DNA of 64,000 bases from contig CM059425.1 of the NCBI GenBank assembly GCA_030390025.1, positions 87,048,001 to 87,112,000 on the forward strand, written 5' to 3'. Both the position numbers and the translations under genes were made by a program. A model generated the notes under the pieces. It searched no databases, had not been told where the DNA came from, and saw only the letters and a list, made by a program, of their open reading frames with translations. The stretch is from Squalus acanthias (Eukaryota). Positions 1 through 64,000 of the stretch are shown piece by piece (positions within the stretch are counted from its first letter, which is position 1; every line of letters begins with the position of its first letter).

Positions 1-445
1 CTGTACGGCCCGTGTGTGTCTCAGTGTCAGCTCCTGTACATGTCCAGTACACACTGGGTAAAAGGGAACGATTCCCTCCCGTCTGGTACTGTACAGCCCG
101 TGTGTGTCGCAGTGTCAGCTCCTGTACATGTCGAAATACACACTGGGTAAAAGGGAACGATTCACTCCTGTCTGGTACTGTACGGCTCGTGTGTGTGTCT
201 CAGTGTCAGCTCCTGTACATGTCGAAATACACACTGGGTAAAAGGGAACGATTCACTCCTGTCTGGTACTGTACGGCCCGTGTGTGTCTCAGTGTCAGCT
301 CCTGTACATGTCCAGTACACACTAGGTAAAAGGGAATGATTCACTTCTGTCTGGTACTGTATGGCCTGTATGTGTCTCAGTGTCAGCTGCTGTACATGTC
401 CAGTACACACGAAAAGAGAACAGTTGACTTCTATATGGTACTATA
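1..445. repeat. Minisatellite, 88-91 bp unit, about 5 copies, running off the left edge
   Basis: Units start at 1, 89, 178, 269 and 357 (ctgtacggcccgtgtgtgtctcagtgtcagctcctgtacatgtc...); the last copy is degenerate. Confidence 0.95.
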
Positions 446-1049
446 TAACGTCCATGGCTGTAGACTGTGAGGTAAGGTCCACCTTTAGCAAAGGGTTTGA
501 TATTTGAGAGCCAGATGATGGAGATTCTGGTGAAGTAGTCGACCTCCGCTGGGGAGCTACAATTCGTCTCAGTGTCGCCAGATTAGGAAGAGTGGGCGGG
601 GAGGGGGTGGGGCGTGGAAATTAGCCAGAGCTCCTGCTATTGATCACTATCCATTGATCCTAAGAGGGCAGGGAGGTAACCGGATCCCAGTTGGGACAAA
701 TCACAGGATGGCAGCTTGTCAACAGGTGGGTATGGACACAGAGACATACATGTACTGGAGCCCAGAAAAAAACTGTACTGGGGTACATGAAAGGAGGTGA
801 ATCTGCATGAAGAAATGATGAATTGCATTTCTATGGCACCTTTCACAACCTCAGGACGTTCCAAGTCGTTTTACAGCCAATGAAGTACTTTTTGAAATAC
901 TGTTGTAATGTAGGAAACATGGCAGCCAATTTGCACACAGCAGGATCCCACAAACAACAATGTGATAATGAGCAGATAATCTGTTTTTTAGTGATGTTGG
1001 TTGAGAGATAAATATTGGCCAGGACACAGGGGAGAGCTCCTCTGCTCTT

Positions 1050-3283
1050 AAATCTGAACAAAGCAAACTACATACGTATGAGAGGCGAGTTGGCTAAGGT
1101 CGGTTGGGAAACTAGATTAAAAGATATGATGGTAGATAAGCAATGGCAAACATTTAAAGAAATTATTCATAACTCACAATGAAAATACATTCCCTCAAGG
1201 AATAAAAAACCCCACGGGAAATATGATCCAACCGTGGCTAACAAGAGAAGTTAAAGATAGTATTAGCTTATAATGTTGCCAAAAAGAGTATTAAGCCTGA
1301 GGATTTGGGAGGATTTTGTAATTCAGCAAAGGAGATCCAAGAAATTGATAAAGAGAGAGAAAATAGAGTATGAGAGTAAACGAGCAAGAAACATAAAAAC
1401 AGATTGTAACAGCTTCTGCTGGTATATAAAAAGGAAGAGATTAGCGAAAGTAAACATGGGTCCCTTACAGGCAGAGACAGGAGAAATTATAATGGGGAAT
1501 AAGGAAATGGCAGAGACATCAATACTTTGTATCTGTCTTCATGGAAGAAGACACAAAAAACATTCTGGGAATAGTGGGGAACCAAGGGTCTAATGAGAAT
1601 GAGGAACTTAAAGAAATTAATTAGTAAAGAAATAGTACTGGAGAAATTAATGGGACTAAAAACCGACAATTCCCCTGCACCTACATCCTAGGGTTTTAAA
1701 AGAGGTGGCTACAGAGATAGTGGATGCATTGGTTTTGATCTTCCAGAATTTCCTAGATTCTAGAACGGTCCCCGCGGATTGGAAGGTAGCAAATGTAACC
1801 CCGCTATTCAAGAAAGGAGAGAGAGAGAAAACAGGGAACTATAGACCAGTTAGCCTGACATAAGTAGTAGGGAAAATGCTAGAATCTATTATTAGGGATG
1901 TGGTAACAGGGCACTTAGAACATCATAATATGATTGGACAGAGTCAACATGAATTTATGTCACGGAAATCGTGTTTGACAAATCTAATAAAGTTTGAGGT
2001 AGTAACTAGCAGGGTAGATAAGGGGGAACCAGTGGATGTAGTGAATTTGGATTTTCAGAAAGCGTTCGATAAGGTGCCACACAAGAGGTTATTTCACAAA
2101 ATTAGGGCTCATGGGATTGGGGTAATATATTAGCATGGGTTGAGGATTGGTTAATGGACAGAAAACAGAGAATAGGAATAAACGGGTCATTTTCGGGTTG
2201 GCAGGCTGTAACTAGTGGGGTACCGCAAGGATCAGTTATTTACAATCTATGTCAATAACTTAGATGAGAGGACCAAATGTAATGTATCCAAGTTTGCTGA
2301 CGATACAAAGCTAGGCGAGAAAGTAAGTTGTGAGGAGGATGAAAGAGGCTGCAAAGAGATATTGACAAGCTAAGTGAGTGGGTAAGAATAAGGCAGATGG
2401 AATATATTGTGGAGAAATGTTAAGTTATCCACTTTGGTAGGAAAAATAGAAAATCTGAATATTTTAAAATGGTGAGAGATTGGGAAATGTTGGTATTCAG
2501 AGGGACCTGGGTGTCCTTGTACACGAATCATTGAAAGTTAACATGCAGGTACAGCAAGCAATTAGGAAAGCAAATGGTATGTTAGCCTTTATTACAAAAG
2601 GATTGGAGTATAAGAGTAAAGAAGTCTTACTGCAATTGTATAGGGCCTTGGTGAGACCACACCTGGAGTATTGTGTACAGTTTTGGTCTATTTACCTAAG
2701 GAATGATATACTTGCCATAGAGGGAGTGCAACAAAGGTTCACCAGACTGATTCCTGGGATGGGGGGACTGTCCTATGAGGAGACTAGGCCTATATTCCCT
2801 AGAATTTGGAAGAATGAGAGGTGATCTTGCTCTTGCAGCGAGCAGGCACGGGCTCGATGGGCCGAATGGCCTCCTTCTGTGCTGTAACCATTCTATAATC
2901 CTATTTCATTGAAACATATAAAATTCTTACCGGGCTTGACAGGGTAGATGGTGGGAGGATGCTTCTCCTAACTGGGGAGTCTAGAACCAGGGGTCACAGT
3001 CCCAAAATAAGGGGTCGGCCATTTAGGACTGAGATGAGGAGAAATTTCTTCCCTCAGAGGGTGGTGAATCTTTGGAATTCTCTACCCCAGAGGGCTGTGG
3101 ATGCTCAGTCGTTGAGTATATTCAAGACAGAGATCGATAGATTTTTGAATATTAAGGGAATCAAGCTATATGGGAATAGTGCAGGAAAGTGGAGATGAGG
3201 TAGATGATCAGTCATGATCTTACTGAATGGTGGAGCAGGCTTGAAGGGCCGAATGGTCTACTCCTGCTCCTATTTCTTATGTT
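1050..3283 (+). mobile_element. CR1-clade LINE, 5'-truncated with degenerate ORF2 (RT); ~80 bp foreign insert at 2828-2906
   Basis: ORF pieces LDFQKAFDKVPHKRL, RPHLEYCVQFW and RNFFPQRVVNLWNSLP; FADD-like tttgctgacgat; CR1 3' tail. Confidence 0.93.
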
Positions 3284-3689
3284 TTTATGGTCTTCTTTGA
3301 AATAGTGCCATGGGATCTTTTACATCCACCTGAGAGGTCAGATGGGGCCTAATATCTCCTTTGTCAACTTCTGCCTGATTTCGCTCCTGTGAAGTGCCTT
3401 GGTTCATTACATTAAAGGCGCTATATAGTTTATTGTGGTTGTTGTATGAGAACAGGAAAGTTATTTTAATGGGAGACTTCAACCAACCAAATACAAATTG
3501 GGAAAAGCCCAAGCAGCTTAGAGTCAGCGCTGGTAAATGTAATGCATTACTCAGTGCATATAATGAGCTACAAGAAGCAGCGCTCATCTTGGCCTGGTAT
3601 TTGTACATGACCTCGACAACATTCAGGAGATGGAAGTTGCATCACTCCCTGGGGGACTGCAACCACGCAATGATCAGGATAAGAACATA

Positions 3690-4280
3690 ACATAAGAACA
3701 TAAGAAATAGGAGCAGGAATAGGCCACTTGGCCCTTCGAGCCTGCTCCGCCATTCAATAAGATCATGGATCATCTTCAATCATCTCCACTTTCCTGCACT
3801 ATCCCCATTTCCCTTGACTCCCTTAATATCCAAAAATCTATTGATCTCTGTCTTGAATATACTCAATAACTGAGCCTCCACAGCCCTCTGGGGTAGAGAA
3901 TTCCAAAGATTCACCACCCTCTGAGTGAAGAAATTTCTCCTCATCTCAGTCCTAAATGGCTGACCCCTTATTCTGAGACTGTGACCCTTGGTTCTAGACT
4001 CCCCAGACAGGGGAAACATCGTCCCTGCATCTACCCCGTCAAGCCCTGTAAGAATTTTGTATGTTTCAATGAGATCACCTCTCATTCTTCTAAACTCTAG
4101 AGAATATAGGCCTCGTCTACTCAATCTCTCCTCATAGGACAATCCCCCCCATCCCAGGAACCATTCTGGTGAGCCTTTGTTGTACTTCCTCTATGGCAAG
4201 TATATCCTTCCTCAGGTAAGGAGACTAAAACTGTGCACAATACTCCAGGTGTGGTCTCACCAGGGCCCGATATAATTGCA
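3690..4280 (-). mobile_element. CR1 LINE 3' fragment
   Basis: SYEERLSRRGLYSLEFRRMRGDLIETYKIL...LWNSLP; same 3' tail as other CR1 copies. Confidence 0.9.
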
Positions 4281-4443
4281 TATAATGGAATTGAGTTCGC
4301 CCAAAGACCAGGAGTCGGGCTTATAACTTTTAAAAGGCCAAATTCAAAGAAATAAGGGATGAATCAAAACAAATGGATTGTTCATCAACTTTTCAGTAGA
4401 AGGCAATTGGCAACCCTCTAAAAGAATAACGCTAGTCAACAAG

Positions 4444-5105
4444 CAACAACTTACATTTATATAGCATCTTTAACATATTAAAACGTCTCCCAAGGTGCTT
4501 CACAGGAGTGTGATCGGACAAAATTTGACACCAAGCCACATAATGCGGTATTAGGAGAGGTCACCAAAAGCTTGGTCAAAGAGGTAAGTTTTAAGGAGCG
4601 ACTGAAAGCAGGAGAGGGAGTGTAACCGGGGTTCACCAGACTGATTCCTGGGATGGGGAGGGATTGTCCTATGAGGAGACATTGAGGAGACTAGGCCTAT
4701 ATTCTCTAGAGTTTAGAAGAATGAGAGGTGATCTTGCTCTTGCAAGAGAGCAGGCACGGGCTCGACGGGCTGAATGGCCGCCTTCTGTGCTGTAACCATA
4801 CTATGATTCTATTTCACTGAAACATATAAAATCCTTACAAGGCTTGACAGGGTAGATGGTGGGAGGATGGTGGCGGAGAGGTTTAGGGAGAGAATTCCAG
4901 AGTTTAGGGCCTAGACAGTACGGCCGTCAATGGTGGGGCGAAGGAAATCGGAGATGTGCAAGAGACCAGAGTTCTCGGAGGGTTGTAGGGCTGGAGGAGG
5001 TTACAGAGATGGGTGGGGGTGGGGGGAGGCAATGGAGGGATTTGACGTGTTGCTGGACCAGGAGCCAATGTAGGTCAGCAAGCACTGGGGTGATGGATGA
5101 TCGGG
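4444..5105 (-). mobile_element. L2-clade LINE 3' fragment interrupted by a + strand CR1 composite (4630-4869)
   Basis: PITPVLADLHWL-type peptide and L2 tail on both sides of the CR1 piece. Confidence 0.8.
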
Positions 5106-5304
5106 ACAAATACTTACCCAAGATCAACAAACTCAGACTAAGTAAGCATGACTCTAAATACATTAAAAAAATTAAAAGTGAAATAAAGAGGAAAAATTAT
5201 CTCTACAAATCCTGCGGGAAGAAGGGGATGGGGCTCACTGGGACAAACGAGGAACAGGCAGAAAATTGTCAAACCTTGATCAGAGAGAGCAAGAAAAAAG
5301 CATA

Positions 5305-6595
5305 TCAGCTGTGGCTCAGTGGGTAGCCTCTGAGTGAGAAGGGCATGGGTTCAAGTCCCACTCCATAGACTTCAGCACAGAATCCAGGCTGACACGCCAG
5401 TGCAGTGCTGAGGGAGTGCTGCACTGTCGGAGATACAGGGGGGAATTTTGCCGGCGCTCAGGGGGCGGGTTTAGAAGCGGGACTACTGGCTAAATTGCAA
5501 AGATTGACAGCGGGTCCCGAACCCGCTGTCAACCCGCCTCCATACAATCTTCCCAAGTGTCGGGCCCCCGATTTGCGCAGGGACCCGACACCTAGCGGCG
5601 GGAAGAGGATTATAGGCACTTAACTGCCTGTTAACAGGCAGTTAAAAGGCTTTTTCCAATTTTGCCAGGTCGACTGCGTGTTTCCCGACGTCCAGACACC
5701 ACGCCAGGGTAAGTGTGGTGCATTGATGACAGCTGCAGAAGTGATGTGAAGGATCCAATGGTACACTGGTGAGTTTCAGAGGTAAGAAAATGTTGGGGAA
5801 AGCATTTTTAATATATTTAGACTTTTCTGTGGGTAACAGGATTTGAATTGGCTGTCTAGTCCCACCTCATTGGGAGAACCTCTTTCACCAGTGACAAATC
5901 GCTTCTGTAACCTCACCTGCAGCTGCCATCTGTTTTATCCTAAGGAGAGAGTCACTGGATAACCTGGGCGCAAGGGCTCACCTTTGTACAGTGATTGGCA
6001 GTGTTTGCAGCACCTCAATGCTGTCAAACACTGAAAAATCATCTGTCAAAAGAAAATGTGCGTGTCCCCTTTAAGAAAACCGGCAGATGATGCGTCATCA
6101 ACTGACGTCATCTGATACCGGCTTTCTCTTAATTGGCCAGCAAGCCCGCAGGGCGGGCTTAACAAGGCTAATTGACGTAAAATTACGTCTGTGTGTCGGA
6201 CGTCGCTGGGGGTGGGACTAGAACCCGGAAGGCAGATGACTCGCTCCCAACTCGCACCGAAAGGTAAGATCGCGCCTATAGTCTTTCAAATGAGACGTTA
6301 AACTGAGGCCCTCTCAGGTGGCTGTAAAAGATTCCATGGCACTATTTCAAAGATGAGATGGGGAGTTCTCCCCAGTGTCCGGGCCAATATTTATCCCTCA
6401 ATCAACATCACTAAAACAGATTATCTGGTCATTATCACATTGCTGTTTGTGGGAGCTTGCTGTGTGCAGATTGACTGCAGTGTTTCCTACATTACAACAG
6501 TGACTAGACTTCAGAATGTACTTCATTGGCTGTAAAGCGCTTTGGGACACCGTGAGGTTGTGAAAGGAGCTATAGAAATGCAAGTCTTTCATTCT
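5305..6595 (+). mobile_element. tRNA-headed Deu-domain SINE (SacSINE1/AmnSINE1-like) split by an insertion at 5434-6280
   Basis: A box tggctcagtgg and B box ggttcaagtcc; SINE body resumes at gtctttcaaatgagacgttaaac. Confidence 0.85.
5434..6280. mobile_element. Non-autonomous DNA transposon (MITE-like) with degenerate TIRs and internal palindromes
   Basis: Cleanly interrupts a SINE; termini tacaggggggaattttgcc / ggtaagatcgcgcctata are partly inverted; no coding capacity. Confidence 0.65.
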
Positions 6596-7124
6596 TTTTA
6601 ACTGGAATCGTCAAGATGGTTTTGATCGGGTTGGGTAACTGCAAATATTACTTGAGTATGGAAAAATTCTTCAGAACAGATGCTATCAAGCAGACCAAAA
6701 ATATTTTGCCACCTTATTAATTAAAAGCACAGAGTGTGAGAGGATCGGGGATGGTGAACAATGAACTCTGGCATTGAGAATCAGTGAAAAATAAAACAAA
6801 CCTATTTAGGAATGGCGCCGAAAGTCAGGTAGGCTGAACAAATCAAAAGAACAAACAAAGAGACAGGAATACATCACAAAGCACAATGGAATTCAAGCTT
6901 GAAATTAAATCATACAATGCAGAGGAGACAGGGGAAGAAAGAATTGAGGCTTTTTCAGCATTGGTTTCGGAGAAACATAAAGGGCAGGTTTCAGGCAGTT
7001 GGGAAATGAGAGATAAAAGGGGAAGAGCCAAATAGAATGGGAAGAGATGACAAGCAATCTAATTAACTGCAGATTGGAGGAGAGAGCAAAGAACAGAGGT
7101 AAGGCGAACAAACGATATTATTGT

Positions 7125-8145
7125 TCCCCTTGATAGGGTGGATAGCGAGAAACTATTTCCAGGGAGTCCAGGGGTAAAACCTTAAAATTAGAGCCAGGCC
7201 ATTCAGGAGTGATGTCGGGAAGCACTTCTTCACACAAAGGGTAGTGGAAATCTGGAACTCTCTCCCCCAAAAAGCTGTTGAGGCTGGGGGTCAACTGAAA
7301 ATTGCAAAACTGCGATTGATAAATTTTTGTTGGGCAAGGGTGTTAAGGGATACAGAATCAATGCGAGTAAATGGAGTTAAGATACAGATCAGCCACTATC
7401 TAACTGAATGATGGCGGAACAGGCTCAAAGGGCTGAATGGCCTACTCCTGTTCGAATCTTCCCTTCCTTCCCCATGTCCCCTGAAAGTGCTGACTGCTTG
7501 CTGGGGTACAGTCTGACGCCTCGACCAAGTGTACAGTCTAAGCGTGAGCCTAGACAGTGAGTGCTGGCAAGCCATTCCACAGCAGGGGCCATAACCGGCA
7601 AGTCTGAGGAGGTGTAAATGGTTACAGCAGAATATGCAAAGGGGGAGGGAAGCATGGAATATCTGGGAAAGTGGAAAGAGTTGCTGTGGCCCAGGAATGT
7701 GGCGGAGAAAGGCGGGTAGACTCTGGGGGTGCAGACCAGAGGCGACATAAGGAGACATCTTTTTACACAGCGAGTTGGTATGATCTGGAATGCACTTCCT
7801 GAAAGGGTGGTGGAAGGAGATTCAATAGTAACATTCAAAAGAGAATCAGATAAATACCTGAAGGGAAAAAAAAATTACAGGGCTATGGGGAAAGAGCAGC
7901 GGCGTGGGATTAATTGGTTCGCTCTACCAAAGATGGGCCGAATGGGCTCCTTCTGTGCTGCATCATTCTATGATTCTATAGCAGAGATGCATTTAAGGGG
8001 AAGCTAGATAAGCACATGAGGGAGAAAGGAATAGAAGGTTATGTTGATAGGGTGGGATGAAGTAAGGTGGGAGGAGGATCATATGGAGCACAAACACTGG
8101 CATGGGCCAGTTGGGCCAAATGGTCTGTTTCTGTGCTGTAAATAC
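7125..8145 (+). mobile_element. Cluster of short CR1-family 3' ends from several subfamilies
   Basis: Repeated RxHFFTQRVV/IWNxLP pieces followed by gggccgaatggcct-type tails. Confidence 0.75.
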
Positions 8146-8344
8146 GATGCAATGTGGACGTGCACTGTTGCTGTTGTAAGTGCACAATTCACTCAGCATC
8201 TACCATGTATGTACAAGAGTTGGTATCAGACACACAGGAGGTGTACAGATCAGAAGGGAGTGAATTGTTCCTTTTTTTGGTCAGTGTGTACTCCGCGCAT
8301 ACAGGAACTCAAAGAGACAAACACTAAACACAGTAACAGCTGGA

Positions 8345-8912
8345 AAAGCAATATACCGCGGATGCTGAAAATCTGAAATAAAACAGAAAATGCTGGAAAT
8401 ACTCAGCAGGTCAGGCAGCATCTGTGGAGAGAGAAACAGAGTTAACGTTTCAGGTCGATTTCTTCTCTTCTTACTGCTGTAGATGAACAGGAGCTGACAA
8501 GAAGTTGCACATTTTTTTTCATTCATTTTCGGGATGTGGGCGTCTCTGGCCAGTTTGGCATTTACTGCCCATCCCTAATTACCCTTGAGAAGGTGGTGGT
8601 GAGCCGCCTTCTTGAACCGCTGCAGTCCGTGTGGTAAAGGTGCTCCCACGGAGCTGTTAGGTAGGGAGTTCCAGGATTTTGACCCAGCGACGGTGAAGGA
8701 CATGAGCTGCACGGCAATACTAGATGGCAGTACACATGGAAATTAGGGACAAGCCCCAGAACTCTAGTAGCCTCAAGGCAAGGTGGATGATCAAAGATCT
8801 GATTAATCTTGAGCAAAATAAAAACAGAAAATACAGGAAATACTCAGCAGGTCCCTTGCTGAGTATTTCCAGCATTTTCTGTTTTATTTCAGATTTCCAG
8901 TATTTTGCTTTT
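8345..8912. mobile_element. Penelope-type terminal repeat fragments (8345-8458; fold-back 8815-8912) around a LINE 3' end (8515-8700, minus)
   Basis: Motif aaatgctggaaatactcagcaggtcaggcagcatctgtggagagagaaacagagttaacgtttcaggtcga, also at 53055-53131 and 62560-62792. Family assignment is from recall. Confidence 0.55.
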
Positions 8913-9569
8913 GTATAAGTCTTTAGTAAAGTTCGAATTACTTCTGGGTTTTCCCAGAGAATGGAATGAGCAGCGTTACAGCGCCCTCTGGTGGTGATCT
9001 GTCGCGAGCATGTCCTTGCTTTTAAGGAGAGAATCTCCCCATCGGTGCTCTGATGTTTTGTTAGTGATGTTGGTTGAGGGATAAATATTGGCCAGGACAC
9101 CGGGGAGAAAGCCCCTACTCTTCTTTGAATAGTGCCATGGGACCATTTACGTCCACCTGAGAGGATAGCTGGGGCCTCGGTTTAACGTCTGATCTGAAAG
9201 ACGGTGCAACCCTCCCTCAGTTATTGCAGTGATGAGTCGGCCTGAATTATGTGCTTAAGTCCCGAAGTTGGGCTAAAACCAAGACCTTTTTGACTCGGAG
9301 GTGAAAGTGCCAACTGAGCCACGCTGACAACACAAGATGATGCAAATCGGAGGGTAATTGCTGGAGTGCACCTTTTGGCTTCAAAATCCTAAACCAGGGA
9401 ACTCTGAGTGAAAGAAAGAATTCCAAGGTTTTCGAGCTTCTGATAAATAATGGCTCAGAATCAGCTGGGAAAGTATTGGCGAGTTTAATGCGCACGCTTT
9501 TATTATACGTGTAAAATAAAGCAGCAATTTGTGGCGAGACAGAGATACACAGAGAGTTGCAATTCGCCA

Positions 9570-9855
9570 CAGATGCAGGGAGGATGTTTCCCCTGGCTGG
9601 GGAGTCTAGAACCAGGGGTCACAGTCTTAGAATAAGGGGTCGACCATTTAGGACTGAGATGAGGAGAAATTTCTTCCCTCAGAAGGTGGTGAATCTTTGG
9701 AATTCTCTACCCCAGAGGGCTGCGGAGGCTCAGTCGTTGAGTATATCTAAGACAGAGATCGCTAGATTTTTGAATATTAAGGGAATCAAGGGATATGGGG
9801 ATAGTGCAGGAAAGTGGAGATGAGGTAGAAGATCAGCCATGATCTTATGTTCTTA
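9570..9855 (+). mobile_element. CR1 LINE 3' fragment
   Basis: DAGRMFPLAGESRTRGHSLRIRG...GKWR and tail. Confidence 0.88.
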
Positions 9856-10609
9856 CGCTCTACTGTTAGCCTTGCAAAATCTGGAGCTCACCCTCAACCT
9901 CTCCGTGAGGGTCAAGAAATTGCTGGATTTGCGGCGTAAATATGAATTAAGCTCGCCACAGAAAGTTAGGGCTGCTAATTGATGCCGTAAGGACCCTGTT
10001 AATGGGATGATTTATGGTCCTGACATGAAACTCAACCTTGAAACTGTGGAGTCTCACTCGTGCAGGTAGTAAATTGTTCCTAGAGGTTTTTTAATTTTAA
10101 TTTTTTTTCTTACTTTTCCTTTCTGTCTCTTTTTTTCTCTCTTAATTAAATCTTTCTAGTTCTCTCTTTATTTCTCTTTCTATATCTAATTCCTTTGCCA
10201 TCGTTCACTGTTTCTTTCTCTATGATTAAAGCTCATTATTTAAGAAAACTGAATTAGAGCAGTCTAGATTCAATAATCAAGGGGATGCAGAGAGAAGCAA
10301 GATCATGTAGTGCGCCACAAATACTGTTTCCCTACCTGCACACTGGCAATACAAGCCAGTCAACAACTTGAGAGCTTTGACATTTGCAGCATTCTAACTG
10401 TGCATATTTTAAAGTCCCTCCCACAAGCGCAGTGTTTCAGCTGCCTTAAGCTGTTCAGGTTCGGTAATAACAACAAATTGTTGCTAGTTCTCACTGTTTT
10501 TTAAATAAATTAACAAACCTTCTGTGATGTTGTTAACCATAAGTTGGATGATATGATAGTTTTATAGTGACAGGAGCAATATACCACGTAAGGCCCAATA
10601 AAGAAAAAA

Positions 10610-11023
10610 GATAGACTTGCATTTATATAGCACCTTTCACGACCTCAGGACGTCCCAAGCGCTTTACAGCCAATGAATTACTATTACTGAAGTGGAGTCA
10701 CTGTTGTAATGTAGGAAACAAGGCAGCTAATTTGCACACAGCAAGGTCCCACAAATAGCAATGTGATAATGAGCAGATAATCTGTTTTCAGTGATGTTGA
10801 TTGAGTGATAAATATTGGTCAGGACACTGGGGAGAAATCACACTTGCTCTTCTTCAACTAATGCCATGGGATCTTTTACATCCACCTGAGAGGACAGACG
10901 ATTTACCTCAGTACGGCACTGGAGTGTCAGCCTAGATTTTGTGCTCAAGTCTCTGGAGTGGGACTTGAGCCCACGACCTTCTGCCTCAGAGGCGAGAGTG
11001 CTACCCACTGAGCCACAGCTGAC
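10610..11023 (-). mobile_element. Deu-domain SINE, near full length
   Basis: tRNA-like head at the right end; conserved body and 3' tail shared with other copies. Confidence 0.88.
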
Positions 11024-12114
11024 ACACACACACCCACACATAAATATATATATAAACATTTTGGGCACCCATTGCCAGCATCAAGTACTCCCAGTCAGTT
11101 GCAGGGTAACGTTTCCATAATAAGATGTCTTAACCCAACCTTGGAAGAAGACCAACAATTGGCATCAGTGTGACATTTTCCATGTCTTGCACCAGGCATC
11201 ACAGCGGCTCCTCTAAATGAGATAGACAACTGGCCAATCAGCGCAAACGTGTGCTGAATTAGGGGCAGCTTTGTGCTTGTAGACCTGTGCTGACAAGAAA
11301 CTGGGTTGAGACTGTCCAAGCTCATTTCATACAGAATTCCTAAGGGAGACCGGCATGAGGAGGCTTTCATTCTGTCAGTCTGGGCTGGATTCGGACCGAG
11401 TTGAAAGGTCAGAGTCTTAACCCATTCCAATGCCCAATTCCTCTGCTTTTAAAAGGACAACCATCTTCATGAAAAAAAAAGTGTTTGGCAAACCTTCCTC
11501 CCATCTTGTTGACAAATACGTGGTGCCAGGATGAAAATTGCATTGAGACACTTCACTGCGTCAATTGTATTGACAACATGATGAAACTGACACATGGCGC
11601 GTCCCCCCCCCCCAGCAAACAGCGGAAGGTTTGACAAATGCTTCCTGCACCAAGACAAGAGCCTCTTTAAATAAATGATGCTCATTCATTTGGAACATAC
11701 ATGATTTATAAGTGGGGAATAATTAACAAAGCGCTAGAAGCCAGTGTTCCCAGTTACTGTTAACTATCATTTCCATAAATATTTTTCATAATCCTTCCAA
11801 AATTGACAGGCTCACAAAACTAATGCTCTCGCCCTGCCTAGATACACAAAGCCATTTGATATATTGCAGGGACTGAAGAGGAAGACAAAATAGCATCTAA
11901 ATCCATGATCTCTAATTTGCTTAATATGCTTCACAAATTTAAAGATTTGTACATCACAATTTTGTTCCAAACAGGCTTTTTCCACAGGTCTTGTGCAATT
12001 GCCCTATCATAAAAGAAACAGAAAGATTTATACAGCGCCTTTCACACCCTCAGGACGCCCAAAATGCTTTACAGCCAATTAAGTGCTTTTGGAAACACAA
12101 CCACCAAACAGACC

Positions 12115-12550
12115 CAGCTTTATACCTTGTCTCTGAGTCAGAAGGTCGCGGGTTCAAGCCCTACTCCAGAGACTTGTGCACAACGCTGACACTCCCAGTG
12201 CAGTGCTGAGGGAGTGCTGCACTGTCGGAGATGCCGTCTTTTAGATGAGACATTAAACTGAGACCCTGTCTGCCCTCTCAGGTGGATATAAAAGATCCCA
12301 CAGCACTATATTGAAAATGAGCAGGAGAGTTCACCCCGCTGTCCAGGCCAATATTTATCCCTCAACAACACTAAAATAGAGATTATCTGGTTATTATCAC
12401 ATTGCTGTTTGTGGGGCCTTGCTGTGCGCAAATTGATGGCTGTGTTTCCTACATTACAACAGTGACTATATTTCCAAAGTACTTAATTGGTTGTAAAGTG
12501 CTTTGGGACATCCAGAGAGCATGAAAGGCGCTATATAAATGCTTTAAGTT
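12115..12550 (+). mobile_element. Deu-domain SINE
   Basis: B box ggttcaagccc, body, and tail aaaggcgctatataaatgc. Confidence 0.88.
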
Positions 12551-13184
12551 TCTTTTATGATAGGGCACTTGCACAAGACCTGTGGAAAAAGCAGGCTTGA
12601 TGGGTCAAATTGACTTGTCTCGTTCCTTGTTTTCTTATATTCTTGTTCATGACCCAAATCAAGAATTGAAGTGTACGAGGGAAGTACGTTTCCTGCCACT
12701 CCTCATTGCACTAGTGGGCTGCTGTCAATTGCTCGCCGCAGGGAGTGAGGCCAGCCCCATTGACTGAAGCCTGGAACAAAGCAAGGTTACAATGTTTTAA
12801 CTAAACTGATTTTTTTGTTAGCTGTTTTCAGAAAGGAATTACATGTGTGGGGGGAGGTAAAGTTAATACACCATACTGTCTTGTTAATTGCATAGAAATG
12901 ATCCCTCCCTTGGTTGTGAAATATTGGGAGGCGTGAGAGAGCTGAGACACAAAATAGGGTGAAAGTCAGATGTAAAATTCTGTCGGCTTTGTCTCAAGGC
13001 TGACTTCGTAAACACTCTCCAGAAAGCAGAGGGAAGGGCTGCTCTCATGTCCTATCCACTCCAACGATGGAAGTAATTAATATTGATTACCATTTTGTTG
13101 AGAATGATTTGGGATTTCCTTGGACACTTGCCTATTGTGAACTGGTCTGGAAGACTATTGTGGAAGTATTTTTTTGAGAGAATA

Positions 13185-13585
13185 AAGGAGCCGGGATTAT
13201 TTTCCTTAGAGGAGGTTAAGGGGAGATTTAATAGAGGTGTTCAAAATTCTAAAGGGTTTTGATAGATAGGGAGAAATTGTTTCCACTGGTAGGAGGTACG
13301 ATAACCAGAAGACACAGATTTAAGGTAATTGGCAAAAGAACCAGAGGGGAGATGAGGAGAATTTTTTAAGTTGTTGTGATCTGGAATGCACTGCCTGAAA
13401 AGGCCTGGTGGAAGCAGATTTAATAGTAATGTTCAAAAGGGAATTGGATATATACTTGAAAAGGAAAAAATTACGGGGCTGTGGGGAAAGAGCGGGGGAG
13501 TGGGACTAATTGAATAACTCTTTCAAAGAGCCAGCACAGGCACGATGGGCTGAATGGCCTCCTTCTGTGCTGTAACTTTTTATGA
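13185..13585 (+). mobile_element. CR1-family 3' fragment (second subfamily)
   Basis: ggagatttaatagaggtgttcaaa...atctggaatgcactgcctgaaa...gggctgaatggcctccttctgtgctgta. Confidence 0.8.
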
Positions 13586-14819
13586 TATTTGTTGCTAGCT
13601 CTTCATTCTTCCATTTACTCAGTACAACCATATTTCCAGGTCACGTCAGCAAGAGAGAAACCCATGGGCATAAAGATGTCAGCTTATCTAAACGATCATC
13701 AAAGGATTCAGTTTAAAGATTCTAAACAAAGGCCTCTGAGATTCTAGAATACCTTGTTATCTTCTACCCAAGGAATAAATTGAAAGTGTAAGTGTAATAT
13801 TATTCTGTTTTCATGCTGCTTCTGGGTGAATTTCTTGTAATAAATTTGAGTTGTAGTTTTAGCCTGAATAATTTGTAGTGGTCTTCCACCTACTGAAAAG
13901 ATCAGGAACATACAGTGGGCATTCCATACAAATTCCGGTGCATATCCCAGTGACGCAAGGATATATTGTTACACCTGAGGCATGCTACTCTTATTCACTT
14001 TAAATTGCATATTCCAGATTATAGGGTGCTTGGTTTTCCTGTGGAAACTGCAATCGGTCGTGAACATGATTAAAGAGAGTTGGGAGAGGGCCCAAACTGC
14101 AACAATAGGTTCAGCCCAGCTCGGTACCTTCGACTTTAGTAACGACTGGTGCTGCATTTTATTATTGCTGCTTTCCATTTCCATCAGTTTCCCAGCTAGC
14201 GTTATATTACAGAAAGAAATCAAGGCAAATGAAGAAAAATGCATTCATTCCAAAGCACTAAAGCAGAGCATATAATGCAAGCCTGCAAAAGATAAATCAG
14301 CAAAATCGAAATCGTCAGAGCAGAAACACAACCTGTTTGCGGTTTCATTTATTGATTTATAATCGCTCTGTCTAAAGCAGGAGCGATGCTCTTGGATATC
14401 TTTCACTGTCCATGAGTAGCAGACGCAAACAAAAAAACATTTTTTTTATATCCTTGGCCTTGCAGCAGTGGAGTGGAGCAGAAAATGACACATGCAAACA
14501 ACATTCCAAAATAGGTTTCAGCAAAAGGAAGATGAAAAGAACACTGATAGAAATGGTTTAAAATAAAACAAGTGTTGGCAAGTGCTCTACTCTTTCTCTG
14601 GCTTTATACATTAGAGACTTGTACAGCTCTGTCCTGCTAAGATGAAAGAGTTGGACCAAGAAGCGTACGGCAGGATGATAGCTGAGTGACATTTCCCTTC
14701 CTTCTTTAGATTAGTTCAAAGGCACCAAGTAATGATGGCAAGCTCAGTTCCAATATGGTATCACTGATTCTTAGTGAAAGATAAAAGAAATGTCAAGGCT
14801 CTAGAGCAGAGTAGAGTTT

Positions 14820-16745
14820 TGGGTAAAAAAATAAGCAGAGTGGGTCAGGAAGGGACAGAGAGACTAACAAAGGTAATAGGGCATCAGTGACTAAGGTGAC
14901 ATCTATGAAAAATAGAAATAAGTCACAGCTAAAGGCACTATATCTGAATGCGTGAAGCATTCGCAACAAAATAGATGAATTAATAACGCAGATAGAAATT
15001 AACAGGTTTGATCTAATAGCCATTACAGAGATGTGGTTGCAAAGTGGCCAAGGTTGGGAACTAAATATTCCAGGATACTTAACTTTTAGAAGAGATAGGC
15101 AAAATGGAAAAGGAGGAGGGGTAGCCCTGATAATAAAGAATGGGATAAAGACAGTAGAGAGAAAAGATCTTAGCTCCGAAAATCAAGAAGTAGAATCAGT
15201 TTGGGTGGAGCTAAGAAACAGCAAGGGGCAGAAAACATTGGTGGGAGTTGTTTATAGGCCCCCAAACAGTAGTTGTAATGTAGGGCAGAGTATAAATCAG
15301 GAAATTAGAGGCACATGTAACAAGGGTAATACAATAATCATGGGGGACTTTAATCTACATATAGACTGGGCAAACCAAATTTGCAGTATTAGTGTGGAGA
15401 ACAAATTCATGGAGTGTATGCAAGATAGTTTTCCAGATCAGTGTGTTGAGGAACCAACTACGGAACAGGCTATTTTAGATCTAGTATTGTGTAATGAGAA
15501 AGGGTTAATTAATAACCTTGTAGTAAAGGGGCCTTTAGGGAAGAGTGACCATAATATGGTAGAATTTTATATTCAGTTTGAAAGTGATTTAGTTAAATCC
15601 AAAACTAGGGTCTTAATCTAAACAAAGCAAACTACGTAGGTATGAGGGGCGAGTTGGCTAAGGTAGATTGGGAAACTACATTGAAAGGCATGACGGTAGA
15701 CAAGCAATGGCTAGCATTTAAAGAATTAATACATAATTTACAACAAATATACATTCCTTTAAGGCACAAAAACCCCACAGGAAAAGTGGTCCAACCGTGG
15801 CTAACAAGAGAAGTTAAAGATAGTATTAGATCAAAGGAAAAGGCTTATAATGTTGCCAAAAAGAGTAGTAAACCTGAGGATTGGGAGGATTTTAGAATTC
15901 ATATTCAAATTGATAAAGGGAAAATAGAATGTGAGTAAACCAGCGAGAGACATAAAAACAGACTGTAAAAGCTTCTATAGGTAAGTAAAAAGGAAAAGAT
16001 TAGCGAAAGTAAATGTGGGTCCCTTACAGGCTGAGACAGGAGAAATTATAATGGGGAATAAGGAAATGGCAGAGAAATTATACAAATACTTTGTGTCTGT
16101 CTTCACGGAAGAAGACGCAAAAAACTTCCCAGAAATACGAGAATAAGGAACTGAAAGAAATTAGTATTAGTAAAAAAATAGTACTGGAGAAATTAATGGG
16201 ACTGAAAGCCTATAAATCCCCTGGACCTGATGGCCTACATCCTAGGGTTTTGAAAGAGGTGGCTATAGAGATAGTGGATGCATTGGTTGTCATTTTTCAA
16301 AATTCCACAGATTCTGGAACGGTTCCCGCGGATTGGAAGGCAGCAAATGTAACCCCACTATTTAAAAAAGGAGGGAGAAAACAGGGAACTACAGACCAGT
16401 TAGCCTGACATCAGTAGTAGGGAAAATGCTAGAATCTATTAAGGACGTGGTAACAGGGCACTTAGAAAATAATAATAGGATTGGGCAGTCAACACGGATT
16501 TATGAAAGGGAAATCGTGTTTGACGAATCAGTTAGAGTTTTTCTGAGGTTGTAACTAGCAGAATAGATAAGGGGGAACCAGTGGATGTGATGTATTTGGA
16601 TTTTCAGAAGGCATTCGATATGGTGCCACACAAGAGGTTATTAAACAAAATTAGGGCTCATGGGATTGGGGGTAATATGGATTCAGAATTGGTTAACGGA
16701 CAGAAAACAGAGAGTAGGAATAAACGGGTCATTTTCAGGTTGGCT
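14820..16745 (+). mobile_element. CR1 LINE ORF2 fragment: APE endonuclease plus start of RT, frameshifted; fused at its 3' end to a SINE tail
   Basis: AITEMWL...GYLTFRRDRQNGKGGGVAL, YRPPN, MGDFN, LDLVL, SDH, KSPGPDG, LDFQKAFD. Confidence 0.94.
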
Positions 16746-17625
16746 GTCACGTTTCCTACATTACAACAGTGACTACACTTCAAGTGAACATCATTGGCTG
16801 TAAAGCACTTTGGGACATCCTGAGGCAATGAAAGGTGCTATATAAATGCAAGATCTTTATTTCTATATGATCTAATTGCATGGCAGAACAGGCTCGAGGG
16901 GCTGAATGGCCTGCTGTTGTTCCTATGTTCCCTTCCCTGAAGGACATTAGTGAACCAGTTGGGTTTCTACAGCCACCCGGCAACTTACCAGCCCATCAGA
17001 TTTATTGAATTCAATTTCCTAACCTGAGCTGGTGGGATTTAAACTCTCATCCCCTAAACTCTGGAACTCCCTCAGTAAACCTCTCCGCCTCACTCTCCAA
17101 CTGTAAGATGCTACTTAAAACCTATCTCCTTGACCAAGCTATTGGTCACCCGTCCTAATATTTCCTTATGTGGCTCGGTGTCACATTTTGTTTGATAACG
17201 CTCCTGTGACACACTTTGGGACGTTTTACGATGTTAAAGGCGCTATATAAATGCAATGTTGTTGTTGCTAGTTCAGCACCATAACCACTAGGCTGCCATA
17301 CCATATGTCCCTTCTGTGTTTAGGATTGTGTATTAATCTGGAAATGGAAAGTCTGAGTTCTCTCCACATTTTTAGCACAGTACAATTCACTCTGGGACCT
17401 GTACCAAGCTGTTACCAGCACTAATCTTACCTTAAATATAGCTGAGGGGGTTAAAAAGACAGTTCCAAGGCTGGCTGTAGGGTTATGTATCATTTCAGTA
17501 CCTGGTCTGCTGCACATAAATAAAAGACAATGCATACAGCCACACGTGCACACAGATTGGTACTTTTAAAATAAGGCGTAATTATTACATCTCAAACAGA
17601 CCAGGGGTAAGGGATAAAAGTCACA

Positions 17626-17905
17626 TCCTGCCCTCTCAGGTGGCCGTAAAAGATCCCCTGGCACTATTTCGTAGAAGAGCAGGGGAGTTCTCTCTGGTGT
17701 CCTGGCCACTATCTATCCTGCAACAAACATCACTAAAAACAGATTTGGTCATGATCACATTGTTGCTTGTGGGAGCTTGCTGTGCTTAAATTGGCTGTCA
17801 TGTTTCCTACATTACAACAGAGACTTCAAAAGTACTTAATTGGCTGTAAAGTGCTTTGGGACGCCCTGAGGTGGTGAAAGACGCTGTGTAAATGCAAGTT
17901 CTTCT
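17626..17905 (+). mobile_element. Deu-domain SINE, 3' part
   Basis: ctgccctctcaggtggccgtaaaagatccc... through to tail. Confidence 0.85.
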
Positions 17906-19440
17906 TTCGTTATCACTATACTGAAACGCAGGTCACAGAAACCAGGCTGGCACTTGTAAATCATCTCTGGAAGAAGTGAAAAATGGACAGTTCAGAAAAA
18001 GGTAAAACCTCAATCATTTTTTTGTAGAACTGAGGACTACCATTGGGATCCTGCTTTGACAGATCTATGGGATTTATAGTGCGATAACATCCAGAACGCT
18101 TACTTACCTCTGCTGAGGGAGTAAAAACAAATTAAGCTAAAAATGTCAACCCAGCAGTATGAAACCGCTTCAATTCCTGCTGCCCTCTATAGCCATTAAA
18201 CACTGCCCCTACCTTACACACCAACAGAAACTCGCCCCCATATAGCCACTTCCCCACAAAGGAAACCGTGGGCCATACACGGACTACAGTTATAAAGGAG
18301 AGACCTGAGATAGTGGGAATATTTCTACCGCAGTGGATAAGAGATTTTTTTTTTAATGATGAAGGTTTTTTGATGAAGTGAATCAGGAAAGACTATTTCC
18401 ACTAGCAGGGAATTAATGAGGAGGGGGTTCTTCAACTCAAAATAGTCACTAAGAGAGTGAGGAGAGAGGAACTTATTTTTCAGAGGGTTGGCGTATGGAA
18501 TGCTTTGCCACTAGAAATGGTCTGGACTATTGCAGCTTTTAAGGGAAAAGTGGATAAATATTTGAAGATACTATATGAAGCAGAGGCTGAATGGCCTCCT
18601 TCTATGCTGCAACTTCTATAGACTGGTAGGATTATTATTTCTACATTAGATATTAAGAGTTTCTAAGCAGACAGCATTTAGCCTACTAATGTGGGTCCCA
18701 CTATGAGGTATTTAGTGGGGCATCCAAGGGAGTCGATGTAATGGATCGTTGGGAATTGGCTGTGCAAACAAAGATATGTTTTACTATTATGGTAAGTTAT
18801 CTTTCAAGTTAATACGGAGGTAAACTATTAACATTGGGCTCAGGGTGTCAGCTGTGGCTCAGTGGGTAGCACGATTGCCTCGGAGTCAGAAGGCTGAGTC
18901 CCACTCGAGCACATAATCCAGGCTGACACTCCAGTGCAGTACTTTTGGATGAGACGTTAAACGAAGGCCCCGTCGGCCCTCGCAGGTGGACGTAAAAGAT
19001 CCTCTGGCATTATATTGAAGAAAAGCAAGGGAGTTCTTTCTGGCCGTGTTTGTAGCTGAACTATGGCAGTGCACTGAATTTTATCAGTGCTTTGCTGTGT
19101 GGAATGTTACAGGAGAGCGCCGTATATGGAATAAGAAATGACCAGGTCCAAGTTGTCATTGCTTGTGGAGACTGACCTGACATTACGAAGAGTTCCTGAA
19201 CTAGCTACAGCCATGGAATCGGCAGCTTACCAGTAGTTCATAAAATCATACACCACAGGAGGAGGCCATTCGGCATGTAAAGCCTGTGAAAGAGCTCTCC
19301 AATTAGTCCCATTCCCCTGCTCTTTCCCCATAGCTCTGCAAATTTTTCCTTTTCAAGTATATATCCAATTCCCTTTTGAAAGTTACTATTGAATCTGCTT
19401 CCACCACCCTTTCAGGCAGTGCATTCCAGATCATCATAAC

Positions 19441-19990
19441 TGCGTACAGTTTTGGTCTCCATATTTAAGGAAGGATATACTTGCATTGGAGGCAGTGCAG
19501 AGAAGGTTCACTAGGTTGATTCCTGGGATGAAGGGGTTGACGTATGACGAAAGGTTGAGTAGGTTGGGCCTATACTCATTGGAGTTTAGAAGAATGAGAG
19601 GTGATCTTATTGAAACATATGAGATTCTGAGGGAGATTGACAGGGTGGATGCGGAGAGGATGTTTCCCCTAGTGGGGGTATCTAGAACTAGGGGGCATAG
19701 TTTCAGAATAAGGGGTCGCCCATTTAAGACGGAGATGAGGAGGAATTTCTTCTCTGAGGGTCATGAATCTTTGGAATTCTCTACCCCAGAGAGCTGTGGA
19801 GGCGGAGTCACTGAATATATTCAAGGGGAGATTGACAGACATTTGAACTACAAGGGAGTCAAGGGGTATGGGGAGAGAGCGGGAAAGTGGTGTTAAGGCC
19901 AAGATTGGATCAGCCATGATCTTATTGAATGGCGGAGCAGGCTCGAGGGGCCGATTGGCTGACTCCTGCTCCTGTGTTTTATGTTCTTTA
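19441..19990 (+). mobile_element. Young CR1 3' fragment inserted into an older minus-strand CR1-family 3' end (19240-19440 plus 19991-20230)
   Basis: 136-aa ORF piece VQRRFTRLIPGM...; flanking element resumes after the insertion. Confidence 0.9.
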
Positions 19991-20634
19991 TTTAACTCGC
20001 TGCGTAAAAACAATTTCCTCATCTCTCCTCTTTTTTTTTGCCAATGATTTTAAATCTGTGTCCTCTGGTTACCAATTCTCCTGCCAGTGGAAACAGTTTC
20101 TCCCTATCTACTCTATCAAACCCTTCATGATTATGAACACCTCTATTAAATCTCGCCTTAACCTTCTCTGCTCTAAGGAGAACAATCCAACTTCTCCAGT
20201 CTCTCCACATAACTGAAATCCCTCCTCCCTGTTAAATAATGTCTCGTTAAACGATTGAGCTAAAACTCAGCATCTCAAAGCACATTATATTCTCTGCTCT
20301 AAGGAGAACTGTATTTTCTCCTTGAAAATGCAAACCCAGCAGCTAAAGCAGAATTGATAATCGCCCACACCAGAGTTGTTTACAGGATGCGCAGGTTAAA
20401 GTTAGGACAGTAGCTGCTTCCAGTGATAAGCAAACTCCTTGTTTCAAGTTCTCTTTTTTTACGAAAAGATCAATAGTAATCATGATGATGGAGAAGATAA
20501 ATCGACTTTACCTAGTCGCACTGCTGATAATGTTAGAAGTGACCCAGGTGAACAGAAATATCGTTACTCAGCTGTAGATTGTTTACCTTTAGACATACTT
20601 GTGTGATGAATACACAAGATTGGAAAGAGCAAGG

Positions 20635-23467
20635 AACAAACATGCATTTATGTGGTGCCTTTCGATTCCTCAGGATTTCCCACAGCCAATGAATTACTTT
20701 CTGTAGTGTAGTCACTTTTATTTTTGTACACAACGTGGCAGCCAGTCTGTGCACAGCAAGATCCCACAAACAGCAATCAGATGAATAACCAGTTTTTACG
20801 CTTTGATGGTGTTGAGGGATAAACGTTGGCCAGGAGACAGGGAGAACTCCCCTGCTCAGAGAAGCCCATGGGATCTTTTACATCCACCTGAACAGGTCGA
20901 TGGGGCCTCGTTAAGCACCTCCAACAGTACTGCACTCCATCAGTACCGCATTGAAGAGCCAGACTAGGTTATATGCTCAAGTCTTGGAATAGGACTTAAC
21001 CCTAACCTAATGAGAGCACTTCAACTGAGCCAACCTGACACTTGGGTTAAGGTAAGAGCAGTAACACCAAGCCAAGTTGACACTTGATTAGGTACTATCC
21101 CAAAGAGTGGTGAGAATGTGGCACTCGCTACCACAGGGAGTGGTTGAAGCGAATAGTATAGATGCATTTAAGAGGAGGCTAGACAAGCATATAAGGAAAA
21201 GGGAATAGAGGGTTATGCTGATAGATTTAGATGAGGAAATACGGGAGGAGGCTCGTGTGGAGCATAAATGCCAGCATGGACTGGTTGGGCCGAATGGCCT
21301 GTTTCTGTGCCGGATATCCTATGTATCCAACTCATTTTAACTGTACATACTAGTTAAACAATTGGAAAAAAGTAAAAAAAAAAGAACTTGCCTTTATATA
21401 GCGTCTTTCACAACCTTAGGACATCCCAAAGCGCTTCACAGCCAATGAAGTACTTTTCAGTATAGTCACTGTTGTAATGTAGGGAACGCAGCTGCCAATT
21501 TGCAAACAGTAAGGTCCCACAAACAACCAAGAGATAAATGACCAGATCATTTTTTTAGTGATGTTGTTTGAGGGATAAATATTGGCCAGGACACTGGGAA
21601 GAACTCCCATGTTCTTCTTCAAAATAGTGCCACGGGATATTTTATGACCACCTGAGAGCAGACGGGGCCTCGGTTTAACGTCTCACCCGAAAGACAGCAC
21701 CTCCGACAGTGCGAGTATGTGGGTGCGTTTATGAGTGTGGGTGTCCACACACCCGCACCCATTGGTTTATTGACTGGCAAATCCTTACTAGCTACCTGCT
21801 TTCGTAGCACCACCTGAGATCCGGAGGCCATTGAGTACTCACACTTCTTGTTTTCCATTTCCTATTTTAATGAACGTTTCTGCCTTAATGTTGTAGTCTT
21901 GACCTTGGACCCTTCCTGCTGAATTAAAGAACTTTTAGAATTTCCAGAAGGAAAAAAACCCATAAAACTCCAAAGAATTAACTAAGCCACTAATTAGAGT
22001 ATAAAGTCTTTTATTTTACCAGCCAAAGACAACTATAATTACAATTGCAGAACACCAGATAATGGCTGGTAGCAACGGCATCAGCTTCAGGCTCCACATG
22101 TTTCAGGCTCCAGGCAAGACAACAGACAGCAAACGGCTCCAGGCTCAGCAACGTGCTTTGGCAGGCCCCAATTCTGGTTTCCTCCTGCCTCGTACTGCAC
22201 ATGCATGCCCGACCGATCGAGTGCGCATGCGCAGTACCGAAGCGATCTTCAGGCTCCCCAAACGGGGGAGAATGCGCAGAAGGACGGATAGACCTTGCAA
22301 ATAATCACTCAAGAAACACAGCAGCCAATTTGCACACAGCAAGGTCCCACAAACAATGAGATACTGACCCGATAATGTCTTTTTTAGTAATGTTGGTTGA
22401 GGGATAAATGTTGGCCAGGAGTCCCATGCTCTTCTTCGAAAGAGTGCCATGGGATCTTTTACGTCCAGCCAAGAGGGCAGATTAGTTTAATGTCTCATCC
22501 AAAAGGTGGCAGTGCTCCCTCAGTATGGCACTGGCGTGTCAGCCTAGATTTTGAGCTCAGTTCTCTGGAGTGGGACTTGAACCCATGACCTCTGATTCAG
22601 AGGTGAGCGTGCTACCAAATGAGCCACAACTGACACCAAGTAAATTGATAGAATAATTGCTTGCCTAGTGGAAAAGAACTGCTTGGATCTCGTGTCATGC
22701 AATCTACCCGACAGTCGCTTCCATGGCCTCGCCCCTCCCTATCTCTGTAACCTCCTCCAGCCCAACAACTCTCCGAGATCTCGGCGTTCCCCCAATTCTG
22801 GCCTCTTGCGCATCCGCAATCTTCATCGCTCCACCATTGGTGGCTGTGCCTTCAGCTTCCTCGGCACAAAGCTCTGGAATTCCCTCCCTAAACCTCTCCA
22901 CCTCGCTCTCTTGCTTCCTTTAAGACGCTCCTTAAATAATCTCTCTCGGTCACCTGTCCTAGTATCTCCTTAGGTGGCTCAGTGTCAATATTTGCTTGAC
23001 AACACTCCTGAGAGGCGCCCTGGGATGTTAAAGGTGCTATAAAGGCACAAGTTGTTTGGCAATGTTGTTTGAAAGAAAAAAAAGACTTGCATTTCTATAG
23101 TGCCTTTCACAACCACTGGACGTCCCAAAGCGCTTTACAACCAATAAAGTACTTTTTGAAGTGCAGTCACTGTTGTAATGTGGGAAACATGGCAGCCATT
23201 TTGCGCACTGCAAGCTCCCAAAAACAGCAATGTTATAACGACCAGATAATCTGTTTTAGTGATGTTGATTGAGGGATAAATATTGGCCAGGACACCGGGG
23301 ATAACTCCCATGCTCTTCTCCGAAATAGTGCCATGGGATCTTTTATGTCCACTTGAGAGAGCAGACGGGGCCTCGGTTTAATGTCTCATCCGAAAGACGG
23401 CACCTCCGACAGTGCAGCACTCCCTCAGCACTGCACTGAAGTGTCAGCCTAGATTTTTGTGCTCAAG
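20635..23467 (-). mobile_element. Cluster of Deu-domain SINEs (20635-21040, 21383-21712, 22310-22635, 23075-23467) with CR1 (21095-21325, +) and L2 (22717-23055, +) 3' ends
   Basis: Direct similarity to the other copies in the window. Confidence 0.85.
22192..22237. promoter_or_regulatory. NRF1-type palindrome TGCGCATGCGCA (22222-22233) with an inverted degenerate partner, in a small CpG-rich non-repeat patch
   Basis: gtactgcacatgc...gcatgcgcagtac. Motif match only; function untested. Confidence 0.35.
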
Positions 23468-23580
23468 AAAGACTGCTGTGAGTAAGGGGCTCATGTGAAT
23501 GAATTTGGCGCTGGGTTATGGGAGTTTGAAAAAACATTCAGGCATGAAACCTTTTTGGAATTGTAAATCAGTTGCACATG

Positions 23581-24498
23581 TTTATTGAGGACTCAAGCAT
23601 GATGTCTTTCAGAACGTAGAGAGTTTGTAGCGGAGGCAGAGAAGCAGGAAAGTACATGCATCAAATCTAGTCAGCATTAACCTGAGACGTGCTGATTAAG
23701 AGGGGATGATGCAAAATGTTGATGAATACACCGCTGTGTAAGGGACCGGCTCAAACTGGACCCATGGAACTGTGCAGACTGGAAGAGACGTTATTATGCA
23801 GGAATTTTTATCCTGAACGTTTTGCTGCTGATATCAAGCATCAGATAGTTGGAAAGGCCCCAGTTCTCTGGGGACTGTTGAGAACTGGCTGTGAAACTAT
23901 GGCACTGTGTAGAATCTAAAATGCCCTTTACCATTCTGGCGAGTTTTGGGCCGGCTTTCAATTAGCAAACTATAACAAAGTCTGATCACAATGCAGTGGC
24001 TAGCCCGCGGAACTCCACGCGGTTTGGTCACGCCAGAACCCACTCCCCTCACCGTGCAGGCTATCCACCACTGCGAATTGATGCCTCTTCCATGCAGAAG
24101 ACTCCCTTACCCATGCAGTACAAAGATGTTGTTTTTATTTTAAAAAGGAAAAATTCTCGAAGGTTTTTGTTAAAATCCTAATTTTAAAACGTACAAATTG
24201 GGTGACTTTGTGTGATGTTTGTTATATTTGCAAAGCAGGCCTCTGTAATCTGTTGCTGAATCTGCTGCTTGATAAAAGTTCAGAGACCAGCCTTAGTGTT
24301 TTATTTATCTGTTCAGCATTTCAGTACCTCTCCCACCTTCATAAATTAAATAAAAGAAGCTTGCAGGTCTTCCCAGTACTTTACGAGCAGATTGAGGCAT
24401 GTCTTCTCATGCATCAGCAATGATCGTTGTTCAGTCTTGAGAAGCAATTGCAAAAAAAAAAATCAAAACGGGTATTGAGTCGCATACACCGTCTTATT
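23581..24498 (-). other. Probable EXD2 3' UTR with candidate AATAAA signals at 24305-24300, 24139-24134 and 23586-23581
   Basis: Repeat-free sequence after the stop codon; TTTATT on the + strand at these positions. The signal actually used cannot be determined from sequence. Confidence 0.55.
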
Positions 24499-24715
24499 TC
24501 ACGTCAACTCGATCTTTAAGTTCTCCCCATACTTGCGGACGAGCTTGCTGTGATTGTGAACCACGGACCACAGGAGCGGCAGGTGCCGGGGCCGCATGTA
24601 GTCCAGGAAGTGCTGTCGCCAGCGTTTCTCCAAAGACATCAGGGCTGGGAGCCCACCAACGGCGCAAGACTGAGTCACCTTCAGACCATGAGGGACGTAG
24701 CTCTCGTTGAATATC
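24499..24715 (-). CDS. EXD2: EXD2 last coding exon: IFNESYVPHGLKV...RWRQHFLDYMRPRHLPLLWSVVHNHSKLVRKYGENLKIELT*
   Basis: Polypyrimidine acceptor ccctccag|G; TGA stop at 24501-24499; C-terminus matches EXD2. Confidence 0.97.
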
Positions 24716-25715
24716 CTGGAGGGAGGGAAAGAGAGAGGGGCAGATTGAAGAATTGGGAGATCTGCAGGGTCATTCTGTCCATATATCAAACATCATATTA
24801 AAATGTGGAAGCTCGAGGGAGTACATATGGGAGAAAGAAATCGAAGGTTATAATGATAGTGCTAGATGGTGTAGGGTGGGAGGAGGTTCATGTGGAGCAT
24901 AAACACCGGCACAGACTGTTGGGCTGAATGGCCTGTTTCTGTGCTGTATATTCTATGTAATTTTAATTATGAATTTAAAGGACAGCGATATCACTTTTAG
25001 GGAAGGCAAAACTTCCCAATCGAGGCCCCAGTGACAACATCAAAGAAAAGCTTCCTCTGCTCTGCCCCCAACAACACGCCTTTGTCTCAAACCTTGGAAC
25101 ACCCTGTTATGTGCCAACGTGACATTTCCATTTCCCATACCAATCACTTTATGGCTTCAGTGAGACAAACAAGACTTTGGCCACTCAGAACCAGGCTAAA
25201 GATCTGTGGAGGATTATTTCTAGCCCGCCTGCCGTGCACACAGGTCACCATCTACAGAAATCAGTCTCCATACAGGGAAAGGGGAAATCATAGAATCTTA
25301 CAGCACAGCAGGCCGCCGTTTGGCCCATTGTGCCTGTGTCAGCTCTTTGAAAGAGCTCTCCAATTAGTCTCACTCCCCTGCTCTTTCCCCATAGCCCTGA
25401 AAATTTCTCCTTTAAGTATTTAGCCAATTCCCTTTTGAAAGTTACTATTGAATCTGCTTCCACCCCCCTTTCAGGCAGTGCATTCCAGATCATAACAACT
25501 CATCAAGTAAAAAACCTGTGTCCTCTGGTTACCGACCCTCCTGCCAGTGGAAACAGTTTCTCCCTATCTACTCTATCAGAACCCCTCATCATTTTGAACG
25601 CCTCTATTAATTCTGCTCTGCTCTAAGGAGAACACAGAACTGAAGTCCCTCATCCCTGTTAAATAATGTCTCCCATTAAAGAACTGAGTCAAAACTCAGC
25701 GTCTCAAAGCACATT

Positions 25716-26462
25716 GGCCCAAAAATTCGGCCCTTCCCAGGTGAGTACACAGTCCGTACTCACCCGTATTGCTTCCCGAAGTGCCGGTTTCCTGCATGCA
25801 TGGGAAACCGAAACTTCCGGTATGGTGAAGGGGGCGGTTCCTAGGTGAACCGCGTGCGCGCTAGAGGCTGCGCGCACGCAGCACACTTAGATTTTTTTTC
25901 AGGTTTCTACGCGAGGGTAAGTATTGAAGATACTACGCTAATAAAAAGGAGGCATAAGAACCCTTTTGAACAAGGTAAGTGGTTAATTAAGTATAATTTT
26001 TTAAAAAATTCAACAGGTTTATCTTTTTTAGAGACTTTAAAGAAAGGTAAGTTTATTTTTATAACTTTTAAAAAGTATTTTAATTTTTTCAAAAATGTAA
26101 ATTTTTGTTTAAAGTGGTTAATTTATTTAACTATAGTTATTTTATAAATGTGATGGTTTTTTTTTAAATTTATTATAAGTTTAGTTGTTCTTTTGGGGCC
26201 GATTTCAATTCACAGATTTGACAGGTCTCCTGTCAAATCTATGAATGAAAGATGGTCTGCTGCCATTGGCTCTCCATGGCCCACGTGATCCCAGGGGTCG
26301 CATCGCACTAACTGCGCCCCTGGAACACGCAAGCACTGTGCAGTTGGGAGAGGCCCAGGACCCGAAGTTCCCGTGGGCCCAAAACACAACGGCAGGTGCG
26401 GTGGGTAAGAGCGCGCGCGATCCTTACCCCCGCGGCAAGCCGGACACGCGAATTTCTGGGCC
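25716..26462. mobile_element. MITE, PIF/Harbinger-like, copy 1
   Basis: TIRs GGCCCAAAAATTCG / CGAATTTCTGGGCC; att/aat flanks; homologous to 52195-52966. Confidence 0.8.
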
Positions 26463-26587
26463 AATACCTTTACACAGCACAGAAAAGACCCAAGGCCGGC
26501 ACACTGCGCCATTGTTACAACAACATTAAAGGCTGGTGCAGCACTGAGATTTTTCCATTAGCTAGTCTATCACGTTCTATGAGCAGA

Positions 26588-26768
26588 GGGGCATAAACAC
26601 GTCTTGAGTGGCAGTGCAAATTGGGTGACAGTGATTCGGCAGCCTGTTTTGCACTCCACTTGGTTTTATTTTCCATTGAATGGTAAAGAAAATCGGGTGG
26701 CGTACAAAACAGGTTGATAAATCGCTATCACTCGTTTTGCGCTACCGCCCAAGACGGATTTATATCCC
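26588..26768. mobile_element. Fold-back MITE with ~70 bp imperfect inverted arms
   Basis: ggggcataaacacgtcttgagtggcagtgcaaa... is the approximate reverse complement of ...tttgcgctaccgcccaagacggatttatatccc. Confidence 0.75.
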
Positions 26769-26942
26769 AGAATCTCATTATTGCACCAACTCTTTCTCTA
26801 GTAGATACTTCTATAAATCTGTAGTGCTGTAGACTCTCCAGAGTGCATGATCCATGTAGTTAACAGGACCACTGTTGTGGCATTGGCAGAGAGACAGTTT
26901 TTCTCTGGGTTTCCCAACCTGGCCCTAGTACTGGGAGCACCC

Positions 26943-27352
26943 TGCTCAGTGGGTAGCACTCTCGCCTTGGAGTCAGAAGGTTGTGGCATCAAGTCCCACT
27001 CAGAGACTTGAACACATAATCTAGGCTAACAATCTAGTGCTGTACTGTTGGAGGTGCCATCTTTCAGATGCCATCTGTCCTCGGAGGTGGAAGTAAAAGA
27101 TCCACGGTACTATTCGAAGAAGAGCAGGGGTATTCTCCCGGTGTCCTGGTCAATATTTATCTCTCAACTAACACAACTAAAACAGATTCTCATATCATTA
27201 CCACATTGCTGTTTGTGGGAGCTTGCTGTGCGCAAATTGGCTGCCGTGTTTCCCTGAATTACAACAGTGACTACACTTCAAAAATACTTCATCTGCTATA
27301 AAGCGCTTTGGGATGTCCTGAGGTCATGAAAGGCTATATAAATGCAAGTTCT
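26943..27352 (+). mobile_element. Deu-domain SINE
   Basis: Head gctcagtgggtagcactctcgcc, body and tail. Confidence 0.85.
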
Positions 27353-27811
27353 TCCTTAAATTGAAGATTATTTTCAATATAAAGAGGAATACATCACTGA
27401 CTTCTCTGAAGTGGATTCTAATGAGCCTACATGAAAATGAAGGCATCAGACAGTATATCAATGCAGGAGAGTAATGTGTAAGAGGTAGATTTAGCAACGT
27501 TTACCAAAATCCAAGTTAAGTATAAAAGGCTCAACTCAAGTCCAATAACAGACTCCTCACATTCGATTTAGGAGTCTTAATGAATTCCTTATCTCTCAGT
27601 GCACATAACAGTGAGTATGGGAGTCAAACTGGACGCTTACTGTGCATACATAGCATGGATCTTCACCAGTCAGGGACACACATGCAGTGCATGACTTTCG
27701 ATCCACCTTTTTTTCTCCATTAAATTGTAGCACGATTTCCCACTATGTGCTCCAGCTAGACAAGGCTCCATGAGGGGAAGCACGCAATTGGATAGTTTAA
27801 TCCTAACTTGG

Positions 27812-28292
27812 ACCAAGTCCTGTTCACCCATCACCCCTGTGCTTGCTGACCTACACTGGCAATGTAGGCAATGTCTGGCAATGCCTTGATTTTAAAATTC
27901 TCATCCTTGTGTTCAAATCCCTCCATGGCCTCGCCCCATCCTATATCTCGGTGACCTCCCGCAGCCCTAAAACCTTTGAAGATCTCGGCTTTCTTCCAAT
28001 TCCAGCCGCTTACAAATCCCCGATTTCCATCGCTCCACCAATGACGGCCGTGTCTTCAGCTGCCTAGGCTCTAAGCTCTGGAATTACCTCCCTAATCTTC
28101 TCTGCCTCTCTAACTCACTCTCCTCCTTTTATGTCGCTCCTTAAAACCTACCTCTTAGACCAATCCTTTGATCACCAATCCTAAAAATCAGCTTACGTGA
28201 CTCGGTGTCAAATTTTGTTTAACGCTCCTGTGAAGTGCCTTGGGATGTTTTTACTACATTTAAGGTACAATATAAAACGCAAGTTGTTGTTG
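27812..28292 (+). mobile_element. L2-clade LINE 3' fragment
   Basis: LDFKILILVFKSLHGLAP; tail ending gttgttgttg. Confidence 0.85.
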
Positions 28293-28325
28293 CAATTGTA
28301 CATCTGGAATCGAGAATCTTCTCAC

Positions 28326-28682
28326 CTGGTTTCCAGCCCTGCTCCGTCTTCAAGCATCTCTCCAGTCAGCGTCTCCACATTGTAGAAGGCCTTCAGGATG
28401 CCCTGCAGTTCTTCTTTCCGAGCCTCGGGAAGGCTGTCGGCATGCAGCAAGGCCCGCGCTCCGGAACGCACCTGCCTGCGGACCGGGTCCTCCAGCAGCC
28501 GGACGCTTTCCTCGCACCCGATCGGCGCGCTGAACTCCTCGGCCAGCTGCTGCTTTAGGACATTGTCGTAATAGTTCGAGGCGGCGTGGCAGGCGGTGCA
28601 TAGGAGCAGGACATCGTGAGAATTGTGGTCTTTCATTTGGACCGGAAAGTGCCTGCGGTATTCATGGGGCACGATATTCTTC
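28326..28682 (-). CDS. EXD2: EXD2 coding exon: KNIVPHEYRRHFPVQMKDHNSHDVLLLCTACH...GLETR (HNH-like domain)
   Basis: Acceptor ttcttcag|G and donor ACCAG|gtgag; 357 nt; contains HNSHDVLLLCxxCH. Confidence 0.97.
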
Positions 28683-28856
28683 CTGAAGAAACACAAATCG
28701 TCGCAAGTTCGCAACTATTTTATCTAAAACTTGGTGAAAATGGATTATAAAAGGTTACATAAAATGACACCACAAGTCCCGGCCAGAATGGAGATGGTTG
28801 GGTGTCTCCCCCAACAATCACGCCTCAAGCAATTGCTGTAGTGACTGGGATTGAAT

Positions 28857-29275
28857 GTACCCATCACCCCTGTGCTCGCTGACCTACATTGCTTCCCAGT
28901 CCGGAAAAACCTCTATTTTAAAAATCTCATCCTTGTTTTCAAATCCCTCCATGGTCTCGCCCCTCCCTACCTCTGTAACCTCCTCCAGCCCCAAGAACTC
29001 TGCACTCCTCCAATTCTGGCCTCTTGTGCGATTTCTTTCGCTCCACCATTGGTGGCCGTGCCTTCAGCTGCCGAGGCCCTAAGCTGTGGAACTCTTTCCC
29101 TAAACCTCTCCGCCTCTACCTCTCCCTCCTCCTTTAAGACTCTTTTTAAAACCTACCTCACCTGTCCTAATATCTCAGGTGGCACGGTGCCAAATTTTGT
29201 TTGATAACGCTCCTGTAAAGCGCCATGGGACATTTTACCAAGTTAAAGGCGCTTTATAAATGCAAGTTGTTGTTA
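28857..29275 (+). mobile_element. L2-clade LINE 3' fragment
   Basis: PITPVLADLH...FKSLHGLAPPYLCNLLQP. Confidence 0.87.
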
Positions 29276-29869
29276 TGTAACTATCCTCCACTCACTGCAT
29301 GTTGCTGGAGAAATAATTCTTCTGTATTCGGGAGATTCTGTTTGCTGCAGCTTGAGTAAATTAAAACCATAAGAATCGCCTTGCCTCCAACTCATTGGCT
29401 GACACAGTGGTGTCAATATTCACTTTGTATTTAAAAAAAGCTTGATGGATTAAAAAAAAACACTCCATAAAGTGATATGGACAAGGGAGGTTCCATGTTC
29501 AATCTCATGAACCCCCCAGGGGAGTTTTAAAAAATGAGGCCAGGACTCCTCAAGTGCACTTGTGGCCATCAAGGGAGGACAGGATTCAGCCTGGTTGTCA
29601 TGCCTACTCATGATACAAAATAAATCCTACTGATATCTATTTTGACTCCAGGCGACATATATTACAGAGGGTGGTCCGTGCATGTCTTGGTGCGCTCTGC
29701 TCACTTGAGTGGGAGCAAACACTTCAAACAGCCTGACTCGAAGTTATACCCCAGAATCTCTTTATTGCACCAACTATCTCTTTTACAGCTACTTTTACAA
29801 TACTGTGGTGCTGTTGACTCTCCAGCGTGCATGATCCGCGCAGTTAACAGGACCACCAAATATTTCGGT

Positions 29870-31995
29870 TTATTATTCATTCAGGGGATGTGGGCATTGC
29901 TGGCAAGGCCAGCATTTATTGCCCATCCCTAATTGCCCTTGAGAAGATGGTGGTGAGCCGCCTTCTTGAAGCGCTGCAGTCCGTGTGGCGAAGGTACTCC
30001 CACAGTGCTGTTAGGGAGGGAGTTCCAGGATTTTAACCTAGCAACGATGAAGGAACGGCGATATACTTCCAAGTCACGATAGTGTGCAACTTGGAGAGGA
30101 ACTAGGAGGTGGTGGTGTTCTCATGCACCCGCTACCCTTGGCTTGGCGAGATGCTGCAGTGCATCTTGTAGATGGTACACACTGCAGCCACGTTGCGACG
30201 GTGGTGGAGGGAGTGAATGTTGAAGGTGGTAGATGGGGTGCCGATCAAACAGACTACTTTGTCCTGGACGGTGTCGAGCTTCTTGAGTGCTGGTGGAGCT
30301 GCAATCATCCAGGCACCGTGAGTGTATTCCATCACACTCATAACTTGTGCCTTGCCGCAGAATACCCAGCCTCTGACCTGCTCTTGTAGCCACAGTATTT
30401 ATGTGGTTGGGCCAGTTAAATTTCTGGTCAATGGTGATCCCCAAGATGTTGATGGTGGGGGATTTGATGATGATAATACCATTGAATGTGAAGGGGAGAT
30501 AGTTAGATTCTCTCTAGTTGGAGATGGTCATTGCCTGTCACTTGTGTGGCTCAAATGTTACTTGTTACTTATCAGCCCAAACCTGGATGTTGTCCAGGTC
30601 TTGCTGCATGCGGGCATGGACTGCTTCATTATCTGAGGAATTGTGAATAGAACTAAACACTGCAATCATCAGCGAACATCCTGACTTCTGGCCTTATGAT
30701 GGAGGGAAGGTCATTGATGAAGCAGCTGAAGATGCTTGGACCTAGGACACTGCCCTGAGGAACTCCTGCAGCAATGTCCTGGGGCGGAGATGATTGGCCG
30801 CCAACAACCACAGCCATCGTCCTTTGTGCTAAGTATGACCCCAGCCAGTGGAGAGTTTTCCCCCTGATCTCCATTGACTTCAATGTTAATAGGGCTCTTT
30901 GGCGCAACACTCGGTCAAATGCTGCCTTGATGTCAAGGGCAGTCACTCTCACTTCTGGAATTCAGCTCTTTTGTCCATGTTTGGATCAAGGCTGTAATGA
31001 GGTTTGGAGCCAAGTGGTCCTGGCGGAACCCAAACTGAACATTGGTGAGCAGGTTGTTGGTAAGTAAGTGCTGTTTGATTTCACTGTTGACAACACCTTC
31101 CATCACTTTGCTGATGATTGAGAATAAGCTGATGGGGCGGTAATTGTTCGGATTGGATTTTCAACTTTGTCAGGTAGATACCAGTGTTGTATCTCTACAG
31201 GAACAGCTTGGCTACAGGCATGGCTAGTTCTGGAGCACAAGTCTTCAGCACAACAACCAGTGTGTTGTCGGGTCCCATAGCCTTTTCTGGAGCCAGTGCG
31301 CTCAGCCGTTTCTTGATGTCACATGGAATGAGACTTTGAGGACTCCCAGGGCCACTCCCCCCTGAGTATATACCATTGTGCTGCCACCTCTAGTGGGTCT
31401 GTCCTGCCGGTGGGACAGGACATACCCAGGGATGGTGATGGAGGCGTCTGGGACATTGGCTGAAAGTCATACTCACAGAATCATACCTATGTCAGGCTGT
31501 TACTTGATTAGTTTGGGGGACAGCTTTCCCAATTTTGGCACAAGTCCCCAGATGTTAGTGAGGAGGACTTTGCAGGGTCGACTGGGCTGAGTGTGCCTTT
31601 GTTGTGTCCGAATGCCTAGGTCGTAGCCGAGTGGTCCGTCCGGTTTTATTCTTATTGTATTTTTTTGTAGTGGTTTGTTATAACTGAGTGGCTTGCTAGG
31701 CCATTTCAGAGGGCAATTAAGAGTCAACCACGTTGCTGTGGGTCTGAGTGACATACAGGCCAGACCAGGTAAGGACGGCAGGTTTCCTTTCCTGAAGGAC
31801 ATTAGTAAACCAGTTTTTATGATAAACCGTTAGCTTCATGGTCACTTTTACTGATACTAGCTTTTATTCCAAATTTAACTAATTAACTGAATTGAAATTC
31901 ACAAACTGCCATGGTAGGGTTTGAACTTGCGTCTCCGGATTATTAGCCCAGGGTTTTGGATTACTATTCCAGCAACATAACCACTATGTACCTAT
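29870..31995 (-). mobile_element. Non-LTR retrotransposon (CR1/L2/Crack group): tRNA-like 5' head, APE N-terminus, internal deletion near 31325, RT and 3' tail
   Basis: KVLLTNIWGLVPKLG (APE start), LDIKAAFDRV, GVPQGSVLGP, MFADD; head carries A/B-box-like motifs. Confidence 0.88.
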
Positions 31996-32115
31996 ATAAG
32001 CCTACCAGTCTACATTGTTGTGGCACTGGCAGAGAGCCAGCTTTTCTCTGGGTTTCCCAACCTGGCCCTGGTGCTGGGAGCACTCTGGTTTACTTGGCAA
32101 ACACGATGAGCTGGT

Positions 32116-32378
32116 TCCACCATTGGCGGCTGTGACTTCAGCTGCCTGGGCCCTAAGCTCTGCAATTCTCTCCCTAAACCTCTCCGCCTCTCTCTCCTCC
32201 TTTAAGACGCTCCTTAAAACCTACCTCTTTGACCAAGCTTGCGGTCACCGGTCCTAATATCTCTTTATGTGGCTCGATGTCAAATTTTGTTTGATAACCG
32301 CTCGTGAAGCGCCTTGGGATGTTTTACTACTTTAAAGGCGCTATATAAATGCAAGTTGTTTTTGTCGTTATTGTTGTT
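32116..32378 (+). mobile_element. L2-clade LINE 3' end
   Basis: SLSSFKTLLKTYLFDQA and tail. Confidence 0.85.
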
Positions 32379-32649
32379 CAGCACATCAACACACTTATGT
32401 TGTAATGTTCTGATACATTCAAACCAGTCCAGAGGCTGATCTGGAAGTGCTCGAGCCATGAAAAGCTGAGGGATACACGCAGGCTAATTCATGACAACCA
32501 TCACTCGAACGGCTCAGACCGGGCAAAATATCCCAACATGCTCTTCGGTAAATAATACAGATGGGAGTGTACTTTGTACAGAACGCATCTATGTAAGCCA
32601 TGTGGGGGGGCGAGTAAAACGCTGTAATGTTTAGCACTCAAGAGCACAC

Positions 32650-32785
32650 CTGATGTAAGACTCTCTCCTGCCGCACACGACACAGAGGTTCTCCTTGGTT
32701 GTCAGGTAGTAGTCTTGCTGAGACTCGGGTCTTCCCGACGGTTCAAACTTCAACTTCACAACAAATGGGTCCTCGTTGATGAGCT
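32650..32785 (-). CDS. EXD2: EXD2 coding exon (not shown in the ORF track): ELINEDPFVVKLKFEPSGRPESQQDYYLTTKENLCVVCGRRESYIR
   Basis: Translated by hand. Acceptor catttag|AG and donor ATCAG|gtgtgc; 136 nt; phases fit; carries the CxxC of the HNH-like domain. Confidence 0.96.
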
Positions 32786-32904
32786 CTAAATGAAGAACAG
32801 ACGCCTGTTCAGATTCAAGATGCAGTACTTTTAGACTTGAGGAACTAAAACAGATCTCTTGGCCTTCTTGGCCATACCACAGTCAATAATTTACAGCAGA
32901 TTTT

Positions 32905-34138
32905 TTTTTTGTTCATGGGATGTGAGCGTCGCTGGCAAGGCCAGCATTTATTGCCCATCCCTAATTGCCCTCGAGAAGGTGGTGGCGAGCCGCCGCCTTG
33001 AACCGCTGCAGTCCGTGTGGTGAAGGTACTCCCACTGTGCTGTTAGGTAAGGAGTTTGACCCAGCGACGATGAAGGATCGGCGATATACTTCCAAGTCAG
33101 GATGGTGTGCGACTTGGAGGGGAACTTGGAGGTGGTGGTGTTCCCAAGCGTCTGCTGCCCTTGTCCTTCTAGGTGGAAGAGGTCGCGGGTTTGGGAGGTG
33201 CTGCCGAAGAAGCCTTGGCGAGTTGCTGCAGTGCATCTTGTAGATGGTACACACTGCAGCCACGGTACGCCGGTGGTGGAGGGAGTGAATGTTTAAGGTG
33301 GTGGATGGGGTGCCAATCAAGCGGGCTGCTTTGTCTTGGATGGTGTCGAGCTTCTTGAGTGTTGTTGGAGCTGCACTCATCCAGGCAAGTGGAGAGTATT
33401 CCATCACACTCCTGACTTGTGCCTTGTAGATGGTGGAAAGGAGTCAGGAGGTGAGACACTCGTCGCAGAATACCTAGCCTCTGATCTATTCTTGTTGCCA
33501 CAGTATTTATGTGGCTGGTCCATTTAAGTTTCTGGTCAATGGTGACCCCCAGGATGTTGATGGTGGGGGATTCGGCAATGGTAATGTCGTTGAATGTCAA
33601 GGGGCGGAGGTTAGACGCTCGCTTGTTGGAGATAGTCATTGCCTGGCACTTGTGTGGCGCGATTATTACCTGCCACTTATCAGCCCAAGCCTGAATGTCG
33701 TCCAGGTCTTGCTGCATGCGGGCATGGACTGATTAATTATCTGAGGAGTTACAAATGGCTCTGAACACTGTGCAGTCATCAGCGAACATCCCCACTTCTG
33801 ACCTTATGATGGAGGGAAGGTCATTGATGAAACAGCTGAAGATGGTTGGGCCTAGGACACTGCCCTAAGGAACTCCTGCAGCGATGTCCTGGGGCTGTGA
33901 TGATTGACCTCCAACCACCACAACCATCTTCTTTTGTGCTTGGTAGGACTCCAGCCAGTGGAGAGTTCCCCCCCCCCCCCCCAATTCCCATTGACTTCAG
34001 TTTTACTAGGGCTCCTTGATGCTACCCTCGGTCAAATGCTACCTTGATGTCAAGGGCAGTCACTCTCACCTCACCTCTGGAATTCAGCTCTTTTGCCCAT
34101 GTTTGGACCAAGGCTGTAATGAGGTCTGGAGCCGAGTG
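32905..34138 (-). mobile_element. LINE of the same family as 29870-31995, 5'-truncated (RT C-terminal half)
   Basis: QQDLDDIQAWADKWQV; EYSPLAWMSAAPTTLKKLDTIQDKAARLIG; A-rich tail. Confidence 0.9.
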
Positions 34139-34163
34139 CTTAATGCCAGGAAAGTTCTAACTA

Positions 34164-34668
34164 CAGGAAACTCTTTATTAACCGGCACCCAAATATCCAG
34201 AAATCTCTCTTAACCGGCAAAATTCTTGAGTAGGTAACCGGGGTTTTCCTCCATCTCTCCTTTAAAATTAACTTTTAAAAAAACCCCGAGGCGTTTGCCT
34301 TGTATCGGAACGTGTAGATTGGGAGGGGAATGTGCAGCCCGGGTAGGCAGCGGACACGACAGATGGTCAGCTGGCGGTCCCCGGGGAGACGGAGCTCCGA
34401 ATGCAGTGTGTGAGGAGGAGTGTGGCAGGGGTGATTTCCGTCGGTTCGGAGGGAGGATGAGGTGGCTGTGAAAGTGGGAACTGGAACTGGTTGCAGTCTT
34501 TGGCAGCACGGAGGTATTCGTCAGTTCTACTCTGGCAGTAGTTTTTTGTGATCGAGGGATAAACAGGGGCTCTCGTACGTTGGGAGATATAACTCTCCGT
34601 TATCCGGACTTTTGGATTAACTGGCACCACGCCGGTCCCGTCGGTGCCGGTTAATAAAGAGTTTCCTG
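34164..34668. mobile_element. Tc1/mariner superfamily (Tigger/pogo-like) MITE, 505 bp
   Basis: Perfect 26-bp TIRs CAGGAAACTCTTTATTAACCGGCACC with TA on both flanks. Confidence 0.92.
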
Positions 34669-34740
34669 TAGATTCTTTTAAGAGCATGAATGAACTGACA
34701 TTCTTAAAAATGATATAATTTTAATATTGTTACTGAGTCC

Positions 34741-34757
34741 AGGGATGGGGGGAAGGA

Positions 34758-34789
<32 letters not shown>

Positions 34790-35100
34790 AGGAAAGGGAG
34801 GGATGGGGGGGAAGGAAAGGGAGGGGGGAAAGGCTGGATGGTGGAGTGGAGGGGGAACCGAGGGATGAGGGAACTGAGATGCAGAGGAGGGGAAGAGGCA
34901 TGAGTGAGGGAAAAGGCGCTATGGGGAAAAGGAGGAAAATAAATGGATAGGAAGGAGGGAATATAAAGGATGGATAAAGTGGTGATCACTGAAAGAAGGA
35001 AAGACAGATATGGATAAGAGGACAGAAAAAAGGAAGGGGAAGAAAAAGGGAAGCAGACCAAGGAAGATGGAGGGCAAGAACGGGTATATAGGAAAGTACA
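34741..35100. repeat. Purine-rich / poly-G low-complexity tract
   Basis: Long G run at ~34765-34788 followed by GA-rich sequence; a similar tract lies at 43960-44440. Confidence 0.85.
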
Positions 35101-35469
35101 TAAAAACTAAATGTATTACGATGACCTGCGTTTCTCTCAGAAATGCACAATGGTACTAATTACATTACAATTAAAACATGAAGGGCCTATCATTAAATGA
35201 AGTGAGACATGAAAAAGGTCTTACAGTAAAAGATGTTAAAAAAGTCATGCATGACAAGTATCGGGCAACAATCGATGACTGGAATATGTCAATCAGTATA
35301 AGAGCGATTCAGAATGGCGCATGCAGTTATTGACCATCAAGTTACTTCTCAATGGTCCCCATTACCATTTTTATTTTTCCTCTGTGACTCATTACTCTGG
35401 GCAGTGACAGCATCGTTCGCGCTCTCAGAAAAGACAAGTCTCTTTCTCCCAGAGTGGAGATCAACCTAC

Positions 35470-35576
35470 CCCCGATGCCCTTGTCTATGTACCACTGAGC
35501 CTTCTTCCTGTCGCAGGTGCACAGAGGCTGACCGTCCGGAGCGTGGAGGAAGCAGTTGTCGTAGAGTGGCGATTTC
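35470..35576 (-). CDS. EXD2: EXD2 coding exon: KSPLYDNCFLHAPDGQPLCTCDRKKAQWYIDKGIG
   Basis: Acceptor tttgcag|G and donor GGGG|gtaggt; 107 nt; near-identical to the recalled human peptide. Confidence 0.97.
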
Positions 35577-36979
35577 CTGCAAACAGTGAAATAAAGCACA
35601 ATCAGTTCACTTGGAAAAAAAAAACCTAGAACCGCTTCCTACACTGCACAGAGCCGGAAAGATCAACTGCCATCAATGGTATATTGAGGTATAGCTCCAA
35701 ATGCCAACAGAGGTTGACATTCTAATTGGACACCAGAGCTAAAACCCAAAAGGTGTCCATACCACAGAGCCAGTCAATCTATCTATAAGTTATTAAAAAT
35801 GTTATGCTGGCACTCATTTCCTGTCTGCATGACTTGACTTCCTGGTGTCTCGTTTTTGTCACACCGCGTGTCAAATTTCCCCCCCTGATGAATTCCTCTG
35901 TCCAGATTTATAATGGGTTTTGCCAATGTAAACTCCGAGTGCAAAGGCTCGCCACTGGGTTCCCACAAATTGCTTTCTGAAAGCATTTCTCACCTGCTGT
36001 TTTTCCCCCCAAATTTTCTAATGTCCAAATTTAAGAGTTTAAATGAAACTTTAAAAATAATTTCACAATAATTAAGCTGCCTTTTGTGTCTTTCAATGCC
36101 CGTTATCTGTTAAATTTTTACTTGAAGGCCTCAGCCTCTACTAAAAGCCTAGGCTTAGACTTGATAATTTTTCCCAGACCTGTGACTCCGCGAGCTGCAT
36201 TTGGATTGTGCAGTCTGAGCATGTGCGGTGTACCTAATTTCCCAGGATGCATCAGTACCGTTCAGTCAGCTATACTGATGAAATATTCCAGCAATTTCGG
36301 CTCAAAAATTTTTCTTAAGAATTATTTAAATAGAAGCTAGAGAACACATTTCAAAATCTTTATTCAGGTAAAATATATACTGCGAGAAGTTGCGTGCGAG
36401 TATAAGCGAGAAAAGACAAACTGCGGATTACAAAACAAAAGCTACTAATTCTATAAACATGCGTTCTATAAACTTCAGAAAGTGCATTAAGCTCAGAGAC
36501 AGACTGTTTTTCTCATTGTAGTTGTCATAAAAATGTAATTTAAGACTATTGTGAAAGCAAAATATATTGGGGTGAATAGTCAGAAGCAAGTTAGTGAAAT
36601 AACATCAATACTCTATGAAGCAGTATTGGGAGCACACAAAGTATTGTGTCCACTACACTTCAGAAATAGCAGGGAAATAGCTGGAATTCTGGAAAGAGAT
36701 CCAGGTACAGAAGGACACAGAAGATAATTAGGATTCCGGATAATAGATCTCCGAAAAACAAAAAGCCCAGGAAGAAAGCCCAACTTATTCCCAATGGGGG
36801 GGAAAAAAAGGTTTTGCTAGTTTTGGTGGGGATGGGGAGAGGGAGAGATATTGATCATGACCCACGTGTTACCAGAAATACAGAATATTTATTCTAGGGC
36901 AATAATCGATGCCTGGGAATCTCAGCTCGATTCAGAATGGTGCATGCAGCTTTTGACCATTAAACACCGTGTCCTGCAC

Positions 36980-37122
36980 CATTTTTACTTTACCTCTGAC
37001 TCATCAATTTTTTTTTCCCCTCTGTGGCTCAATTTTCATTTTCTCCTGTGACTCATCAATTTTAATTTTCTTCTCCTGTGACTCATCAACTTTTATTTTT
37101 CCTCTGTGACTCATCAACTTTC
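36980..37122. repeat. Short tandem array (~25-30 bp x5) carrying TGACTCA motifs
   Basis: Unit approximately ttttattttcctctgtgactcatcaa. Confidence 0.85.
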
Positions 37123-38929
37123 AAAAACATTTAGCTGAATTTGAAGCAAAAGCCTCTATAATGATCTTACCTGATTATCATCTGTTTTACCTTTACAGAA
37201 AATGTAAACTTTTTAAAAATCGCTGGCAGACACAGAGAGAGGGACAAATACAGTGCCTTACCTCATGGAAATTTATTAAATAAAAAAAAGCAAACTGAAT
37301 TTTAAAAGTTCTAATTAAACAAAACATGCGGGGTTGTTGATAGTAATAATGTTTACATTTTCTTACAGCGGAGAGACGGAGAGTGAGATTGAGAGAGATT
37401 GAGAGAGACAGACACATACTGTCAAACTCCAGCAGCACCACTTCAGTTCTGTCACCCAAGACCATTTCCCAATGTTACCAAAGCCCAAAAATGCTCCAGT
37501 GATATGATAGCCCAGGATTGCCCCCAAGTGCCATTAAACCCCATTTACCCTCCCCAGTACGGCTAAATATCTGGGGCTTGGGGGGAGTTTCTGGTCGTTT
37601 CCGCTAGGTTTTTTTTCGGAACCTGCCGATCCAGCACAAAAGATCGAGGAATTTAAAATGTCGCTGAGTTACGCCCAAAACCACTTAGGCTCGTGTTTTC
37701 CGCAATGTTTTATGCCGGCTTAAGATTCAATTTGCCCGGATCAGGTGCCGCCCACAAATGTGGCCACGCCCCCCAGGTCGGAATTGCGAGCTTCCGCCGA
37801 CCACGCTGGTTCGTGAACGCGCTTCAAATCGTGATTGTCGTAGGCGCACAGGCAATAGTCGGCACATTTTAAAAGTATCTCATAGTAAATTTTATTATTT
37901 TTTGATAAGAAACTGACTAGTGTACACTAATGAAAATATTAAGTGGCTCAGTATAGTTTTTTAATGTCACTTTCAGTGATTTTAAATCAGGTTACTCACA
38001 GGTGGAGGACTGGGCACCCTGATTAAAAATGCTTACTTTTTGGTGATAAACCCATTTACAGCTGTATTAATAAAACTGTACCAGGTTGCCACTCTTAAAT
38101 ACATCAAGGAATTCTTGATAATGGAAAAAAAAAATGACCTGGTCATTATCTCATTGCTGTTTGCGGGAGCTTGCTGTGGCAGCTAATTTGCACACGTTTC
38201 CTACATTACAACAGCGACTACACGTCAAAGGTACTTCACTGGCTGTGGAGCATTTTGGGACATCAGAGGTCGTGAAAAGGCACGATATAAATGCTGGTTC
38301 TTTCTTTTTATTCAGGAAACGTGCTAAAGTGCACGGGAGGGCCGTATTGGAAGTGTCTGCAATACCCCATTCACTGCTGAGGCGCACACACGGAGAATGG
38401 CTACGTCGCGGCAGATATCATGAGGTGCCCAGTACCTACGGAATCACGAGCAGCAGAGAGAAACGCCTTCAGGAGACGGAGGGTGGGGGGGCAGGCGGGA
38501 AATACTGGGGCTGGTAGCATTGGAGGGCTGGGAGAAAGAGTACTGTACTATGAACAAAATCATCTGCATCGTGAGTACTGTGAAAATCCGATATAATTAG
38601 GAGTTTAAATCTCATTCAATTTGCAGTGGAACCGATCGCAGTAAGTCTTTCAGACAATGTAGTAAAATTAACTCGTCATAATTTTTTTAAGTTGCAGCTC
38701 TGGTTGCATTTTACATGAAAGTTAATCAAATACACACAATGGCCTGGAGGTTCTTTATGTTAGGTGCTGTGGCAGGAGGTTAAATACTCTGCCTGTTCTA
38801 CGCTCAGACTGTGGCAAAGAAATTTAATTAAAACTATAAATTTTAAAAATCACAGTAAACTTTTATCCAGCGGAAGGGATCACTTGGCTTTAATGATTTC
38901 ATGGAAACCGGCTCACCGCCCCAGAGAGG

Positions 38930-39055
38930 GAACAGCATGCGGCAGGGACACGTGACACTGCTGACCTGTGACGTGTAATGGTGACAGGTTTATGTTCCTG
39001 CCATCATTACACGTCACAGGTCAGCAGTGTCACATGTCCCTGCCGCATGATGTTC
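38930..39055. repeat. Long inverted repeat: 59-bp arms, 4 mismatches, 8-nt loop
   Basis: gaacagcatgcggcagggacacgtgacac...gacagg tttatgtt cctgcc...gtgtcacatgtccctgccgcatgatgttc. Confidence 0.95.
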
Positions 39056-39084
39056 AGGGTGACTGAGAGTAAGAGAGGGGAGAA

Positions 39085-39500
39085 CATAAGAAACAGGAGC
39101 AGGAGTCGGCCAATCGGCCCCTCGAGCCTGCTCCACCATTCAATAAGATCATGGCTGATCCAATCTTGGCCTCAACACCACTTTCCCGCTCTCTCCCCAT
39201 ACCCCTCGACTCCCTTGTAGTTCAAATGTCTGTCAATCTCCGCCTTGAATATATTCAATGACTCCGCCTCCACAGCTCTCTGGGGTAGCGAATTCCAAAG
39301 ATTCACGACCCTCAGAGAAGAAATTCCTCCTCATCTCCGTCTTAAATGGGCGACCCCTTATTCTGAAACTATGCTCCCTCGTTCTAGATACCCCCACTAG
39401 GGGAAACATCCTCTCCGCATCCACCCTGTCAATCCCCCTCAGAATCTTATATGTTTCAATAAGATCACCTCTCATTCTTCTAAACTTCAATGAGTATAGA
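39085..39500 (-). mobile_element. Young CR1 3' fragment
   Basis: FRRMRGDLIETYKILRGIDRVDAERMFPL; near-identical to 19590-19985. Confidence 0.9.
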
Positions 39501-39924
39501 AGAATGAGCTGAAGGACAGGTGTGCAGAGATGCTTTCTTCACTTAAACAGGGTGGGGGAGAGGGGCGGAAAGAGAAAGGAAAATGCAGTATTTTCTGTTC
39601 AAAGCACTCCTCATTTTTAAATGACAAAAATCATACCCCAGCCTGAAATTTCTTTTGAGGAATTTATTTTGTTGAAGGCTTTCATTTTGTTGCCAGCATT
39701 CATTTTGTTGCCATCCTGGAGATCTACATACAGGGTCTCCCTCCCTGCTAGGCCACCCTGGCGATTTCCACTTCAGGCTCCTAGTGCATCCTAGAGTGAA
39801 AGGCTCCGTTGCAAATAGTGGAGCAGTGGGGTAAGGCGGGCGGGGCGGGACGGTGCGTGTAACATCAAGCCAGCCTAAGGTTACCAGCGTTCACAAGCCT
39901 CACGGGCCAAGTGTATTCACAGAG

Positions 39925-40410
39925 GAAGGTTCACGAGGTTGATTCCTGAGATGAAGAGTTGTCTTATGAAGAAAGGTTGAGCAGGTTGGGCCTATACTCA
40001 CTGGAGTTTAGAAGAATGAGAGGGGATCTTATTGAAACATATAAGATTCTGAGGGGATTGACAGGGTAGATGCAGAGAGGATGTTTCCCCTTGCGGGGGA
40101 ATCTAGAACTCGGGGGCATAATTTCAGAATAAGGGGGCACCCATTTAAAACAGAAATGGGGAGGAATTTCTTCTCTCAGAGGGTCGTGAATCTTTGGAAT
40201 TCTCTTCCCCAGAGAGCTGTGAAGGCTGGGTCATTGAATATATTTAAGGTGGAGGTAGACAGATTTTTGAATGGTAAGGGAGTCAAGGGTTATAGGGAGC
40301 GGGCAGGGAAGTGGAGTTGAGTCCAAGATCAGATCAGCCATGATCTTATTGAATGGCGGAGCAGACTCGAGGGGCCAAATGGCCTATGCCTTCCTGCTCC
40401 TATGTCTTAT
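39925..40410 (+). mobile_element. CR1 3' fragment
   Basis: MFPLAGESRTRGHNFRIRG...GKWS and tail. Confidence 0.9.
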
Positions 40411-40780
40411 GTAAATGAGGTAACTGAGGGCGGCCGGCAAATCATACCCCAGCAAGAGTCAGAATCTGGGGGGCGCGGGGCGGTGAAGAAAGAGAAAATT
40501 ATGGGTGGAGCAGGAAAAGGGCAACCGTAAATTTTCCAGCCCCTTTCCCTGTGGCAACTTCCACCTACCTCATTCCCCCTCTCAAAGCACAGCCCACAGA
40601 TACATACGGAATCACAGGTACAGGCCTTAGATAGCAGTTAGCCATCAGCTATCACACTGTAGCACCAGGGTGACTTCTGATCATTTTATATCAGGCAGGG
40701 AAAGCCCCACAACATAGATGCAATAGACAGTTCAGACAGAAACGAGTTAGAAATTAGCAAACAAACTGCACCCCTTTTAC

Positions 40781-41109
40781 CTGGCGGAATATCCCACACC
40801 CAGGGGTTTGTGCTGGATTTTCCTCGGATCTGTGGTGCTCAGATCTGACGGAGATTTCTGGTTGGCCCCAAGCTTCTTGTTTCTCCGCCTCTGCTGAGAG
40901 TTCGTCTCTCCTGTTCCATCCTCCCCTCTGCTGCCTCCCATTTTTCCCTTAAACGGGATATCCACCAGGCCCTGGCACCTGGCCAGCATCTGCTTCCAGC
41001 TGGGCTCGCATTCAGACGGGGCACCATCTTTAAGTGGCACAGAGCTGAATTCCAGCAGGTGAAAGAACAGAGCCACAGACACCTGGGCATCTTGTGCAGC
41101 ATACGTTAC
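40781..41109 (-). CDS. EXD2: EXD2 coding exon: VTYAAQDAQVSVALFFHLL...KPLGVGYSAR (ExoIII motif YxxxD plus linker)
   Basis: Acceptor tgtcag|GTA and donor GCCAG|gtaaaa; 329 nt; YAAQD and KPLGVGYSAR match EXD2. Confidence 0.96.
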
Positions 41110-41329
41110 CTGACAGCACAAAACAGAACGCAAAATTAAGACAGAGACTTCAAACATCGCCTAAATCTGCAAAAACGTACAAGTACATAGGTATACATTT
41201 ACCGCACGCAGCAAGGCACTGGTTGGTGAAATACGCTCACTCTAGTGGTAATAGGAGATGGCTAATTGTGTCTAACTCCATTTTGACATAGCTCATTGAA
41301 CTGGCAGAGTGTGGAGTTGGCCTCTCTTA

Positions 41330-41785
41330 GTTCAGCCGTGGCTCAGTTGTAGCGCTCTCGCCTTTGAGTCAGAAGGTTGTGGGTTCAAGCCCCACTTCAG
41401 ATACTTGAGCACAAAATCTAGGCTGACACTCCAGTGCAGCGCTGAGGGAGTGCTGCACTGTCGGAGGTGCCGTCTTTCGGATGAGACGTTAAACCGAGGC
41501 CCCCACCTGCCATCTCAGGTGGACGTAAAAGATCCCACGGCACTATTTCGAAGAAGAGCAGGGGAGTTCTCCCGTTGTCCTGGCCAATTCTTATCCCTCA
41601 ACCAGCATCACTGAAACAGATTATCTGGTCATTATCACATTGCTGTTTGTGGGAGCTTGCTGTGCTCAATTTGGCAGTCACATTTCCTACATTACAACAG
41701 TGACTACAATTCAGAGTACTTCATTGGCTGTAAAGTGCTTTGGAATATCCTGAGGACGTGATTTGCGCTATAGAAATGCAAGTCT
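41330..41785 (+). mobile_element. Full-length Deu-domain SINE (best-preserved copy)
   Basis: A box, B box, Deu body (ttcggatgagacgttaaaccgaggcccc...ggacgtaaaagatccc) and L2-type tail. Confidence 0.9.
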
Positions 41786-41984
41786 CTTTTTTTTTTAAAG
41801 TGGCCATCACACAAATATTTCCCATCTGCCACTGTACTTTACTGAATCGTAGTGACATTAAAATGGATTGGTCAATAAGAGCGTGCTCGACAAGAAAACT
41901 TGACTTGACACTCAATTAAAAAAAGGTTCAAAACAAATCACTTGTCGTGACTGCAGTGCCAATCTAACACTATATCCCTGAACA

Positions 41985-42585
41985 CAACAGCTACTTGCAT
42001 TTAACATAGTAAAACGTCCCAAGGTGGTTCACAGGAGCATAATTAGACTAAATAATTGACAGCCAAAGAAGGAAACATTAGGACAGGTGATGAGGAGTTT
42101 TAAAGAGTGTCTTAAAGGAAGAGAAGGGGTAGAGAGGAAGGGAGGTTTAGGGAGGGAATTGCAGAGCTTAGGGCCTAGGCAGCTGAAGGCAAAACAGCAA
42201 TGGTGGAGCGAAGTCAGAGATGCACAGGGGGCAGAGTTGGAGGAACGCATAATTCTCAGAGGGTTGTAGAGCTGGAGGAGGTCACAGATATAGGTAGAGA
42301 TAAGGCTTAGGAGGGGTTTGAACATAAAGATGACAATTTTAAAATCCAGGTGTTGCCAGACTGGGAGCCAATGTAAGTCAGCAAGCACAAGAGTGATGGG
42401 TGAATGAGACGGTGCGAGTTAGGATACAAGCAGCAGAGTTTTAGATGAGCTAAAGTTTACGGAGGGTGGAAGATAGGAGGCTGGCCAGGAGAGCGTTAGA
42501 ATAGTCGAGTCTGGAGGTAACAAATGCATGGATGGAAGTTTCAGCAGCAGGAGCGGTGACAGGGTGATTTTATGGAGGTGGAAGC
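41985..42585 (-). mobile_element. L2-clade LINE 3' fragment
   Basis: LADLHWLPVWQHLDFKIVIF. Confidence 0.85.
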
Positions 42586-42752
42586 CTTATTGGCATCACC
42601 ACTAATGGCTGAAGGAGTTGTTGGGGCCCTTTCCAGAATCCCAGATGAAATGGGGAGTGAAGAAAGTGACTTATCCTCCCCAAAAAATTACGTGGAGTAA
42701 TATGCTTGCAATATTTCAAATAAATTGAGAGATGCTCCCTTAACAAGAGTAC

Positions 42753-42879
42753 CTGCTCATTAGTGAGTTCTTCTGCCTCCCAATTACTACATCGCAGGCG
42801 GAGAGACTTGTCGAGGGTAAAATTTAAGATGTCTTGAGCCAAGGACTTCAGGCTGAGGGAACAGGTAAAATTATTCTTC
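42753..42879 (-). CDS. EXD2: EXD2 coding exon: (R)KNNFTCSLSLKSLAQDILNFTLDKSLRLRCSNWEAEELTNEQ
   Basis: Acceptor tatagcag|G and donor CAG|gtactc; 127 nt; phase joins both neighbours; contains the SLKSLA and RCSNW motifs of WRN/EXD2-type exonucleases. Confidence 0.96.
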
Positions 42880-45800
42880 CTGCTATAAAAACAAAAGGAG
42901 ACCAGATTAAAGGCAGAAAGTCACAAAAACATGCTTTAATAGTAACGCTCACTAAACGGGCTGCAAGAAAACTCTGTACAGCAGATCAGAGTGCAGCACT
43001 GCAGATCCTTTCAAAAAGTACGGTAATAAATTCAGATTGAAATCTGAAGAAGAAATACATGTGAACTCTCATAGTTGAATTCCAGATAAAGGTAAGCCAA
43101 ATAATTCTACTCCCATTGCTTAAAATTCCAAAATACCATACCCTTTCAATTATACTGAACTGGGATACTTTAAATACCAGTCATTCCATCGCATAGAATG
43201 CCAATGGAACCAACACTTTTCCCATTCACTACTATTGAACAGAATTCCAATGGACTTAAAACTCCCACTTTTGTAAGATTCAAACAAAGCAAACCCTATT
43301 CACTCCAATCTCTTATATAAATTCAGCACATGGAGACAAACGTTTCATTGAAAACTCATTGCAAGTACCTCTAGGAGGTGGCTCTGTGATAGGCATTTTC
43401 AATGTTAAAGTGTGACGGACAATAGCTGCTATCTTATGGTGACAGTGTATCACCCTGTGATTGGCCAGTGGGTTCCCACAAAGCACAAAATGTTTTGATT
43501 CTTTTCCCTACTATTTTCCCCCCTCAGTAACTGACATTGCTCATGTCCAAAATTACACAATTTTTTATTTTTAAAAAGTACATTGATTAAATTTAGCCAC
43601 TGAGTTATCTTTTAATGCCTTCATTCAAGTTTTTACTTGCAAGCTTCAGCCTCTGGGCTTGGACTTGATGCTTTTGTCCAGAGCTCGACTCGACTGAAAA
43701 CCAAAAAAGACAAATTTCAAAAGTTGTACCAAGGCAAAATTTATAGATTTATTTTTTAAAAAGGCTGTGAGCGCGTGTGGCAGAGAGCGAAAAATAAATG
43801 ACAGTGTTCTGATGACACATCTGTTGTTTTCTGTTCTAGGAAGAAAGGAAAGGAAGGAAAGCAAACAGGAAGTTTCTTTCCTCATTCTAATTTAATATTT
43901 TTTTTAAAAACAAGTTAAATTTTGAAAGCAAACATAGCTTCTTTGAGGGAAACAGATAGGAAGGGAGTATAGGAAGGAGAAGAGGGCAACTCCCCCAGCC
44001 TTGGGTGAGGTGAGTCAAAGTGGGGATTTTGGATGGAGGATTGTGGGTGAGGTGAGCAACAGTGCAACGAGGAAGGGGGGGGGGGGGGGGAAAAGAGATA
44101 CAGGGTGAGTGGGTAGTTAAAGGTAAAGGGCTAAGGATAGAGATGGGTGTGAGTGTGGTGGGAAGGGGATGTAATGGGTGTGAGGGGGACGAAATGCAAA
44201 GGTTGAGGCCACATTTCCCCCGCAACCCTCACCCTGAATGCAGCAAGCAGCTGCTGGTGGCTTCTTTCCCCATCACAACACACCATACCACCCACCACCT
44301 CCCACCCGGAAGAAACAAAGAAATGAAGTGGGAAGAGAAAGAAGTAAAAAAATAATTAAGGGGAGAAAATGTGCAGAGGACAGAGAGACAGACAGAAAGC
44401 AGAAGAGAGATGGAGAGAAGCAGCAACAGGAAGACATCAGAGACAGGTGTATCCTACCCTCCCCCTTGCTCCACTCGCCCTCATCTCACCCATATCCCTG
44501 CAGCAAGTCTCCCCAATTCTCCACCACAGCAGATTGACGAGTCTATAATTTCAATAAACCAAAATTTCAATTTGAATCCTCTGCATCCCAAAGCTAGGAA
44601 TGAGGGAGAGATCAGTCAGGAACCCCACTCCATTGGTTAGATATGTCCACCCGAGTAGACATCAGGTGTCGATGGAACTGGACTCAGCTACACTGCTCCC
44701 TTAAAGTCAAAGTGCCTACAGCCACCAACAATCCAGGTTCACACACAAACTACAGCTATTTGGGTGAGGTATTAGAGGGTAGCCAACATCTGTGGAACCA
44801 TATCCCAGAGGAGTCACCACCTTTGTGAGATAAAGGGAGAAAACTGAGATGAAATAAACTGCTGGTCTATTTGCCCGTTAACCCCTGGTTAATACTGAGC
44901 GTACTGAATACATGCCATTCACAATCAAACTGAGAGCGTAGCATGCCTCAATAGCCCAATAACTTCTGTGTAAAATGTTTCTTTTGTTTAGACAAGTTGG
45001 TAAATGGAAGATTAAAATGAACTATGCCCCTTAAGATTTGCAAATTGATTGTTTTCAGCTAGGCTTATAGAAATTCTGATTCAAACATAAAAAATTATTG
45101 GTGAAACTTGTCTTGCGCGTATCAGAATCCAATTGCACCAATAATCCAGCTAGTTATTGGGTACTAAACTGCATTTCAACAATCTGAGGTCTGTGCCAAG
45201 AGCAATTATTTATTAACAGTACATCTCCTCTATGGTTCTGTACGGTTCTGTACTTTACAATCTGTTTCACAGAGCCATATGAAAAATAAAGATTTGCGCA
45301 TTTAGAAAACCTTAAAAGATAAGTCAGGGGTCTGAGTGGTGAAGCTGAGTGGTACAGAAGTTCAAATCCAACCCAGCTAATGGGATCAAATGCTCCCACA
45401 AGTTGTGTAATCCTAAACGGTCTTACTGCAGTTTGTTTTAAGTTGTGTCTGTTGGAAAACTGCTGAAAAGAGTCAGGGATATATATGGGTTAAAGGGGCT
45501 ACAGTGTCACCGATTGACTGAGGGTGGATGATGCCATGGTCATGTGGATACTGCAAGGAGTTGGAGGTGTGGAAGGGCAGAACAGGAGCAAAGAGCAAAG
45601 GGACAGACAGTTTCAAGACGTGATCACCTGTTCTCCAAAGGATTGGGATAATATCCATCTTTTATACTTACTGCCTTGTTACCCATGTGTAACTAATTAT
45701 ACTTGATCGTTAAAATTATTGATGCCACGGTATTGGTTGTCTTCTTGAACTGATCTACAGCTGTAATAGCCCTCGCGGAAATAAGCCTATAGCCATGTCA

Positions 45801-45902
45801 ACCCAATATTGGGAAAACCGAAGCCATTGTCTTCGGTCCACGCCACAAACTCCATTCCCTAGCAACCATGTTCATCCTCTTCCCCGGCAACTGTATGAGG
45901 AC

Positions 45903-47950
45903 TTTTTTTTAATATTCGTTCATGGGATGTGGGCGTCGCTGGCAAGGCCATCATTTATTGCCCATCCCTAGCTGCCATTGAGAAGGTGGTGGTGAGCCGC
46001 CTTCTTGAACCGCTGCAGTCCGTGTGGTGATGGTACTCCCACAGTGCTGTTAGGGAGGGAGTTCCAGGATTTTGACCCAGCGACGACAAAGGAACAGCGA
46101 TTTACTTCTAAGTCAGGATGGTGTGTGACTTGGAGGGGAACTTGGAGGTGGTGGTGTTCCCATGCGCCTGCTGCCCTTGTCCTTCTAGGTGGAAGAGGTC
46201 GCGGATTTGGGAGGTGCTGCCGAAGATGACTTGGCGAGTTGCTGCAGTGCATCTTGTAGATGGTACACACTGTAGCCACGGTACGCCGGTGGTGGAGGGA
46301 GGGAATGTTTAAGGTGGTGGATGGGGTGCCAATCAAGCGGGCTGCTTTGTCTTGGATGGTGTCGAGCTTCTTGAGTGTTGTTGGAGCTGCACTCATCCAG
46401 GCAATTGGAGAGTATTCCATCACGCTCCCAACTTGTGCCTTGTAGATGGTGGAAAGGCTTTGGGGAGTCAGGAGGTGAGACACTCAGCCTCTGACCTGCT
46501 CTTGTTGCTACAGTATTTATGCGGCTGGTCCAGTTAAGTTTCTGGTCAATGGTGATTCCCCCAGGATATTGATGGTGGGGGATTCGGCGATGGTAATGTC
46601 GTTGAATGTCATGGGGCGGTGGTTAGACGCTCGCTTGTTGGAGATAGTAATTGCCTGGCACTTATGTGGCGTGAATGTTACCTGCCACTTATCAGCCCAA
46701 GCCTGAATGTCGCCCAGGTCTTGCTGCATGCGGGTATGGACTGCTTCATTATCTGAGCAGTTGCGAATGGCACTGAACACTGTGCAATCAGCGAACATCC
46801 GCACTTCTGACCTTATGATGGAGGGAAGGAGCAGCTGAAGATGGTTGGGCCTAGGACACTGCCCTGAGGAACTCCTGCAGCGATGTCCTGGGGCTGTGAT
46901 GATTGACCTCCAACAACCACAACCATCTTCCTTTATGCCAGTGGAGAGTTTTCCCCCCCCCGATTCCCATTGACTTCAGTTTTACTCGGGCTCCTTGATG
47001 CCACACTCGGTCAAATGCTGCCTTGATGTCAAGGGCAGTCACTCTCACCTCATCTCTGGAATTCAGCTCTTTTGTCCATGTTTGGACCAAGGCTGTAATG
47101 AGGTCGGGAGCTGAGTGGTCCTGGCAGAACCCAAACTTAGCATCAGTGAGCAGGTTATTGGTGAGTAAATGCTGCTTGATAGCGCTGTCGACAACACCTT
47201 CCATCACTTTGCTGATGATTGAGAGTAGACTGATGGGATGGTAATTGGCCGGACTGGATTTGTTACTTTTTGTGGACAGGACATACCTGGGCTATTTTCC
47301 ACATTGTTGGATAGATGCCAGTGTTATAGCTGTACTGGAACAGCTTGGCTGGAGGTGCGGCTAGATCTGGAGCACAAGTCTTCAGCACGACAGCCGGAAT
47401 GTTGTTGGGGCCCGCAATCTCTGCTGTATCGAGTGCGCTCAGCCGTTTCTTGATATCACATGGAGTGAATCGAATTGGCTGAAGACTGACTTCTGTGGTG
47501 GCGGGGACCTCAGGAGGAGGCCCAGATGGATCATCCACTCGACACTTCTGGCTGAAGATGGTTGCAAACTCTTCAGCTTTGTCTTTTGCACTCGCATGCT
47601 GGGCTCCACCATCAGTGAGGATGGGAATAGTCATGTAGCCTCCTCCTCCTATTAGTTGTTTAATGGTCCACCACCATTCATGACTGGATGTGGCAGGACT
47701 GCAGAGCTTTGATCTGATCCGTTGATTGTGGGATCGCTTAGCTCTGTCTATAGCTTGCTGCTTCTGTTTTTTTTAGCATGCATGTAGTCCTGTGCTGCAG
47801 CTTCCCTAGATTGGCACCTCATTTTTAGGTACGCCTGGTGCTGCTCCTGGCATGCTCTTCTGCACTCCTCATTGAACCAGGGTTGGTCCCCTGGCTTGAT
47901 GGTAATGGTAGAGTGAGGGATATGCCGGGCCATGAGGTTACAGATTGTGG
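45903..47950 (-). mobile_element. LINE of the same family as 29870-31995, longest copy, inserted in an L2 (45800-45900 plus 47951-48635, +)
   Basis: PWFNEECRRA, GPNNIPAVVLK, WKIAQVCPVHKK, LDIKAAFDRVWH; the L2 resumes after the insertion. Confidence 0.92.
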
Positions 47951-49072
47951 ATGAACAAGACCGTTCACAACCTTGGTGCCGTATATGACCCCAAGATGAG
48001 CTTCCGACCACATATTGGCTGCATCACTAAGACCGCCTACTTCCACCTCCATAACATTGCCTGACTCCACCCCTGCCTCAGCTCATCTGCTGCTGAAACC
48101 CTCATCCATGCCTTTGTTACCTCTAGACTTGACTATTCCAATGCGCTCCTGGATGGCCTCCCATCTTCCACCCTCCATAAACTTTAGTTCATCCAAAGCT
48201 CTGCTGCCTAACTCGCACCAAGTCCCGGTCACCCATCACCAGTGCTCTCTGACCTACACTGGCTCCCGACCCGGCAACACCACAATTTTAAAATTCTCAT
48301 CCTTGTCTTCAAATCCCTCCAAGGCCTCGCCCCTCCCTATCCCTACAACCCTCTATGATCTCTGCGCTCCTCTAATTCTGGCCTCTTGCGAATCCCCGAT
48401 TTTAATCACTCCATTAGCAGCCGTGCCTTCAGCTGCCTAGGCCCAAAGCACTGGAATTCCCTCCATAAACCTCTCTAAATCTCTCTCCTCCTTTAAGGCG
48501 CTCCTTAAAACCTACCTCTTTGACCAAGCTTTTGGCCATCTGCCCTAATATCTCCTTATGTGGCTCGGTGTCAAATCTTGTTTGATAACGCTCCTGAAGG
48601 GCCCTGGGACATTTTAGCACATTGTTGTTGTTGTTGTGTGAGGCTACAGTCTAATATTCCCCATGATTTGGCACGAAGTTCTCAGAAACACAGATGCTAC
48701 ACTCTAGTCTGGCCCCTCTCAACATTGAAACAGTACATGCCAAAGTACTGAATGACATCCTGTGTGACTGTGATACTTTATCTCTCCTTTTGCTCTTGGG
48801 ACCCTATCTACAACATTCAGCTCATCATACCTCCTCCAGCACCTCATTTGTCATCCAGCTCCATGCGAGTGTCCTTGCCTGGTTCATTTTCCACCCATCT
48901 GAATGGAACCAATGCATCTCGAGCAATGGATTTTCTTCCCTTCCCTTCCCCACAAGATCACTGCTGGAGTCCACCAAGGATCTATTCTCACCCCCACCCA
49001 TCTTGATCTAGATGTTGCCCATCGCCCCTCAGTGCTTTTCACAGGTGCGCTGATGACGCTCAACCCATAGAG

Positions 49073-49515
49073 ATCAGCTTTGGTTCAGTGGTATCACGCT
49101 TGCTTCCAAGTCAGAAGGTTGTGGGCTCAAGTCCTACTCCAGAGATTTAAGCACATAATGTAGGCTGGCACTCCAGTGCAGTACTTAGGGAGTGCTGCAC
49201 TGTTAGAAGTGCCATTTTTCAGATGAGACGTAAGCATCCGAACGTCTGTCCTCTCAGATGGATGTAAAAGATCCCATGGCACTTTTTGAAAAAGAGCGAG
49301 GGAGTTCGGCCAGTGTCCTCGCCAATATTTATCCCTCAATAATCACTAAACACAGATTATCCGGTCATTATGTCATTGTTGTTTGTGGGACTTTGCTGCG
49401 TGCAAATTGGCTGCCGCATTTCCTACATTACAACAGTGACTACACCTGTTGGCTGTAAAGCGGTTTGGGATGTCCTGAGGTCGTGACAGGCGCAATATTA
49501 ATGCAAGTTCTTTCT
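49073..49515 (+). mobile_element. Deu-domain SINE
   Basis: Head, body and tail as in other copies. Confidence 0.87.
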
Positions 49516-49726
49516 TTAACTCTACCTCTCTACCAGTCCTCTCGACCCCTCGCCTGCCCACCTGCTTGTCTGACATTAAATCCTGGGTGAGTCACAACTT
49601 CCTTGCTGAATATTGGGAAAACATGCCAGCAACCTTGGCTCCAGCATCAAATTCTGCTCCTGTGCCACTGACCTCATCACCTTCCCCAGCCACACACCGC
49701 AAAAGCTGATCCAGACTGCTCATTAC

Positions 49727-51453
49727 TGTAAGGTTTCCAAAATTTGCAGATCCCCAAAACCTAAGGAAAAAGGACTTTGGAACTACCTCAGAGTGATAAA
49801 AATGCATTTGGGCCTAACCTAAGGAATATAAGACCAAAACCCAAGTTTTGGCATTTTAAAAACATGTCTGGGCCTGTAAAGGGAGAAAAGGTTGTGAAGG
49901 AAGTTGGGATCGACCTCTGTAAAAGCAGTTTTGGGTATTGCAGTTAATTGCATTGTCTGGGGAACCGGGATGACCTCACTCAAAGCCCCAGCATGCATTA
50001 ACATTTTGACAATAGACCCTAGGAGAAGACAGTCCCACCCAAAACAATAGGTCCCATCAAACCGATTACAGGGCCCATCAAGAAACATGCATAATACAGA
50101 GCACCCAGGACTAGGCTATAGATCAGCCTAGGAACCCAAAACACAAAACCCATCACCAGCAATCAGCCAAGAAGATCGACAGGATGCAAACCATCCCAAA
50201 AACCCATTTGACACTTACAGAGCAGTTACTGGTAGCAGGCCCGCCAAAACTAGACAATGAACTGAACAGATTCTGAACAGATTTGGCGGGTAGATAAGGC
50301 CATATTCAATGGGTCAGATTGAAGGCCTGTTAAAACCCAGTTAACGTGCTAGTAAATCGTTACCGATTTACGAGCCCGCCAAAACTAGACAAAGAACTGA
50401 ACAGATTTGGCGGGTAGATAAGGCCACTTCAATTCTGTATAATTGAAGGCCCACCAAGCACACAGCAGGAAGGAGAGCTAGCTAGAAGAGGAGAGAAGCA
50501 ACACAGTTCAGCGTTCGTTGGGTCGAGCAGTCAGTCGCAACCGGTGGTCATCAGAAGGAGGAGAGACCAAGAAGAAGAAGGCCCGAGCTGGAAGCGAGTC
50601 AGCATCGCTCACCACTCAGACACACCTGAGTCCAGCTCGGGAAGACACCACCTCGACGGACCCCCAACAACGGCCCCAACACAGTCACCTGGAGCAACAA
50701 GCAGCAACAAGTCACCGACGGCTCCACGAGGTCGACCGGCACACCAACCAAGGCCTAAAGCCATCGCGGAAACCAAAGGCCTTACGAAACCAACAACCGC
50801 GCATTACCCCCAACTGACCGGGTAATCGCAGGCCACCGCGACCAACAAAGACCAACTCCAGGGAAAAAAACCCGAAGAATCGCAAAGTTTCCACACTACA
50901 AACTACTCCTGACTTACCCCTGGGTAAGATTTTCCCCAAAAACTCTAAGCCCTACTGCTCAACTAAAGAAATTGGGTACTCACCAGATAAATCCATAACG
51001 ACATCCTACCACATCAGCGGACTCGCGAAGACTGACCAGAGACCCAGGTGAAGTCCTCTACCACGTACGGGGTACGGCAGACACTAACCGCCATAAACAG
51101 CGAACCCCAAAACCGCGATTTAGCCCAACTGTCAGAGGATTGGTGAGCATTATCCCTGGTCCTTCAAAACCTAACTTAGCTAGTAAAGTGGGGTTGGGAA
51201 GGTTGAAGTATTGTTCTACTGTCATTTCCCTCGCTTGTACCGAATTGTTCCCCACTTTTAGAGTGATAAGAGTGTTATTATTTGTCTTACCTTTTAATAA
51301 AGATTGAAGTTCTTTCATCAAACTCAGTTGTCTGCTGCACCTTTTGTATCACAACCCCCAAATAAGTCCAAGGTCTAGAACCAAGGGAGTGGGAGCGATT
51401 CGAACCGCTCAGAAGTCAGAGGTAAAGCTGACACAAAAACACCACCCCCTACA
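49727..51453 (+). mobile_element. Solo LTR, 1727 bp (ERV- or Gypsy-type)
   Basis: Termini TGTAAGG...CCCTACA; 4-bp TSD TTAC on both sides; AATAAA at 51296-51301; internal direct repeat; interrupts an L2. Confidence 0.85.
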
Positions 51454-51614
51454 TTACCTTGGTGTAGTATTCAATCCTGCATTGTGTTTTAAACCCACAT
51501 CCTATCCACCACTAAGACTACTTACTTCCACCTCTACAACATTTCCCATCTCTGGCCCTACCTCAGTCCCATCTTTACCGAAACCCTTATAAATAGTTGC
51601 GTCACTTCGAGGTT

Positions 51615-52035
51615 ATTGAGCAGGTTGGGCCTATACTCATTGGAGTTTAGAAGAATGAGAGGGGATCTTATTGAAACATATAAGATTCTGAAGGGGCTTG
51701 ACAGGGTAGATGCAGAGAGGATGTTTCCCCTCGTGGGGGAATCTAGAACTAGGGAGCATAATTTCAGAATAAGGGGAAATGAGGAGGAATTTCTTCTCTC
51801 AGAAGGTTGTGAATCTTTGGAATTCTCTTCCCCAGAGAGCTGTGGAGGCTGGGTCATTGAATATATTTATGGTGGAGAAAGACAGATTTTTGAAAGGTAA
51901 GGGAATCAAGGGTTATGGGGAGCGGGGAGGGAAGTGGAGTTGAGGCCAAGATCAGATCAGCCATGATCTTATTGAATGGCGGAGCAGGCTCGAGGGGCCA
52001 AGTGACCTACTCCTGCGTCTTATGTTCTTATGTTC
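51615..52035 (+). mobile_element. CR1 3' fragment
   Basis: SRLGLYSLEFRRMRGDLIETYKILKGLDRVDAERMFPL. Confidence 0.9.
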
Positions 52036-52194
52036 CCAACTCGATTATTCCAATACTCTTCTTGTTTGTTGCCCATGCTTCAACTCCAAATTGTACAAAA
52101 CTCAGCCTTTGGTGTCCTGTCCTTGCATTAAGTGTCATTCGTCAAATGCTCCCATCCTCAATGATCATCATAGACTTCCTGCCCCTAATATATT

Positions 52195-52966
52195 GGGGCA
52201 GAAATTAGGCTCGCCACGGGTGAGTACGCACTATGTACTCACCCGTGGACAGAACGAAAGTGCCGGTTTCTTGCATGCACTGCGCATGCGCGGGAAACTG
52301 GCACTTCCGTTCCCCTGAAGGAAGGGGTTCAGAGGTCGAACGCGCACGCTGGAGGGCCAGCGTGTTCGCCTCGCACTTCGGGTTTTTTTTTTGGTTTTTT
52401 TACAGGTTCCTCCGTGAGGGTAAGCACGGAGAAGATACACATTGAAAAAGGAGGCGCAAGGCCTTTTTTTTAACAAGGTAAGTGTTGATTTTATTAAAAT
52501 TTAAACATTTTTTTCACAAATTTATCTTTTTTAATTACTTTAAAGAAAAGTTTAGTTTTAGCCCCGTTAAAAAGTGCAATTAATTTTTTTAAAAATTTAA
52601 ATGTGTGTTTAAAATAGTTAAATAATGTAATTTATAGTTATTTTAAAAATGTGATTTTAAAATTTTTTTTTTATAGTTTTAGGGATGTTTTGGGGCCGAT
52701 CTGTATTCATAGATTTGACAGGTCTTCCTGTCAAATCTATGAATGAAAGATGGTCTGCTGCCATTGGCTCTCCATGGCCCACGTGATCCCAGGGGACGCA
52801 TCGCACTAACTACGCCCCTGGGATACGCAAGCACTGCGCGCCGGCAGTTGGAGGAGGCCCAGGAGCCGAATCCCCCGCGGGCCCAGGGGTCAACGGCAGG
52901 CGCGGTAGGTAGGTGCGCGCACGATCCTTGCACCCGCGGGAAGCCAGGGAGCCGAATTTCTGGCCC
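52195..52966. mobile_element. MITE, PIF/Harbinger-like, copy 2
   Basis: TIRs GGGGCAGAAATT / AATTTCTGGCCC with 3-bp ATT duplication; homologous to 25716-26462. Confidence 0.82.
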
Positions 52967-54029
52967 ATTAAATTTAAAATCCTCATCCTCGACCATAAAT
53001 TACTTCACAGCCTTGCCTCGCCCCACCCTCTCTCTGCAACTCCTCCAGCCCTATGACCTGAAACATTAACTTTGTTTCTCTCTCTCCACTGATGCTGCCT
53101 GACCGGAGTATTTCCAGCATTTGCTGTTTTTAAATTATAAAAGTTCAAATTGCTGTTAGGAGCAAGAGGCACTCCCTTGAATTTGTTAAGGCACATTATT
53201 GAGGAACAGTAGAGTTAGGGTCACCATGCATCTATCCCATTCTGTGACTCACTTGGGAGTGTTTGATGGGCAGAGGATTGAGGGAACGTCACCTGGCATC
53301 TATGTACATTTTGCACAGAGTTTGAGGTGAGGTTATCTTAAAGCTGCATATGTTTGTCCAAGTTTAAACCCATGCCAACATGTAGCACCAGAGCAGCTTC
53401 AAAAGGCACGTCTGCATCTGTTGATGGTTTGCAATTGGGTCATAAGGAGGGAGATAAAATGAACAAAACAGGAATCACCCCAGCCATCAAGGACACTTTG
53501 TACAGCAGCACTGACAGCCCAAGTCCGCTGCACATCAGACAAGGCAAGTGGGGGAATAAAGTATATTATCAGACAAATTTTAGAGGGAAGTAAATTTGAA
53601 GCCTGGAAACTTAAGGCCAGTGGGTGCACTCTGTCTCAGCACAATGTCTGATTTTCTGCATCCTTGCCATGGTGGGTTGTTTGCTGCACATTGTCATCAG
53701 TCTTTTCATCACCAATAGTCTATCATTCCCTAGTCATTTATTTCAGTGCTGTTTGTTGGGACCTTGCGGCACACAAATTGGCTGCTGCATTTTCTACATT
53801 ACAACAGTGACTACACTTCAAAAGTACTTACAAGTCTTTTTTCCTTTTTTTTTTTAAATTCTCTTCCCAGTATCAACCCCTATTCCCTGCTTTGGCAATA
53901 ACCGTAGGCCCATCTATTATAAATAATTAACTGTTCATTAAATTATTACTCTGTAAATTAGATACAAAAGGGAGAAGAAAATGTGATTCCTGAAGCAAGT
54001 TTCTCAGATGGATATCCCATGTAAGTAAA

Positions 54030-54820
54030 CAAAGACTTGCATTTCTATAGTGCCTTTCACGATCTCTGGAAGTACCAAAGCACTTTTTTGAAGTGTAGTC
54101 ACTGTTGTAATGCTGGAAACGCAGCAACCAATTTCCACACAGCAAGCTCCCACAAACAGCAATCTGATAATGACCAAATAATCTGTTTTTAAGCGATGTT
54201 GGTTGAGGGTTTTAAAATTTATTCACAGGATATGGGCGTTGCCAGCAAGGCCAGCATTTATTGCCTATCCCTAATTTCCCTCAAGAAGGTGGTGCCTTCT
54301 TGAATACAACTGAGTGGCTTGCTAGGCCATTTCAGAGGGCAGTTAAGTGTCAACCACATTGCTGTGGGTCTGGAGTCACATATAGGCCAGACCGGGTAAG
54401 GATGGCAGATTTCCATTAGTGGGTTATTAGTTTCACTAGCTTTTTATTCCAGATTTATTTAATTAAATTTAAATTCCCCAGCTGCCATGTTGGGATTTGA
54501 ACTCATGTCTCCGGATCGTTAGTCCAGTCCAGGATTACTAGTCCCGTAAAATAACCACTATGCTACCGTACCCCCTATTAGCCAGGGCACTGGGGAAACT
54601 CCCCAGCTCTTCAAATTGTCCCGTGGGATCTTTTATGCCCGTCTGAGAGGGAAGACAGGACCTCGGTTTAAATTCTGATCTGAAATGTGGCACCTCCGAC
54701 CCAGCCGCACTCCCTCAGTACTGCACTGGAGTGTCAGCCTGGATTATGTGCTGAAGGCTCTGGAGTGGTACTTGAACCCATGACCTTCTGACTCAGAGGT
54801 GAAAGTGTTACCACTGACAC
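54030..54820 (-). mobile_element. Deu-domain SINE interrupted by a second SINE (54210-54575)
   Basis: Deu body breaks at ggttgaggg and resumes at tattagccaggg. Confidence 0.85.
54210..54575 (-). mobile_element. tRNA-headed bipartite SINE (5' head plus 3' tail of the 29870-31995 LINE family)
   Basis: A box TAGCATAGTGG (54565-54555) and B box GAGTTCAAATCC (54504-54493); 54305-54575 aligns to 31680-31995 and 54215-54304 aligns to 29872-29970. Confidence 0.85.
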
Positions 54821-55404
54821 CTAGCATTAGCATTCCACCAAGTAACAGCATATCTGAGAGCATCTGTGTGTAATCAATGTTCAATTTGAATTCCTGCATC
54901 CTCTGAAAAACAAATCTCTTAAAGCATGCTCCTAATGCAGCAACTAGTCTTTCTGTACTCAGCAGCTTACTGAGGGAAGAATTATGTAGTGATTTAATAC
55001 ACGAGAACATACAGGATATTGAGAGTCTGCTGGATCTATAAATCTAGTTGAACAGTAGCCGTTACAGAAATTTTCTGTCATCTCCATCAGAGAGAGCTGC
55101 TACGATGATTTGGCTGAGTCTGTAAGGAAAATGACTTCACGATAATCTCCCTGCGTCACTGCAGTTTTTAGATTTAGATCTGCTTCTGGTCTTGTGTAGG
55201 CCCATTGGAGGCTAACTGGGTGCAGGGAGACCGGTTCCTCTCCACGCATGCATTGAGTGTCCTGAACTCGCCACATGATTTTTGCTTCACCAATGCACGT
55301 GGTCGACCTAGGAACGGACGCAGCGTGCAAATGTACAGAGCAGGCTCAGCACGTTTAGTGGGACAGAGAAAGAGGAAGGCGTCCTGATGTCAAGTTGTAT
55401 AAAC

Positions 55405-57622
55405 GTGCATTTATATCGCACCCTTCACAACCTCAGGATGTCCCAAAGCGCTTTACAGCCAAAGAAGTACTTTCGAAGTGTTGTCACTGTTGTAATGTAG
55501 GAAACGAGGCAGATAATTTGCGCACAGCAAGATTCCACAAACAGCAATGCGATAATGACCAGATAATCTGTTTTAGTGATGTTGGTTGAGGGATAAATAT
55601 TGAACAGGACACTGGGGAGAACTCCCCTGCACTTCTTCGAATAGTCCTATGGGATCTTTGCATCTACCTAAGAGAGCAGATGGGGCTTCGGTTTATCGAC
55701 TCATCTGAAATACAGCACCTCCCACAATGCAGCACTGAGTGTGTCAGCCTAGATTTTATCCTCAAGTCTCTGGGGTGCGATTTGAACCCACAATCTTCTG
55801 ACTCAGAGGCGAGAGTGCTACCAACTGAGCCATGGCTGACATCTTCGGTCAGGCGATATACATTTAGCAGTACAGTGGACAGCGTGACACTCGCACTTCT
55901 GCAACCGACTGCACGGCATCAAGGTAAGAGTGTCTAGAATGAACTGGCGAGTGATTCAGTGGGTAAATGCACCACCCAAGCCAGGTGTTGAGCCACACAG
56001 GCTGAGGAAGCCCCTGGTTCAGTCCCTGGTCTGTGTTTTGGTAGCTAATCTCAGATATGCCATGTGAGCCATAATTGGCCTGTTTCACAGCTTTGGGATG
56101 GGGTGGGGGGGGGGGGGCAGTGGGATCCTATTCCTGATCAGCATTGCTAGAAAATGCACACACATGATTTGAGCCCATGAATACAGGTGAAGAATTTACT
56201 GTACAAATATTGTAGAAGCCCTACAACCCTCAGATCTCTGCATTCCTTTAATTCTGGCCTCTTGCGCATCACCGATTTCCTTTGCTCCCCAATTGACGGC
56301 CGTTCCTTCAGATACCTAGGCCCTAAGCTCTGGAATTCCCTCCCTAAACCTCTCTGCCTTGCCTCGCCTCCTTTACATCACTCTTTAAAATCTAACTCTT
56401 TGACCAAGCTTTCGGATACCTGTACCAACATCTCTATGTGGCTCAGTGTCAAATTTTGTCTGATAATGCACCTGTGAAGCACCTTGGGATGTTTTACTAC
56501 GTTAAAGGTGCTTTATAAATGCAAGTTGTTAATGTTAAACAGACGTTTGCACAACAGGGTAGCTGAGTGGACTAGCAGCCCAGAGCTCAAGTGTTCAAAT
56601 GCCACGATGGCAAATTGTAAAATTGATTAATTTAATAAATGCGGTAACTTGCAGACAAGAACTTGCATTTATAGTGTGCTTTTAATGTAGAAAAACATCC
56701 CAAGGCCGCTCTCAGAGGCAATCATCAAAAAAAGGATGCTGAGCCAAAGGAGATATTAAGAGGGATTAGCAACATAAACTGACCAAAATGACCATGAAAG
56801 TTGAAAATAGTCATTAAAAACCCAAGTGGCTCACTAAAGTCCTTCAGGGAAGGGAACCTGTCACCCTTACTCGGTCTGGTGACAACAGTTCCACACAACA
56901 TGCTGAATCTCGATGTCCTCAGGGCAACTAGTGATGGCAATAAATACGGCCTTACCAGTGTCAGCCACATCCCAAGAACAAATAAAATAACAAGAACATT
57001 CGTCATGTAGTTTTCTTTGACTTGATAGCTACCCACAAGTAGTACAAATGAAATCAGGAGTTCATTGCTTGGAGAATCATTGGCACAGACCTGCATCCCT
57101 TTACTCTATGTGCAACATCCTTCAAAGTCTCACGCCAAGCAAGACACTGATTGGGATTGCTGAAAACAAAGGAAAGAACCTGCATTCATATAGCGCCTTT
57201 CACGACCTCAGGATGTCCCAAAGCGCTTTACAGCCAATGAAGTACTTTTAAAGTGGAGTCACTGTTGTAATGTAGGAAACGCGCAGCCAATTTGCGCACA
57301 GCAAGCTCCCTCAAACAGCAATGTGATAATGACCAGATAATCTGTTTCAGTGATGTTGGTTGAGGGATAAATAATGGCCGGGACACCAGAGAGAACTCTC
57401 CTGCTCTTCTTCAAAATAGTGCCGTGGGATCTTTTACATCCAACAGAGAGTGTAGACTGGGCCTCAGTTCAACCTCTTAGCCGAAAGCGCCAACAGTGCA
57501 GCACTCCCTCAGTACTGCACTGGAGTGTTAGCCTGGATTATGTGCTCAAGTCTCTGGAGTGGAACCTGAACCCACGACCTTCTGACTCAGAGGCGAAATG
57601 GCTACCACTGAGCCACGGCTGA
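55405..57622. mobile_element. Deu SINEs (55405-55841 and 57172-57622, minus), an older SINE head (55945-56190), an L2 end (56220-56530) and a diverged bipartite SINE (56555-56990, +)
   Basis: Similarity to copies elsewhere in the window. Confidence 0.75.
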
Positions 57623-58299
57623 AGTTAGCGATTGCCACTGCTCTAAGGAAGTAACTAACTATTGGGATGAACAATCAGTGAAGATCTGCAAGTCGCAGTC
57701 TGTCTGTAAAAACAAGCCTTTCTGTATAATGATACAACTTTACGATGATAGGACTATGATGAATCAAATGATTTACTTTTCACTGCGTAATTTGGATTTG
57801 ATCTCAAAAATCAAAACGCTGTTCTTTTGGGATGCTGTGAGATTTTCCATTGGCCGAGGGAATGCTGCTGTCACATTAATATTACAAATTTATGTCCACA
57901 ATAAATCCCGCGTTAAATAATTAATCCCACTGTCCAGTGAGTATAATAAGCTGTAGCTGTTGAACATAAATATTTCATGTAATTATTTTGATACGGTTAG
58001 ACTTCAATAAACCATAGTGTGTGAAGTCATAGCAAACAGTTGAGCTCCAACAGCCAGAGCCAGGGGAGGTTGGAACCAACACGAGTTCTATACCAAGTCC
58101 ACTCAATTGCCAGTCTGAGACTTGCCAACTGATGAGGTACCAATCAGAGCCTGCCAGGGTAGGGCTGGGGCAGGAAGAGAAAATCAGTACACAAATCAGA
58201 GAGATGAGTGTCAGGTGGACTACTGACTACAGGGACACTGGTAGTGTGGAATCAGGCCATCGACCCTCCCTCTCAGCATTGGGCAGGTCTTGCCCGAAG

Positions 58300-59425
58300 A
58301 ACATAGGAACACAGGAACAGGAGTAGGCCATTCAGCCCCTCGAACCTGTTCCGCCATTCGATGAGATCATGGCTGATCTGCGACCTAACTCCATATCCTT
58401 TGGCCCATGTCCCTTAATACCGTTGGTTAACAAAAAGCTATCAATCTCGGATTTAAAATTAACAATTGATCTAGCATCAATTGCCATTTGAGGAAGAGTT
58501 CCAAATTTCTACCACCCTTTGTGTGTAGAAGTGTTTCCTAATTTCACTCCTGAAAGGTCTGGCTCTAATTTTTAGACTATGCCCCCTAGTCCTAGAATCC
58601 CCAACCAGTGGAAATAATTTCTCTCTATCTACCCTATCTGCTCCCCTTAATATCCTGAAAACTTCGATCAGATTGTCACTTAACCTTCTAAATTCTAGGG
58701 AATACAACCCTAATTTGTGTAATCTCTCCTCGTAATTTAACCCTTGAAGTCCGGGTATCATTCTGGTAAATCTATGCTGCACTCCCTCCAAGGCCAATAT
58801 ATCCTTCCTAAGGTGTGGTGCCCAGAACTGCTCACAGTACTCCAGGTGTGGTCTAACCAGGGTTTTGTACAGCTGCAGCATAACTTCTACCCCCTTGTAT
58901 TCTACTTCTCTAGATATAAAGGCCAGTATTCCATTAGCCTTTTTGATTATTTTCTGTACCTGTTCAAGGCATGTTAATGATCTATGTACCTGAACCCTCA
59001 AGTCTCTTTGGACCTCCACTGCTTTTAGCTTTTCACCATTTAGAAAGTACCCTGTTCTATCCATTTTAGGTCCAAAGTGGATGACCTCACATTGAAATCC
59101 ATTTGCCACAGTTTTTCCCATTCACTTAATCTGTCGACATCTCTAATTTTTTTGCTTTCATCTACACTGCCTACAATGCCGCCTATCTTTGTTTCATTGG
59201 CACATTTGGATATATGACTTTCTATGCCATCATCTAAGTCGTTAATAAATAGTGAATAGTTAAGGCCCCAACACAAATCCCTGCGTGTGGGACACCACTA
59301 GTCACATCCTGCCAATTTGAGTACCTGCCCATTATCCCTACTGCCTGTTTCCTGCGCTCAGCCAATTTCCTAACCAGGTCAATAATTTGCCCTCAACTCC
59401 GTGGGCTTCTACCTTAGATAACAGG
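58300..59425 (-). mobile_element. CR1 LINE RT C-terminal fragment
   Basis: 214-aa piece with RPHLEYCEQFWAPHLRKDILALEGVQHRFTRMIPG. Confidence 0.92.
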
Positions 59426-59429
59426 ATAA

Positions 59430-59830
59430 CTAGAAAAGAGAAGGCTGAGGGGGTGACCTGATAGAGGTCTTTAAAATTATGAAGGGGTTTGATAGGGTAG
59501 ACGTAGAGAAGATGATTCCACTTGTGGGGGAGACCAAAACTAGGGGTCAGAAATATAAGATAGTCACTAATAAACTCAATAAGGAATTCAAGAGAAACTT
59601 CTTTATTCCGAGAGTGGTTTGAATGTGGAACTCGCTACTCCATGGAGGAGTTGAGGTGAATAGTAGTGATGCATTTAAAGGGATGCTAGATAAGTACATG
59701 AGGGAGAATGGAACAGAAGGATATGTTGACAGGGTTAGATGAAGAAGGGTGGGAGGAGGCTCATGTGGAGCATAAACACCGCATGGACCTGTTTGGCCAA
59801 ATGGCCTGTTCCTATTCTGTAAATTTTATG
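59430..59830 (+). mobile_element. CR1-family 3' fragment (third subfamily)
   Basis: agaaggctgagggggtgacctgatagaggtc...atgtggaactcgcta...ggagcataaacacc tail. Confidence 0.8.
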
Positions 59831-60567
59831 CACTGTAATTCTATATAACTTACAAGGTGATAATTGTATTGACAAGTATAAAAATGTTTAGTAAATTGTA
59901 CTTGTTTTTGAAGTAGATTTTTGGGGCTGGAGAATCCCATTGCAAAGGTGGAAATAGCTAGGGAGGGAGGGGTGGGGGAGAATGTCCTTGAATCCTTTCA
60001 ATTCCCACATATTGCAAAGATTAGCGGCACTTACAAAATCAATTCTGGATAAGACTATATTGGATCTGGTGGCCATTTGTTTTTGTGTACATATTGAAGT
60101 GAAGAAAACCATCGTGCAAGTTTATTAAAATTTGTCAGCAATGAGTCTTTGTGTGTGCAACATCTCTTTTCTAAACTAGATAAAATGACAAAAAAGGACT
60201 GAAGCACATCATCTAGGCGGACACTCCCAGTGCAGCACTGAGGGAGTGTTGCACTGTCGGAGGTGCCGTCTTTTGGTGCCTGCCCTCTCAAATGGGCGTA
60301 AAAGATCCTAAGGTACTATTTCGAAGAGCAGGGTAGAGATATGCCCATTTGAACTCCAGAAACAGACAGCCCACTGGATAAACAGCAATTGTAGAGGACA
60401 AAGGAAGTGTGCAAGATCATTCAGTAACAGAGATTGATTACAGAGCCGAGGTGGGTAAAGCAGCTTCAGAAACGGAAAGGCAGTCAATAAAAGCTGGCAC
60501 CCAATGCCCAACAGTGACCACTTCAAGTCCGACCCTCCCCCCTGCCCCCAGATGTTGAGCTGCTGAC

Positions 60568-61299
60568 TGTAGCTGTGTTATAGTGGGAAGCACTGGCTCT
60601 CCTCACTGAAGAAGGGAAATCAAAAGGTAGAGTTATCAGTTGCCAAGGCTTAGGAGCTCCAGAAGGATTTTGGACTTTTCAATATGGATTTTTAATACAG
60701 TTTTAAGGAAAACTAAAAAGGATGGATTAGTTACAAAAAGAGCAGAATTTAGTTAAAAGTATTAACAAAGGATAGAACAGAAAACTATTAAGCTTAACTG
60801 TTCAACACGGTATGCTGGGAAGCTTGACCAAGTTTGAAAGGTATTATTGCTTCAGACTGTTGAAGGCTAACTGAGACTTGATGTACTTTCGCAGAGATAA
60901 GGACCAGGTTAAAGATAAGACAGCTGCCTAGCCAGGCATTGAAAGACTGTGGAAATCTGTCATACATGTTAACAAACTGCTTTTGCATCAGCCAGAAAGG
61001 AAAATTACTGGCGGCCTGTATTGTCAGCAGCAGAAGGAATAAAATCAGATATTTTCCAGTCAACCAGGAGCATGGACCAAGAAGGACGTCAACAGATAAT
61101 TAACCTCTCAGTCTCCCGAAGCAGAAGAATTTGACCATTGAGTTGAGAGTCGCATTACTGACTACGGGTGTAAGTATCTCTATCTGTAAAACTGTTGTGT
61201 TTTAATGTCAATAAAACCAATTGTTAGAAAAGTTTCAGCTTTGATTGACTCTTATCTCTGGATTACTCTAAAGCAGTAAAGAGAGTGAAAAGCCCTACG
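60568..61299 (+). mobile_element. Possible degenerate solo LTR, ~730 bp
   Basis: Termini TGTAG...CCCTACG; AATAAA at 61210-61215; no clear TSD. Confidence 0.3.
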
Positions 61300-61371
61300 C
61301 TAGGATGAAAATAGGTATACATAACCTTGGATAGTGAGAGGGAAAAAAAGTCAACAATTCTACAGAAGACA

Positions 61372-61788
61372 ATAGGAACAGGAGGAGGCCATTCGGCCCC
61401 TCGAGCCTGTCCCGCCATTCAATCAGATCAGGGCTGATCTGTATCTTAACTCCATCTACCCGCCTTGCTCCCGTAACCCTCACCTATCAAAAATCTATCA
61501 TTCTCAGCTTTGAAATTTTCAATTGACCCCCCAGCCTCAATAGCTTTTTGGGGGAGAGAGTTCCAGATTTCCACTACCTTTTGTGTGAAGAAGTGCTTCC
61601 TGACATCACTCCCGAAAGGCCTGGCTCTAATTTTAAGGTTGTGCCCCCACCAGAGGAAATAGTTTCTCTCCATCGACCCTATCATCTCCTTTAACAATCT
61701 TAAACACTTCAATTAGATCACCCCTTAATTATCTATATTCAAGGGAATACAAGCCTAGTCTATGCAACCTGTGCTCATAACTTAACCC
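61372..61788 (-). mobile_element. CR1 3' fragment abutting the EXD2 splice donor
   Basis: RKHFFTQKVVEIWNSLP and tail. Confidence 0.88.
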
Positions 61789-61797
61789 ATCACTAAC

Positions 61798-62054
61798 CTC
61801 TGGCGCATGACCAAGTATCTCACGTCCAAGCAGCCCCTGACTGCGATGCAGTAATCTCGGAACAACTTGCAGCCATCCTCGAAGGCCTCTACGCCAACTT
61901 TCAGAACACTAGCATTCCCCAGCAAGTCGAGTAAAGTCTTCGGCAACAACCGACCATCCCTGGTCATCTGGGGCATGCGGACAAGAAGGCAGAGGCCGCT
62001 GTAAGAGGCGACCTGAAGGAGAGACACAGGGTTTGGCTTTCCCTTCACAGAAAT
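61798..62054 (-). CDS. EXD2: EXD2 coding exon (first in window), DEDDy 3'-5' exonuclease domain: ISVKGKPNPVSLLQVASYSGLCLLVRMP...KVGVEAFEDGCKLFRDY...CLDVRYLVMRQR
   Basis: Acceptor ttttcag|ATT and donor CAGAG|gttagt; 257 nt. Peptide matches recalled vertebrate EXD2 (SLLQMASPSGLCVLVRLP...GCLDLRYLAMRQR). Confidence 0.96.
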
Positions 62055-62249
62055 CTGAAAAATATTTTAGAGACAGAGAAACAGAAAAAAATGTAAACAT
62101 TTCCAGGGTAAAACTAAAAGTTAAAAACAACCAGGGAAGAAAATACAGTTTAAAAAAAGAATCCACTAAACTCAGTCTGGGTTTCAACTCTTCGAGAGTA
62201 TCATGAGATGCCTTAACAGTCATCACAGAATGCTTCATATGCCCAATTT

Positions 62250-64000
62250 ATCACAACAACTTGCATTTATATAGCATCTTTAATGTAGTAAAACGTCCGA
62301 AGGCGCTTCACAGGAGCGTTATCAGACAAAATTTGACACCGAGACACATAAGGAGATATTAGGACAGGTGACCAAAAGCTTGGTTGAAGAGGAGTTAAAA
62401 GAGTTAAACTTAAGAGTGTTATGGTCACATTACAGGAGAGATGTGATTGCACTAGAGAGGGTACAGAGGAGATTTACGAGGATGTTGCCAGGACTGGAGA
62501 ATTTTAGCTATGAGGAAAGATTGGATAGGCTGGGTTATCTCTTCTAGACTCATCTTTTGTTTCTTTATTTGTCTCCTTTCGCCTTATACCATAATTCCTT
62601 TTGTCATTTAATCTCTCCTGCCTTCCACCCCATCACAGACCTTCCTTTTTATTCTTTCCTCTCCTCCCCTTTCCCTGCCTCTGTACTTGCTTAAAACCTG
62701 TTATATCTCGACCTGAAACGTTAACGCTGTTTCAACTCTCCACAGATGCTGTCTGACCTGCAGAGTTTTTCCAGCATTTTCTGTTTTTATTTGAGAGGCT
62801 GGGGTTGTTTTCTTTGGAACAAAGGAGGCTGAGGGGAGATTTAATTGAGGCGTATAAAATTATGAGGGGCCTAGATAGAGTGGATAGGAATAACCTATTT
62901 CCCTTCGCAGAGGTGTAAAAAAAAAAGTGTTGATGCTTTAATATTTAAAGATCAGAAGATGCAAATCTAAGATAATCGGCAAAAAATCCAAGGGGTGGGG
63001 GGGAGAACTACATACAGCGAGTTGTTGTGATCTGGAATGCACTGCCAGACAGGGTGGTGATAGCAGATTCAATAATAACTTTCAAAAGGGAAGTGAATAT
63101 ATATTTGAAAAGGAAAAATTTGCATGGCTGCGGGGAAAGAGCAGGGGAGTGGAAATAATTAGGCAGATATTTCAAAGAGCCGGCACAGCACGATGGGCCA
63201 AATGGTCTCCTTCTGTACTGTATGATTCTACATTTAATAACCGGGGGCATAGATTTAAAGTAATTGGTAGAAGGATTAGAGGAGTTGAGGAGAAATGTTT
63301 TCACTCAGACAGTAGCAGGGGTCTGGAATTTGCTGCCTGAAAAGGTGGTAGAGGCAGAAACCCTCATTGCATTTAAAAAGTATTTGGATATGCACATGAA
63401 GTGCCGCAACCTACAAGGCTACGGACCAGGAACTGGAAAATGGGATTAGGCTGGACAGCTCTTTATTGGCTGGGACAGACGCGTTGGGCAGAACTGCCTC
63501 CTTCTGTGCCGTAAATTTCTATGATTCTATTGGTGGAGGCGCGTAGGGAGGGAATTCTAGAGCTTAGGGCCCAGGCAGCTGAAGGCACGGCCGGCAATGG
63601 TGGAGCAAAGGAAATCGGGGATGCGCAAGAGGCCAGAATTGGAGGAGCGCAGAGATCTCAGAGGGTTGTAGGGCTGGAGGAGGTTACAGAGAGGCCAGGG
63701 AGGGATTTGAACATCAGGATGAGAATTAGAAGGTCGAAGTGTTGGTGGACCGAGAGCCAATGTAGGTCAGGGAGCATAGGGTTGATGGGTGAACAGGACT
63801 TGGTGCGAGTTAGAATACAGGCAGCAGAGTTCTGGATGAGCTGAAGTTTACAGAGTGGGGGGGGGGGGGGGGGAGGTGGGAGGCCGGCCAAGAGAACATT
63901 GAAACAGTCGCTTCTCGGGGTAACAAAAGACATGGATGAGGGTTTTTGCAGCAGATGAGCTGAGACAGGCGATGTTACAGAAGTGGAAGTCGGCGACCTT
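62250..64000. mobile_element. Mosaic of L2 (62255-62390 and 63535-64000, minus), CR1-family 3' ends and a Penelope-type end (62560-62792)
   Basis: LQLIQNSAACILTRTK...LHWL (L2); VWNLLP/IWNALP pieces (CR1). Confidence 0.8.

Follow-up and report, generated by a model that had tools for sequence, protein, structure and literature searches.

The window analysed here is a stretch of 64,000 nt of the Squalus acanthias genome (assembly GCA_030390025.1, contig CM059425.1, forward-strand positions 87,048,001 to 87,112,000). On its minus strand, positions 31998-29869 hold a decayed copy of a 3.3-kb LINE family whose members consist of a tRNA-like head with A and B boxes, a 0.33-kb UTR, one 973-codon APE-RT frame, a stem-loop tail and a short A tail (Table 1). 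The parts noted in the sequence-only reading were all recovered when the positions were read directly. The A/B-box-like start on the minus strand comprises an A-box-like motif at 31990-31981, one base short relative to the family consensus, and a B box at 31926-31917. The tandemly duplicated anticodon-arm-like hairpin lies at 31972-31956 and 31951-31935. The endonuclease N terminus, placed about 420 nt after the start, begins with KVLLTNIWGL at 31571, 424 nt below 31995, and is followed by the reverse transcriptase, with its stop codon at 29931-29929, and by the 3' tail to about 29869.

The window head has no acceptor stem, and the copy is dead. Its N-terminal extension is frameshifted, its RT part carries stops and frameshifts, and an internal deletion of about 1 kb has removed consensus 677-1710, and with it the linker and what remained of the APE. 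Such losses are common in the family: 69 loci (L031-L099) had 25 internal deletions of at least 30 nt, many with short overlaps. Splicing was considered as their source and rejected, as none of the 25 was recurrent and 3 were loosely GT-AG.

Table 1. Positions in the window of the LINE copy, its relatives and the duplicate of its insertion site.
Feature	Position	Strand	Remarks
tRNA-like head	31917..31998	-	A box, D-arm-like stem, two tandem anticodon-arm-like hairpins, B box / T arm
Rest of 5' UTR	31678..31916	-	A-rich linker, then conserved body; end = consensus 328-329
Basic N-terminal extension of the single frame, ATG-less	31572..31677	-	tblastn; shared-allele test
APE endonuclease, N-terminal part	31336..31571	-	Exo_endo_phos_2 on family copy L060
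Reverse transcriptase and C-terminal part	29929..31331	-	RVT_1, E 1e-35 on family copy L055
3' UTR stem-loop with AATAAA (29920-29915) and short A tail	29869..29928	-	
5'-truncated copy of the Zenon family	32908..34138	-	consensus 2064-3304
5'-truncated copy of the Zenon family	45914..47950	-	consensus 1231-3305
SINE-like derivative	54215..54573	-	consensus 1-328 joined to tail, junction at 3210
Older diverged UTR-plus-tail short form	56789..56983	+	another junction; 77-82% to consensus
Uninterrupted local duplicate of insertion site	26760..26944		

The block had been described as interrupting a sequence that is intact at 26769-26940, and this is what the alignment gives: flanks 32087-32013 and 29856-29744 match the uninterrupted 26944-26760 at 91% and 83%, with a 3-nt overlap. 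The insertion-site sequence has only 3 matches in the genome, all in the window, so it is a local duplicate of which one copy was interrupted. About 30 extra bases lie between element and flanks, and no target-site duplication was found at this locus. The duplication spans about 190 nt, lies on either side of the exon-like frame at 28322-28714 and belongs to no repeat family. That frame and a second one at 32631-32882, both on the minus strand, flank the element on its own strand, so the element lies in an intron. The two frames are presumably EXD2-like. Atlas gave for them a chordate cluster (0.95) and a 3'-5' exonuclease cluster (0.91) with HNH-like features, and a PDB search with the neighbouring exon returned no match. 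The window also contains an abundant second SINE type with another tail, e.g. at 6371-6603 and 27000-27360 (families D7-D10 and D20), which is presumably the Deu-domain SacSINE1. The name SacSINE1 occurs in PMC5499810.

To follow the head through the genome, window 31380-31995 was used as a query. This returned 13,704 first-look candidates; the best 40 were scored, and all of these matched nearly the whole query. A CR1 insert used as control query returned no match. Thirty-nine other copies were fetched at 6.7 kb each. In this head-selected set all 39 copies had the head (shared by 37-38 of 38 others) and no upstream sequence in common; upstream bins were common to at most 8 of 38 others and came from unrelated repeats, and the tail lay downstream, within the stretch fetched, in 27 of 39. 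A consensus built from 22 of the 39 has 3,305 nt, made up of a 329-nt UTR, one frame of 973 codons and 57 nt of stop and 3' UTR; the copies are 89-97% identical to it. Of 26 complete copies, 15 begin at consensus base 1-2, and full-length copies begin 8 nt above the A box, the position typical of SINEs. Target-site duplications in the 26 complete copies showed no excess over shuffled pairs. Pfam found RVT_1 and Exo_endo_phos_2 on two copies, i.e., reverse transcriptase and endonuclease. One copy, L116:126-782, is much older and 67% identical to the consensus, which speaks for a long residence of the family in this lineage.

A search independent of the head was made with consensus 1720-2011, and 30 loci were examined, which are best matches rather than a random sample. 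Eleven reached the UTR, all 11 running into the same UTR and 8 of them to base 16 or less; 18 were truncated inside the frame and 1 was ambiguous. Among these 30 best matches no other 5' end was found (0 of the 11 reaching the UTR). No ORF1 was found in the copies examined, which have 329 nt above the frame and nothing common further upstream. The head, UTR, frame and tail thus move as one 3.3-kb unit. The suggestion that head and ORF arrived as one insertion is borne out by a head-APE join that is family-wide in the 39 other copies. The join is not limited to this locus, as it recurs in those 39 copies and in 11 of 11 head-independent loci that reach the UTR, and no full-length copy with an ORF1 or a different 5' UTR appeared among the copies examined. 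The proposed ORF1-less LINE family with a tRNA-like head therefore holds for the copies examined.

Selection on the frame was assessed with shared alleles, defined as those in at least 4 of the 39 head-selected copies with CpG changes removed. Shared non-CpG alleles were 55 synonymous to 33 non-synonymous, against 373 to 1079 for singletons (Fisher P 2.6e-12). The frame is under purifying selection in head-bearing copies. In 68 loci, head alleles 21, 26 and 32 were linked to alleles 2 kb downstream, the best pair being head allele 21 with allele 2060 (P 7.8e-6). Selection and linkage together indicate that the frame was functional in several source copies with the head, and that head and frame moved together.

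The tRNA likeness of the head was examined with Rfam. In the window copy's own decayed head no tRNA was found, and ARAGORN reported 0 tRNA genes in the whole window. Among 12 better-preserved loci tRNA was the sole match, found in 4, at the head, with 25-27 bits, which is below the gathering score of 29. The alignments comprise the D, anticodon and T arms, with the second hairpin in an insert between the latter two. The consensus carries a clean A box at 9 and a B box near 74 (A+B pattern match). Both boxes are present in 13 of 39 copies, the A box in 18 and the B box in 32, and both were found in 0 of 22 metagenome LINE contigs. The A-rich linker of the consensus UTR holds two AATAAA, at 121 and 132. 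No ribozyme or IRES family was found in the UTR by Rfam, and single-sequence folds of the UTR were uninformative. From the boxes we infer that the head may be a working Pol III promoter.

At the other end, the tail is a stem-loop with AATAAA that is followed by 0-5 T and then by a short run of A. This order resembles T+ SINEs, in which AATAAA is followed by a terminator (T4 or TVT3) before the A tail. Of 59 tails, 55 contain AATAAA, and 46 of 56 anchors end with at least four A. The T run before the A tail was classed in 46 tails as T0 (7), T1 (18), T2 (9), T3 (5), T4 (1) and T5 (6); 16 of the 46 fall in T3 and above or among the long-T tails kept apart ('other', 2). As T1 is the commonest class, the element does not end in a terminator that is fixed. 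Growth of T runs in short A tails is a known process after insertion (PMC8466645), and for this reason the T runs of the tails are not diagnostic. AATAAA with an A tail fits Pol II as well.

The first in-frame Met is residue 287 of the frame. An out-of-frame ATG near 358, present in 10 of 29 copies, was tried as a start and rejected, because it is missing in 19 of 29 and the shared alleles are non-synonymous in its frame. At consensus 363-440 the shared non-CpG alleles were synonymous in the main frame at 5 of 5 sites and in the other two frames at 0 of 5, and 16 of 42 singletons were synonymous in the main frame. Given the five synonymous alleles, the basic extension above the APE looks translated, with a start at about 330-365 that lacks AUG; this reading of the upstream extension as coding draws on 5 sites. 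At consensus 339, 49 copies had ACG (22), ACA (15), ATG (6) or other triplets (6), a pattern like that of other CpG sites. In many homologues a Met stands shortly before the APE motif, a weak indication, as gene callers force a start. At consensus 303-311 (window about 31704-31696), and thus 27 nt upstream of where the frame begins, lies a minimal in-frame ATG-GCC-stop, which by eye is present in all five species' consensuses; it could be an upstream micro-ORF for re-initiation.

The family also has short forms. A 0.42-kb family (30 loci) is consensus 1-328 joined to 3210-3305, including the last codons of the frame, so that consensus 328-329, where the UTR ends, is also the point where this SINE-like derivative meets the tail. 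Its head and that of the LINE share 98% identity; the derivative is short and non-coding, whereas the 3.3-kb element has a selected frame. The simplest reading is that the 0.42-kb form arose by internal deletion of the headed LINE. A less simple alternative runs the other way: a SINE may have supplied the 5' part, joined precisely where the frame begins, with loss of the AUG. The head-to-tail join was also found in contigs of other organisms (four contig sets whose type was guessed, and which are silent on start, strand and level).

The sense strand of the consensus is poor in T runs. Over 3,305 nt there are 0 T4 where 3.9 were expected (P 0.013) and 7 T3 where 20.3 were expected (P <= 0.0005), and A4 occurs 15 times with 14.3 expected. 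Under stricter nulls the deficit is no longer significant, with P values of 0.11 for a codon shuffle, 0.20 for a first-order and 0.58 for a second-order Markov model. C-ending codons are preferred throughout the element, and the deficit is partly explained by this codon bias. Two CR1 consensuses of the same genome showed no deficit (8 T4 in 1,720 nt and 5 T4 in 1,300 nt), nor did four single CR1 copies; T4 occurred in 37 of 37 long frames among 80 metagenome LINE loci, whose lowest T3 ratio was 0.65 against 0.31 for the Zenon element, with T at 0.22-0.37 in the controls against 0.19 in the element, so that none matches its composition. No shared allele creates T3 or T4, the element contains no TCTTT, TATTT or TGTTT, and its Phe content of 1.85% is lower than in all 77 homologues.

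Judging from these sequence features, we think it somewhat more probable than even that the family is an autonomous LINE whose RNA is made by Pol III from the A and B boxes and translated without an AUG. On this reading Pol III would start at base 1 and, for want of a terminator, run through all 3.3 kb, ending at the T(n)A(n) stretch or past it; like the T+ SINEs of mammals, the transcript could then be polyadenylated by way of the AATAAA in its tail. Lacking a cap, the RNA would need cap-independent translation, beginning at a codon around consensus 330-365, with ACG at 339 as one candidate. Its product would recognise the 3' stem-loop and reverse-transcribe the RNA that encodes it by target priming, with the 0.42-kb head-plus-tail derivative as a second template. 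Template switching at the start of the frame or upstream of it, probably a single event in an ancestor of sharks and rays, would have supplied the head. In L1 assays, Pol III-made elements need only ORF2p, and Pol III transcription was tied to ORF1 independence (PMC2666806).

The most serious alternative, which we hold to be unlikely though by no means negligible, accepts a tRNA-derived, family-wide head but has the coding RNA made by Pol II, from a cryptic UTR promoter or by host read-through. The boxes would then serve only the SINE-like derivative or be a relic, and the T-run deficit would be a by-product of the C-ending codons. Uncapped RNA is poorly translated, translation normally needing a cap, which favours this alternative, as do the AATAAA and A tail described above and the codon-shuffle result. 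Moreover, a poly(A) tail and lack of ORF1 are also found in headless Zenon (PMC13343379), and in Kojima 2018 LINEs of both the autonomous and the bipartite kind count as Pol II units (PMC5786205). Against a Pol II transcript stand full-length copies that begin at the SINE-type position, boxes kept in five species (by eye), the two AATAAA in the UTR, the lack of recurrent splice-type deletions, and a T3 deficit that far exceeds all controls.

Divided labour, in which Pol III RNA is copied and the protein comes in trans from capped Pol II transcripts of other copies, seems to us rather improbable. It would account for the boxes, for the scarcity of T runs and for the large fraction of copies that are full-length, with no need for uncapped translation, and the SINE-like derivative does show that mobilisation in trans occurs. 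But purifying selection on head-bearing lineages is easiest to understand if a copy is moved by its own protein, and the missing AUG is left unexplained. That the locus is a chance SINE beside a truncated LINE, or that the family is a chimera without autonomy, mobilised by an unseen Zenon whose 5' end is different, is very improbable and already largely refuted. A SINE-like form with the same head does occur in many copies, and a rare other 5' end could have escaped searches of which the best 40 matches each were scored; against this stand the uniform 5' end in 11 of 11 loci, the selection and linkage, and the same structure in five species.

The sequence-only reading left open whether the family was already in repeat libraries. 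It has been published as SquAca_Zenon-1 (PMC13343379), in a library that contains SquAca_Zenon-1 to -3 and CarCar, HypSab, RhiTyp and ScyCan_Zenon-1 (Table S2). Within the first 400 nt, SquAca_Zenon-1 shows by eye about 9 differences from our consensus, six of which are alleles shared among copies, and no sequence difference beyond these sites; its length is 3,314 against 3,305 plus tail. The same head opens the consensuses of five elasmobranch species (first 400 nt, by eye), and those of CarCar, HypSab, RhiTyp and ScyCan have no T4 in that stretch. Zenon in elasmobranchs was reported to have no ORF1 and a poly(A) tail (PMC13343379). Set against the premise that CR1-group LINEs normally carry ORF1, the absence of ORF1 is therefore not new here, being a general Zenon trait. 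Both the sequence of the family and its ORF1-less structure are already in print. What we have not found in print is the family-wide tRNA head on an autonomous element, the T-run deficit and the missing AUG. The words 'tRNA', 'promoter', 'polymerase III' and 'start codon' are absent from the available main text of PMC13343379, and 'tRNA', 'promoter', 'pol III' and 'polymerase' from the available preprint. The available parts of PMC3747384, PMC5499810, PMC11481361 and 10.1101/443036 concern other shark or bivalve SINE-LINE pairs or merely mention Zenon. A tRNA-headed autonomous LINE was not found in the literature searched; Repbase, Dfam, Repbase Reports and subscription journals lay outside the search and may hold a note of one.

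LINEs are taken as Pol II units, and SINEs as Pol III units without coding capacity. If the family is indeed run by Pol III, this split of polymerases between LINEs and SINEs would be broken, long Pol III RNA would be translatable in a vertebrate, and the usual route of SINE birth would be reversed, with the head on the LINE first. At 3.3 kb and with a single protein, the family would also be a compact system in which to ask how the transcribing polymerase determines whether ORF1 is needed.

In a quick RT tree, built without a named Zenon reference, the element stood apart from the genome's CR1 and grouped with L155 and unnamed single-frame homologues (support 99). It is about 30% identical to the CR1 copies in the window and differs in tail and clade, so it is not a canonical vertebrate CR1. 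The latter is the HER1 type, with an RT in the vertebrate CR1 clade, a microsatellite tail and an esterase ORF1 or descent from an element that had one. The Zenon label rests on the by-eye match to SquAca_Zenon-1 (PMC13343379). Hagfish and coelacanth Zenon and an invertebrate-type Zenon-like frame (L155 = P0016) likewise have a single APE-RT frame. By eye, however, the first 400 nt of hagfish and coelacanth Zenon have no tRNA-like head and several T runs, and L155 has a Met before the APE, 20 T4 runs and neither an A+B pattern nor an Rfam tRNA. The 5' region of this headless relative (L155:1-950) is long, contains a direct repeat and gave no match in Rfam. Its first part looked to us like an RTE-type 5' UTR.

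The shark derivative is similar to Persaeus, the SIDE of lepidopteran Zenon, in combining the Zenon 5' UTR, ORF end and tail (PMC6740152). Persaeus has no tRNA homology or Pol III promoter, whereas the shark derivative inherits both boxes from its parent LINE. The tRNA-derived T+ SINEs B2, Dip and Ves share with the shark element an A/B-box head, AATAAA, a variable T run and a short A tail (PMC8466645); they are short, non-coding and L1-dependent, whereas the shark element encodes its own APE-RT and its terminator is not fixed. In the SINEs formed by a tRNA head and a bipartite LINE (Kojima 2018, PMC5786205), a small-RNA head was added to LINE-derived 5' and 3' parts by template switching, and in the available text of PMC5786205 and PMC7245038 such heads are described on deleted LINEs only. 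There the head sits on an internally deleted LINE, whereas in the shark the full coding LINE carries it.
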